From NCBI RefSeq assembly GCF_004010195.1, contig NC_057718.1, positions 86,481,514 to 86,545,513 of the forward strand: DNA of 64,000 nucleotides, read 5' to 3'. Under the pieces are notes generated by a model, which saw only the letters and a program-made list of their open reading frames with translations, made no database searches and was not told where the DNA came from. Made by a program: the position numbers and the translations under genes. Shown piece after piece: positions 1 to 64,000 of the stretch. This DNA is from Chiloscyllium plagiosum. Taxonomy: Eukaryota. How positions within the stretch are numbered: position 1 is the first letter of the stretch; the number at the start of each line of letters is the position of its first letter.

Positions 1-464
1 ACCCTGTTTCGATACGCAAAGAAATGGAATGTTTACAGAATGATGACATGTCCAATTGTATAGATTAAATATATATGAATAAAGTATATTTTTGAAATAT
101 TAAAAAAAATCTCTGGATTACTTCCAGTGCCACCCAGCAGTGAGGATAGAAATAGAAAGCTAAGCCAGATGAATGCATGGCTGAGGAGACGGTGTAGGTG
201 AGAGGATTTTCTTTTCTTGGATCATTAGGATCTCTTCTGGGGGAGAGATGACCTGTACAAGAGGGACGGATTACACTTGATCTGGAGGAGGTATCAATAT
301 CCTTGCGGGGAGATTTGCTTGTATTACCCGGGAGTGTTTAAACTAGGGAGTCTGAATAAGAGACGGGCCATCTGGAAGTCAAGGGAAAGTACATTCGCCA
401 CCGAGAGCAAGTTTACTATTCAGGGATGCCAGAGGCACAGTAAAGGGAGGACAGACCCTCTTGC

Positions 465-768
465 TTGGCACCGCCCTCTTAAACGGTCCTACCTGTCCAT
501 CTTCCTTCCCACCTATCTGCTCCACCCTCCTCTCCCACCTTTCACTTTCACTCCCACCTTCATCTACCTATCGCATTCCCAGCTACCTTCCCCCCAACCC
601 CACTCAACCCTTTCCCATTTATCTCTCAATCCCCTTGGCCCACAAGCCTCATTCCTGATGAAGGGCTTATGCCCGAAACGTCGATTCTCCTGCTCCTCAG
701 ATGCTGCCTGACCAGCACTACACTCTTTGACTCAAATCTCCAGGATCTACAGTCCTCACTTTTTCCAA
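465..768 (+). mobile_element. Penelope-like element 3' terminal fragment
   Basis: Same pyrimidine-rich tail and terminal motif that follows GIY-YIG-coding fragments elsewhere in the window (11500-11988, 19306-20120). Confidence 0.75.
651..686 (+). ncRNA. Minimal type I hammerhead ribozyme motif (family A), intact core
   Basis: attc-CTGATGA-a-GGGC(ttat)GCCC-GAAAC-GTC-gatt; palindromic ACGT in place of stem III. Confidence 0.75.
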
Positions 769-831
769 GTGACTGAAGTGTCAGTCGGAGAGCACTTTGG
801 GTCCAGTGACCATAACTCTCTTAGTTTTGGA

Positions 832-1107
832 CATATGCCAGTGTTGGACTGGGGTGGGCAAAGTTAAACATCACACAACACCAGGTTATAATCCAACAGG
901 TTGATTTGGATGTACAAGCTTTCGGAGAGCTGCTCCTTCATCAGGTAGCTAGTCAACCTAGTTACTTGACGAAGGAGCAGTACTCCAAAAGCTTGCACTT
1001 CCAAATAAATCCATGCTGACTATCCCTAATCAGACCTTGACTGTCCAAATGTTGGTTGATCCTGTCCCTCAGTGTATAACTTGGCATTGTGAGATTTTTA
1101 ACTTTGT
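832..1107. mobile_element. Inverted-repeat mini-element of a second, probably Penelope-like family
   Basis: Inverted arms at about 858-948 versus 963-1107; possible TSD tctcttagt (817-825 and 1107-1115); related copy at 32815. Confidence 0.65.
912..948 (-). ncRNA. Minimal hammerhead ribozyme motif (family B)
   Basis: Reverse complement reads tac-CTGATGA-a-GGAG(cagct)CTCC-GAAAG-CTT-gta; palindromic AGCT, stem I tac/gta. Confidence 0.7.
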
Positions 1108-2430
1108 CTCTTAGTGTTAACATAGTTTTGAATAAGGATAGGACAGGTCCATGGTTAAGGTACTAAACTGGAGCAGGGCCAGCTTTGGACCCATTAGGCA
1201 GGATCCTGCAGAGGTCAATTGGGTGAGTCTGTTCAAAGTAAAAGGAACGATTGGCAAATGAGAGGCTTTTAAAAGTGTGATATCATGAGTCCAAGACAGT
1301 ATGTCCCTGTTAAGGTAAAGGGAAAAGCTGGCAGGTTCAGGGATCCCTGACTGATGAGGGATATTGAGGCTCTGGTCAGGAAAAAGAAGGCAGCATATAT
1401 TGGGTTTAAGCTATCGGGCTCAAGAGAATCCCTAGGTGACTTTAAAAGGTGTAGGAGCACATTTAAGAGGGAAATCAGAAGAGCTAAAAGAGGGTATGAG
1501 GTGGACCTGACAGATAAGGTTAAAAATAATCCCAAGAGGTTCTATAGCTATATTAAGAGGAATAGAATGGCTAGGGAGAGAATAGGTCTCCTTAAAGATC
1601 AGCGTGGCTGTCAATGTTTGGAGCCACAGGAGATGGGGGAGATTGTTAATAAATATTTCTCCTCATGATGCTAAGGAAATAAAGGTGACAAGTGAAGATG
1701 TTTTGAACCACATATACGTTACTAAGAGGAGGTGTTGCAGCCTTAAAGCACATTAAGGTGGATAAATCCCCTGAGCCTGATCAAGTCCATCCTCGGACAT
1801 TGTGGAAGGCTAAGGAAGAAATTGCAGAGGCCCTTGCAGAGATTTTTGGTTTATCTTTAGCCACTGGTGAAGTTGTGGAAGCCTGGAGGGTGGCTAATGT
1901 TGTTCCATTGTTTAAGAAGGGTAGCAAAGCTCTGACCTGCTGTACAGTTGTGATAATTGTGGTGATGTCTCCCAGAATTCTGCTGTGATGATTCTCCACT
2001 GTCCTCTGATTCTGGGAAGGTTTAGGGGTCGGTCGGGTTTTAGCTAATAGTTATATCACAATGGTTCATAATTGTTTATCTGTAGTTGGAATCTATTTAT
2101 TTGTAATAAATAGTTATTGTGGTTAAGTATAGAAACCTGTTGCTAGATAACTGAATGTATTTGAAGAAGGGGTGGACAGATTTTTGAAGTGGACAGGTAT
2201 ACTGAACTAGCATGAAGCAGGAATTGAGAACTGGGACTGATTAGCTATAGGTCTTGTTGAAAGGAGGGGCAGGCTTGAGTAGGCAGATGGCTTACTCCTG
2301 CCCCTGTCAACCTGGGTTAAAAAGATTGGTAAATGGAGGAATTCTATGTTATTTTTAAAAAGAATCTTTAACTTTTGTGGTGACTCTGGGAATATTTCCA
2401 ACATACAACCTCAGTGAGGCATAACTCACT

Positions 2431-2648
2431 GAGTGACTATCTGTGTGGAGTTTGCACATTCTCCCCATGTCTGTGTGGGTTTCTTCCCACAGTCCAAAGC
2501 TGGTCAGGTGGATTGGCCTTGCTAAATTGTCCATAGTATTAGGTGCATTAGTCAGAGGGAGATGGATCTGTGTGGATTACTCTTCGAAGGGTTGATGTGG
2601 ACTTGTTGAGCCGAAGGGCCTGTTTCCACTCTGTAGGGAATCTAATCA
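2431..2648 (+). mobile_element. 5'-truncated HE1-like SINE
   Basis: tgtgtggagtttgcacattctcccc body and a LINE-like tail shared with the full copies at 22306 and 52745. Confidence 0.75.
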
Positions 2649-3091
2649 AAGACAAGCCAGGGAACTACAGGACATTTAGCCTGACATCAGTGGTAGGCAA
2701 GTTGTTGGAGAGAATACTGAGGGACAGGATCAACCAACATTTGGACAGTCAAGGTCTGATTAGGGATAGTCAGCATGGATTTGTATGTGGGAAGTCATGT
2801 CTGTCAAATCTTTTAAAGTTTTTTGAATAGGTCATCAAGATGATAGATGAGGGTAGGGCAGTTAATGTTGTCTACATGGACTTGGTAAGGCTTTTGACAA
2901 GGTCCCACATGGCAGGCTAGTCATGGGATCAAGGGAGAGCAAGTTAATTGGATTCAAAATTGACTCAATGATAGGAAGCAGAGGGTGATGGTTGAAGATT
3001 GACGGCTGTTTCTTGGACTGGAGGCCTCTGACTAGTGGTGTGCCACAGGGGTCAGTGCTGGGACCTTTGTTATTTGTTACTTACATAAATG

Positions 3092-3304
3092 CTGAAAATG
3101 TGTTGCTGGAAAAGCGCAGCAGGTCAAGCAGCATCCAAGGAGCAGGAGAATCGACGTTTCGGGCATGAGCCCTTCATTCCTGAAGAAGGGTTCATGCCCG
3201 AAACGTCGATTCTCCTGCTCCTTGGATGCTGCCTGACCTGCTGCACTTTTCCAGCAACACATTTTCAACTCTGATCTCCAGCATCTGCAGTCCTCACTTT
3301 CTCC
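3092..3304. mobile_element. Palindromic Penelope-like mini-insertion with a 14-bp TSD
   Basis: Arms of about 85 bp (3091-3175 and 3185-3269); TSD tacttacataaatg at 3078-3091 and 3305-3318; hammerhead core at 3180-3207. Confidence 0.85.
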
Positions 3305-6029
3305 TACTTACATAAATGATCTGGATGTGAATATACAAGGCATGATTAGTAAGTTTGCAGATGTTACAGAATTAGGAGGTACCATTGATAGCAAGGAAGG
3401 TTATCAAATATTATAGAGGGATAATTGATCAGACGGGGAATTTGGCTGAAGATTGGGAAATGCAATTCAATACGTGGGAGGCGTTACATTTTTGAAAGTC
3501 AAACCAAAGTATGACTTGTACAGTAAATGGTAAGGTCCTGAGGATTGTTTTGGAACAGAGGGACCTAGGGGTACAAGTACATAGTTCTTTGAAAGCAGCG
3601 TCACACGTAGACAGAGCAGTGAAAAGGCATTTAGCATGCTAGCCTTCATCGGTCAAGACATTGACTACAGGAGTTGAGATGTTAAGTTACAGTTGTAGAA
3701 GTCGTTGGTGAGGCCACACTTGGAGTATTGTGTGCAGTTATGGCTACCCTGTTATACGAAAGGCAGAGTTAAACTGGTAAGAGTGCAAAGAAGATTTACA
3801 AGAATGTCGTCAGGACTATTAGGCCTGAATTATAGGGACAGGTTGGCCAGGATAGGACTTTATTCCTTGGACCGTAACCGAATGAGGGGGTGACCTTATT
3901 GAGGTATATAAAATCAAGAGGGGCATAGATTGAATGAATGCATATAGTCTTTTTCCCAGGGATGGGAGGTTGAAAACTAAAGGGCAGGTTTACAGTGAGA
4001 GGAGAAGGATTTAAGAAGGACCTGAAGGATAATTTCTTCACGCAGACAGTGGTGCATATATGGAATGGGCTGTCAGAGAAAGTGGTGAAGGCAGGTACAA
4101 TAGCAACAATTAAAAAAACATTTTGATAGGTACATGAATGGGAAGGGTTTAGAGAGATAGGGTACAAATGTGAGCAATTGGAACTAGCTGAGTGAGTACC
4201 ATGGTTAGCATGGACCGGTTTGGGCTGAAGGGTCTGTTTCCATGCTGTATTATTCTGGCTCTATTACACACATATATAGACAGAGAAAAAAATGGGTGAT
4301 ATGGGCAGTGAAAGGCTGGAAAGGCAGTTTAGTGGTCCCTATCCACAGGGTTAGTTGAGATGATTCTTTTGTTGACCAGAACAGTCCTTCTCCCAGTGCT
4401 TTCACTTATTTGCAAAAAGCACAGGTTGATTGCTTCACATTTATGAAAGGTCTCTGACTTATTAATTCAAAAACACAGCTCAGAGAAACAGATGAGGTGA
4501 AATAAACTGGCTACCATGGTTGAGATGCTTTCTTACAGTAGAGCAGAAACACTTCCTTCTCGTCCAGAGGTCTGATAGCTTCTGACCTGATGACCTTTGA
4601 AGATGGTTGAGCCTAAGATACTATCTTGAGGAGCTCATGCAGCAATATCTGAAGGTACAAGCTTCAACAGCCTCACCATCTTCCTTTGTGCTAGTCATAG
4701 AATCATCGAGTTTTACAGCAGAAAATGAAGCCATTTGGCCAATTAAGTCTTTAAAGAGCTACCCAGCTCGTCCCATTCTCCAGCCCTAACTCTCTAGCCC
4801 TCTGAATTCATCACTTTCAAATATATATCTGGCACTTTTTTGAAACCTCCTATGGAATCTGCCTCCATCATTCTCCCAGGCAGCACACTCAAAATCCTAA
4901 CAATTCTCTGAGGAAAGAAGTTTCTCCTCATTTCACTCCTAGTTCTCCTGCTGGCAACCTTCAAATTGGGACCCCTGGTTACAGACATACCAACTTAATA
5001 GAAACAAAATATCCTTCTTCACTCTGTCAAAATTGTTAATAATTTTGAACACCTCAATAAAGTCATCTTTTAACTGTCTTTGCTCCAAGGACAATAACCC
5101 CAATTTCTCTAATCTTTCCTTCTATCCAAAATTTACTGGTATCATTCTAGTAAATCTCCTTTGAACCCTATCCAGGGCTTTAACATCCTTCTTTAAATGA
5201 GATGCCCAGAACTGAACACAAACAAGTGACTCACACCACTGGACAGTTTCCACTTGATTACCATTAACTCATTTTTCTCGGGCTCTAGGGCACATGATCA
5301 AGTTCTGCCTTAATTCAAGGGTAATCACAACTTTCATTGCACCTCCAGTTTAGCTCTTATGTCCATGTTTGCACCAAAGCTATAATGAGTTCAAGAACAA
5401 AAGACCTTTGGCAGAATACAAGCTGAGCATTTGTGAGCAGGTTATTACTTTGTAAGTGCCACCTGATAGCACTGTCAACAACTTGTTGACGATCGAGAGA
5501 AAAAAGACAGAACAGTAATTGACCATATTAGATTTGTCCTGCTTTATGTGGTCATGATGTACCTGGGTATTTTTTTCTTATTTGCTCAGGTAGATGCCAA
5601 TATTACGGTTGCACAGTAACAGTTCAAACAGGGACACAGCTAGAATTAAAGAATCACACAGGTTGTGATTGTTACCAGATTCAACTACCAACATTGGCAG
5701 TAACACCAACACTGGATGAGAAATATTTTCCTCAAAACCCCTCTAAACTTTCTGACCCTTCAACGCAAGGGAATAGCTACTTAACATCCATCTGTCTATG
5801 CCCCTCAAAATCTTCTACACTTGTATCAGGCCCTGCCCCTCAACATTCTTTGCTCCAAAACAAAAGTCCGAATTTAACCAACCCCCTCTTCAAGCTGAAG
5901 TGCTCCATCTCAGGCAACACCTTGGTGAATCTCCTCTACATCCCAGTGCAATCACATCTTTCCTATAGTGTGGTAACCAGAACCTCAACAGTGCTCTAGC
6001 TGAGACCTAACTAAACCTCTGAACAACTC

Positions 6030-6716
6030 TGTTACAACATGGGATAAACCCTCCTGCTTCATTTTAACCAGCAAATCCCGTGCAGTAATCTGTGAAAATT
6101 CGAGAGACCAAGACTATCCCAAAGGTCTCTATTTAAAGTAAAAATTAACAACATTATTTCTTAAAGTATAAGAGGATAATTAACTGACAACTATTCACAA
6201 CTCCTTTCTTTGATCTTTCTTTTACCTTCCCCTTCTACAATACTAGTCCAATAAAACCCCTGATTAAAATTTACCAAAAATTCAAATTTCAAAACCAGCC
6301 AGCTTCGAATCTTCTCTTTATATCTCCCTCTGTCTTCTTTTCTTCTTCTTAGGGATTTCTGTTTCATAGGTCACTGATCAATAAAGGTACCTTTAAAAGA
6401 GCTATTCTGTGGGCAGTCTGCATGTGTTGGTGGCTTGGCAGTTCTCCCTCAAATGTTCAAGTTTTTCCCGGTCTTATACACACAAAGCATCAGATTGTGT
6501 CATTGGCTTTTAATATTGTCAATATACTAAATTAAGACTTGTTTGGAGTTTAATATTTTTGGGGATAGAATTTAAACTGATTGGCTGCATTCAAATGTGT
6601 TTTTGTCTCCAGGCAACCAGCTACTCTAGTTGCTGGACTAAAAGGTTACATTGTACCTTATTCAGGTAATTCTGCCAGCTCTTAAAGGTACAGTATCCCT
6701 TTACACCTTCATAACA
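6030..6716 (-). mobile_element. Solo LTR (TGTTA...TAACA)
   Basis: TG...CA termini; 4-bp TSD actc (6026-6029 and 6717-6720); ends related to the elements at 14726 and 23216. Confidence 0.75.
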
Positions 6717-7369
6717 ACTCCAGCATAATCTCCTTGCTCTTATAATCTATGCCTCGGCTAATATGGGCAAGCCTTCTTCACTACCCTATTAATCTGTCCT
6801 GCCATCTTCAGTGAGGTATGGAAAGGAACCCAAGACCCCTCTGCTCCACTGAGCTTCTTAGCATCTTATCATTCACTGAATATTCTGTTGTATTGTTACT
6901 TCTTTCAGTGTGCATCACCGGCTCCTTCATGAGTACAAGGTATTATTGCCAAAATGTTGTTAAGGCCCACAGCCTTTGTGGTATCCCGTGCCTTCAATTG
7001 TTTCTTGATATCAAATGGAGTGAATCAAATTGGCTACAGCATGGCATTTGTACTGCTCTGGGGCTCAGAGAAAGAAATGAATTATCCACTCTGCACTTTG
7101 GACTTGACACAGTTCCAAGTGCTGCTTTATAGAGGGCCAAAGACAAATTTCAACACAGTAAATTTCCTCTGAAACAGAAGAGATAATTTTATCTTGAGGG
7201 AGCTGTAATACGAAAAGTGCAGAATTTGATTTGCATTTATGTGATCCACTGGTCAGACACAATTTGCAAAATCGTCAGAAACCTCTGGGACAGTACAGTG
7301 CAGGTACTATAGAACTAGAAAACAATAAATTATGAGGTCATATTGTGCTGATTTATGGACATAAAATAT

Positions 7370-7698
7370 TAGATAGAATCCTTACAGTGTGGAAGCAAGC
7401 CATTCAGCCAATTGGGTCCACACGGACCCTCTGCAGAGCATCGCACCAAGACTCACCTCTCTACCCTATCCCTGTAACCCTGCAGTTCCCATGGGTGACC
7501 CACCTAGTGTGCACATCCCTGGACACGATGGGCAATTTAGCATGGCTAATCCACCAAACCTGCACATCTTTGGGCAGTGGGAGCAAACTGGAGTAAACCC
7601 ACACAGACACGGGGAGAATGTTATCTAAGCGTGGAATCAAACCCAGATCCCTAGCACTGTGAGGCAGCAGCGCAAACGTTGGGCCATCCTGCTGCACC
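7370..7698 (-). mobile_element. HE1-like tRNA-derived SINE
   Basis: Minus-strand A/B-box head, conserved body and LINE-like tail. Confidence 0.8.
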
Positions 7699-8078
7699 TT
7701 ACAGTTAACATTTTTATATGTTTAAGAAAATAGATAGTTTTGTCTCCATCTACCCTGTTAACCCCATTTCCTCAGCTGGGGTAGTCCTGATTTTTTTTTA
7801 AAAAGTTAAAGTTTGGCTGCTCAGAGATGATGTTAGGATATATTTCTTCAGGATAAGGTTGGCGGAAATGTGGAACTCTCTTCCGCGAGAGATTGTTCAG
7901 CTTGAGTAAATTAAACATTTCAAAACCAAAAATCGATGGGCACAAAATCAGGGAATTAAGGTGGGCTGTGATTTAGCAGAGACTTAAGTGAGTGTTCCAA
8001 TATTGTCTACTCAAGTAAACTTCACCGCCATTTTCATGAACAGATTAACACCCAGTGCTAGTTTGTTTTTAACCTTAC

Positions 8079-8244
8079 CCTTGTCAACTCGCAAATCTTC
8101 ATCCGCCCAGGGTTTGGAATTAACTCTGTCTTCGGTTCCCACTTTTCGATCTCTCCTTGCTTTTCGCTTACTGCTCCACAGAGCAGCCAGACAAATGCAC
8201 ATTAGTGCAATAATAACGGGGGTCAGAGAAGAGAAGAGGACCAT
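8079..8244 (-). CDS. IYD: Iodotyrosine deiodinase, coding exon 1 (N-terminal membrane anchor); no further exons recognised in the window
   Basis: MVLFSSLTPVIIALMCICLAALWSSKRKARRDRKVGTEDRVNSKPWADEDLRVDK resembles recalled vertebrate IYD exon 1 (LTPILVAILC...ARPWVDEDL). Strong Kozak caccATGG; phase-1 donor AAG G|GTAAGG at 8078. IYD is a known neighbour of LRP11 in human. Confidence 0.85.
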
Positions 8245-8349
8245 GGTGAGGCGCCGCGCTATCTGTGGAAATCCGCTCCTGGGGACATTGGCTTCAACAG
8301 TTGAAGGACTGCTTCGCTCTTTCGCAACCTAGGCTGACTCATCTCACTG

Positions 8350-8438
8350 GGTGAAAACAATGACTGCAGATGCTGGAAACCAGATTCTGGATCAATGGTG
8401 CTGGAAGAGCACAGCACTTCAGGCAGCATCGAGGAGCT
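8350..8438 (-). mobile_element. 89-bp Penelope-like terminal fragment with an 11-bp TSD
   Basis: TSD tcatctcactg at 8339-8349 and 8439-8449; near-identical fragments at 9783-9885 and about 58090-58160. Confidence 0.8.
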
Positions 8439-8656
8439 TCATCTCACTGCAAGCACCAATCACAAGAAAGCTGTAGGGTTATGTTCCCAAATGTCGGCAG
8501 TGCCAAACCCAAAGCGAATGTTCACACCAATCGTTTGCCAAACATAGTATTTCAAAGTCTATTCATGTTTACGCATTTTGCAAATCGTAAGGAATAGCAG
8601 ACGAGGCTCCATTGAAGCTCTCAAAGACACTGGTCCGGCCTCTGCAGAACCCACCC

Positions 8657-8664
8657 CCTTTATA
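8657..8664 (-). promoter_or_regulatory. Candidate TATA box for IYD
   Basis: TATAAAGG on the minus strand about 415 bp upstream of the IYD ATG; motif match only. Confidence 0.3.
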
Positions 8665-9039
8665 AAGTCCGAGAGAGAAAATAAAGTTTCGTTTTGAAGT
8701 AATACTTGGAAATGAATTACTGGCCAGGACATGCTGGAGCACTCCAGAGGTGTGCAAAAAAAACAAATTGAACCAGCATGTCTTTTTCAAGTTTTACTGG
8801 TTTTCCCTCAGTTTAAGAAGGGCACCCAGCCTATTATATTAATCAATGTGAAGGAACTACCCAATCAGACCCAGGTCCTCCGTTTCACTGCTGATCTATT
8901 CCAGGGTGTACCCACCTGTTTCTTGGTTATTACAATCGAAACTGCTTCAACCACCCTTTCAGATAGCATACTTCAGAATACAGCTTTCACTGAGTGGGAG
9001 GGAAGGGGTGCTCAGTCCTTAGCTCCCTTTGTGTCCTTA

Positions 9040-9470
9040 CAACTGAAGGACTCCTCCATTGCCAGACCATAGCAACACGACGGCTGGAGGAAGAGCGCCT
9101 CATCTTCCGCCTAGGAACCCTCCAACCACAAGGGATGAACTCGGATTTCACCAGTTTCCTCATTTCCCCTCCCCCCACCTTGTCTCAGTCAAATCCCTCG
9201 AACTCAGCACTGCCTTCCTAACCTGCAATCTTCTTCCTGACCTCTCCGCCCCCTCCCCCACTCCGGCCTATCACCCTCACCTTGACCTCCTTCCACCTAT
9301 CGCATTTCCAATGCCCCTCCCCCAAGTCCCTCCTCCCTACCTTTTCCTTAGCCTGTGGGACACACTTTCCTCATTCTTGAAGAAGGGTTCATGCCCGAAA
9401 CATCGATTCTCCTGCTCCTTGGATGCTGCCTGACCTGCTGCGCTTTTCCAGCAACACATTATCAGCTCCT
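9040..9470 (+). mobile_element. Penelope-like element 3' fragment (end of GIY-YIG plus terminal repeat)
   Basis: GLLHCQTIATRRLEEERLIFRLGTLQPQGMN followed by a degenerate hammerhead at about 9377-9405. Confidence 0.85.
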
Positions 9471-9556
9471 TACAACTGAAGTCAATCGGTGTCCCTTGGT
9501 TACTGAGCTTCCTGTCAGTGAGAAACAAAAAACATTCTAATCAGCCCGCCCAGAGT

Positions 9557-10160
9557 TATTACACACCTCTGCAGCATGCCAGGCTTGAACCTAGGTCTTC
9601 TAGACCAGAGGTAGGGGCACTACCACTGTACCATAAGAGGCCTCCTGCCACTGGAAAGACTTTTTTTTAAAAGTCCCCGTTCAGAGATTGCAACACCTCT
9701 GGACTAAATGGAACTTGAACCCAAGTCTGGCTGCACTGTGCTACAACAGCTCCCCCTGTCAGTGGAAATGTTTTTTTTGTGTAGGTAAAAACAATGACTG
9801 CAGATGCTGGAAACCAGATTCTGGATTAGTGGTGCCGGAAGAGCACAGCAGTTCAGGCAGCATCCGAGGAGCAGTAAAATCGACATTATCAACCTGTGCA
9901 GAAATACCACACAGCACTACAGCAAGTGGGACCACAACCCTGACCTTCTGGCTTAGAGGGAGGGACACTACCATGTACCACAATGTCATTCCCCCTGCCC
10001 CACCAGTGGAAAAGTATTTTCTAACTAACGTGTTGAGAGATGTTATTACATATCTCTAGAATAGCTGGGACTTGAAGACCTCCACCTGGTTCAGAGGTGG
10101 AGACAATACCACTGTATCACAAGAGTCCCCTGCCAGCAGAAGGTATTTACTTAAATGTGA
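9557..10160 (-). repeat. Four diverged tandem units (about 100-140 bp) with tRNA-like heads
   Basis: Recurring (plus-strand) pattern cttgaacc...agaggtagggacactaccactgtaccacaaga...ctgccagtggaaa; its reverse complement has A-box TGGTACAGTGG and B-box GGTTCAAG. Confidence 0.6.
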
Positions 10161-10724
10161 TGCGCCTGTGTATTCAAGCTTCTCTTGAACCTCCTCCGTT
10201 CAAAGGAAAGCAATCCTTCTGTAGAGTTCCTAATACACCTCTAATAATGAACTTAGTTACTGATATCATCAAAAGAAAAACAAAATCCCTCTAATACTAA
10301 CAGTGAAAAGGCATAAAGGGTCTAGGTTACACATTAAGAATTAATACTAACCAGCTGTTCTACCTCAGTGACATAATTTACATGGATTCATCTCTTGCCT
10401 CATCAAACTGAGCGATTAGACAACTTGTGAAGGATGGGAGATTAGGCTCTTTCCCGGAGAAAGGGGAAGACCAGAGATGATGGAGCAAAAGTAGTTCATT
10501 GTGTTTCCCTTCTCCCCCACCCATTCAACGTGGTCACGGTTGATCAGATAATCTTCAACTCCACTTTCCTGTTATTTCCCCATAAACTTCAATTTCCTTA
10601 CCAATTAAAAATTTGTTTATCTGAGCCTTGAGTATACTTAATATATACTTGGTAAAGAATTCCACAGATTCATTACCCTCTGTGTGATGAAATTTCTCCT
10701 CATCTCTGGCTACTGGTGCATTTA

Positions 10725-12840
10725 AGTCAAAAATGTGTAGTGCTGAAAAAGCACAGCCGATCAGGCAGCATCAGAGGAGCAGGCGAGTCAATGTTTTGAG
10801 CTTAAGCTCTTCATCAAAAATGAGGGGTAGCCAAGGGGTCTGAGACATAAATGGGAGGGGGGTGGAAGTGGGGAGGGAAGGTAGCTGGGAATGCGATAGA
10901 TAGATAAAGGTGGGGATGAAAATGATAGGTTGGAGAGGAGGGTGGAGCTGGACCACAACTCCTCTCATCCTGCCTCCTGCAAAACACTATCCCTTATTCC
11001 CAATTCCTCCAGCTCCACCACAGCTGCTCTCAGGAGGACCAATTTCATCACAGAACATCCCAGATGGCCTCCTTCTTCAAAGACCGCAACTTCCCCTCCC
11101 ACGTGTTCGTCAATGCCCTCCAGTGCATCTCCCCCACTTCCCGCACCTCTGCTCTTGAACCTTACCCCTTTAATTGCAACAAGGATGGAACGCCCCTGGT
11201 GCTCACCTTCCACACCACTAACCTCCAGATACATTGCATCATTCTCCACCATTTCCGCCACCTACAAACAGACCCCATCACCAATGATATATTTCCTTCT
11301 CCTCCCCTATCTGTGTTCCAAAGAGACCATTCCCTCCGCAAACTCCCTTGTTAGGAGCATGCCCCCCACCAACCCACCCTCCACTCCTGGCACCTTCCAC
11401 TGCCACCACAAGAAGTGCAAAACCTGTGCCTACACCTTCCCCCTCACCTCCGCCCAAGGCCCCAAGGATCCTTCCACATTTGATAGAGATTTACCTGTAC
11501 TTCCACACGTCATCTAATGTGTTCATTGCACTCGATTTGGTCTCCTCTACATTGGGAAGACAGGACGTCAACTTGCAGAACATTTCAGAGAACATCTCTG
11601 GGAAACACACACTAAACAACCCCACTGCCCTGTGGCCGAACACTTAACTCCTTCTCCCACTTCATCAAGGACATGCAATTCCTGGGCCTCTTCCACCACC
11701 AAACTCTAACCACCCGATGCCTGGAAGAAGAATACCTCATCTTCCACCTTGGGACCCTCCAACCACACGGGGTTAATGTGGATCTCACTAGTTTCCTCAT
11801 TTCCCCTCCCCACCTCACCCCAGATCCAACCTTCCAACCCAGCACCACCTTCTTGAACTGTCATACCTGTCCATCTTCCTTCTCACCTATCCACTCCACC
11901 CTCCTCTCCGACCTATCACTTTCACCCCCACCTTCAGCTACCTAACACATTCCCAGCTACTTTTCCCAAAGCCACACCCCCTCCCAATTGTTAGCGCGGA
12001 TGAAATGATATTAGTCCGAGCCCAGAGTGCGGTTCAACAATCGGTAACGTTTATTGCTACAGTAACGCCGGTGGAGACCAACCGAGGTCCGAATCTCAGC
12101 TGCTCTGCTGTTCCCGCATGCAGCTACATATTATATACCTTTAGTTGCCAGGATGTGTGGAATTTGAGGATGAATGGGATGATAATTCCCCATCATCACT
12201 GGAGTAGATGCAAATAGTATGCTTCCTGCCATCCCAGGAGAGTTGCAGGGCACGCACAATAGGGTGCTAATTGGTTTATGTAAAACGGGTCCGGGTATTA
12301 TCTGCTTGTCTCTCTCTGTGAGGGCAGGGGCTAGCACCCCCCTTTGTTCCCTTGGGGTGTTGGTGTGTATTGGTCTATCTGTTCCTGTCTGGTGGATGCC
12401 TGTCCTTTGTGTCAGGTTGGTTCCGTATCGATGGGTATGGGTCAGTCTCTTGATGTGATTAGGAGATGGGTTTCCCATATTAATTAATTCCGGAGTTTTG
12501 GACTATGAGTCATGGGTAGTGTTGGTCTAGTGTGCATTTGATGTGTCCTCTGTCTCCTATCTCCCGGTCAAGTGGGCGGACCGGCAGCTGCTGAGTTCTG
12601 TGGGTTTAAAGCTGCAACTGCTGTTTAAAACACAAAATGAATTCTTATAGTTTCCTGATGTAGGCATCTGATGCCCGCTTGCACATTGATCTCTCAGCCT
12701 GTTCAGGCCATCCCTCATCCCTGATGAAGAGCTTATGCTGGAAAGATCGACTCTCCTGTTCCTCGGATCCTGCCTGTGCTTTCCCAGCACCTCACTTTTT
12801 GACTCTAATCTCCAGCATCTGCAGTCTTCACTTTCTCCCA
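10725..12840 (+). mobile_element. Decayed Penelope-like element with an inverted 5' terminal copy (about 10725-10950), split by a solo LTR
   Basis: MASFFKDRNFPSHV...PLVLTFH, Cys linker CHHKKCKTC and GIY-YIG C-terminus LEEEYLIFHLGTLQPHGVN; the tail resumes at 12684 with a hammerhead at 12721. Confidence 0.85.
11989..12683 (-). mobile_element. Solo LTR nested in the Penelope-like element
   Basis: TGTTAG...CTTGCA termini; 4-bp TSD caat/catt; on the minus strand TATA (about 12131-12137), then AATAAA (about 12050-12055), then CA. Confidence 0.7.
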
Positions 12841-13730
12841 TTGGGGTACTTAATCCTTATTCTGACATTGTCTCATCTGGTTTTAGCATCTCCCACAAGG
12901 GGAAAGAACATCTACACATCTATCCTGTCAAGCCTCCTAAGAATTTTGTTTGTTTCAATAATTCATTTGTATAAACTCAAATGACTATAAGCCCAATGTA
13001 CTCAACCTCTCCTCAAGAATATCTTCTCAAATCCAGGATGAACCTTCTCAGGACTCCAATGCCAGCATATCTTTCCTTAGCTAAGGATATCAAAGCCATT
13101 CATAGCGTTCTATAGCTGGTATGGCTAGTGCCACAGATAGTTTCCCTATTTTTATATTCCATTCTCTTTGAAATACAGGCTAAAGTCTATTTGACTTCCC
13201 TACTAGCCATTGAACCTGAATGCTAACTTTTAGTGGTTCATGCAAGGGGACACAAAGGACATTACTCCTTACTGCAGCTTTCTCTATTTAAATCACATTC
13301 AGTTCCTCTGCTCCTCCTGCATTGCCTCACGTTTTCCCACATTATATTCCATCTACCAAGTCTTTGCCTGTCTAGAACCCTCCATGAACACTTTGCATCA
13401 TCCTCACCACTTGTTTTTGACATATTTTTGTGTCATCCACAAACTTGGCAATAGTATATTCACCTTCCTTATCCAAGTAATTAATATATATTGTAAATAA
13501 CTATGATCGGAGCATTGATCCCTATGCCACTCCAATTGTAGAACTGCCAGCCTGAAAATGCCCCTTCTCCTAATTTTCTGTCTTCTATAAGTCAGCCCGA
13601 CCTTTATCCATGTAAATATACTGCCCCCTCCCCGATGCCATGGGCTCTTATCTTGTTTGATAGAGTTATGAATGGTACCTTATTGAATGCCTTTTGGAAA
13701 TCCAAATGTATTACGTCCACTGGCTCTCCT

Positions 13731-14344
13731 TGTGACAATGCTATTGCTGTAAGAGTTTTTTTAAGAGAGACTTTAATGTAGAGGTGGCTAGCAATCTACT
13801 AGAACTACTAGAGTAAACAGTTTGTAAGGCCTTGGAATACTCTTTTTAAGTTGGAACAGCCTGAAAGGGTGTGGTCAAATTCCTACAAAACCACGATCTT
13901 TCACTTTGAGCAGAGGCTGCCGGGGTTGTGAAAAGATGCCACACCTCAGTTTGCTACAGCTGAAAGTTGGAATTTTCTCTCTTTCAATATTGTCTTTTGA
14001 TGTTTTTTCCTCTTGAACTGGAGAACTGCATGTTTTCTGAATTTGCCTTTTGCCAAGAGTGTGTTAATAGGATGTTGCTGTATTGAAACTGTTAATTAGT
14101 AACAGTTCCTGTATTTGTTGTTCTGTTAAATTTTTCATAGTGTTAAGTTATTCCAATTCTTTATTCATTTTGTTCTATTTTAACTACAGTGGATAAATAA
14201 ATTGTTTTGCTTTAAATCAGGTAGTTTGACACATCAAATTGCATCTGGAACACACCACCTTACATTTACCTTTAAAATTAAGAAACATTAAGGTGTAGAC
14301 TATCTTCTAAATAGTTTGAAGGGGGTTTAGTCTGGTCCATAACA
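13731..14344 (+). mobile_element. Probable solo LTR inserted in an old minus-strand CR1
   Basis: TGTGAC...ATAACA termini, internal AATAAA, imperfect TSD tcct/cctt; CR1 sequence on both sides. Confidence 0.5.
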
Positions 14345-14725
14345 CCTTTTGTCTATTCTGCTTGTTACCTTGTCAAAGAATTCTAACAAAATTGTCAGGT
14401 ATAATTTTACCTTCATGATACCACACTGCCTCTAGTTGATTATATTATGCATTTCTAAATGTTCAGCTATTTTACCCTTTATAGTAGACCATAGCATTTT
14501 CCCAAGGACAGACGTTAAACTAACTAGCCTACAGTCACATGTTTTTGTTTCTGTCCCTTTTTGAATAAGGTGTTACATTGGCTTTCCTTTCTATTGGGAA
14601 TTTTCTAAAATCTAATTATTCTTGGAAGATTACAGCCAGTGCATCCTCTATCTCTGCAGCTACTTACTTTAAAATTCTAGAATGTAACCCATCAGGTCCA
14701 GGGACTTATTTGTTTTTAGCCTATT

Positions 14726-15612
14726 TGTTATGAAGTTGAAGGCATGTATGATACATTTAAGAGAGTGAATGATGTTCTGCACTAAGAGCTTACAAGAGCA
14801 GTCCCAGAGTGTATGGGAGAATTGAATATATGTAACATTTGGCTGTGAAATAGATACCTGAGTTGGTTGCTGTTTTGACAACAGTTCAAATTTAATCAAT
14901 CAGTTTAATATATGAGGAGAAAGTGAGGTCTGCGGATGCTGGAGATCAGAGCTGAAAATGTGTTGCTGGAACAGCGCAGCAGGTCAGGCAGCATCCAGTG
15001 ATACTGAGGAAGGAGATGTGGCTGTGGTGGCGAGTCTGTTTGAGAATGTGGCTGAAGAAGGGCTTATGCCCGAAACGTCGATTCTCCTGACCACTGGATG
15101 CTGCCTGACCTGCTGCGCTGTTCCAGCAACACATTTTCAGCAGTTTAATATATGCCCCAGGATACTAAAACTCAATCGAATTTGAAATTATTGTTTTGCC
15201 AACATTGAACTAATGAGACAACCCCATGTTGGGAACATTAAATTTGCAGGCATTTTGAAAATCAGACAGAACAACTGCAATCGAGGGCCAAGAAATTAAG
15301 AACACTCTCTATCAAAGGTAGCTTTTCACATGAAACGTATGGCTTGAAATTAAATTGGTGTAATTTTAATCTGTTTTATTGGAAAAGTATACTGTTGTAG
15401 ATTTGGAGGCAGGTAATAAGCAGCTAAAAGAAAGGGGGGCTTAGAGTTGTGAATAATCTTGTTTAATGTTCACTTTTAGGGATAAAGAATACATTTAAAT
15501 AGTGGAATTTAGAAGTTCTCTGTCACTCATATTTTAACAGCTCATGAGGCAAGGTGAGCTTTTCTGGGTGATTGGTATAATTAACAGAAGGGTTCACCAG
15601 CGTGTTGTAACA
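14726..15612 (+). mobile_element. Solo LTR (TGTTATGAAG family) containing a nested Penelope-like insertion
   Basis: TG...TAACA termini, TSD tatt/catt; clearly similar to 23216-23961. Confidence 0.75.
14915..15140. mobile_element. Inverted Penelope-like mini-insertion with a 14-bp TSD and an intact hammerhead core (15052-15079)
   Basis: TSD cagtttaatatatg at 14901-14914 and 15141-15154; inverted arms at about 14950-15000 and 15092-15141. Confidence 0.85.
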
Positions 15613-16807
15613 CATTAGTTTCCCTAGTACTTTATCTCGTGATAATTATTGTGTTTACTTCCTTACCTCCCCCCGCCCGCCCCCATCCCCACTTCAGTGC
15701 CTTGATGATTTTGTATTGTTGAAATGCTATTAGTATACTCTACCATGGACAGTAATGAAAATTTCTTATTCAACTCTTCTGTTATTTATTGTTTTCCCAT
15801 TATTATTTCCCCAGCCTCATTTTTAAGGGGTCTATATTCACTTTGTCCTCTCCCTTCCTTTTTAAAGAAGCTCTTACTGCTGTTTATATTCGTTACTAGT
15901 TTGCCATCAGTTCATTTTCTCTCTATATATGCATTTTGGACAGTTTTTTGTTGGATTTTGAAATTCTCCCAATCCCTTTGTTTACCACTAATCTTTGCAA
16001 CATTCTATGTTTTGTTTTCTTTCAATCTAACACTATCCTTTACTTCCTTGGTTAACCATGGTCAACTTATCTCCTTTCTAGAAGCCCTTTTCCTTGTTGG
16101 AATATGTCTTTGTTATGGCATTATGAATTCCTTTCTTAAATGTCTTCAATGTGCCCCAACAATGCTAATCTCCTTTCTTAGTTCACTCCAGCTAACTCTG
16201 TCCTTATCCTTACATAATTACCTTTATTTAAGTTTAGCACAGCTGCTTACAACTCAAGTTTCTCACACTCAAACAGAATACTGAATTCTACCATGATTCG
16301 ATTACTGTTTCCGAGGGAATCCTTTACTCTGAGATAATGTATTTAATCTACTTCATTACAAATTTCCTGATCCCAGATTAGATCTTCAATATTGTTCAAG
16401 GAAACTGTCCTGACTAAATTCCATGAATTTTTCCTCATGGTTACCTCTGTCAATTTGATTTTGCCAATCTATATGAAGACTAAGCATATTAATCACTAAT
16501 GCTCTGCCTTTTCTTTTTGCATGACCTCATCTTGTAATTTATTTTTTGTTTTACAGAACAGTTAATGTTAAGGGCTAATAGATTGCATCCACCAGTATCA
16601 TCATCTTCCCTTTTTTTTACCTCAACATTGATCATCTTCTGATCGAAAATAATTTTTAGCTATTTTACTTACTCCATCGCATAGCAACAAAACTACCCCA
16701 CCCTTCCTTTCCGGCCCCTTTTGACACCACAGCCCCCGAATATGTAATTGTTTACTGCCTTGAAACCTTTGTCTCCACGATGACTATAAGATCACACCAG
16801 TCATGGG

Positions 16808-16980
16808 GAGGTGACAGCTAAATGGCATTACTATTAGAATCTTAATCCAGAGACCCAGGGAATGTTCTGAGGACCCAAGTTCAAGTCCCGCTGCAGCAGA
16901 TGGTGGAATTTAAGTTCAATAAAAATCAGGAATTAAAAGTCTAATGATGACCGTGAATCCACTGTTGATTGTTGGAGGAA
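16808..16980 (+). mobile_element. tRNA-derived SINE of a second family; related copies at about 29720-30020 (+) and 54860-55015 (-)
   Basis: Shared taatccagagacccagg...gttcaagtcccgc...gcagatggtggaattt motif. Confidence 0.6.
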
Positions 16981-17183
16981 ACATAATTCAAGATAAGTCT
17001 TTACTTGTGTGAAGGTTGATATGGAGATATTTTCACTTGTAAAACTAGTTGCCAGCAAAACAAAATCATTGGGAATGAATCCAATAAGGAATTCAGGATA
17101 CATTTCTCAATCCAGAATAAGTAAGAACATATGACTTGCTACCACACAGACAAATTAGGGCAAATAGCAGAGATCAAACATTT

Positions 17184-17643
17184 AGGAGAACGTGAGCACT
17201 GCTGATGCTGAAGATCAGAGTCGAGAGTTTGGTGCTGGAAAAGCACAACAAGTCAGGCAGCATCCGAGGAGCAGGAGAATCGACGTTTCAGGCATAAATC
17301 CTTCATCAGGAATGAGGCTTTTGAGCCAAGAGGGTAGAGAGATAAATGGGAGAGGGGTGGGTTGGGAGGAAGATAGCTGGGAGTGCGACAGGCAGGTGAA
17401 GGTGGGGGTAATGGTGATTGGACAGAGAGGAGGGTGCAATGGATAGCTGGGAAGGAAGACGGACAGATAGGACAGGTGATGAGGGCGGTGCGAGTTGGAA
17501 GGTTGGATCTGAGATAAGGTGGGGGAGGGGAAATGAGGAAACTGGTGAAATCCACATTAATCCCATGTAGTTGGAGGGTCCCAAGACAGAAGATGAGGTG
17601 TTCTTCCTCCAGGTGTCGGGTGGTTAGGGTTTGGCGATGGAGG
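17184..17643 (-). mobile_element. Penelope-like element 3' fragment
   Basis: Reverse complement of the 9040-type fragment; degenerate hammerhead at 17277-17313. Confidence 0.8.
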
Positions 17644-17774
17644 TTTCTGCAGACATATCTACTGCAAAGTCACCAGCTTGGAATATTGAGCAGAAAGCAC
17701 TTACAACTTGATCACCTCTGACATACCAGACAGCGAACAGAAAGTTAGTCACCAAAGCATGGTGACTTCTGACA

Positions 17775-20700
17775 TAGAGTCATAGAGATGTACAGCACGG
17801 AAACAGACCCTTCAATCCAACCTGTCCATGCCGACCAGATATCCCAACCCAATCTAGTCCCAACTGCCAGCACCTGGCACATGTCCCTCAAAACCCTTCC
17901 TATTCACATACCCATCCAATGCCTTTTAAATGTTGCAAATGTACTAGCCACCACCACTTCCTCTGGCAGCTCATTCCATACACATACCACCCTCCGCATG
18001 AAAAAGTTGCCCCTTAGGTCTCTTTTACATCTTTCCCCTCTACCATAAACCTATGCCCTCTAGTTCTGGACTCCACACCCCAGGGAAAAGACTTTGCCTA
18101 TTTATCCTATCCATGCCCCCCATAATTTTATAAACCTCTATAAGGTCACCCCTCAGCCTCCGACGCTCCAAGGAAAACACCCCAAGGCTATTCAACCTCT
18201 CCCTATAGCTCAAATCCTCTAACCTTGGCAACATCCTTGTAAATCTTTTCTGAACCCTTTCAAGTTTCACAATATCTTTCCGATACGTGATATTCCAACA
18301 GTAGCCCAACTAATGTTCTGTTCAGCTGCAACATGACCTCCCAACTCCTGTACTCAATACTCTGACCAATAAAAGAAAGCATACCAAATGCCGTCTTCAC
18401 TATCCTATCTACCTGTGACTCCACTATCAAGGAGCTATGAACCAGCACTCCAAGGTCTTTTTGTTCAGCAACACACCCAAGGACCTTACCATTAAGTGTA
18501 TAAGTCCTGCTAAGTTTGCTTTCCAAAAATGCAGCACTTCACATTTATCTAAATTAATCTTCATCTGCTACTTCTCAGCCCATTGGTCCATCTGATCAAG
18601 ATCCTGTTGTAATCTGAGGTAACCCTCTTCGCTGTCCACTACACCTCCAATTTTGGTGTCATCTGCAAACTTACTATCTGTACCTCTTATGCTCACATCC
18701 AAATCATTTAGATAAATAATGAAAAGTAGAGGACCCAGCACAGATCTTTATGGTACTCCACTGGTCACAGGCCTCCACTCTGAAAAACAACCCTCCTTCA
18801 CCACCCTCTGTCTTCTACCTTTGAGCCAGTTCTGTATCTAAATGGCTAGTTCACCCTGTATTCCATGAGATCTAACCTTGCTAATCAGTCTCGTATGGGG
18901 AACCTTGTTGAATGCCTTACTGAAGTCCATATACACCACATCTACCACTCTGCCCTCATCAATCCTCTTTGTTACTTCTTCAAAAAACTCAATCAAGTTT
19001 GTGGGACATATTTCCCATGCACAAAGCCATGTTGACTATCACTAATCAGTCCTTGCCTTTCCAAATCCATGTACATCCTGTCCCTCAGGATTCCCTTCAA
19101 CAACTTGCCCACCACTGAGGTCAGGCTCATTGGTCTACAATTCCCTGGCTTGTCCTTACTACCTTTCTTAAACAGTGGCACCACGTTAGCCAACCTCTAG
19201 TCTTCCAGCACCTCACCTGTGACTATTGATGATACAAATATCTCAGCAAGAGGTCCAGCAATCATTTCCCTAGCCTCCCACAGATTTCTAGGGTACACCT
19301 GATCAGACAAAAGTGAAGCCTGTAGATGCTGGAAATCAGAGTTTAGATTAGAGTAGTGCTGGAAAAACACAGCAGGTCAGGCAGCTTCCGAGGAGCAGGA
19401 AGATCGACATTTCGGGCAAAAGCCCTTTATCAGGAATGAGGCAGGGAGCCTCCAGAATGAGATGGGGTGGGGCTGGGGAGAAAGTAGCCAAGCATACAAC
19501 AGGTGGATGGAGGTAGGGATGAAGGTGATAAGTCGGAGAGGAGAATGGAGCTGATAAGTGGGAAGGACAAGTAGGACAAGTCATGACGATGGTGCTGAGC
19601 TGGAAGGTTGGAACTGGGGTAAGGTGGGGAGAGGGGAAATGATGAAACTGGTGACATCCACAATGATGCCCTGGGGTTGAAGTGTTCCAGGTGGAAGATG
19701 AGGCTTTCTTCCTCTAGGCATCAGGTGGTGAGGGAGTGATGGTGGAGGAGGCCCAGGACCTGCATGTCGGCAGCAGAGTGGGAGGGGGAGTTGAAATGTT
19801 CGGCCATGTGGCGGTGGGTTTGATTGGTGCGGGTGTCCCAGAGATGTTCTCTGAAGCGCTCTGCAAGAAGGCATTCAGTCTCCCCAATGTAAAGGAGGCT
19901 GTATCGGGAGCACAGGATACAATAAATCACATTGGTGGATGTGCAGGTGAAATTTTGAAGGATGTGGAAGGCTCCTTTGGGGCCTTGGATGGAGGTGAGG
20001 GGGGAGGTGTGGGCGCTGGTTTTGCAATTCCTACGGTGACAGGGAAAGGTGCCAGGAGGGGAGGGTGGGTTTCTGGGGGGGCATGGACCTGACCAGGTAG
20101 TCACGGAGGGAATGGTCTTTGTGGTCTTCACATGGACCATCTCTGACACCTCCCTCCCCTTCATGGACCTCTCCATCTCCATCAATGACAACCGACTTAA
20201 CACTGACATTTTTTACCCACTGACTCCCACAGCTATCTGGATTACACCTCTTCCCACCCTACCTCCTGCAAAAATGCCATCCCATATTCCCAATTCCTCT
20301 GCCTCCGCCATATCTGCTCCCAGTTCCACCAGAGAACACACTAGATGGCCTCCTTCTTTAAAGACCATAATTTGCCTTCCCATGTAGTTGAAGATGCCCT
20401 CCAATGCATCTCATCCACATCCCGCATTTCTGAAGGCTTCCCATTTTCCAGCTGTCCCTTTACCTGCAAACATCTGTGCCCAATCAGCTTTTGAAAGTTC
20501 TTGCCTAATACCAATTTAGAACTTCAACTTTTGATCCAGTCTATCCTTTTCCATCACTATTTTAAAACTAATAGAATTATGGTCGCTGGCCCCAAAGTAC
20601 TCTCCCACTGACCACCTCAGTCACCTGCCCTGCTTTATTTCCCAAGAGTCGGTCAAGTTTTGCACCTTATCTAGTAGGTACATCCACATACTGAATCAGA

Positions 20701-21310
20701 AAACTTTCTTGTGCCGACTTAACAAATTCGTCTCCACCTAAACCCTTAACACTATGGCAGTCCCAGTCTACGTTTGGAAAGTTAAAATCCCCTACCATAA
20801 CCACCCTATTATTCTTACAGATACTGAGATCTCCTCACAAAAGTGTTTCTCAATTTCCCTCTGACTATTAGGGGGGTCTATAATACAATCCCAATAAGGT
20901 AATCATCCCTTTCTTATTTCTCAGTTCCACCCAAATAACTTCCCTGGATGTACTTCTGGGAATAACCTCCCTAAGTATAGCTGCAAAGCTTTCCCTTATC
21001 AAAAACTTCACGCTCCCGCCCTGAGTTCATCTGTCTTCTCTGTTAAGACTCTTGCATTGAAATAACTGCAGTCTAACTTATAGGTCCTACCTTGTTTGCT
21101 GCTTTGTCCCTGCCTGCCCTGACTGTTTGACTTGTCTTTGTTCTCAACTGTACCAGTCTCAGATTGATCACTTTCCTCAGTATCTCCCTGGGTCCCACCA
21201 CCCCCCCCCCCCCCCCAACTAGTTTAAATCCTCCTGAGCAGTTCCAGCAAATCTCCCTGCCAGTATATTAGTCCCCTTCCAATTTAGAAGCAATCCATCC
21301 TTCTTGTACA
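17775..21310 (-). mobile_element. CR1 LINE, interrupted at 19306-20430 by Penelope-like fragments
   Basis: RT motifs ANVVPLFKKGSKDKPGN and LERVQKRFTRML; 3' tail at 17775; endonuclease/ORF1-like sequence at 20431-21310. Confidence 0.88.
19306..20430. mobile_element. Penelope-like element with internal inversion: GIY-YIG and tail on minus (19306-20120), RT fragment on plus (20120-20430)
   Basis: CTSTNVIYCILCSRYSLLYIGET...AERFREHL (GIY-YIG) and FTWTISDTSLPFMDLSISI (Penelope-type RT). Confidence 0.85.
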
Positions 21311-22305
21311 GTTTGAGGTTATAACAGGTCTGCCTTGATTGCTTCTAAGGATACCCACACAACTTATCAGTGCCAAGTAGATCCGTTCTGCTAGCAGTGG
21401 GTGCCCTTCCCCTTGGCAAACCTAAATGATGGCACAAGATGATCAGGAGCACACTCAGAGATTTATGAGGTTGAAAGCAGTTTTCTACTTCACCGCTGTC
21501 ACTCCGCTCAGGAAAGACACAGCCACACACATTGTCCCCTGCAACTCAGAAAAATATCTATTTTACCAGCTGTTCACCTGGAGTGATCCAACCAGAAACC
21601 TAGGTCAGCACCACTCGCCATTTCATTCTCATCCCTCGCTCAATCAGGGCCATTGTAAGGCAAATAGTGCATGGCAGAACCAACAAGCCACTCCTGGAAG
21701 AAAACAAAATCATCCAGTTATGGGCTTAAAAATCCAGAAAATCGAATAGGGGAAAATTATTAATGAAAGCAATTCCAGGACACTATATACAGGGGGCAGC
21801 AGTCTCTCTCAGGCAGATCCCAAATCAAATTTAGTCATTCAAAATTACTTTCAACCTTTGGCTAACCATTTTATTTCACTTTATCGATTTTGTACTTGAT
21901 CCATTTTTAATCAATCAATTTTCAGCTTTTTATCTTTTAAAAAACTGATGATTTCTCTGATTCTTGACAGAGTTGTACAACATAGGCAATATTAATTAAA
22001 ACAAAATTATAAATAAATGTCTAATTATATAACTAACTTTTACACAGAAAAATGCTTGCTCTGTGTTGTAGAGGGCCTTTGGATTTTCTACAGCCAGGTT
22101 AAGGGGGGTCATCAAAAACAAAGATAAATAATCTTGGAGAGATAAACACTGGTCCCTCCTGTTCTCTCAAGTAGATCAAAATACCTCATCGTCTTTCAAA
22201 TTTGATTCTTTAGTGCTCTTAAATTCTCAGGATTCAATGTTGATCCAAGTCTTTAATATTGAACCTGATGATTAATTTAGCATTGACCTCTGAGATTTAT
22301 TCATT

Positions 22306-22625
22306 GCATAGTGGCTCAGGGGTTAGCACTGCTTCCTCACAGTACCAAGGCCCCGGGTTCGATTTCAGCCTCGGGCAAATGCCTGTGTGGAGTTTGCATG
22401 TTCTCTTCGTATCTCTGTGGGTTTCCTCTGGATGTTCTGGTTTCCTCCCCCAATCCAAAGACGTGTACATCAAGTGAATCGTCCATGCTAAATTGCCAAT
22501 AATGTTAGGTGCATTAGTCAGCCGTAAACATAGGGAAATGGGTCTGGATGGGTTACTCTTCAGAGGGTCAGTGTGGACTTATTGAGCCAAAAGACTTGTC
22601 TCCACATTGTAGGGAGTCTAATCTC
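22306..22625 (+). mobile_element. Near full-length HE1-like SINE
   Basis: A-box gtggctcaggggttagc, B-box ggttcgattt, conserved body and LINE-like 3' tail. Confidence 0.85.
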
Positions 22626-23215
22626 ACGGTTAAACCTTTGTCCAATTTCTTATCTCCTGTCTTAAAACTATGCCCCTTTTAATCAAATAAACACAGGATA
22701 CACTGGAGAAACTGAGAACGTTTGGTAGCATGGGTGGAGAGAGAAACAGAGTTAATGTCTTGATCCAGGAATGGCAGAAACAGTAGGAGCTCTGAAAGGT
22801 GATAATTAGTGGGAAATTTTAACCTGCATATTGACTGGAAAAGACAAATGAGCAAAGATAGTGTACATGAGAAGTTCATTAAATCTTTTGGGGATATTTT
22901 ATTAAATTAGCATGTTCTGCAGCCAAGCAGAGAGCAGGTAATACTAGACCTTGTGATGTGCTACAAGATAGGATAAAATAATGGTGTTATTGAGAATGCC
23001 AACCTAACTAGCAGCAATTGCATTTATGGCTGAATTTTACATTCAATTTGAGGGAGAGAAGACCATGTTCAAGTCTACTGCTGTAAATTTAAATTAAGGG
23101 CAAATATGAGGTGCCGAAAGCAGAGCTAGCTGAAGTGATTAAGGTCAAAGGGTTGGTCAACAGAAATGCTATGTCAGCCTGAGAATAAATTTCAGAATAT
23201 AACAGGAATAAACAT

Positions 23216-23961
23216 TGTTATGAAGTTGAAAGCATGTACTGTACCTTTAAGACGGAGTGAAAGCTGAAAGCTGGCAAGCACCTGTCATGTGACTGACTAG
23301 CAGTCACAAAGTGTGGTTAAAAATTGAAAGATGTAACATTTTACTGTAACCTAGATACTTCAGTTGTTTTCACAGCATTCAGATTTAGCCAAGCAGTTTA
23401 AATAATGCACCAAGATACTAAAACCCAATTGAATTTGAATTTTACTGTTTTGACAACGCCAAACCAATGAGACATTCTAATGTTTGGGCTATTAAAAAAA
23501 GACATTTTGGACAATTGGCCAGAAAGAGCACCAACTGCCATTGAAAGATTGCTATTCACCACACTCTCTGTCATTTTTACAGCAGAAGACCAAAGACAGC
23601 AGAAGACCAAAGACAGCACAGGGAGATCTACAAACAGAGAAACATCCACACCAGAGATGACAGCCACTGTCCAATTTTGAAAATTAAGTTGCTGTAAATT
23701 TAATAAAGGCTTTATTGGGTCAGTATATTGTTATAGAGTGGGAGGTAGATAACAAATCTTTAAGAGAAAGGAGGCTTAGAGTTGTAAATAGTTGTCATTT
23801 AATGTTACTTTTAGCATTAAATAATAAAATTGATATTTTCGTTAAACAGTGGAATTTGGGTAGTTCTCTGTCACTCATTCTTTAATAGATTACGAGGCAA
23901 GGTGAGCTTTTCTGTGTGTTTGGTTTAATTAGCAGAAGGGTCTACTGCCGTGTCTTAAACA
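23216..23961 (+). mobile_element. Solo LTR (TGTTATGAAG family)
   Basis: Homologous to 14726-15612; flanked by acat; internal 17-bp tandem duplication agcagaagaccaaagac. Confidence 0.7.
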
Positions 23962-24344
23962 CATTCCAAGGGGAAGATCCTGCCCCCATCTATGATTAAC
24001 AAAAAAAGTTAAAGAAAGTATCACCTTCAATAAAATACAGTTAATTGTACAGAAATAGTTGACTCGATTTAATATTTTTAAAAAGTAACCAGTGATTGAA
24101 GATGAAAGAAGAGAGAAAATTAGGGTATGAGAAAAATCCAGCTAGAAATATAAAAGTAGGTAGTAAGAGTTTTTAAATACTTTAAAATGAAAAGTTAACT
24201 AAGTGAATGTTAATCCTATAGAAAGTGAATCTGGGAAATTAATTATGAAAACAAAGATGGCAAATGAATTGAACAGATATTGTGCATTGGTCTTCACTAT
24301 AGAGGATATAAGTAACATGCCAGAAATAGCTATAAATCAGGAAA

Positions 24345-24870
24345 TATTGCATGCAATTTTGGTCTCCCTGCTATAGGAAGGATGTTGTGAGACAGGAAAG
24401 GGTTCAGAAAAGATTTACAATGGTGTTGCCAGGGTTATAGGGAGAGGCTGAATAGGCTGGTTCTATTTTCCCCAGAACAAAAAAGATTGAGGGGTGACTT
24501 TATTGAGATTTATAAAATCTTTAAGGGCATGGATGGGGTGAGTAGGTGGGGTCTTTTCCCCTAAGTGGGGTGAGTCCAAAACTAGAGGGTATAGTTTAAG
24601 GTTAGAGGAGCATGATTTAAAATGGACTTAAGGGGCAACGTTTTCACATAGAGGGTGGTGCATGTATGAAATGAGCTGCCAGAGCAAGTGGTGGAGGCTG
24701 GTAAAATTACAGCATTTAAAAGGCATCTGGATGGGTATATGAATAGGAAGGGTTTAGAGGGATATGGGCCAAATGCTAGCAAATGGAACTAGATTAATTT
24801 AGGACATTTGGCCAGCATGGACAAGTTGGACCAAAGCGTTGGCTTCTATGCTGTACAACTCCATGACTCT
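24345..24870 (+). mobile_element. CR1 LINE 3' fragment
   Basis: gaaagggttcagaaaagatttaca RT end and typical 3' tail. Confidence 0.85.
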
Positions 24871-25265
24871 TCACTTAAGGGATGGAGGAATTCAAGGAAA
24901 ATTGCAATCACCAAGAAAGTGGTACTGAGCAAATGGTTGGAACTGTGGGCTGATGAGTCATTCAATTTTCATTTGCAAATATCTTACTTATGTAAATTTA
25001 AATGTAAATTGAACAACAAAGGACCCAATACTGAGCTCTCAGAACTCCACTACAGTAAGCCTTCCAATCACAAGACCACTGGTACACCATCACAGTTTCA
25101 TTTTGAATACAACTTTCACTGTCCTTTGGATCCTTTATTTCTCTCTCTCTCTCCATCCCCCACCCATTTTCTCTCCCATTACTCTCCCCTCACTCCTCCC
25201 ATTCCTATCTTCCATTCTTCAGTCTCTCATGGCCCCCAAACCTCTTCCTCCATCTTTCGCTCTTC

Positions 25266-25685
25266 NNNNNNNNNNNNNNNNNNNNNNNNNNNNNNNNNNN
25301 NNNNNNNNNNNNNNNNNNNNNNNNNNNNNNNNNNNNNNNNNNNNNNNNNNNNNNNNNNNNNNNNNNNNNNNNNNNNNNNNNNNNNNNNNNNNNNNNNNNN
25401 NNNNNNNNNNNNNNNNNNNNNNNNNNNNNNNNNNNNNNNNNNNNNNNNNNNNNNNNNNNNNNNNNNNNNNNNNNNNNNNNNNNNNNNNNNNNNNNNNNNN
25501 NNNNNNNNNNNNNNNNNNNNNNNNNNNNNNNNNNNNNNNNNNNNNNNNNNNNNNNNNNNNNNNNNNNNNNNNNNNNNNNNNNNNNNNNNNNNNNNNNNNN
25601 NNNNNNNNNNNNNNNNNNNNNNNNNNNNNNNNNNNNNNNNNNNNNNNNNNNNNNNNNNNNNNNNNNNNNNNNNNNNNNNNNNNNN
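25266..25685. other. Assembly gap (420 N)
   Basis: Run of N. Confidence 1.
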
Positions 25686-25800
25686 TCCCCTCCCCTTTCC
25701 CCTCCCCCCGTCCTCTTTCCCCTCCCCCCGTCCTCTTTCCCCTCCCCATCATCCACCCACACCCCCCACTATCACCATTACTCCCTTCCCTTCCCCTTTA
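25686..25800 (+). repeat. Polypyrimidine tract with a tandem 20-mer TCCTCTTTCCCCTCCCCCCG next to the gap
   Basis: About three visible copies; the sequence left of the gap (25135-25265) is also pyrimidine-rich. Confidence 0.85.
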
Positions 25801-25814
25801 TCATAGGGAGGGGG

Positions 25815-26580
25815 GGGGGTGCGATCCCGGGTGAGGGTGAGGGTGAGGGTGATGTTGCGGGTGATGTTGCGGATCCTCCTCCCTCCGCCGTGCCTCTGGT
25901 CCCTCCTCCCCGGGTGTGAGTGAGTGAGTGAGTGAGAGAGTGTCCCGGCGGTGACTGTGTGGGTGTGTGCGCGGAGCCTCCCCCTCGGGCCCTCGGGGGT
26001 GGGCCCTGGGCCGGACCATGAGCCGCTGAGTTGTTGCTCGGCCGCCGCTGGGAACCATGCCCGGGCCTTGGGCGCTGTCCTACCGGCTGCTGGCGGCCTG
26101 CGTGTGCCTGAGGGCGGCCGGAGCCGTGTCCGAGTCCGGGCAGCGGCAGCGGAGATCCGGCGGAGGCTGGGGCCCTCAGGCCGAGGCCTTGGGCCGCTGT
26201 GAGTCCGAACTGAGCCCGATGCAGGACTACATCATCCGGACCCGGGATTCGCTGAACGCCGGCGCCGCCTTCCTGAGCTCCCCGAGCGGTATCAGCAGCC
26301 CGGCGGAGTGCGTGCGGGCCTGCTGCCGCCTCCCCGGCTGCACGGCGGCGGTGGTGGAGCGGGGGCGGGCCAGAGCCGGGGGAGGAGGGGGAGGCCTGGA
26401 CTGGGCCCGGGGCCTGAAGCTCAGCCACAACAGCGCGGCCGCCCTCAGCTGCTACCTCTTCAACTGCACGTACCGAGGCCGCGATGTGTGTCGCTTCTCC
26501 CCGCATCAGGGATACAGCAGCTTCACCCGGGGACACAGCGGCAACTGGCAGCCGGGGCCCGGTCACCATGGCAACCGTGA
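25815..26580 (+). promoter_or_regulatory. LRP11: CpG island covering the LRP11 promoter, 5'UTR and exon 1; contains (GGGTGA)n and (GTGA)n microsatellites
   Basis: Very GC- and CpG-dense stretch in an otherwise AT-rich, CpG-depleted window, overlapping the first coding exon. Confidence 0.85.
26057..26576 (+). CDS. LRP11: LRP11 exon 1: signal peptide and MANSC domain
   Basis: YIIRTRDSLNAGAAFL...CVRACC...C...CYLFNCTYRGRDVCRF...GYSSF matches the LRP11 MANSC domain. Donor AACC|GTGAGG gives 520 nt, phase 1, compatible with exon 2. Confidence 0.92.
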
Positions 26581-28684
26581 GGGCCCTTCATCCTACAGCA
26601 CCCTTTCAATCATAATAACAGGGGTAAAAAGCCAATTCAGTCCTGGTCTGTATGTGCTAGTGGAAGACATTTTGCTAGTGAGGGTAGGTCCTTGTGTATA
26701 TTAGCCTGGGTTTGAGCTTTAATGTGATGTGAAGATCACAGCTGAAGAGACATCCTACTGGTCACCTCTTTGATGCAGATAGAGGACTCCCTTGCTCTGA
26801 ATGTTAGAAGTCAACTAGTCAACAAACCAATCAAGAGGAAACAGGACAAAGGAAGGGCTCTCTTGCTCTGAGTGCTGCTCGTCAGCCACTGTCAAAAAGA
26901 AACAGGATGAAAGGATTTCAATTAGCCTGTAGAGCTAAACATCTCAAACCTAACTGTTCAACGGCCAACATCACACCATGTATTCCTTACTGACCTGTAT
27001 ATCTATTAGCTTTCATTTTTGTTTGGACTCACTTCTCATTTCTAATCTGTGTATGTATATTGTGTCATTATTTACTCTCACATTTTAGCAACTAATGCAC
27101 TCACTCTTCTGTTAACTTAAGAAAACCTGGTTAAAATAGGTCCTTTTAAAATATATATTCATTTGGTCTGATAGAAACATATCTACATGGGAAAGATCCT
27201 TTGTAAATTAACCCTTTTATGATCAACTGAATACGTGGGTGAAAAAGATGAGGAAACACTTCATCCCTCATCAGGGTGCTTGACAATTTGATGTATCCCA
27301 TCTAGAAACATGATAATGTTGGGTGCTCCCCTAGAGGTCTGGTTGTAACAAACTGTGGCCTTTTCTGGAATCTGCTCATTACAATTGTCTATGTTACAAT
27401 AATAGCAATACAATAGAGCATAACTGTTTTGGGGATACTCCCATATATAACTCCTGGAGCTGTGAAAAGGTGGTGCCTGTTAACTATTAGACCACAATTT
27501 AAAATAAATTTATTTGATCTTATTAACAGGCACAAAACTAGTGTCAGGTGAAAGTTATACAAGTACATGCATAAGGAATACATGCATATGTATTCAATTT
27601 TTTAATCTGAAGTTTGTAGAGTGAATGAAATCTGCTCACTTGACACTAAGTTCACACATTATTGCTGTATATGAAAGTGAATAACAATCAGACAATATTA
27701 TTTACTTTAATTTGGCATGTCTTCATTACAGAACTTAATAATGCAAACGTACGAACTTTAATACCTCATCTATTTGATTTGGCATTATCAGATAACTCCT
27801 GTGAACACATCATTCAGTGAAGGAATATATAATTAGTGCACCTGATTTCAACAATAGTCTTTTTTAAAAATGCTGCTAATTTTGTTGAAAATAGATAGAT
27901 CTAATAATGTTTTCTCCCAAAAATAAATTCTGCAAAATAGATTATTTGCATATCAGCAATTGTTTCAGTACCTCAGATTCACGTTTCGCTTACTAGAAAT
28001 TAATCTTCATGCATGAAAAGATTTGCTTTTGAACTAGGCTTAATATACAAATAATCAGTCTCACAGTATGCTACAATTTGCCATTGAGAAAAGAATATGG
28101 TTTCAAAGTGAAAATGAGAATTACAGCATTTTCAGGTAACAAGTATATGCAGTATTTCTTAGAACTTGTTTTCTGCTACGTGCTGGTTTGTAGGTTTCTG
28201 AAACTTGTGTAATTTATAAACGCTGTTTTTCATTAAGTTCATTGTGGTTTAAAAGTAAACTCTCTCATTACACATTAATTACATGTGAATAACTTCATAA
28301 GTAAAAACAAAATACACAAACGAGGACTTGGAACAAAATGAGAAATTAATATCATGCTATTTGAGGAAGTAAATGTTTGCCAACTGAACAGGTTGATTAT
28401 AAAAAAAGATTGATTTGACCAGTATAGAAAATGCTGTGTGCACCAATGTACTAGTTACAATAGACTGTGTAGCACTGGGATTTTTAGAATCAACCTGTTA
28501 TTACATACCTTTGGAGCAAGTGGGACTTTGCCTCGGAGATGTGGAGACCGTACCACTGCACCCAAGAGCACAGAATAGGCTTCATTATCAGATATTTTCT
28601 AAATTAATTTGTTCAGAGATGTTAATAGACATCTCTAGAGCTGGTAGGACTTGAACTTGGGCCTCCTGGTTAGTTGTGACACTA

Positions 28685-28808
28685 GGAGAAAGTGAGTACT
28701 GCATCCTTCACCAGGATGAAGAAGGGCTTATGCCTGAAATGTCAACTCTCCTACTCCTTGGATGCTGCTTGACCTGCTTTGCTTTTCCAGCGCCACACTT
28801 TTCAACTC
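28685..28808. mobile_element. Inverted Penelope-like mini-insertion with a 14-bp TSD
   Basis: TSD tagttgtgacacta (28671-28684) and tagttgtgatacta (28809-28822). Confidence 0.75.
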
Positions 28809-30948
28809 TAGTTGTGATACTATTCTGACAAGAGCCCTTCAATTTTAACAACAGCTGGAACGACATGAAGTTCAGATTAATTGTGATAGCTGTAGTAAAT
28901 GGGCACATTTAAGAGATGAAATAAGGCAATCTCAACTTCTTTGATCCAAACTAAACATCCTTTCCTTAGAACTACTAGTCTATGCTACACCAGCATTTAC
29001 TAATGTAGGTGTCAAGGCTCAGGTTTGCTACCATATTTGCCTCCTTCTTCCCTTTCCCCACTGTTCAGTGATATATTGCCAGGCAGCTGCAAGAGTGGAC
29101 CAGAATACAGTTAATGAGAACTGAGGAGAGACCTCCTTTAAGTATTATTTGTTCCTCCAGTCAGGGTCTTCAGTTGATGACATCTTTGATCCCTCCAGGT
29201 CTGTCTAAGCTTTCTCCTTCTTCCTCAAAATTGATTGCATTCAGCACTGTGAGATTCTAAACAGAAGCAATGAGTAGTCTCTGGCCTGCCATTATTCTGT
29301 TTGGAGTTTGGTATGGAAACAAAATAACTCTAGGTCCAGAAATTGCCACCAAAATGTTGGATTTGATCTGCACACTTCCTCCAGATTTATTCAGGTGTGA
29401 CATTCAGTGAGTGATACCATGATGCTAAATACCCAAAATCCTTCATTTGTGGATGAAGATTCATCAGATGTCATTACAGTGCGTGTTGTAGCTGAGGTGA
29501 CATTTACTTTTTGCATTTTTACTTGGATTATATCTTCATTTGATGATGTAAAAGCCCTTCACATAGCCATTTCAATCAGAGCTAAATCATAAGCAAAGCC
29601 AAAGACTCTTTGGCTCTTGTTGAGTTTCTCTAAAATTGTGTGAAATTGGTGAATAGTCTAGACTATACTTCAGATCTATATCTGATATAGTCAAAATGGG
29701 TACAGCAAATACAGAAATGAAGGTGGTGGTAACATAGTGGTAATGTCACTGCTCTAGTAATCCAGAACTCCAGGCTCATGTTAGAGGAATATTGGTTTGA
29801 ATTTCGCAATGGCAAATAATAACATTTGAATTCAACACATCTGAAATTGAAAGCTAGCCTAGTAGTGGCCATGCAACCATCGTTATAAAGACTCATCTAA
29901 TTCACTAGTGTCCTTTATGGAAGAAAACCTGTTATCCTTATCTGCTCTGTGACCTATGTGTGACTCCAGATGCGAAGAAATATAGTTGACCTTGAACTGC
30001 CTACCAAACCATGCAGTTCAAGGGCATCCCATCAATAAAATTTCTAAAAACTGCTAAAGTGGATTTATTTATGGCATGTGTTTACCTCCACATATTTGTT
30101 CTGCATTCACTGTGTCCAGATATCCATTATATACAGGAACAGGAAACGTTTTCCCCATTGAAGTCATGAAAATTGTGAATCTAAACAAATTTTTAAGTTG
30201 TCCGAGAAGCCAAAATGAAGACTGAGAAACTGTCAATGACAGATCATCAACCCTTTCCATGAACAGGATGTTTTACACTCTCATAGTTTCAGCTTCTGTC
30301 ATCCTCATCCATTTGCCTCTTTATGAATGATTCTTAAATAGGTTACGTTAGGAGGTCAGTTGCCAAAATAGGTTTCCACTCTGAAACTACAAAATGAAGG
30401 AGAGCTGGAAAGAAGTCATTTAAGATTCCAAAATGAGTTGAGTGCAGATAGAAACTACTTCTGTGAAATAAATCTTGACATTAGAAATTCTTGATCATTT
30501 GTTGCCCTTTACATAGAGGTCATTAACTGGTTGAACAAGGGATGACTAATCTGTATTAATTTTGCCCCCAACCTCCCTATGTGAATGAAATGATGAACAG
30601 AACATTTTCTGTCCACTTAAGAGCAGACAGGGTTTTGATTTACTGTCTTTGATGAAAGAAGTAATCTGAAACAGTGCAGTGCTGTATGAGAGTTTTGGCT
30701 CAGATTTTGTGCTCATGCCTCTGGAGCAGGACTCAAACTTGGAAGCTGCTGATTCAGAGCACGAATATTACCAATAGAACTAGGCAGATCACCTTTCAAC
30801 TTGTCATGCTTTTATAAATGATTCAAGAGACAAAAAAAGCATTTTATAAGTGCTTAGTCAGTGCATTTTACAGCTAAAGCACTGACTCCCTCGGGACCTT
30901 GACAAGGTGAGTTTAGATTTACCTTGCTGTTTGTTTGCTCTCCGGCAG

Positions 30949-31106
30949 GAAATGATGAAGCCCCCCACTGTGATGCAGGTCAGGATTTGGCCTTGTTACT
31001 GCCCACTGACTGGGTGCTGCTGGACGGGAGAGGCAGTTCTGACGATCGGGGAATTGTCCGATATGAATGGACGTTACTACAAGGAGATCCGTCAGTTGAT
31101 ATGAAG
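30949..31106 (+). CDS. LRP11: LRP11 exon 2: PKD domain, first half
   Basis: Acceptor tccggcag|GA; NDEAPHCDAGQDLALLLPTDWVLLDGRGSSDDRGIVRYEWTLLQGDPSVDMK; donor AAG|GTATTT; 158 nt, phase 1 to 0. Confidence 0.96.
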
Positions 31107-32149
31107 GTATTTGATTTCTAATGGAGTTTCTCCCTGCCGGTCTGTGCTGTGTTCTCCCTTTTTTGATGAAAGGGTCAAGGGGACAGATGCTATGACCTGA
31201 ACTAACAATCTTAATAATCACCTTCAAATTGGACCTATTGTAGCCCAAATTATTATGATCTGTCTGCATATCAAACACTGTGAGAAGGAAACTGAAAATG
31301 CTGGCAATAATGGGTCAGGCAGCATTGTGGAGAGGGGAAGAATGTTTTAGGCCAATGATTTATCATTAGACTCTCGACAAGAAAGACTGAATGATTAAAA
31401 TGTCCAAGAATTCAAGTCTGTATCTTCGACTGATAGTGTTTATGAGAATGAGGCACTGAAGTCAGAATCCAGTTAATGGTTCTGCTGTGAATACTGTCCT
31501 GGGCCCATCGATAACATTCGTCTGGCGCTTAAGTGCAATTGTGATAGAATCTTGGAATTGGAATTTTAGAAACTTATCATTCTCAGCCTGGAATTTACTG
31601 AACAACGGTACATTTCCCCAGGAAAAGCTGAAAGTAAAACACAGCAATCTGCTTTACTGTGTCAGTAAATTGTGTCTCCTTATTTCTGGAGTTTTGCATT
31701 CAGTTGGACATCTATTCAGCGTTACCTGTTTCCTTGTTGCTTGTTATATAACCTGTACACCTGTGTTTGCATAGTACATGAAGGACAAAGAAGTCAATAA
31801 CAGAGCAGTAATGTTATGGTAATTGGAATAACCTACTGAAAGTCAAATGCTGCCAACTGGAGTTATCACAAAACTTAGATTTTTTTTAAGTAAGTATGCA
31901 GAATTCCCATTTACTGGTCTTTTAGACCCAGGTTGACAGCACAAACCAGATGTTTGTACTTAACAGAAATTACTATTTTTTGCAAACAAATAGATTCTAG
32001 CTATAGGTAAGGAGTTAATAATCACCGAATAACCATCTACCTGAAGTCTTAACACTGTACGTTACTACCACCTCTGGTTAAGAGGTGCCAGTCACTCTTG
32101 CAATTAGTTTCAGGACATTAACTTCCACTACTCATCATTTGCCTGTAAA

Positions 32150-34445
32150 GCAATTAATGGCACATCGTTGGAGGTATAATGCAGGGAAAATGTGAGACTG
32201 TGCACTTTGGAAGGAAGAATATAGCAGCTGAATATTATTTAAATTAAAAAAAGACTGCAGACAACAACAGCATGGAGGGATTTGGAAGTTCTCTTGCATG
32301 AGTTGCAACAAGCCAATATACATATTCAGCATGTAATAGGGAAGGCAACTGGAATGTTGGCCTATGTCAGTGGGAATGGTGTATGAAAATAGGAAAGTGC
32401 TGATAAAACTATACAAGACATGGGTCAGACAACACGTGGAGTTCTGTGAACAGGTCTGGATTTTTATCGAAGGAATGATATACTGGTATTTGAGGCAGTC
32501 CAGAGAAGCTTCACTAGGCTGATTTTGGTTTTGGAGGGATTTTCTTATGAGGGGAGGTTGAGTAGGTTGGGCCTGTAATCATTGGATTACAGGGGTGATC
32601 TTACTGAAATGTACAAACTTCTTAGGGGACTTGACAGGATAGATGTAGAGGCATTGTTTTTCCATGTGGGAGAGTCTTGGACTGAGGTCATAATCTCAGA
32701 GTAAGGAGTCATGCAGTTAGGACAGGTGAGGGACGCTATTTTTCACTGAGGGTAGTGAATCTGTGGAATGCTTTACCACACAGGGTTGTAGAGACTGGGT
32801 AGTTAAGTATATTCAAAGTTAAAAATCACACAACACCAGCTTATAGTCGACCATGTTTATTTGAAAGTACTAGCTTTCAAAGCACTGCCCTTTCAACAGG
32901 TAACTAGTGGGGGGATTGTAAGACACAGAATTTATAGCAAAAGGTGATAGTGTCATGCAATTAAAACGATATATCGAACCAACCTAGATTGCTGTTACCT
33001 CTTTCATTTTTTTAGAATGGTTTGCAGGTTTCGGTTCATTAATATATAAATCCTAGAACTTCTTTTCAGTCACATGCTCGAGATAACTTAAGGTTTTATA
33101 TTAAAAGAAAGTGACAGCTCAGTTCAGACAGTGTATTAAAGATGTTAGTGTGTCTGCATCCCAATCTTCAGTCAGACTGGTTGTGTTTCCAAAATACCAA
33201 TTTATAAAATGTTATATGGATTGACTGCCTGCAGATTGTGTTTTTTGAGCAAAAATCCGCAAGTATAAATTTATGCGGTGAAATTGTATTAGCAGGTGCA
33301 TTCTATTTTTGCTCAAAAAGCACACAATCTGCAGGCAGTCGATCCATATAACACTTTATAAATTCCGACTTTGGGAGTAGGATTGGACTGAGGGTGATTT
33401 AGCAGTTTGGATCAGAAATTGGCTAGCTGAAAGGAGACAAGATAGTGGTTGATGGGAAATGTTCATCTTGGAGTTCAATTACTGGTGGTGTACCGCAAAG
33501 ATCTGTTTTGGGGCCACTGCTGTTTGTCATTTTTATAAATGGCTTGGATGAGGGTATTGAAGGATGGGTTAGTAAATTTGCGGATGACACTAAAGTCGGT
33601 GGAGTTGTGGACAGTGCAGAAGGATGTTGCAGGTTATGGACGAATATAGTTAAGCTGCAGAGCTGGGCTGAGAGGTGGCAATGTGGAACAGTGTGAGGTG
33701 ATTCACTTTGGAAGTAGTAATAGGAATACAGAGTACTGGGCTAATGATAAGATTCCTGGTAGTGTAGATGAGCTGAGAGATCTCTGTGTCCATGTGCATA
33801 GATCCTTGAAAGTTGCCACCCAGGTTGATAAGGTTGTTAAGAAGGCGTACGATGTGTTAGCTTTTATTGGTAAAGGGATTGAATTTTGGAGCCATGAGGT
33901 CATGTTGCAGCTGTAAAAAACTTTGCAACCGCATTTGGAGTATTGCGTACAGTTCTAGTTGCCGCTTTATAGGAAGGATGTGGAAGCATTGGGAAGGGTG
34001 CAAAGGAGATTTATCAGGATATTGCCTGGAGGGAAGGTCTTATGAGGAAAGGCTAATGGACTTGAGGCTGTTTTAATTAGAGAGAAAAAGGTTAAGAGGT
34101 GACTTAATAGAGACATACAAGATGATCAGAGGATTAGATAGGGTGGACAGTGAGTGTGTTTTTCCTCAGATGGTGATGGCTAGCATGAGGGACATAGCTT
34201 TAAATTGAGGGGTGATAGATAGAGGATAGATGTCAGATGTAGGTTCTTTACTCAGAGAGTAGTAAGAATGTGGAATGTCCTGCCTGCAACAGTTGTAGAC
34301 TCGCCAACTTTAAGGGCATTTAAAGGATAATTGGATAAATATATGGAGGATAATGGAATAGTGTAGGTTAGATGGGCTTCAGATTGGTTTCACAGGTCAG
34401 TGCAACATCGAGGGCCGAAGGGCCTGTGCAGCGCTATAATGTTCT
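32150..34445 (+). mobile_element. Two CR1 3' fragments (32150-32815 and 33385-34445) separated by a family-B inverted-repeat element (32815-33380)
   Basis: RT motif GVPQRSVLGPLLFVIFIN...SKFADDTK; internal inverted repeat at about 33186-33255 versus 33307-33377. Confidence 0.8.
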
Positions 34446-37400
34446 CTGGGTCTGGTGGCTTCTCACCCAAACATCCAAAGGCCCAGTCTGTTCAGCTACT
34501 TGGGAGCCAATCACATAATTGTAAGCAGTCAGGAGGCGTTTGTCATTCAATAACTCGTCACTTGTCCATAGAACGATCAGCTACTTACTGACAGCCGGAT
34601 CTCCATTCGTACACAGCTCCTTGGCTTTCCCCACTGTTTAAATATTATGAATGTTGGGTAACTTGCTTTTAAAAAGTGCATTTTTCTTTCAACAATCCTT
34701 AGCTTTTAAAAGTTTTTTTTTTTCTTTTCCCATTTCAGTCCACAATCAGACAAAAAAAAGAACAATAAAAAGGTATGGTCTTTACATTAGGTCCAGTCAA
34801 TAACTTGCTGGCAGCCTGCTGTGTGAGTTGAGAAGCTCTCAAACTTCCTTCTGACCATACTGAACAGCCATTCCTTTTTCTTGTCTAACTACATTATACT
34901 AACATGTCTGAATTTAAAGACAGAAACTGAGATAAAGTAGAATAATGGCTGATGCACAACAGTATAAAGTAATAATTCATTCTGAAACACACCATTGCTT
35001 TATTGTTCACCTTACTATCACTTGCCTCTTCTCTGCTGTGGCTTCACCCTTTGACCATCTTTCAATACTATGCTCGATCTCAGTTGGCTGTCTCTTTCAT
35101 CTGCCAAGATCAGGTTTTCCCTTGCCTTTTTCTGCTGCTCTATAATAATTTTCAACTCCCTCTGAAGTGCCCCCAAGCTTTGAATATTGCATCTAGGCAA
35201 GAAATGAGTTAAAGGATGTCGTAGAGTTATACAGGATGGAAACAGACCCTTCAATCCAACCAGTCCGTGCCAAACATAATCCCAAATTAAATTAGTCCCA
35301 CCTGCCTGCTTCTGGTCCATATCCCTCCAAACCATTCCTATTCATTTACTTATCTAGGTATCTTTTAAACATTGTAACTGTGTCCACATCCTCCTCCACT
35401 TCAAGAAGTTTGTTCCACATGCGAACTACTCTCGGTGTAAAATAAAATTGTCCCTCATGTCTTTTTTTAAATCTGTCTCCTCTCACCTTAAAAATATGCC
35501 CCCATACTTGAAATCCCCTATCTTAGAGAAAAGACATCTACCATTCTGTTCAAATATTTGACCCCCTCCCCCAACTCCCAGTCGCAACCTTTAGTTTATT
35601 GATTTCTGTTCCCGTCAGTACTTCTCTAAACCTGCCCTTGAAACTCTCCCTTTTGAATTCCAAAATGTCATCCTACATACACTTCTCCTGTCACAATCTC
35701 ACTCAGGGCCATGATGCTACCCCTGTTAACTTGCACTCTGCTGCTACATTCTACCAGTGTGCTTTAGATGTATGTTGCATATTAAAACAAATGCTGATTT
35801 TTAACTCTATAATCTGGAGTATGTTTCGTGCTTTCACACTGTAATCCGAAGACCTCTGCATCACTGTAACACAGTAAACCTTCCTTGGGATATTCAGGTA
35901 ACTTGAAAAAAATGCAAAATTTATGTAAAGTTTGTTTTCATGACTTCAATTCAGCTGTTAATCATTATAAACCTTGTGAATTACACTGTTATTATCAGGG
36001 GAACATGAATTGCATGCTAAGTGATAGCATTACAAAACTGATGGAAAGTTATTCAGTGCATCTCTAAAATGAAGAAGTATTATGTTTTGTTTACCATTGC
36101 CAGTTTTGAATCAGAAGGTCACGGGTTCAAGTCCAGTTGTCGAAATATTATCACAAATAAAGACTTGGGCTCAGGAGTGTTGCATTTGTGGATATTTCAA
36201 TTTTGGATCCAGATGTTCAACAGATCCTGTCTGCTTCCCCAGTTGAATGCAATGGGCAGAAGGATTTGAGAGACGTTGACAAAATTTTCTCACTTGAAGG
36301 GTGGTGGGAATCTGGGACACTCTGCCTGAGAGAATGGGAGAAGCAAAGCCCCTCATCCACAGTGTAAACGAAAAGTGCTTGGAGTTCACTTGGAAGTGCT
36401 GAAAGCTGGAGAGCTACTCGCCAAGAGCTGCAAAAACACAGTGGTGATGAATAGCATGTTTTTGGACAGCAAAAATACAGTCAGCCAAAGGTTTCCTCCT
36501 GTGCTGTTTTGTGCCTTTTCCTAAATCATTCAATATTTTCATACTTAGAAACATCAAAGGAAACTGCCCCAGTGCCCTGAACAACATTTATCCTTTAACT
36601 AACATCAGTGAAACAGCTTATCTGCTTGTTATCCCATTGGCTTTTTTGTGATCTTTGTGCACATAGCCTGCTCCATTTCCAGAATTACAGCCGTGACTGT
36701 GCTTGGTGATTGTAAGACATCTTGAGGTCATGAAAGGCACGAAGTAAATGTCAGTCTTTCTAACAATTGCAGCGAGTTAATTTCAATAATAATGCAATCC
36801 AGATGCTAATTACTATAATATTCTTATAACTGTGTTCAGTTGACTTGAGTCCTTTTGTGAACATCTAAATTGGGAGCCCCTGGCATCTGCTTTGCCATTC
36901 AATAACATCACGGCTAATCCAATTACTCCACATGCCTGCCTACTCCTAATTACCTTATAGCCTGTTACTCCTGCAGAATCAAGCTTACTTCTGCCATTCA
37001 AAGACAAGACTCTGCTTCCAGTGCCCCTTGAGGAAGACTGTCTCAAAAGAATCACAGTTTTTGTGAGAAAAGAATTTGCCACATCTCTGATTCAACTGAG
37101 TGCACCGTGATTTTTAAACAGTGACATCTCATTCTAAATTCTCCACAAGTGGAAATATTCTTTCTACATCCAACTTTTTGAGACCCTCAGGATTTTGTAT
37201 GCTTCAATCAAATTGCCTATTACTTTTTTTAAGCCCCTCTGGATACATTCTTGGCTTGTTCAACTTTTCTTCATAAGGCAATTGCTCATTTTAGGTATTT
37301 ATCTAGTAAACTTTCTCTGAACTGCTTCTAATAGGTTTACACCCTTTTTTTTAAATGAGAATCCCAGGGCTGTCCCCTATTCCAGATGTAGTCTCACTTG

Positions 37401-37585
37401 TGCCCTGTTTAACTGATGCATAACCTGCCTACATTTGCATTCAATTTCCCTCGTAATAGGCAATAACATTCCATTACCTTTCCTGATTACTTGCTGTAAC
37501 TGGAGAATCATAGAATTATACACAAACAAAAACAGAAATTGCTAGAAAAGCTCAGCTGGTCAGTCAGCGTCTGTAAAGAGAAATC

Positions 37586-37623
37586 AGAGTTAACATTTCG
37601 TGTCTGGTGACCCTTCCTCAGAA
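37586..37623 (-). ncRNA. Degenerate minimal hammerhead motif (family C) in a short insertion at about 37519-37623
   Basis: Reverse complement reads tt-CTGAGGA-a-GGGTC(acca)GACAC-GAAAT-GTT-aa; possible TSD atagaatta. Confidence 0.5.
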
Positions 37624-37632
37624 ATAGAATTA

Positions 37633-40063
37633 CAGAGGAACCTCGATTTATCCGAACAGGATCTGAAAGTCCCATAAAACTATTACAGCAAAGAAGTGCT
37701 GGGGACAATGGTGCAACGATCTTTGTCTTTTGTTTACAGGGTAAATGAGGATTACTTGCACTGAAGAAGAATAGATTAGATTACTTACAATGTGGCAACA
37801 GGCCCTTCAGCCCAACAAGTCCACATTGACCCTCCAAAGAGCCACCCACCCAGACCCATTCCCCTACATTTACCCCTTCACCTACGGGCAATTTAGCATG
37901 GCCAATTCACCTAACCTGTGGGAGGAAACGGGAGCACCTGGAGAAAACCCACGCAGACACGGTGAGAGTGTGCAAACTCCACACACAGTTGCCTGAGGCG
38001 GGAATTGAACCCGGGTCTCTGGCGCTGAGAGGCAGCAGTGCTAGCCACTGTGCTGCCTAATTGCAACAAAGAGGTGTTAATGACACTGGTGCAACAATCT
38101 CAGTCAGTCAATTGTAGCAATTTGAAATAATTTTAACACACAAAAATGTCTGACATGCTGAAGGATTTTAAATGCAGGTCAAAATCAGTGGGGTCTTCAT
38201 TCCCTCTACAACTTTGTTCCGAGTACATATCTGATATAACTGATCAGGTTTGTTGTACGTACTTACCATGTTTGTGAAGAGAAAATGGACAGCAGTGACA
38301 ATTGTACAGAAAAGCGAGATCCTACAATCTTGATTGTGGTGAAAAGGCACCAAAGATTGCACAAGAATACAACATTGGAATAGCAACAGTGTCTGACATC
38401 AGGAAAGCAAAACTGGTGATTGAGAAATTCATCAACCAAAGTGACACTTCAAATGCATTAAAGAGAAAATCCATGAAGCCAGCAAAAGATGAGCAACTTG
38501 ACCAAGCTGTATTTTTGTGGTTTTCACATCAGCATGAAAAGGGGATTCCCGTATCTGGCCCGATGATACTAGAAAAAGCTGCCAGTTTCCATGAACGACT
38601 CCACGCCGGTGAGTCTGATCACAGATCATCGGGCTAGTTACAGCACCTCAAACATCATGGCATCGGGCAACTCGGCGTTCTTGGAAAGCAGAAGTCCATG
38701 GTTGACAGCACCGTGGAAGGATACAGACAGAAACTACAATCCATCATTCATGAAGGAAAGTATGAACTTGAGCAATTGTACAATGCTGTTGAAAGTGAAT
38801 TGTTTTGGTGTGCACTGCTGGACAAAACACTTGCATCCAGTGTGGAAAAGCAGGTGTCAGGACTTGTAATGCAATGCTTCTGCACTTTAATTTTCTCTGT
38901 GTCAGCGCCACCGGCACTCATAAATATACCGCTGGTCTGCATTGGGTGATGTGCTAATCCATGTCACTTTAAGAACTCACTTCCCGTGAAGCACAAAATA
39001 AGGCATGGATGATATATCCACGTTTTTCATCCTGGTTTCAGGAAGAATTTGTTCCTGATTACATTTGGCAAGCGCTGGACTTGAGCAATGTGCCCCTCTG
39101 TTTGTTGACAAGGCAGGCATACACAATGAAAAACAACCGATTAGAATCACCAGATGGAGCTATCAAGTGTTTGTTTTTACCACCAAACATGACTTCAAGG
39201 TTACAGCTACTCGATCAGGATATCATCGCAATAATGAAAAATGTTGCGTGCTGTCCTTGGTGAAGGCAATGCAGACAAAGGAGTGCAGGAAATAATGAAG
39301 GCATTCACAGTCAAGGCTGCTTTGTTCATAATTGCTGAGTGTTGGGACCGCATCCAGTCATTGACAATCGCCGAGTGATGGTACAATGGCGTGCATGTTG
39401 TTAGCCATGACAATGAAGAGGACCCCCTTCGAGATCAAAGGCTAACCACTGACATCACCAAGAACTGCAGACAGCTGGGATTAGGAGAGTTTGTAGAGGC
39501 TGAGATCGATGCTTGGGTAAACTGTGACAACAACATCGGAATAGAGACACTCGGCAATGATCAGATAGTCAATGTAAGAACAGTTGGAAAGTACAGACGC
39601 CATGGATGGTAAGGAATACCAGATACCAACACCACCTCCAGTCCCCATTAATGAAGCTATCGACAGTTTGTGACTTTTCATTGAGTGGTCTGAAGCACAA
39701 GATGAAGTCGATGCTGTTGATGCATCTTCGTCAAATGTTATCATTCGCAAAAGAAAGGAGAGCAGATCCTCAAACAACAGTGGCTGTATATTTTATTCGA
39801 AAATAATAGCCAACATCCACCTCAATGAATTTTATTTACACAAAAAGTGATTTGATTTGTAAAATATCATGATTTTTTTATGCGCTATCTGATGTTTACA
39901 AATTTTAGTGATTGAATGAAATCACTAAAATCTCTGTAAACGTGCTTTTAACGCAATTACGTGCAGTAAGGCTTCCTTTGTTTAAGGTCAAATCAATTAT
40001 TCGAATAATAAATTATCTGAACGAGAAACTGCCCATTGCCTTCGGATAATCGAGGTTCCTCGG
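37633..40063 (+). mobile_element. pogo/Tigger-family DNA transposon with a decayed transposase (about 38268-39806)
   Basis: TIRs cagaggaacctcgatttatccgaa (37633-37656) and ttcggataatcgaggttcctcgg (40041-40063); TA TSDs; CENP-B-like HTH LDQAVFLWFSHQHEKGIPVSGPMILEKA; DDE-region motif FLPPNMTSRLQLLDQDII; frameshifts and stops. Confidence 0.92.
37770..38058 (-). mobile_element. HE1-like SINE nested in the Tigger element
   Basis: Minus-strand tRNA-like head at about 38000-38057 and tail at 37770. Confidence 0.85.
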
Positions 40064-42148
40064 TATACGGTTCAAGGATGCCCTGCTAACCTTTTGCAAT
40101 TCATGCATAAGGACACCTGGATCCCTCTGTATCTTAGAAGTTTGCAATCTCTTACTATTTAGATAATATTCCTCCTTTTTAACCTTCCTCTCAAAGTTGA
40201 CAATTTTCATGTTTTCCTGCATTATATTCCATTTATCAAATATTTGTCCACTTACTTAACCTCTCGCCATCCCTTTGTGGTTTCATTAAGCCCCCTTTGT
40301 AACTGACTTTCTTACCTATCTGTACCATCAGGAAATTTAGCAACCATACATTTTAACTCCTGTATCTGAGTCATTTATATAAATTGTAAAGACCTGAGGG
40401 CCTAATGCTCGTCCCTGTGATACACCACTCATTGCATCTTGCCAACCAAATAAAGATCCATTAATGTCTGCTCTCTGTTTATTGTTTGCTCTTCAATTTT
40501 TATGTCTATGCTAATTTGTTACCAAGCACACCGTGAGTTTTATTTTATGTAATAATCTTCAATGTGGCACCTCATCGAATACTACCTGGAAATCTAAGTA
40601 CAGTACACATCAATCCATGCCCCTTTATTCACAGCATGTTAATTCCTCAAAGAATCCCAAAGAAAATTGGCTGAATGTGATTTCCCTTTGACAAAACCAT
40701 GTTGATTCTGCCTGATTACATTAGCTTTTCCACGGTGCCTTGCCAAAATATATTTAATATTAACTTCTAAAATTTTCCATGTGACAGATGTTAGACTTAC
40801 TGATCTATAGTTTACAATTTTGTCTCTTCCCTGTTGCTCTTTTTTCTTGAATAAAGGAGATATATTCACTATTTTCCAAACCATTCGAAGCTACCCCAAT
40901 TTCTGTGTTTGCTCGGCAACAGCTCCCAAACCTGTGACCACCTCCATATGGAAACAGCGTAGTTCCTCACAACTCGGATGTATATCATGGTTTCTTCTTT
41001 ATAGCTGGGTCTAAATCATTAAGCCCCATTCCTTATGGCTTTACAGGAGCACATTTTCCTCAAGAGGTTGAAACAGTAGATAATTCACCCAAACCACCTC
41101 AAGGACAACAAGGGATCGGCAATGAGTGCTGCTCATTTCTTGGTGACAACTGTGAGAATGTATAAATAGGGATTGTATCCCACAGGAATATGTCAGCTGA
41201 GACATGATATCTCAAAATTGAATCATCCTATTGTCTATGCATTCCTGATCCCTTGGAACAGGCAGATAACTACAACTTTAAGCTAATATTACAAAATAGG
41301 CTTACACAGAAGCAAAAGATGTGGGTGCTTATAACATTGCACATAAGAGCAGGTAGAAATTAATCAATAACATTTTTTAAAAATCATCGATGGATTTCTG
41401 GTGAAGACGTTTAGTCATGAAAGGAGTTAGTGCTTTTTCCTCTTAGATACATCACTATTCTGGCTTTGCACGGATTTAGAAGTTGGATTTGTATTGTTTG
41501 ATGGCTATTGTGCTTTATCCAGGTAAACAATTAATTTTGTCAACCAATACAAATCCAACTCCAGGATGCACTGGTGTCAGTATAGATTTTGTGCTTAAAT
41601 CTGTAAAATGGCACAGCCAGTTGCAAAGAACAAAATACCACAAACAACAGTGAATTGTATAAATGATCCAAACAAAAAGCAGAAATTGCTGATAAAGCTC
41701 AGCAGGTCTGGCAGTAAATAGAGTTAACCTTCCAGTACCAGTGACCCTCTTTCAAACTGCTTTCTTCCGATTTGTCTCCACAGCTGCCGTCACACCTGTT
41801 TCGTCTTTGTTTCTGATTTCCAGCATGCACAGTTCTCTGGGGGGTTTTTTGTGTACGTGATCCAGTTGAATTATAATTGGAGTGGTAGGATTGAGGATGA
41901 ATGTTGGCGGGGACTCTGGGCGAACTCTGCCAAGTCAATTTTCAATGGTAGAGAATCTTTTATACCAACCAGAGAGGACAAACAAGGATTTAATTTAATG
42001 TCTCATTTGAAAGACTGCACCTCCAATAAGCAACCACTCCCTCAATACATGGGCAATCCTTCATGCTGTTTTGAACTGTAGTAGATAGCTAAAACACCAA
42101 TATGAGATATACTATCCTGGCAAAATTACCAGTCAGATTTGTTTGCAT

Positions 42149-42277
42149 GTACAGGTCGTTCTGTCACAACATGTGTATCATCAGTTACAAATTGGGGACG
42201 CTGTATCTAAAATTACTGCACCAACACTTGAAGTGCTGTACAAGAATGCAACCATCGTGTTATAGAAGAACTGACTA
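42149..42277. mobile_element. Short Tigger/MER6-like MITE remnant; related copy at about 52348-52565
   Basis: Begins ta-caggtcgttctg and ends ttatagaagaactgac; the related copy ends ttatagcagaacgactg-ta. Confidence 0.45.
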
Positions 42278-42484
42278 TTGGATTTACAGAGAAGTAAAGG
42301 TGTAATAAAAATGTCAATCTGGATTATATGTCTGTGCCTTGAACCTTGACTTTCTGATAAGGGTGCGAGTGTATTACCATTGAGCCACAGCTAGCACGTT
42401 ATAATCATTATACGTTTTGACATGTATATCTTACAGCAAAGCTTTAAAAAAGCTCCTGTGAATATTTTCTTGTCACTTTTTTAG

Positions 42485-42626
42485 TCTCCACAGCCTGGCA
42501 TGTTGAGATTGAGTGGTTTACGAGAGGGCATGTATGTGATTCGGTTGTCAGTCACTGACACGATTGGACAAAAGAGTGATGACAATGTCACTGTGACTGT
42601 GATGCCACCAAAGCGCCAAACAACAG
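42485..42626 (+). CDS. LRP11: LRP11 exon 3: PKD domain, second half (not in the ORF track)
   Basis: Acceptor tttttag|TCT; SPQPGMLRLSGLREGMYVIRLSVTDTIGQKSDDNVTVTVMPPKRQTT; donor ACAG|GTTAGT; 142 nt, phase 0 to 1. Confidence 0.95.
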
Positions 42627-42759
42627 GTTAGTTCACCCATGAATTCACATCAAGCTCATAGCATTGAATGCCATCTAGCCCAGTACTTGCTGCTCTGTAA
42701 AGCGTTTAGGAACAGTTGTTAGCCAAACAACATGCTTTTCCTCCTTATGTCATCTAGAC

Positions 42760-43700
42760 AGTCCTCCGCCGCACCACCTCCTTCCCCCGTTCCACTGCTT
42801 TAAACCACCCGCCCCAACGCGATAAAGACAGAGTACCCCTTGTCCTCACCTACCATCACACCAGTTTCTGCATCCAATGCATCATCCTTAAATATTTCCA
42901 CCAACTCAGAGAACATCTTCCCCTCCCCACCCCTCTCTGCTTTTCGCAGGGGCTGTTATCTTTGCCAGTCCTTGGTTTGCGCCATTCTCCCCACTACCCC
43001 CTCCGAACACCCGGGTACCTTCCCCTGCAACCAGAAAAGATGCTAAGCCTCCCGGCACACCACTCCCATCACCTCCAACCAGGGCCCCAAACAGTCTCTC
43101 CAGGTGAGACAGAAGTTCACCTGCCTCTCTTCCAACCAAGTTTACTGCATCAGGTGCTCCAGATGTGGTCTTCTCTACATCGGGGAGACCAAACGTAAGC
43201 TTGGGGAATGGTTTGCAGAGCATCACAGCCGGGCCTGTGAGGGCCGACTGGACCCCCCAGTTAATGCCTATTTTAATTACCCTTCCCACTCTCTTTCCTA
43301 CATGACCCATCCTTGGCCACCGCCATTGCCACAACGAACCACACTGCAAATTGGAGGAACAACACCATATCTTCTGTCTGGGCAGCCTACAGCCCACAGG
43401 ACTCAACATTGAGTTCCCAACTCCCTTCCCAGTTCCTCATCCCAGCCACCAACAGGATTCACTCCTCCCATTAACGAACCAGGTCAAACCCTCTGCCCGT
43501 GTTCACCTATCCCCACTTCACCACCCTGCTCTCTTCCCCCCCCCACATCCCCTTTATCTGCAGCTCCCTGTACACCCAGTCCTGAAGAAGGGTTACATCC
43601 AAATGTCGACTTCTCCACCTCCTGAAGCTGCTTGGTTTGCTGTGTTCTTCCAGCCTCCTGCCCGTCAACTTTGGATTCCAGCATCTGCCGATATTTGGCT
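42760..43700 (+). mobile_element. Penelope-like element 3' part (different subfamily) in LRP11 intron 3
   Basis: TCLSSNQVYCIRCSRCGLLYIGETKRKLGEWFAEH GIY-YIG motif; degenerate hammerhead at 43578-43611 with stem I agtc/gact. Confidence 0.88.
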
Positions 43701-45470
43701 CTATCTGTCCCCTGAGGCTATTCTATAATTTAATAATGAGCAATCTGTCTTCATTCAGTATTCACATCTTAGTTCCATATCCCCTCAGATCCGCTGCCTT
43801 TGTACAAGAGAGAGTTCCATACTCCCACTACCTTTTTTGTGAAAAGGTACATGACCCTTGAATAACCTAATTAATTAAGCACTATTGTTCATGCTCTCCT
43901 GGTAGAGAAAGTAATTTCTATCTACTGTGTCAACTGCTGTTATTGTCTTTAACACTTCAGTTAGTTCACCCTCTGCTAAAGGAATTGCAAGCTTTGCCTC
44001 TACAACCTTTCAACATAACTTAGCCCTTTCAATTCCAGTATCAGCCTTTTAAATCTGTAATGCAATTCCTGTAAGGCCAAAGTGCAGTACTTTAAAGAGT
44101 TCTTACAAAAACTTAGGAGCACATACCACAACCCTTTGTATTCCAGTCACCTTGAGATAAGGGGTTGTTTTCCATTAGCTTTATTATTTACTTTAGCACC
44201 TTCACAGGAATGTTTATGTAGCTATATGCAGTTGTTACACTGCAGAAAGGGAATAATTGTGAATTATACACTGATTCAAAAGCAACAGAAGTCTGCAGAA
44301 CTACTAATGAAGTGTTCCAAAACTGGACCACCAACTGCCGCAAAAGTCGTCTCTGTTCCAGTGCCTTTCTCGGTCTTTGCAAGGTACCGTGCCCTGAAAC
44401 TGCAAAGATTCAGGCTCCAGGGCAGGGTTTCTCACTCAGCCACACGTTGCTGGCTAAAGTCAAGCAAGGTCAGGGCCGAATGAAAATCTTGCCATCATTT
44501 CTGGATGCTTATACATTCACTCGTTATTAGAGTCCACCTTTTTTCTTAACACCAGAAGCATGGCAGGAATTGGAACAAGTGTGAAAATTGAAGGGTGAGC
44601 TTCTCACCCCTGGGGCTTGGTGTAACAGACGCCTAGTGATTGAAATACAATGGTGTGTGTTTGGCTTATGGTTTCTTTACAGGTTTTCTGGCTGGTGTCT
44701 CACTGACTTTTCGTACCTCACTCCTTTGCAGACACCAAACAATAGTAGATTTTTCAGGAATCCTACTGATTTTAATATTTAAAAAACTCATTAGCAACTG
44801 AGAGACACAAATCCATAGATCCAATTTTTAAAACAATTGTAAGCATGGGCAGAAAGGACTGTCGAGAATAATTTAATCGGGTAACAAGCAAACTCTGATC
44901 CAGTGGCTGCGGAAGGTAATGCAATGATGGAGATGTCAGGTGGCAAAGGGCAAGCTGTCATGTGATAGCTCCCCTTAGTATTTCTGAACAAAGTTTCAGT
45001 TACCTTCAGGAGAGTAAAGTCGTGTATGGCAGCCCTTTGTGGTAATGGTGCAGGTGATGGAACAGACCATTCACTTCCTACTTCAAGTGGGGTGTGACAA
45101 ATTAACGCTTGAGGTGCTTTTCACTTTATCCTGAATTCAAAGAGTTCCAGTTGTATTTTGTAACTTGAGATTGCTGCTGCAAGAAAGCTACATAGGACAA
45201 CCATGAGGCAGAAGTCACTATTAATAAGATGGAGAGTTTCCTGGTAGACTCAACTCCTATCCTCCTCCATTAGCATATCTTTTGGGTTTTGATGGCTTTC
45301 CACATAAGAATAGTAGTTGTAAACCAGATCAACTAAACCATTTCAGAATTTGAAATCCACCTTTTTGAATAGTGAGCTGCATGTTGCTCTCTTTCTGTTG
45401 CATGTGCACTTGTATATTTATGTTTGCTGCTGGTTTATGTATTGTGTGCTCTGCTTTGCAACATGGCATA

Positions 45471-46140
45471 GGGTCATAGAGATGTACAGCATGGAAACAG
45501 ATTCTTTGGTCCACTCGTCCATGCTGACCACAGAGTCTAGATTAATCTGGTTCCATTTGCCAGCATTTGGCCCATATCCCTTTAACCCCTTTCTATTCAT
45601 ATACCCAACTAGATGCCTTTTGAATATTGTTATTGTGCCAGCCTCCATCACTTCCTCTGGCAGCTCATTTCATACATGCATCACCCTCTACGTGAAAAGG
45701 TTGCCCCTTGGGTCCCCTTTATATTTTTCCCCTCTCATCTTAAACCAATACTATGTGTTTTGAACTCCTCTATCCTAGGAAAAAGACCTTGCTCCTCTCA
45801 CTATCCTTGCCCCTCATGATTTTATAAACTTCTATAAGGTCACCCCTTAGCCTCTGATGCTGCAGGTAAAACAGCCCCAGCCTATTCAGCCTCTCCCTAT
45901 AACTCAAACCCTCCAACCGTGGCAACATCCTTGTAAATCTTTTCTGAACCCTTTCAAGTTTCACAACATTTTTCCTATAGCAGGGAGACCAGAATTAAAC
46001 GCAGAATTGGAAAAGTGGCCTAACCAATGTTGAAGGTGAGAGGGGAAAGACATAAAGGGCACAACTACAACATAACCTCCCAACTCCTATACTCAAGGCA
46101 CTGACCAGTAAACGCTAGCATATCAAACTCCTCCTTCACG
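45471..46140 (-). mobile_element. CR1 LINE 3' fragment
   Basis: KLERVQKRFTRMLPRLEGLSYRERLNRLGLF plus tail. Confidence 0.88.
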
Positions 46141-49100
46141 TGCTTGTATACTTTGTCACGCTGTGCATTTCCATACCTACTCTGTGTTGCCACTTGTCAT
46201 TTATCTAATACTGCATGCATTTGTGTTAACCTGTTAGTATCCCTGTATTTTATGTGCACTCTGTTGCTTATGCATTTCTTTGTTTATTTATGTGTGCATC
46301 TGATTGTGTCATGTGTAGTTTAATCTGTGTTCAGATCTCGTCTAATTCTGCAGGATACAGCCAGCACATTCCATTACAATGAGCATTCTTTGTTTATTTT
46401 TAGTTGCTTTTACCTGGGAAGGTGACCTATTTCTTAAATGAATGGGCTGGGATTGAGCCAATCCATTGTGAGCTTTACAATGCATGTATGTGTCTCAAGG
46501 TAATAGGCTGTTTCTCATACTGTCACCGCCTCTTATTATCCCCTCTCGTGTGTTCAGATGTACTCCATCCTACACGCTTTCTCGCACACTTTTCCACTTC
46601 CACATGATTTCAGAAACATTCAACCTTCCTTAGACACATCTTTTCACACACTCACTCATACTTTGCACTCACTCATCCTCTCCCATCCTCATTCTAACCT
46701 TCTGTCAAGTACTCACTCAGCATTTCACTGTCCCCACTTTTATACATTAGCTCTTTTTCAAAGCCATTCACATTTTCTGGCATGCATGCACCTTTTCTCT
46801 CTTACTCTACTTGTACCAGATCTGTGTTGAAACTGTTGCACCAGATGTAGAAATCTGATGATGACGCAATCATGGAGTATTCAACCAGTATGTTCAAAGG
46901 AACTTGTCTGCTTGTCTGCCATAGGTCCAGATGAGGTCTACCTCTATACATCCTGGAAGTACCATCACCACAATGACTGTAGTGCTTTAAGGCGATGCAG
47001 CAAGCTGGCAAAAGAATTTAACCAAAGAGGCCAGTTGCAGTTAGGGGGTAAAGTTACACCTGCAAGCTTATAAAATCACGTAATGCAGAACAGGTCATTT
47101 AGCCCATTACACCCATACTAACTCTCAAAGCTGTCTAACTAGCCTGCAAAGCCTTGTACTTTTTTTACCTTTAAGTCTATGTCCAATTCCTTTTTGGAAA
47201 TTAGCTGTTGAATCTGTTTTGGCCAATGTATTGTAGATCTGCCTCACTGAGTAAAACCCCTGCTGATTCATTTGCAAGTTACCTTAAACCTGTGTTCTCT
47301 GGTGAATGATATTCCTGCCAATGGAAACACTTTCTTTTTGTTTACTCGATCAATTCCCTTCTGAATTTCGAATACTTGTACTAACTCTCACCATAAACTT
47401 CTCTGCTTTAAGGGAAATCAGCCAGCTTCTCCTGTCTCTCCATCTAACCGGAGTCATTCACCCATAGTATAATTCTGGTGAATCTCCTCTGCACTCTGTC
47501 CAATCCTTCCCACTGCGTTGCTTGAACAGCCCCCAAGTATTTTATATTCTCAGTGCATCTCCAGGTCAGCCTCTCCACTCCTGTTCCTTGCTGACTGGTT
47601 TGTGAAGTTTCCTGATGCAGACCAAAGATGGCGGGGGGTGGGTGTAGTGTTTCTCCCTGCAGGTTGATCAGGCCTCAATCTCGTCCCATCTTTCCTGACA
47701 GTGTCACCCTTTGGGAATTCCCCTGTATTTTTGCTTTTCTTTTGGAGGAAGGAGAGCAGGAGCAAGAGATGGAGGCCAATCCAGGTCCAGCATTACTGGA
47801 GATACTTTCCACCCAACTCACCAGTGATCCCAGACCAGAACATATGGCACAGGACTCTTACACTCGCATTTGATTGGGAAGCAGTGCTTTGAAGATGCTG
47901 AGGTTTACAAGGTACGTTACAGCCAAACACAAAAATGACAGACCGGGAACGTGCTGGTCCAATCAGCCTGACCCTCATGGTTGTGATGTCCAATTGATCA
48001 GAGTGCAGATACTCTTCACGCCACCCAGTACCATGTAAGGTAAAAGATAAAGTTGCTGCAGTCCTAGAGGACAGTAGTGCTGCTCTTTCATCAGAGAGGG
48101 ACAACTGGAAGTGAGTTTAGTCTGAGGATCTCCATGCCTCCGGCAAGGGGAGAGGTTCAGAAGGCAGGACCTTCATGGTAATCACTACCATGTAATCTTG
48201 TGGGGAAGGGCCTTGAAGCTATTCTTTTAGGCAACTGAAACCTATACAGGATACCACTTCGGTGATTTATGTAACCCGTTAACCACCTCTTGTTCTTGTG
48301 GTGATCTTCAGGCCAGTCAGAAACCAACCTGGTGCCTATTGGAATGAACTGAGCCAAAGCACCTTTCACGACGTGAGTTCCACAGGTTTATATTTCACTG
48401 GGAAAAGAACCATCAAACGTCCAACCTATCTCTTTCCTTGCATAATTAGTAATAATTTGTCATTGAAGTTCTACTGTCTTCTCCATCATAAACAATCCAT
48501 TGTCACTGGATGATAAAGACTCCACTACCCTTCTGTGCTATTGAGTTAATGCAGGTACATCTTCAGAATGGACCATCAGCTAAAACTTCCATGCAAGCAG
48601 CTGTGGCAAGTGAAACACAATTAATCCCTCGGGTTGATAACCATCCTTCAGAAATGGAAGAAATTAGGAACTTAAACAGTTCCAAGCAAGTGTTGAGTCA
48701 GGGGTATAGAGGAGGAATGGACAAAGAAGAAAGGTAATAGGGTGGAGGGCAGGGCAAAGGTGGAGGTAGTAATGGGACAATTAAAGAAACACAAGCTGAT
48801 ACACCATGAGGTGTAAATGGTTATTGTAGAGTTATTGACAGTGCCTGAAGTTTGGTAAAAGGGACTAATGATTATGTAGGTGTGTAACCAGCAAATATCG
48901 TACCTCAAGCGTCATTTGAACAGTGCAGGAAGCAGAGGACAGACCTATCCAAGCAAGATTGAATAAATCTTGTTTTTTTTTACTTTAGATGTTTAGTATC
49001 TGTAATATTTTTCTCTTGTCAGTGGAATTAGTGGAGCTGATTGGCTTCTGCTAGAACAAAAGAAATCTTAACAGAAAGCAAAAAACCTTTTCAGCTTCTT

Positions 49101-49309
49101 TCACCTGGCAGGAAGGTGATAATCTTGCAGACATGGACTATGAACAAATGGCAGTTCCAAACCCACCCCCATCCCAACCATAACTTGTCATAAATACAAA
49201 ACTGCCAGAGAAACTTGGCAGTATCCGTGGAAAGAGAAACAGAGTTAACACTTCAAATCTCCAGCAACTGCAGTGCTTTGCTTTTCATACATTTGACATC
49301 GGTGGGGAC

Positions 49310-49815
49310 AGTCATAGAGATGTACAACATCGGTCCAACCTGTCCATGCTGACCAGATATCCCAACCCAATCTAGTCCCACCTGCCAGCACCTGGCCCAT
49401 ATCCCTCCAAACCCTTCCTATTCGTATACCCATGCAAATGCCTTTTAAATGTTGCAATTGTACTAGCTGCCACCACTACTTCTAGCAGCTTATTCCATAC
49501 ATGTACCACCCTTTGCGTGAAAAATGTTACCCCTTAGGTCTCTTTCATATCTTTCCCCTCTCACCCTAAATCTATGCCCTCTAGTTCTGGATTCCCCCAC
49601 CCCAGGGAAAACACTTTGTCTATTTATCCTATCCATGCCCCTCATAATTTTGTAAGGTCACCCCTCAGCCTCCGATGCTCCAGGGAAAGTAGCCCCAGCC
49701 TAATTAGCCTCTCCCTATAGTTCAAACCCTCCAATCCCGGCAACATCCTTGTAAATCTTTTCTGAACCCTTTCAAGTTTCACAACATCTTTCCGAGCGGA
49801 AGGAGACCAGAATGA
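49310..49815 (-). mobile_element. CR1 LINE 3' fragment just upstream of LRP11 exon 4
   Basis: KLERVQKRFTRMLPGLEGLNYRERL plus tail. Confidence 0.88.
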
Positions 49816-49953
49816 GTCAATGTGTGACTGTAAGGTGTCGCCATGTGGCAGCAACAGTTGTGAGGTTGGTTTGACCCGTGTTTTAATGGCAGCTTCTACC
49901 TGAAGTAGCAGTGTTAGGGCATCTCCTGATTCACTATTATTTATCTTTCATAG

Positions 49954-50079
49954 ACTGTACAGGAGTTTGTTCCCGATATCAGTTCATCTGTGATGACGGC
50001 TGCTGCATCGATATCACAATGGCTTGTGATGGGACAGCCCAGTGCCCTGACAAATCTGATGAAACCTTCTGCCAGAGCT
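49954..50079 (+). CDS. LRP11: LRP11 exon 4: LDL-receptor class A repeat
   Basis: Acceptor tttcatag|AC; DCTGVCSRYQFICDDGCCIDITMACDGTAQCPDKSDETFCQS; donor T|GTAAGT; 126 nt, phase 1 to 1. Confidence 0.96.
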
Positions 50080-50208
50080 GTAAGTACAATCCCTAAGCAT
50101 GGGCCAAAGGTTTGGCCTTGCTCTCACTAACTGGAGAGTGGGAGGATGAGTTGGAGAGGTGGAAAAATGATGATGTAAGCTGATGTTTTTTTTTCCTTTG
50201 TGCTAAAG

Positions 50209-50382
50209 TTAATGTAGGCCGTAAGTCAATTACACATGCAACACTTGCTGCTAGCTCAGAGCAAGATAGGGCCATGTGGCCATCTTCTGACAGTTTCCAC
50301 AAGACCTCAACAGTGAACCATAAACCAACACAGTCATCCAGAACGGAAGGGATGGACAAACCCAATCCTAGCCAGCTTCCAG
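50209..50382 (+). CDS. LRP11: LRP11 exon 5: Ser/Thr-rich linker
   Basis: Poly-T tract then ctaaag|TT; open frame FNVGRKSITHATLAASSEQ...KPNPSQLP (compare recalled human LGLDRKMVTHT); donor CCAG|GTATGT; 174 nt, phase 1 to 1. Confidence 0.85.
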
Positions 50383-52744
50383 GTATGTGAGATCAAGTGA
50401 TTTTGAAGAGAAATTGACTGGCATTTGGACTCCCCAATGTAGCAGACACTGTATCAATACTGCTGTATCAAATATATGAAACTTAAATAAGCACAAGCCT
50501 ATCACAGCTTCATTTGGAACCTGTGTTGTCGGGGCCTTGGATGGTGAGGAGGTTAGAAGGACAGATATTGCTTCTGCATTTTCATGGATAAGTGCTTTTA
50601 AAGCAAGAAAGTAGGTTAGAAACTCAACAAGAGAAGAAAGCACACAGAATGAGGGCAAAGAGTATGTTCTAAAATTGTTGAGCTCTGTAGAGCGCCAAGT
50701 TAAACTATCTGTGCTTTCCACTGAGCTTGCACTTTGCACTGGGAAGGGTGGGTGTCTGCTTTACTGAACACTTACATTCAGGCCACATGCATGACCCTGA
50801 GCTTCCTACTGCTGATCATTCATATTTTGCACCTTGCTCACACTCTAATCTTTCTGATCTTGACCCTTATGCTGTTCCAGTGAAACATTACACAAGCTTG
50901 AGGAGTAGCATCTCCGCTTTCGACTTGGCACCCCTGCAACTTTCTGGATTCAACATTTTAAGTTCAACATTTTAGATTACAACTATCCCTGTATCCCTGG
51001 TAAGACAACACTTCTCACTGTACCTCGGTACATGTGACAATAATAAATAAAATAAAATAAAATATCCCCATTTTATTTTGTGAGGCTTTGTTTCGGCAGT
51101 TCAGTCTTTCTTGATTTCCAACCATTAATACCTCATCCGGACATCTGATCATGGTAATCACTACAATGTAATCTTGTGGGGAAAGGCCTTGAAACTATTC
51201 TTTAGACCCTTTGACCTTTTGAACTATGAAATCTTTTGACATTTAATCCCTCTTGCCCATTACCTTATTCCACACTTATCTTTTGTTTGTCTTTCCTATT
51301 CTCCTCTTGCTCAAAATGCACAACATTTCCAACTGATGAAAGGTCTCAGATGTGATATTTTCTTTTCCTCTCCACAAATGCACATGGTAGTGCCATGCTG
51401 AGGGAGTACTAATCCTTTAGCTGGTACATTAAACTGAGACCCTTATTGCGCTGCCTGTTACACTGCTCCAGTTAAATATTTGTGATACTATTGAAAACTA
51501 AGTAGGTATGCCCTTCCAGTAATCCTTCCTGAACAAACTGTTAGTAAATCCAGACGAGTTGGTCATGAACTAGATTCAAGCTATGCACAAAATAAGTGTC
51601 ATGTTTATCTACACAACTTGAGCCATAGTACTTAAAACAAACATATTCCGCATGAAATGCTTTATCCTGTTTCTGAGATTCTGTATACGTGCATTTCATA
51701 TATAATTGTTAAACGTGCAGAAATGGCAACAAGATTCAGCCCTTCAAATCAGCTTTACCCTTCAATATGATCATGACTGGTCACCTACATTAATAAACAT
51801 CTTCTTGAACAATCCCCGCATCTCTCGATTATGTCCTGACAAGTAATTTCCTAACCACAGATAGAAGGATAACTAGTCTGGTCACATGTGTAACCTTCCA
51901 ATCTAAAGAACAGTTTCCAAGGTGAGAGAATTTTGGAAGATATAGTTAGGGCACCAGGAATGTTTTCAGTTTCTTTTAAAACTATGAATAGTTTCTTTGG
52001 AATATCTGACATACTCTATAAATACTATTGTGAAATACATATTAAGCATGTTAGCTAATATTCCCCAATCATTTTATTGGTAATTTAATAATTATCAGTA
52101 TTTAAGGAGCTCTCTTTGCACCTGATCATTTTCTTTCACAAAGCGATTATAAAAGATTTGTGTTGATTTTGACATCCTTTGTCAGTTTCTTGTCATACTG
52201 CTTTTCTTTTGTAGCCTTTGCATGGTTCTCATTTACCAGAACCTACACATTGTTTTTGATTTTTGTCTGCTGCTTCTCTTAGTTTTTGTTGTCTCTGACC
52301 TTTTTAAATATCCATGGATTCCTTTATGGACCTTATCTTTCCCATAAGGTAGTTCTTCCTTAACGTGATGGTTGCATTCTTGTGTAACCTTCACATTATA
52401 GAAAAATCACGCATTAGAAACAGTATTTCAAGTTTTGGCAATGTAATCGCGTTACAGCCAACACATGTTGTAAAAATTCGCCCTTTAGAAAATGTGTCTC
52501 CAATTCACAATTGCATTACAGCAAATTCATGTTAACAAAATATGCATTATAGCAGAACGACTGTAGACTGGTTCTGTAACCTCTCCCACTGATGTGTTAT
52601 TTTACCTATTAACAGATTTACTCCATTCATAGAACAAGTCACCGTTACTTAATTTTGGAATCTCAGTGGGTGCTGCGCATTTCTACCTTTCAAACATTGA
52701 CTGTCACCTTACTTATTTCCTTGCTGTTTGTTTTGAATTATCAT

Positions 52745-53086
52745 CGAAACTCTACAGTGTGGAAACAGGCCCTTTGGCCCAATAAGTCCACACCGGCCCT
52801 CCAAAGACTAACCCACCTAGACCCATTCTCCTACCCAATTACTCTACAGTTAACCCTGACTAATGCACCTCATGTACACACTCCTGAAACTATTGGGCAG
52901 TTTAGGTAGACCAGTTTGCCCTACCCTGCACACCTTCGGATTGTGGAAGGAAACCGGAGCACCCGGAGGAAACCCACGCAAACACAAGGAGAATGTGTAA
53001 ACTCTACACAGACAGTCACCCGAGGCTGGAATTGAACCTGGGTCCCTGGTGTTGTGAGGCAGCGGTGCAAACCACTGAGCCACCGT
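52745..53086 (-). mobile_element. HE1-like SINE
   Basis: Reverse complement begins cacggtggctcagtggtttgcac...ccaggttcaattcc. Confidence 0.85.
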
Positions 53087-53199
53087 GGGTGTTGAGGGAT
53101 AGGGGCTTGCAGTCCAACAGAAAACAAAAAAAGCCCACTGACTCTCCCTCCACATCCACTGTCAGAACGGGCAGGAGGTTCAGTCCTGGGGATGACCCA

Positions 53200-53700
53200 C
53201 AGCAGTGTCACTGGTGGAATCAGATTGTTTGGAGCTCTGGTTGCCCCCGCTGGAGCCTCCGCAAGCTGCAGGAAAGCGTGAACCTCCACCAGCACTCGGG
53301 GCAGGCGAATGGCCTCTCTCCGGTGTGGGCCAGCTGGTGGGCCAGCAGGCAAGAGGAGCGGGTGAACCCCCTCCTGTATTCGCTGTGAACCCACCAGTGC
53401 CTCAGCAGGTTGGAACAGTTGCTGAAGACCTTCCTGGACTTGGGGTATTTGAAGGGGTGGCATGGATAAAGCCCTTCCCACACTCGGAGCAGGAGAACAG
53501 CCTTTCCCTGGTGTGACTGCTCCGATGAGCCTCCAGGACAGATGGGAAACAGAAGCCTTTCCCACAGTCGTCCCACTTCCACGGTTTCTCCGGGTTCTCC
53601 ATGGGCGAAGCTTCAGCTGCCTGCAGACATATGTACAACCCCTCCCTGCTGTGAATTCTTCTTTCCAGGCTATATAACTGTTTTGTGCCCCACATTCAGT
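53200..53700 (-). pseudogene. Degenerate intronless C2H2 zinc-finger relic, antisense within LRP11 intron 5
   Basis: EKPWKWDDCGKGF...HRSSHTRERLFSCSECGKGF and HQLAHTGERPFACPEC in different frames; frameshifts and lost Cys/His. Confidence 0.85.
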
Positions 53701-55171
53701 GTGCTGTAACAGTAGGGTGTCTCATCCAGTCCCACTGATGCTGAAAATACTGCAATAACCTTTTCAGCTTAGCACCCACCTCCCACTTACCAGTTTAAAG
53801 TCCATGATAGTGCCCTGTTTATCCCTTCTGCTATGGCCCTGCTCCCAGCCTGGAGGTGGAGCTTATCCCAGTTATCTTGATCCTTGTGCTAGTATCCATG
53901 AAAAGGAACCCAGCTGTCCCAAACCATATCTTTAGTCACATGTTCACTTCCCTGATATGTTTTCTCCCTAGTTCAGCTTGCGTGCTACTTGAGTAATGCT
54001 ATATGCCTTGAGGCCTTCAATTTAGCGCCTTGTCCCTGGCAGTCCTGCTAATCCTTAATATAGTTGGATCTAATAAAGATGGATTTTCCCACACACTCTC
54101 CAATACCTATTCAGTTCAGTTTGAGCTGTCCTTGGCACCATGAAGCCTCTAAACCATGTGTAACACTTTATCCCATTTACAAATGATGCTGTCTGTCCCT
54201 TTAAGTATCCATTTCCCATAATCACTAAGCTTTTCCCTTCCTCCCATTTTTATGGCTGCGTCCTGCTCCAGGTGTCATTGCCTACATTTACACAGTCCCT
54301 CCAACAATCTGTCAATGATCTCTTTGCAGCAATTCTCGTCGACTTAGGTAATGCAAACCTCTGCTGTCCATATCGTATCTTTTATCAAGTCCTGCACGCC
54401 CTGTGTTTGCTGATTTACACTGAGTTCTCATTTGTAAATATCTCATCCTTGATTTCAAATCTATCTCTATAACCTCCTCCAACCTACAATCCTCAAAGAA
54501 CACTGTGTTCTTTCAATTGTGACACTTTTTTTAACCCCCAGTTTCTTTTGCCCTTTATTGATGGCCATATCTCTGCTGTCTAAAACCTAAGCTCCCAAAT
54601 TCCCTCCCTAAACCTCTTCATCTTGATGTATATATGTCTCCTCCTTTATTAGCTACCTTTTTGATCAACATTCATAGGACATGGACGTCACTGTTATTGC
54701 CCTTCCCTAATTGTCCAAATTGCTGTAAGCCTGGAGTCATATTTAGGCCAAACCAGGTAAGGGAAGGTGGTTTCCTTCCTTGATGGGCATTAGAACATAG
54801 AATAGTACAGCACAGTACAGGCCCTTCGTGTTGTGCCAGCCTTCTATCCTACTAGATGGGTTTGTCCAACAATGGATTCAGTCATCATTAGCCTCTTAAT
54901 TCCAAATTTTTTGTAGATTCAAATTCCATCATCTGTTGCGGCGGGATTTGAACCCGGGTTCCCAGAATATTACCTGGATCCCTTGATTAGCAGGCCAGCA
55001 ATAATGCCAGTAATCCAGCACCTCCCCCCCCCCCCCCCCAACCCCTTAACCCTTTATTTACCTCTCCTTATGAGGCTCAGTGTCAGTTTTTATCTGATAA
55101 GGTGCATCTGTCAAGTGCTGTGGCTTTACCACATTAACTATGATACATCAATGCCAGGTTTTTTCTTGCAG

Positions 55172-55342
55172 AGTATTGCTTGGTTCCTCCTGCCCCAGGT
55201 CCGTGCGAGGGCCACTTCCCTCGCTGGTATTTTGATAGTGTCTCAAAGACCTGCAGACACTTCATCTATAGTGGGTGCCAGGGCAATCGGAATAACTTTC
55301 TACAGGAGCTGGATTGTAAAAATGGATGCACAGGAGTCCAAG
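55172..55342 (+). CDS. LRP11: LRP11 exon 6: Kunitz/BPTI domain
   Basis: Acceptor ttttcttgcag|AG; EYCLVPPAPGPCEGHFPRWYFDSVSKTCRHFIYSGCQGNRNNFLQELDCKNGCTGVQ with six canonically spaced Cys; donor CAAG|GTAAAC; 171 nt, phase 1 to 1. Confidence 0.9.
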
Positions 55343-57519
55343 GTAAACACAGCAAACCCAAGTGCAGTTGTCATGATTTTATTCTTCAGAAATGATGGTG
55401 TGCGTGTAAACACTATAAACGTTTGATTCCAGAAACAAGCTCAGTCAAAACACTGCCTTAGTGATGAATGAGAAAAGAGTTTTTGTTTCTATAGTGTCTT
55501 CTACAAGCTAAGGACATCCCAAAGTGCCCCATAGTTGGACACTTTTTGAAGTGTAATAACTGTTGTAATGCCAATTTTCACACAGCTAGCTCTGACAAGC
55601 AATAATGGCTAGGTGATCTAGGTTTGATGTTTTAGCGCGAGGTACATTAGTGGTCTTTAGATGGGGACAACTCTCCTGCTCTTCTCAGAGTAATGCTGTG
55701 ATTTTTCATCTCCACAAAACCGAATAGACAGGCCATAGCTTTAACCTCTCAAAAGCCAAGTACCACAGATGCTGGAAAGCTGAAATAAATTTGAGAATCT
55801 CAGCAGGTCTGGCAGGATCTATGGAGAGAGAATGAGAGTTAACATATTGAGTCCAGTGTGGACTGTAATAAGAATATAATTTATAACAGCAAGAGTTATA
55901 CAGCCCATTGAGGGTCTGATGCCAGTCAATAAAATCATAACTGATATTTGGCCTGGATTCCATTTGACCTTTACATTCATACACAGCTCAAAATGAGAAC
56001 TGTATTTCTTTCTCCACAGGTGTTCTTAGACCTGCTAAGTTTCTATATCATTTGCTTATTCCTTGGTTTAGCTGCTCGTCTGAAGGTCTTCTCTCCCTCA
56101 GTACTGCACTGGAGTTCTAAGATATGTGTGCTGCTCTCCAGAGGGGCAGTACAATCTACAGCTTTCTGAAGCAGAGCCAAGAACTGTACTTCTGAGCCAG
56201 GGCTGACACAGTTGAACCAGTAGGGTTTGTTTCAGTGTGTGATAGCTATTGAAGGACAAACTGAGGGCAGTGCACTATTAGAAGTCGAGGAACTCTCAGT
56301 AGAAATATGGGATACTCGCCTGTTAAATTCCACTCTGTCCTACACACTCTGCTCTGCACGTACTCCTGTTCAATTTTTTTCACTGAGGATCATTCTTTTT
56401 TGTTTTGGTTGCCCTGGGACTGGCCTGTGGGAGGCCCCGGCCCTGTATATCTCCATCCCCGCTCCATTTCGGGAGCCGGCATCTGAAGACGAGTCAGAGT
56501 CCTTTCAGTCGGCTCAGAGCCAGGACCCATCAGTCGATGTCCAACATTGGAGAAGGTGCGGGACCTACGCAGTGTGACCATCTCAAGCTTGGAGGCAGCA
56601 GATGTGGAAGCAATAGCACTGGTGGAGGCAGGAAAGGAGCACATTGCCAGGATCCCGGGCACAACGTTGGACACCAGCAACTAGAGGAACAGCGAGGGTG
56701 AAATCTACGGAAACGAAAGCTGTTTCAGTTTTAGTAATACCAATTTAATATGAATTTATTCAGTGTTTTACCATTTATGCAATTTAATCAGTAATTTATT
56801 CTGTAATCCAAGATGGCGCCAGAACATGGCGACATTATCCACTTTTCACTGTACCCTAGGTACAAATGACAATATATTAAATAAATAAATAAACCAGTCT
56901 ATGGAATTCTCCAACTTAGAGGATTGTAGGTGCACAATTGTTGAACATATTCAAGGCTGAGATTGACTTCAAGGGAATGAAGGCTTTTAAAGGTAAAGTG
57001 AAGTCGAGACCAAATACCGGCTCAATGGCTCACTTGACTCTTGCTGTTATACATCACATTCTTATATGTCTTTTTCCTGCTGACCTTCCCGATAACAGTT
57101 TGCTCTGCCCTATTCAGACTCCCAGTATTCCCTGGATATTGTTTCACTGACCCCATGGCCAAAGGAAACAATTCGACTCACTTGTTCCTCCTAAACAAAC
57201 ACCAAGGAACGGGTAACACTGCTTTTACTTCTCCTTACTAGAAGTTCACGGTGACAGCTCTGGATATAGGGACATCTTACCATCTCCTGATCAACCTTCC
57301 CTTTTCAATAACCATCATCAAAGATGGATGAACTGTTTATATGTTTGTACTTGGTTATTGGGACTTTGTTGCATGCACATGATTGCTGTGTGTTTGCCTG
57401 AAATACAATGACTGCAGTTCTAAAAATATATTTCTCACATTTGTAGTCCTTTTGGATGACCAGTAGATCTGGAAAGTACGATATAAATTCACATTCTTTC
57501 TATTTTTCTACTATAAAAC

Positions 57520-58430
57520 CATAAGACTTAAAAGCAGAAGTAAACAATTTGGCCCATCAAATCCACTACACCATTCAGTGAGATTGTGGCTAACGTGATC
57601 ATCCTTAAGGCCACTTCCTTGCCTTATCCCCATAATGATTAGAAATCTGTATGTCTCAGCCTTAGAATTCAGCTTCAACAGCCCTCTGCAGTAAAGAATT
57701 CCACAGATTCACCACCCCCTGAGAGAAGAAATTCCTCTTCATCTGTATCTTAAATGGGATAAGCCCTTACTCTGAGATTATTATCTGATCCTTGACTCTC
57801 CCACAAGGTGAAATCACCTTTCTGCTAGTACCCTGTTGAGCTCCCTAAAGATTAATATGTTTTAGTAAAGCCATCCCTCATTCTTCTGAAGTCCAGTGAG
57901 TACAAACCCAATTACTTCACATCACATTTTAAAAAAAAAAATCCCTCTATACCCAGGATCAACCCAGTGAACCTTCTCTGGATTGCATACAATAACAGTG
58001 GATCTTTCCTTAAACGAAAGCTCTTCACAATATTCCAGCTGTAGTCTAACTAATGTTTGATGTAGTTTTAACAAGACTTCCCTATTTTTATTCTGGATTA
58101 GTGGTGCTGGAAGAGCACAGCAGTTCAGGCAGCATCCAGCATCTGCAATCATTGTTTTTCCCTATTTTTATACCCACTCCCTTTGAAATAAAAGCAGTCA
58201 TGCCATTTGCCTTTTTTTATTACCTGCTGAACATGGATGCTAACTTTTTGTGATTTGTGCACGAGGACCCCCAAATCCCTTTCTGCTACAGCTTTCTGCA
58301 ATTATGCTCATTGAAGTAATATTCACCTCTTCTACTCTTCCTGCCAAAGTGTGTCACTTCATATTTTCCCACATTGTATTCCATTTGCCAAATTTTGCTC
58401 ACGCACTTAATCTGTCTATATGACTCAGTA
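57520..58430 (-). mobile_element. Old CR1 LINE 3' fragment with a small Penelope-like insertion
   Basis: REVLLKLHQTLVRLQLEYC remnant. Confidence 0.7.
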
Positions 58431-58711
58431 GACTCTATTTCTGCTTTCCATCTCTCTGCATTTCATTTCCTTTGTGTGCGTCTGCCTCTCTCTCTCCATC
58501 TCTTTAATTTCTATTTATTATATGAAGCACCTAAAGACTTGCCAACATGATGCCAGTCAGACCTCATATCAGGGTTTTATTGTGTTTTTCACTCTTGCTA
58601 ATACATTACCTGTTCTCCTAATTGTTGTTTCAATCCAGCCAGCAATAGCAAAGAGGGATCCTGTCTAGGTTGGCATGCCCTGTTTGAGTTTGTTTTTCAA
58701 TGTTTGTTCAG

Positions 58712-58813
58712 GTGATAACCCTTTAGAGACAAGCACAGTGGAAACAAGTGAAGCTGATGTTCTGATGTCTAAGATCAGCCATGGAAGAGGAATTCACCCA
58801 GTCCCAGAGTCAG
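58712..58813 (+). CDS. LRP11: LRP11 exon 7: juxtamembrane stalk
   Basis: Acceptor tttgttcag|GT; GDNPLETSTVETSEADVLMSKISHGRGIHPVPES (compare recalled human HPAPET); donor TCAG|GTCAGT; 102 nt, phase 1 to 1. Confidence 0.9.
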
Positions 58814-59702
58814 GTCAGTCATTTGTGTGTTTATTTTTACCAGGTGATTCTAGTGAAATCCAACTCCCAGTGCAATTTTACAATCAACTGGAGTTTCCAG
58901 TGAAGGCCAGCACCCCCAATTCTCCAGGAAACACTAGCGTTGAGTGAGATTTCCTTTCCTAAAGTCTCCTTTTGTTTAATAGTTGAAGGCTGAACACAGT
59001 CAAGAAATATTGAACGAGAGAGAAGGGGTGGGGATGGGATGTGTGCATGTTGGGGTAGGGGTCATAGAATCATACAGCACAGGAACAGACCCTTCAGTCC
59101 AACCAATCCGTGCCAAACATAATCCCAAACTAAACTAGTCCCTCCTGCTCCTGGCCCATATTCTTCCAAACCTTTCCTATCCATGTACTTATCAGAATGT
59201 GTCTTAAACTGATGAATATGATTTCAAGATCACGTACAGTATTAATGGATCAGAGTCCGACTGGGAAGAATGGAAACATGTTAGCATTTACAACACCATG
59301 TATTTCTACTAACTTTATTATCCCAAAGTGTTTTATAATAAGCAGACCTGAAATTCCAAAGGATACGGGTATCTTGGCATAAAGAATGGGCAGCAGTTTG
59401 AGCAGGAACGATGCAATTTAACTAAATAACCAGACAGAAAATCATAGAACTGCAGCATAATTTTTTTTTAGAACCACACTTACAAGTGTTTATTTACTGA
59501 AGCACATCATAAACATGGACCTCAAAGCCCAGCAGTCACAGTTTCTGTCTGCCCCTGTGCACAAGATTGATTAGAAAATAATCTGACCTTTCATACCTTT
59601 TACCCCAGCCTCTGTCTGTACTCCATTCCCCCAGCCCCATGTTCCTAAAGCTGAGGCTGTGTAAGGCAGAGTGCTGACCATTTCACTGAACTTGCCTGAC
59701 AG

Positions 59703-59857
59703 GTGCTGTGCTACCCCTGGCCCTGGGGCTTGCTATCACCGCCTTGCTCCTGCTGATGATTGGCTGCCGGCTGCAGTTGGTGAGGCACAGACTGAAGAAG
59801 CTCCGCCCCATAACATCGGAGGAGTCGGACTACCTGATAAATGGCATGTACCTGTGA
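59703..59857 (+). CDS. LRP11: LRP11 exon 8: transmembrane helix, cytoplasmic tail and stop
   Basis: Acceptor cctgacag|GT; GAVLPLALGLAITALLLLMIGCRLQLVRHRLKKLRPITSEESDYLINGMYL*, nearly identical to the recalled human LRP11 C-terminus. Confidence 0.97.
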
Positions 59858-60712
59858 GCCAGAAATGGTGCCTCTTAATAACAATCACCGTAGCAGTGTG
59901 CTTCTCGATGTAAAACAATTCAATATGCTTGTGTGTGTTTGTCCGAATCAATATGTGGAGCGCAGTAGAACCCTTTGATCTTATTACTTCCCGGTCACAC
60001 AGGTATATCTGGCAAGTCCTGGGCGTACTTAAAAACAAAGCACAGTTTTCAGACCAAGCCAGTACTGTTGCCATAATGATTGACTACTACATGGCTGTCT
60101 CTAAGATTGGTGGTCAATCGAGAAATTTTAATTCTTCACCTTGCTGTGAAACATCTAAACAAGTCAACTTCTGCTGCAGTCTCACGTGCTGAATAAGGTT
60201 TGTGCTGTCTGACAGGAAGTCTGACTATCCTAACAAACTGTTCTGTGAGGTCCCCCTACTGTGTGATCCTGTGGTGGGTTGGCACTGGGTGAATTCTTGA
60301 CCCCCTCGCTCCCTGAGGAAGCTGCATTTCCTCCCTGTCTGGGGACAGGTTTCTGTTTCCCCTTCTTAATTGCCCTGTGAGCAGTTTCCACCTTCCCCCT
60401 GTCCAATAATTTCAATGTAAAGTTGTGCCAGTGTTTGTCCCACTCGCTGTGTAGTTTCTGGGTCTCTTATCCTGGAGACATTTAATAACAGTCATAAAGT
60501 AAGCAGCAAAATTGCAGAATATCAGGGCTGAACTGATGATAAAATGCACCATTGGAGAAATTCCTAGCCTAGAAGGACAGCACTCAGCCTATTGAGTGTG
60601 TTAGTTTAGTATAATATATTGTTGCAAACTGTTAAACTTTATAAAATTGGAAGAGTTGCCTTTTCAAAGATTCCACTGAATACCAACAGTTCTTGACTCC
60701 TGGTTCATCTCT

Positions 60713-60718
60713 AATAAA
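60713..60718 (+). terminator. LRP11: Candidate LRP11 polyadenylation signal
   Basis: AATAAA about 860 nt after the stop codon; motif only. Confidence 0.35.
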
Positions 60719-62617
60719 TGGCATTTACCCAGTGTGACTCTGGATTTGATTATCCAACATTATTACTTTATCTCATGCATTGTAATAATGACCACCCAAA
60801 TAACCTGGTGTGATGATATTGATTGACGGATATGCATTGGTCAGGTCCCTGGGAAACACTTATGCTGTTCTTTGAAATAGTCCAAGTGGATCCTTTTACA
60901 TCCATTTGGAAAGGAAGGCTTCAATTTATTGCCTCATCAAAAAAAAACACTTCCAACCGTGCAGTATTTCATTGACTGTGCACTGAATTGCCAGCTCAGA
61001 TCATGTCCTAATGTCTTTGCATTGGGACGAAGGAAAGACAACACTGCATGCAGTTAGGATAGTGCCCAGAGGAGGAAGAATGAAGATGTTGGGCATCATG
61101 AATGAGACAAGCAAGAAGGAATGTTAGAAGAAATTTTGCTCAATCTACATTCAAGGTACTTTACATTCATATGGTTTAGTTAACCTTCCTTGCCAAAATT
61201 ATGTCTATTGTATGGAAGGAAAGATTTGAGTGAGTTCAGGGGTTTAAAGCATTTCACGTTTAGCTGACCTTGAATCAGGTAGCACTGGTGTCACCCTACT
61301 GCTAATTGAGCCAGTGAGATCGATATGCAGAGGTCACAGCAATGTCACATACAGAAGACGTTATGAACTCAGTGCCTGAAAGGTTAGCACAGTGGAGGAA
61401 AATTACCCTTCAACCATTTGTTCCTATTCAGCATCAGTAAGGCAAGAGATCTATGCAGTGTCTTTAAAATGTAAATGTTTCAGGCATTGCAGATAATATC
61501 AAAGGGTAAATCTTGTAGTGTGTACTGGGATCATTTATGCACTAAACTAGATATGGAGATCAGTTTCCCTTCCCTGAACGAGTTTACGTTCATTTTAACA
61601 TGCAAAATTGACAAATTTTCAGGTAATTTTACCTGGTGCTAGCCCACAGATAACCATATCCAATTTACCAAGGGCTTTGAACTGTCAGTCTCTATGGAGG
61701 AGCACTCCAAGACCATAATTACTACGATTTTAGAAGATTGAAGGCCCAATAACAATAGCTGCAGAACAGATTACAGGTCAAAAAATAAGAATAGTTTGTA
61801 CGATAGGTACTGCGATAATCATGACAACTTTGTATGCTTGTATCACTAAAGCCGGTTTGGGGGGTGGGTGGGGCTGGAGGCAGTAATGTTTCTAGCTTTA
61901 TTTGAAATTCATTTATCTCAAAACCTAATGGAACAAATTTCCATGAAGCTTGGCACATCAGTGTGCTGTGGCCTCAGGAAGAGCTGGTTTGTTGTGGGCA
62001 GGAATGTTTTTTTTAAAGGAGTCTCTAGTATTGGGAGATAGGGCAAATTGACATGGTTTCAGAATTATGGATTGTCTTAGCTGAAATGGTGGAACTTGTT
62101 AGTAGTCAAAATATGTACAGATATTTCACAGCAGGTTGTTTGATGTGGATTGGTCTGCAAGCTCCTGATAGAAATGTTTCTTGTTTTCAACTGTGTAGTT
62201 ACAGAGCATCAACCACAAGGAAAATCCTTAAGCCACTGTGTACTGCTTTGATGGCCCTACTTAAGAAAGGATATAATTGCAGTAGAAGCAGTTCAGAGAA
62301 GGTTGACACCATTTATTCCTGGGATGATTCTTATGAAGAAAGGCTGAATAGTGTTGGCTTATACCCGTTCAGGTTCAGAAGAAACTTACATATTTTAATA
62401 AGATCAAAAAAGTAAGATCAAATGGGGACTTGACAGAGTTATACAGCAAGGAAACAGACACTTCAGTCAAACTCATCCATGCCAACACATATCCTAAACT
62501 GATCAAGCCCCATTTGCCAATATCCTTTTACATGGTGAACATGAAGAGGATTCCCGATGGGGGGAGTTCGAGAACTATGAGATGTGGTTTAAAAATTATG
62601 GGTGTTCCCTTTTTAAG

Positions 62618-63733
62618 CCTGCTCTTATATTCAATGCTCTGACCAATAAAAGAAAGCATACTAAACACTTTCTTCAATATCCTATCTACCTGAGACTGCA
62701 CTTTCAAGGAACTATGAACCTGCACTCCAAGGTCTCGTTGTTCAGCAACGCTCCCCAGGACCTTACCATTAAGTGTATAAGTTCTGCCCTTATTTGCCTT
62801 TTCACAATGCAGCACCTCACATTTATCTAAATTAAACTCCATCTGCCATTCCTTGGCCCATTTGATCAAGATCCTGGTGTACTGTGAGGTGACCTTCTTC
62901 ACTGTCCATTACACCTCCAATTTTGGTGTCATCTGCAAATTTACTAACTATACCTCCAATGTTCACAACCAAATCATTTATATAAATGACGAACAGCAGT
63001 AGATTCAGCGCCGATCCTTGTGGCACACCACTGGTCACAGGCCTCCAGTCTGAAAAGCACCCTCTATCACCAACCTGTGCTCTAGTTTCAAGCCAGTTTT
63101 GTATCCAAATGGCTACTTCTCCCTGTATTCCATGTGATCTAACCTTGTTAACCAGTCTACCATGAGGAAACTTGTCGAACGTTGACATATTGCAGTTGTA
63201 GAGGACATTGGTTAATCGACTTTTGGAATATTGTGTGCAATTCTGTCTCCTTCCTGAAACTTGAAAGGGTTCAGAAAAGATTTACAAGGATGTTGCCAGG
63301 GTTGGAGGATTTGAGCTATTGGGAGAGGCTGAATAGGGTGGGCTGTTTTCCCTGGAGTGTCAGAGGCTGAGGGGTGACCTCATAGAGGTTTATAAAATTA
63401 TGAGGGACATGGATAGAGTAAATAGACAAAGTCTTTACCCTGGGTGGGGGAGTCCAGAACTAGAGCACATAGGTTTAGGGTGAGAGGGAAAGATTTAAAA
63501 GGGACCTAAAGGGCAGCTTTTTCACACAGAGGGTGGTGCATGTATGGAATGAGCTGCCAGAGCAAATGGTGGAGACTGGCACAATTACAACATTTAAAAG
63601 CTATCTGGATAGGAAGGGTTTAGAGTGATATGGGTTAAGTGCTGGCAAATGAGACTCTTTAATGTAGGATATCTGGTCAGCATGGACAAGTTGGACCGAA
63701 GGGTCTGTTTCCATGCTGTACTTCTCTATGACT
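62618..63733. mobile_element. CR1 LINE with an inverted 5' segment (minus 62618-63181, plus 63182-63733)
   Basis: Minus: FDKFPHGRL...GVPQGS...FADDTK...QSIEYKS. Plus: continues with a degenerate LQL.RTLV...LLEYCVQ...LERVQKRFTRML and the 3' tail. Confidence 0.85.
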
Positions 63734-64000
63734 CTGAGCAGGATGTTTTCATTAGGGTCCTTAGTTTGTGGAATTCACTTTACCAGAACGCAGCATAATT
63801 GAAATATTCAGGACTGAGTTAGATAGATTTTTGATCAAAAAGACAGTGGAGTATTTTGGGAAGCAAACAGGCAGGCAGAGTTTGAGACCACAATCAGATC
63901 AGCCATGGTCTTTCTAAATGGCAGAGCAGGCTCAGGGTGCCATATACTATTTTTATGACTTTTTTTGCAAAACCTGCATAGTTGAAATGGCATTAAGTTA

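Follow-up and report, generated by a model that had tools for sequence, protein, structure and literature searches.

The LRP11 gene of the bamboo shark Chiloscyllium plagiosum raises the question of what a Kunitz domain with an acidic P1 residue is for, in a protein whose human counterpart, an orphan linked to cancer, resembles HAI-1, is described as lacking its Kunitz domains and has been proposed as an opponent of HAI-1 (PMC12580866). In the window, i.e. the whole stretch of 64,000 nt that was analyzed, eight exons on the forward strand translate into 515 aa that match RefSeq XP_043552386.1 (C. plagiosum LRP11 X2) exactly, which confirms the gene assignment made in the first-pass annotation. 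Coding exon 1 (26057..26576) encodes the signal peptide and the MANEC domain, exons 2 (30949..31106) and 3 (42485..42626) the first and second halves of the PKD domain, exon 4 (49954..50079, phase 1-1) the LDL-receptor class A domain and exon 5 (50209..50382, phase 1-1) a Ser/Thr-rich linker. The Kunitz cassette, exon 6 (55172..55342, phase 1-1), is followed by the stalk in exon 7 (58712..58813, phase 1-1) and by the coding part of exon 8 (59703..59857), with the transmembrane helix and a tail ending YLINGMYL-stop. The domain order is accordingly MANEC, PKD, LDLa, linker, Kunitz, stalk, TM and tail, and all the features by which LRP11 is recognized (MANEC, PKD, one LDLa, TM and the YLINGMYL tail, the last common to shark, mammal and bird LRP11 rows) are present. 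Human LRP11 (MANEC-PKD-LDLa-TM) is the orthologous gene, with the same domains in the same order, but without the Kunitz domain.

As initially described, exon 6 is intact: its 171 nt lie on the forward strand between the linker (ending at 50382) and the stalk (starting at 58712), with good splice sites (acceptor ttcttgcag, donor gtaaac), phase 1 on entry and exit, and an open frame. Translation bore out the six-Cys Kunitz domain with the loop GPC-E-GHF and the motif FIYSGC. The spacing C-x8-C-x15-C-x7-C-x12-C-x3-C is identical to that of BPTI and, together with the match to Pfam Kunitz_BPTI (E 1.7e-20, 73.4 bits against a cut-off of 21), places the domain in PF00014. This Cys pattern is found a single time in the window and in 0 of 100 base shuffles. 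The P1 codon GAG (Glu, BPTI position 15) is at 55207..55209 (+), and AGT at 55270..55272 (+) encodes Ser at BPTI position 36, where most Kunitz domains have Gly. The CpG in which the Glu codon begins (55206-55207) is probably a mutational hot spot. A structure model of the domain alone (pLDDT 61.8) showed a hairpin (15-21, 26-32) and a helix (45-54) and was too rough for the loop; the 50 listed matches of a fold search with this model were all Kunitz chains, but with E above 0.001 and an rmsd of about 5 Å. The full-length AlphaFold model, with pLDDT under 50 across residues 269-465, was of no use for domain packing.

Splicing into the exon was assessed in four of 24 listed sequencing runs. Three of them were contig runs, of which two were guessed to come from RNA and the third was of unknown type; the fourth was a raw-read RNA run of which about 2% was read. 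The joints 50382>55172 and 55342>58712 (GT..AG) were each detected in one contig in each of the three contig runs and in one read each in the RNA run, and in every contig run a contig of 1.6-1.8 kb links exons 4 to 8 via GT..AG joints. A pseudo-exon or chance open reading frame at 55172..55342 is ruled out by these joints, the shuffle test and the identity to RefSeq.

Exon 6 could be skipped in frame, as had been anticipated, and RefSeq models this event: its omission reproduces X3 (XP_043552387.1) exactly. The skip joint 50382>58712 was not among the joints listed from the four runs and contigs lose rare forms, so skipping is documented here by the RefSeq models. In 7/7 same-species pairs checked (two Chiloscyllium, Stegostoma, Leucoraja, Amblyraja, Lissotriton and Ahaetulla), the RefSeq skip and inclusion models differ by exactly these 57 residues. 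An alternative acceptor at 55158 extends exon 6 by 14 nt (55158..55171, +). Paired with an optional 61-nt exon (51861..51921, +) it stays in frame and gives X1; used without that exon it gives X4, a frameshifted 439-aa product. The 61-nt exon was not among the joints listed. Both the Kunitz exon and its skipping are already present in automatic gene models, and the exon is not new to databases.

Trypsin-type Kunitz inhibitors have Lys or Arg at P1, and the shark domain has Glu. The consequences can be gauged from a deep mutational scan of BPTI, which identified hot spots at position 15, near-absolute for trypsins, and at position 36, for chymotrypsin and mesotrypsin (PMC8532158). Measured on trypsin, chymotrypsin and mesotrypsin, respectively, K15E costs +8.9, +3.0 and +1.6 kcal/mol and G36S +3.4, +1.0 and +2.0 kcal/mol; the double mutant K15E_G36S, which has the same Glu15 and Ser36 pair as the shark domain on another scaffold, costs +11.4 +/- 2.6, +3.7 and +1.6 kcal/mol (PMC8532158). 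Asp, Asn and Gln at position 15 are similarly costly on trypsin (9.4, 8.6 and 8.1 kcal/mol lost; PMC8532158), and wild-type BPTI starts from a Kd of 1e-14 M (PMC6962383). The original argument that Glu at P1 speaks against trypsin-type inhibition is therefore upheld by the K15E value, and the shark domain is unlikely to be a tight trypsin-type inhibitor. By analogy with the double mutant, it would probably be non-inhibitory, yet it is conserved.

Tethering to the membrane, together with the PKD and LDLa domains, might offset the poor P1 and leave the domain useful against a trypsin-like surface protease, e.g. matriptase. Neighboring domains do tune the binding of KD1 in HAI-1 (PMC12940448), whose architecture LRP11 shares. 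Nevertheless, the 9-11 kcal/mol or so lost in BPTI (PMC8532158) correspond to six to eight orders of magnitude, and an Arg-to-Gln change at P1 cripples KD1 of TFPI-2 (PMC1937028). Such residual inhibition is very improbable.

The domain is not confined to the bamboo shark. PF00014 was found in 115 of the 120 best homologs (out of 525 matches to the whole protein), the five exceptions being elasmobranch entries, which justifies the caveat that the domain might already be annotated elsewhere. Other tetrapods were covered by an alligator-centered search (best 120 of 477, with five rows left out of the counts) and by cluster look-ups. At the protein level, ray-finned fish, coelacanth, salamanders, turtles, alligator and most lepidosaurs have a Kunitz domain at the same position, which rules out a shark-specific gain or a stray Kunitz gene. 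The automatic RefSeq LRP11 models of non-mammals (e.g. XP_043552386.1, XP_041038321.1, XP_078505507.1) have the same exon and domain, with PF00014 precomputed.

The proposed loss in mammals holds in so far as the domain was annotated in 0/44 therian proteins (marsupials and placentals; no monotreme among the rows), but a loss in mammals only is not supported: it was annotated in 0/65 bird proteins (ratites, galliforms and neoavians) and was likewise absent from 7/7 gecko proteins (5 species), three caecilian proteins (2 species) and one frog protein. The sole Narcine LRP11 model also lacks the exon. These counts reflect protein annotation and not a genomic search, and an exon may have been missed in single models, above all those of the frog and Narcine. 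Because alligator, turtles, other lizards and salamanders retain the domain, it was likely lost independently in birds, mammals, geckos and amphibian groups. The Latimeria chalumnae model has four near-identical tandem Kunitz domains and no LDLa match, which may be an expansion or a model artifact. A profile search of 50% representatives yielded, in its best 150 rows, largely PKD-repeat and multi-Kunitz proteins; the 13 rows examined comprised LRP11s and one multi-Kunitz protein, with no HAI-1, lamprey or invertebrate ortholog among them.

The P1 residue separates these groups. Among the best 120 homologs it is Lys in 82 and Arg in 2 of 84 ray-finned fish proteins (14 grouped by exclusion), and Lys in 5/5 turtles, the alligator and a newt; it is Lys in the axolotl too, and Arg in all four coelacanth copies. 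With such a basic P1, the domain of bony fish, salamanders, turtles and crocodilians is predicted to inhibit trypsin-like enzymes. In sharks and rays, taken as one row per species (n=17), P1 is Glu in 12, Asp in 3 (all skates), Gln in Mustelus and Lys in Stegostoma, i.e. acidic in 15/17 species, and Ser36 is found in 13/17. The acidic P1 first noted for the bamboo shark is thus correct but an incomplete description: Glu is a shark-and-ray trait, shared with the tuatara, and Lys is the P1 residue of the majority of LRP11 Kunitz domains. Similarly, FIYSGC does replace FxYGGC, but YSGC is not unique to sharks, as it occurs in medaka and in one coelacanth copy beside a basic P1; for that reason Ser36 is weak as a unique mark of decay. 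Lepidosaurs (n=13) have Asn in 11 rows, Glu in the tuatara and one broken domain. The snake reactive loop, Ser-Cys-Asn-Arg-His-Leu, is farther from an inhibitor than that of lizards. The zebra shark protein (Stegostoma tigrinum LRP11 X1) combines Lys at P1 with an extra Cys at position 35; the whale shark has Glu.

Bony-vertebrate LRP11 and both human HAI-1 domains (Arg in KD1, Lys in KD2) have Lys or Arg at P1, and the alignment is therefore most simply read as a basic ancestor whose P1 changed twice, once in elasmobranchs and once in lepidosaurs. No chimaera, lamprey or invertebrate LRP11 Kunitz domain was found among the sequences compared, so the inferred direction of change derives from bony vertebrates and human HAI-1.

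With modest confidence, we favor the view that the shark domain is an ancestral jawed-vertebrate trypsin-type inhibitor that has turned into a folded, non-inhibitory binding module. Such a history would join an intact cassette exon, spliced into mRNA and placing one Kunitz domain between LDLa and the membrane stalk, with the same domain at the same place in bony-vertebrate groups, as seen at the protein level. From an ancestral P1 that was probably basic, tight inhibition would have been lost since, judging from the BPTI mutants, the acidic S1 pocket of trypsin-like proteases should not accept Glu15 and binding should be weakened more by Ser36. The fold appears to be still under selection and would probably offer a docking surface for an extracellular partner, with exon skipping as a putative on/off switch. 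Glu is then a lineage trait that likely disarms the domain.

There are precedents for Kunitz domains as binding modules. The second Kunitz domain of TFPI-2 has Glu at P1. The known examples, TFPI-2 KD2 and HAI-1 KD2, differ from the shark domain in that they adjoin an active Kunitz domain, whereas shark LRP11 has one only. TFPI-2 KD2 binds prosaposin (PMC11554837), and HAI-1 KD2, which modulates KD1, has little activity of its own against matriptase and HGFA (PMC12940448).

Some points count against a binding module. The zebra shark, with Lys at P1 and Cys at 35, would fit it poorly, and two others each suggest a different course. Firstly, the inhibitor-like loop is kept and P1 stays acidic instead of drifting at will, and a protease with an acid-preferring pocket would fit this pattern equally well. 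The domain might then have been retargeted to bind in the canonical manner to a protease cutting after Glu or Asp, be it a glutamyl endopeptidase of microbial origin or an enzyme of the host whose S1 pocket is basic. An acidic P1 in 15/17 species, with a Glu-to-Asp exchange in the three skates, speaks for this course, as does the conservation of the remaining loop (among 16 elasmobranchs, Gly12 in 16/16, Gly at P1' in 15/16 and Pro19 in 16/16); moreover, a protease site can accommodate BPTI with Glu at P1, as in the crystals of PDB 1t7c. Gln and Lys at P1 in two sharks are at odds with it, and Ser36 lowered binding to all three proteases in the BPTI scan (PMC8532158). In addition, genes of the chymase locus, home of the Asp-ase granzyme B, were not found in cartilaginous fish in the survey of PMC4646688, which left one elephant-shark enzyme (NGE triplet) unassigned. 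A retargeted inhibitor is distinctly unlikely.

Secondly, relative to PKD and LDLa, the domain evolves faster in elasmobranchs than in the groups with Lys at P1, which fits decay. It is still constrained: 16 elasmobranchs share on average 80.7% identity over Kunitz, against 61.0% over the linker and 64.0% over the stalk, though this is below PKD (89.2%) and LDLa (93.9%); in the groups with Lys at P1, Kunitz identity is about level with that of PKD. The ratio of Kunitz to PKD+LDLa tree length reached 2.27 in elasmobranchs (5-95% interval 1.31-3.67), compared with 1.07-1.36 for three Lys groups and 1.33 for lepidosaurs, with overlapping intervals. Over 60 bootstraps the ratio exceeded that of the Lys groups in 90-95% of pairings for elasmobranchs and in 51-69% for lepidosaurs. 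This is a hint, not proof, of relaxation of the domain in sharks and rays.

Under weakening selection, the domain would be a vestige that need only fold harmlessly and is heading for loss as in other lineages. This highest Kunitz-to-core rate would agree with such a fate, as would the sole Narcine model without the exon, the frequency of skip models, the absence of the domain from all gecko proteins and the Arg at P1' beside Asn at P1 in 5/12 lepidosaur rows (snakes). Against decay, the domain is retained in 17 species of both sharks and rays, with a shark-ray identity of 71% versus 50% and 48% for its flanks; the included form was assembled in 3/3 contig runs; and lepidosaurs, which also have a non-basic P1, lack the rise in rate. 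A vestige is unlikely, and a conserved binding module remains the preferred reading for the shark.

The first-pass annotation had called the domain positionally equivalent to the second Kunitz domain of HAI-1 (MANEC-PKD-KD1-LDLa-KD2-TM). This is true of its position, after LDLa and before the membrane, but its sequence is closer to human KD1 (60.2 versus 46.4 bits for the single sequence; 75.0 versus 58.8 bits with a 19-sequence profile, human HAI-1 alone being compared). The domain is KD2-like by position and KD1-like by sequence, but such scores could also arise if human KD2 has evolved more rapidly. Among PDB structures, HAI-1 (5h7v, E 3.8e-55) matched best across MANEC, PKD, LDLa and Kunitz. 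According to a review, KD1 specificity is determined by P1, P3, P1' and the Phe at P3' (PMC12940448). The KD1 loop R-G-S-F-P-R-W resembles the shark x-G-x-F-P-R-W, sharing Gly at P1' and Phe at P3', but P1 is Glu where KD1 has Arg and KD2 has Lys, and P3 is Pro (Pro or Ser in LRP11) where KD1 has Arg. The two proteins also differ in that shark LRP11 has one Kunitz domain only, with none between PKD and LDLa (exon 3 joins exon 4 in the model), and in that about 60 linker residues precede it.

A broader proposal is put forward tentatively: LRP11 may be an unrecognized third membrane-anchored HAI-type inhibitor, in which a Kunitz domain with Lys or Arg at P1, as found in ray-finned fish, coelacanth, salamanders, turtles and crocodilians, would regulate serine proteases of the cell surface, with splicing as the switch. 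P1 would have been retuned or disarmed separately in sharks and in lepidosaurs, and the exon deleted separately in birds, mammals, geckos and caecilians, leaving human LRP11 as a scaffold without its warhead. As a candidate of this kind, the fish form with Lys at P1 would be a better lead than the shark form.

The shark exon is real, already known to annotation pipelines and, apparently, unstudied. No publication on an LRP11 Kunitz domain was found in a search of mostly open-access main text, which a published remark may have escaped, and no functional study of the non-mammalian RefSeq models was found. An eel Lrp11 paper (PMC9935665) has 0 mentions of Kunitz, PMC11126030 deals with snake SPINT1 and not LRP11, and the relevant-looking matches in PMC11772769 concern an LRP1 peptide. 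The value of the locus lies in comparison and not in the discovery of an exon that was already annotated. Human LRP11 likely once had a Kunitz domain of its own, and an inhibitor-type P1 persists in medaka, axolotl and turtles. The Lys form, which most non-mammalian vertebrates have, and the repeated exon loss are more interesting than the shark Glu. Nature thus provides a series of one domain with Lys, Arg, Glu, Asp, Gln or Asn at P1, skipped, lost or, in the coelacanth, fourfold, and the comparison offers a direct test of the original purpose of LRP11.

Several other features of the window were noted. At about 25270-25690, 420 N lie directly upstream of the GC-rich first exon, and the promoter region is incomplete in the assembly. 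Intron 2 contains a Tc5/pogo-type transposase DNA-binding fragment (38299-38634; Pfam HTH_Tnp_Tc5, E 1.8e-08), and the open reading frames beside it, up to 39609, had no Pfam match. In intron 5, a degenerate C2H2 zinc-finger fragment, below the Pfam cut-off, lies on the reverse strand at 53223-53612, in a repeat-rich region covered by many contigs. Downstream of the coding part of exon 8, transcript contigs extend beyond 60600, and AATAAA at 60713 and 62645 provides candidate poly(A) signals (59857-62650).
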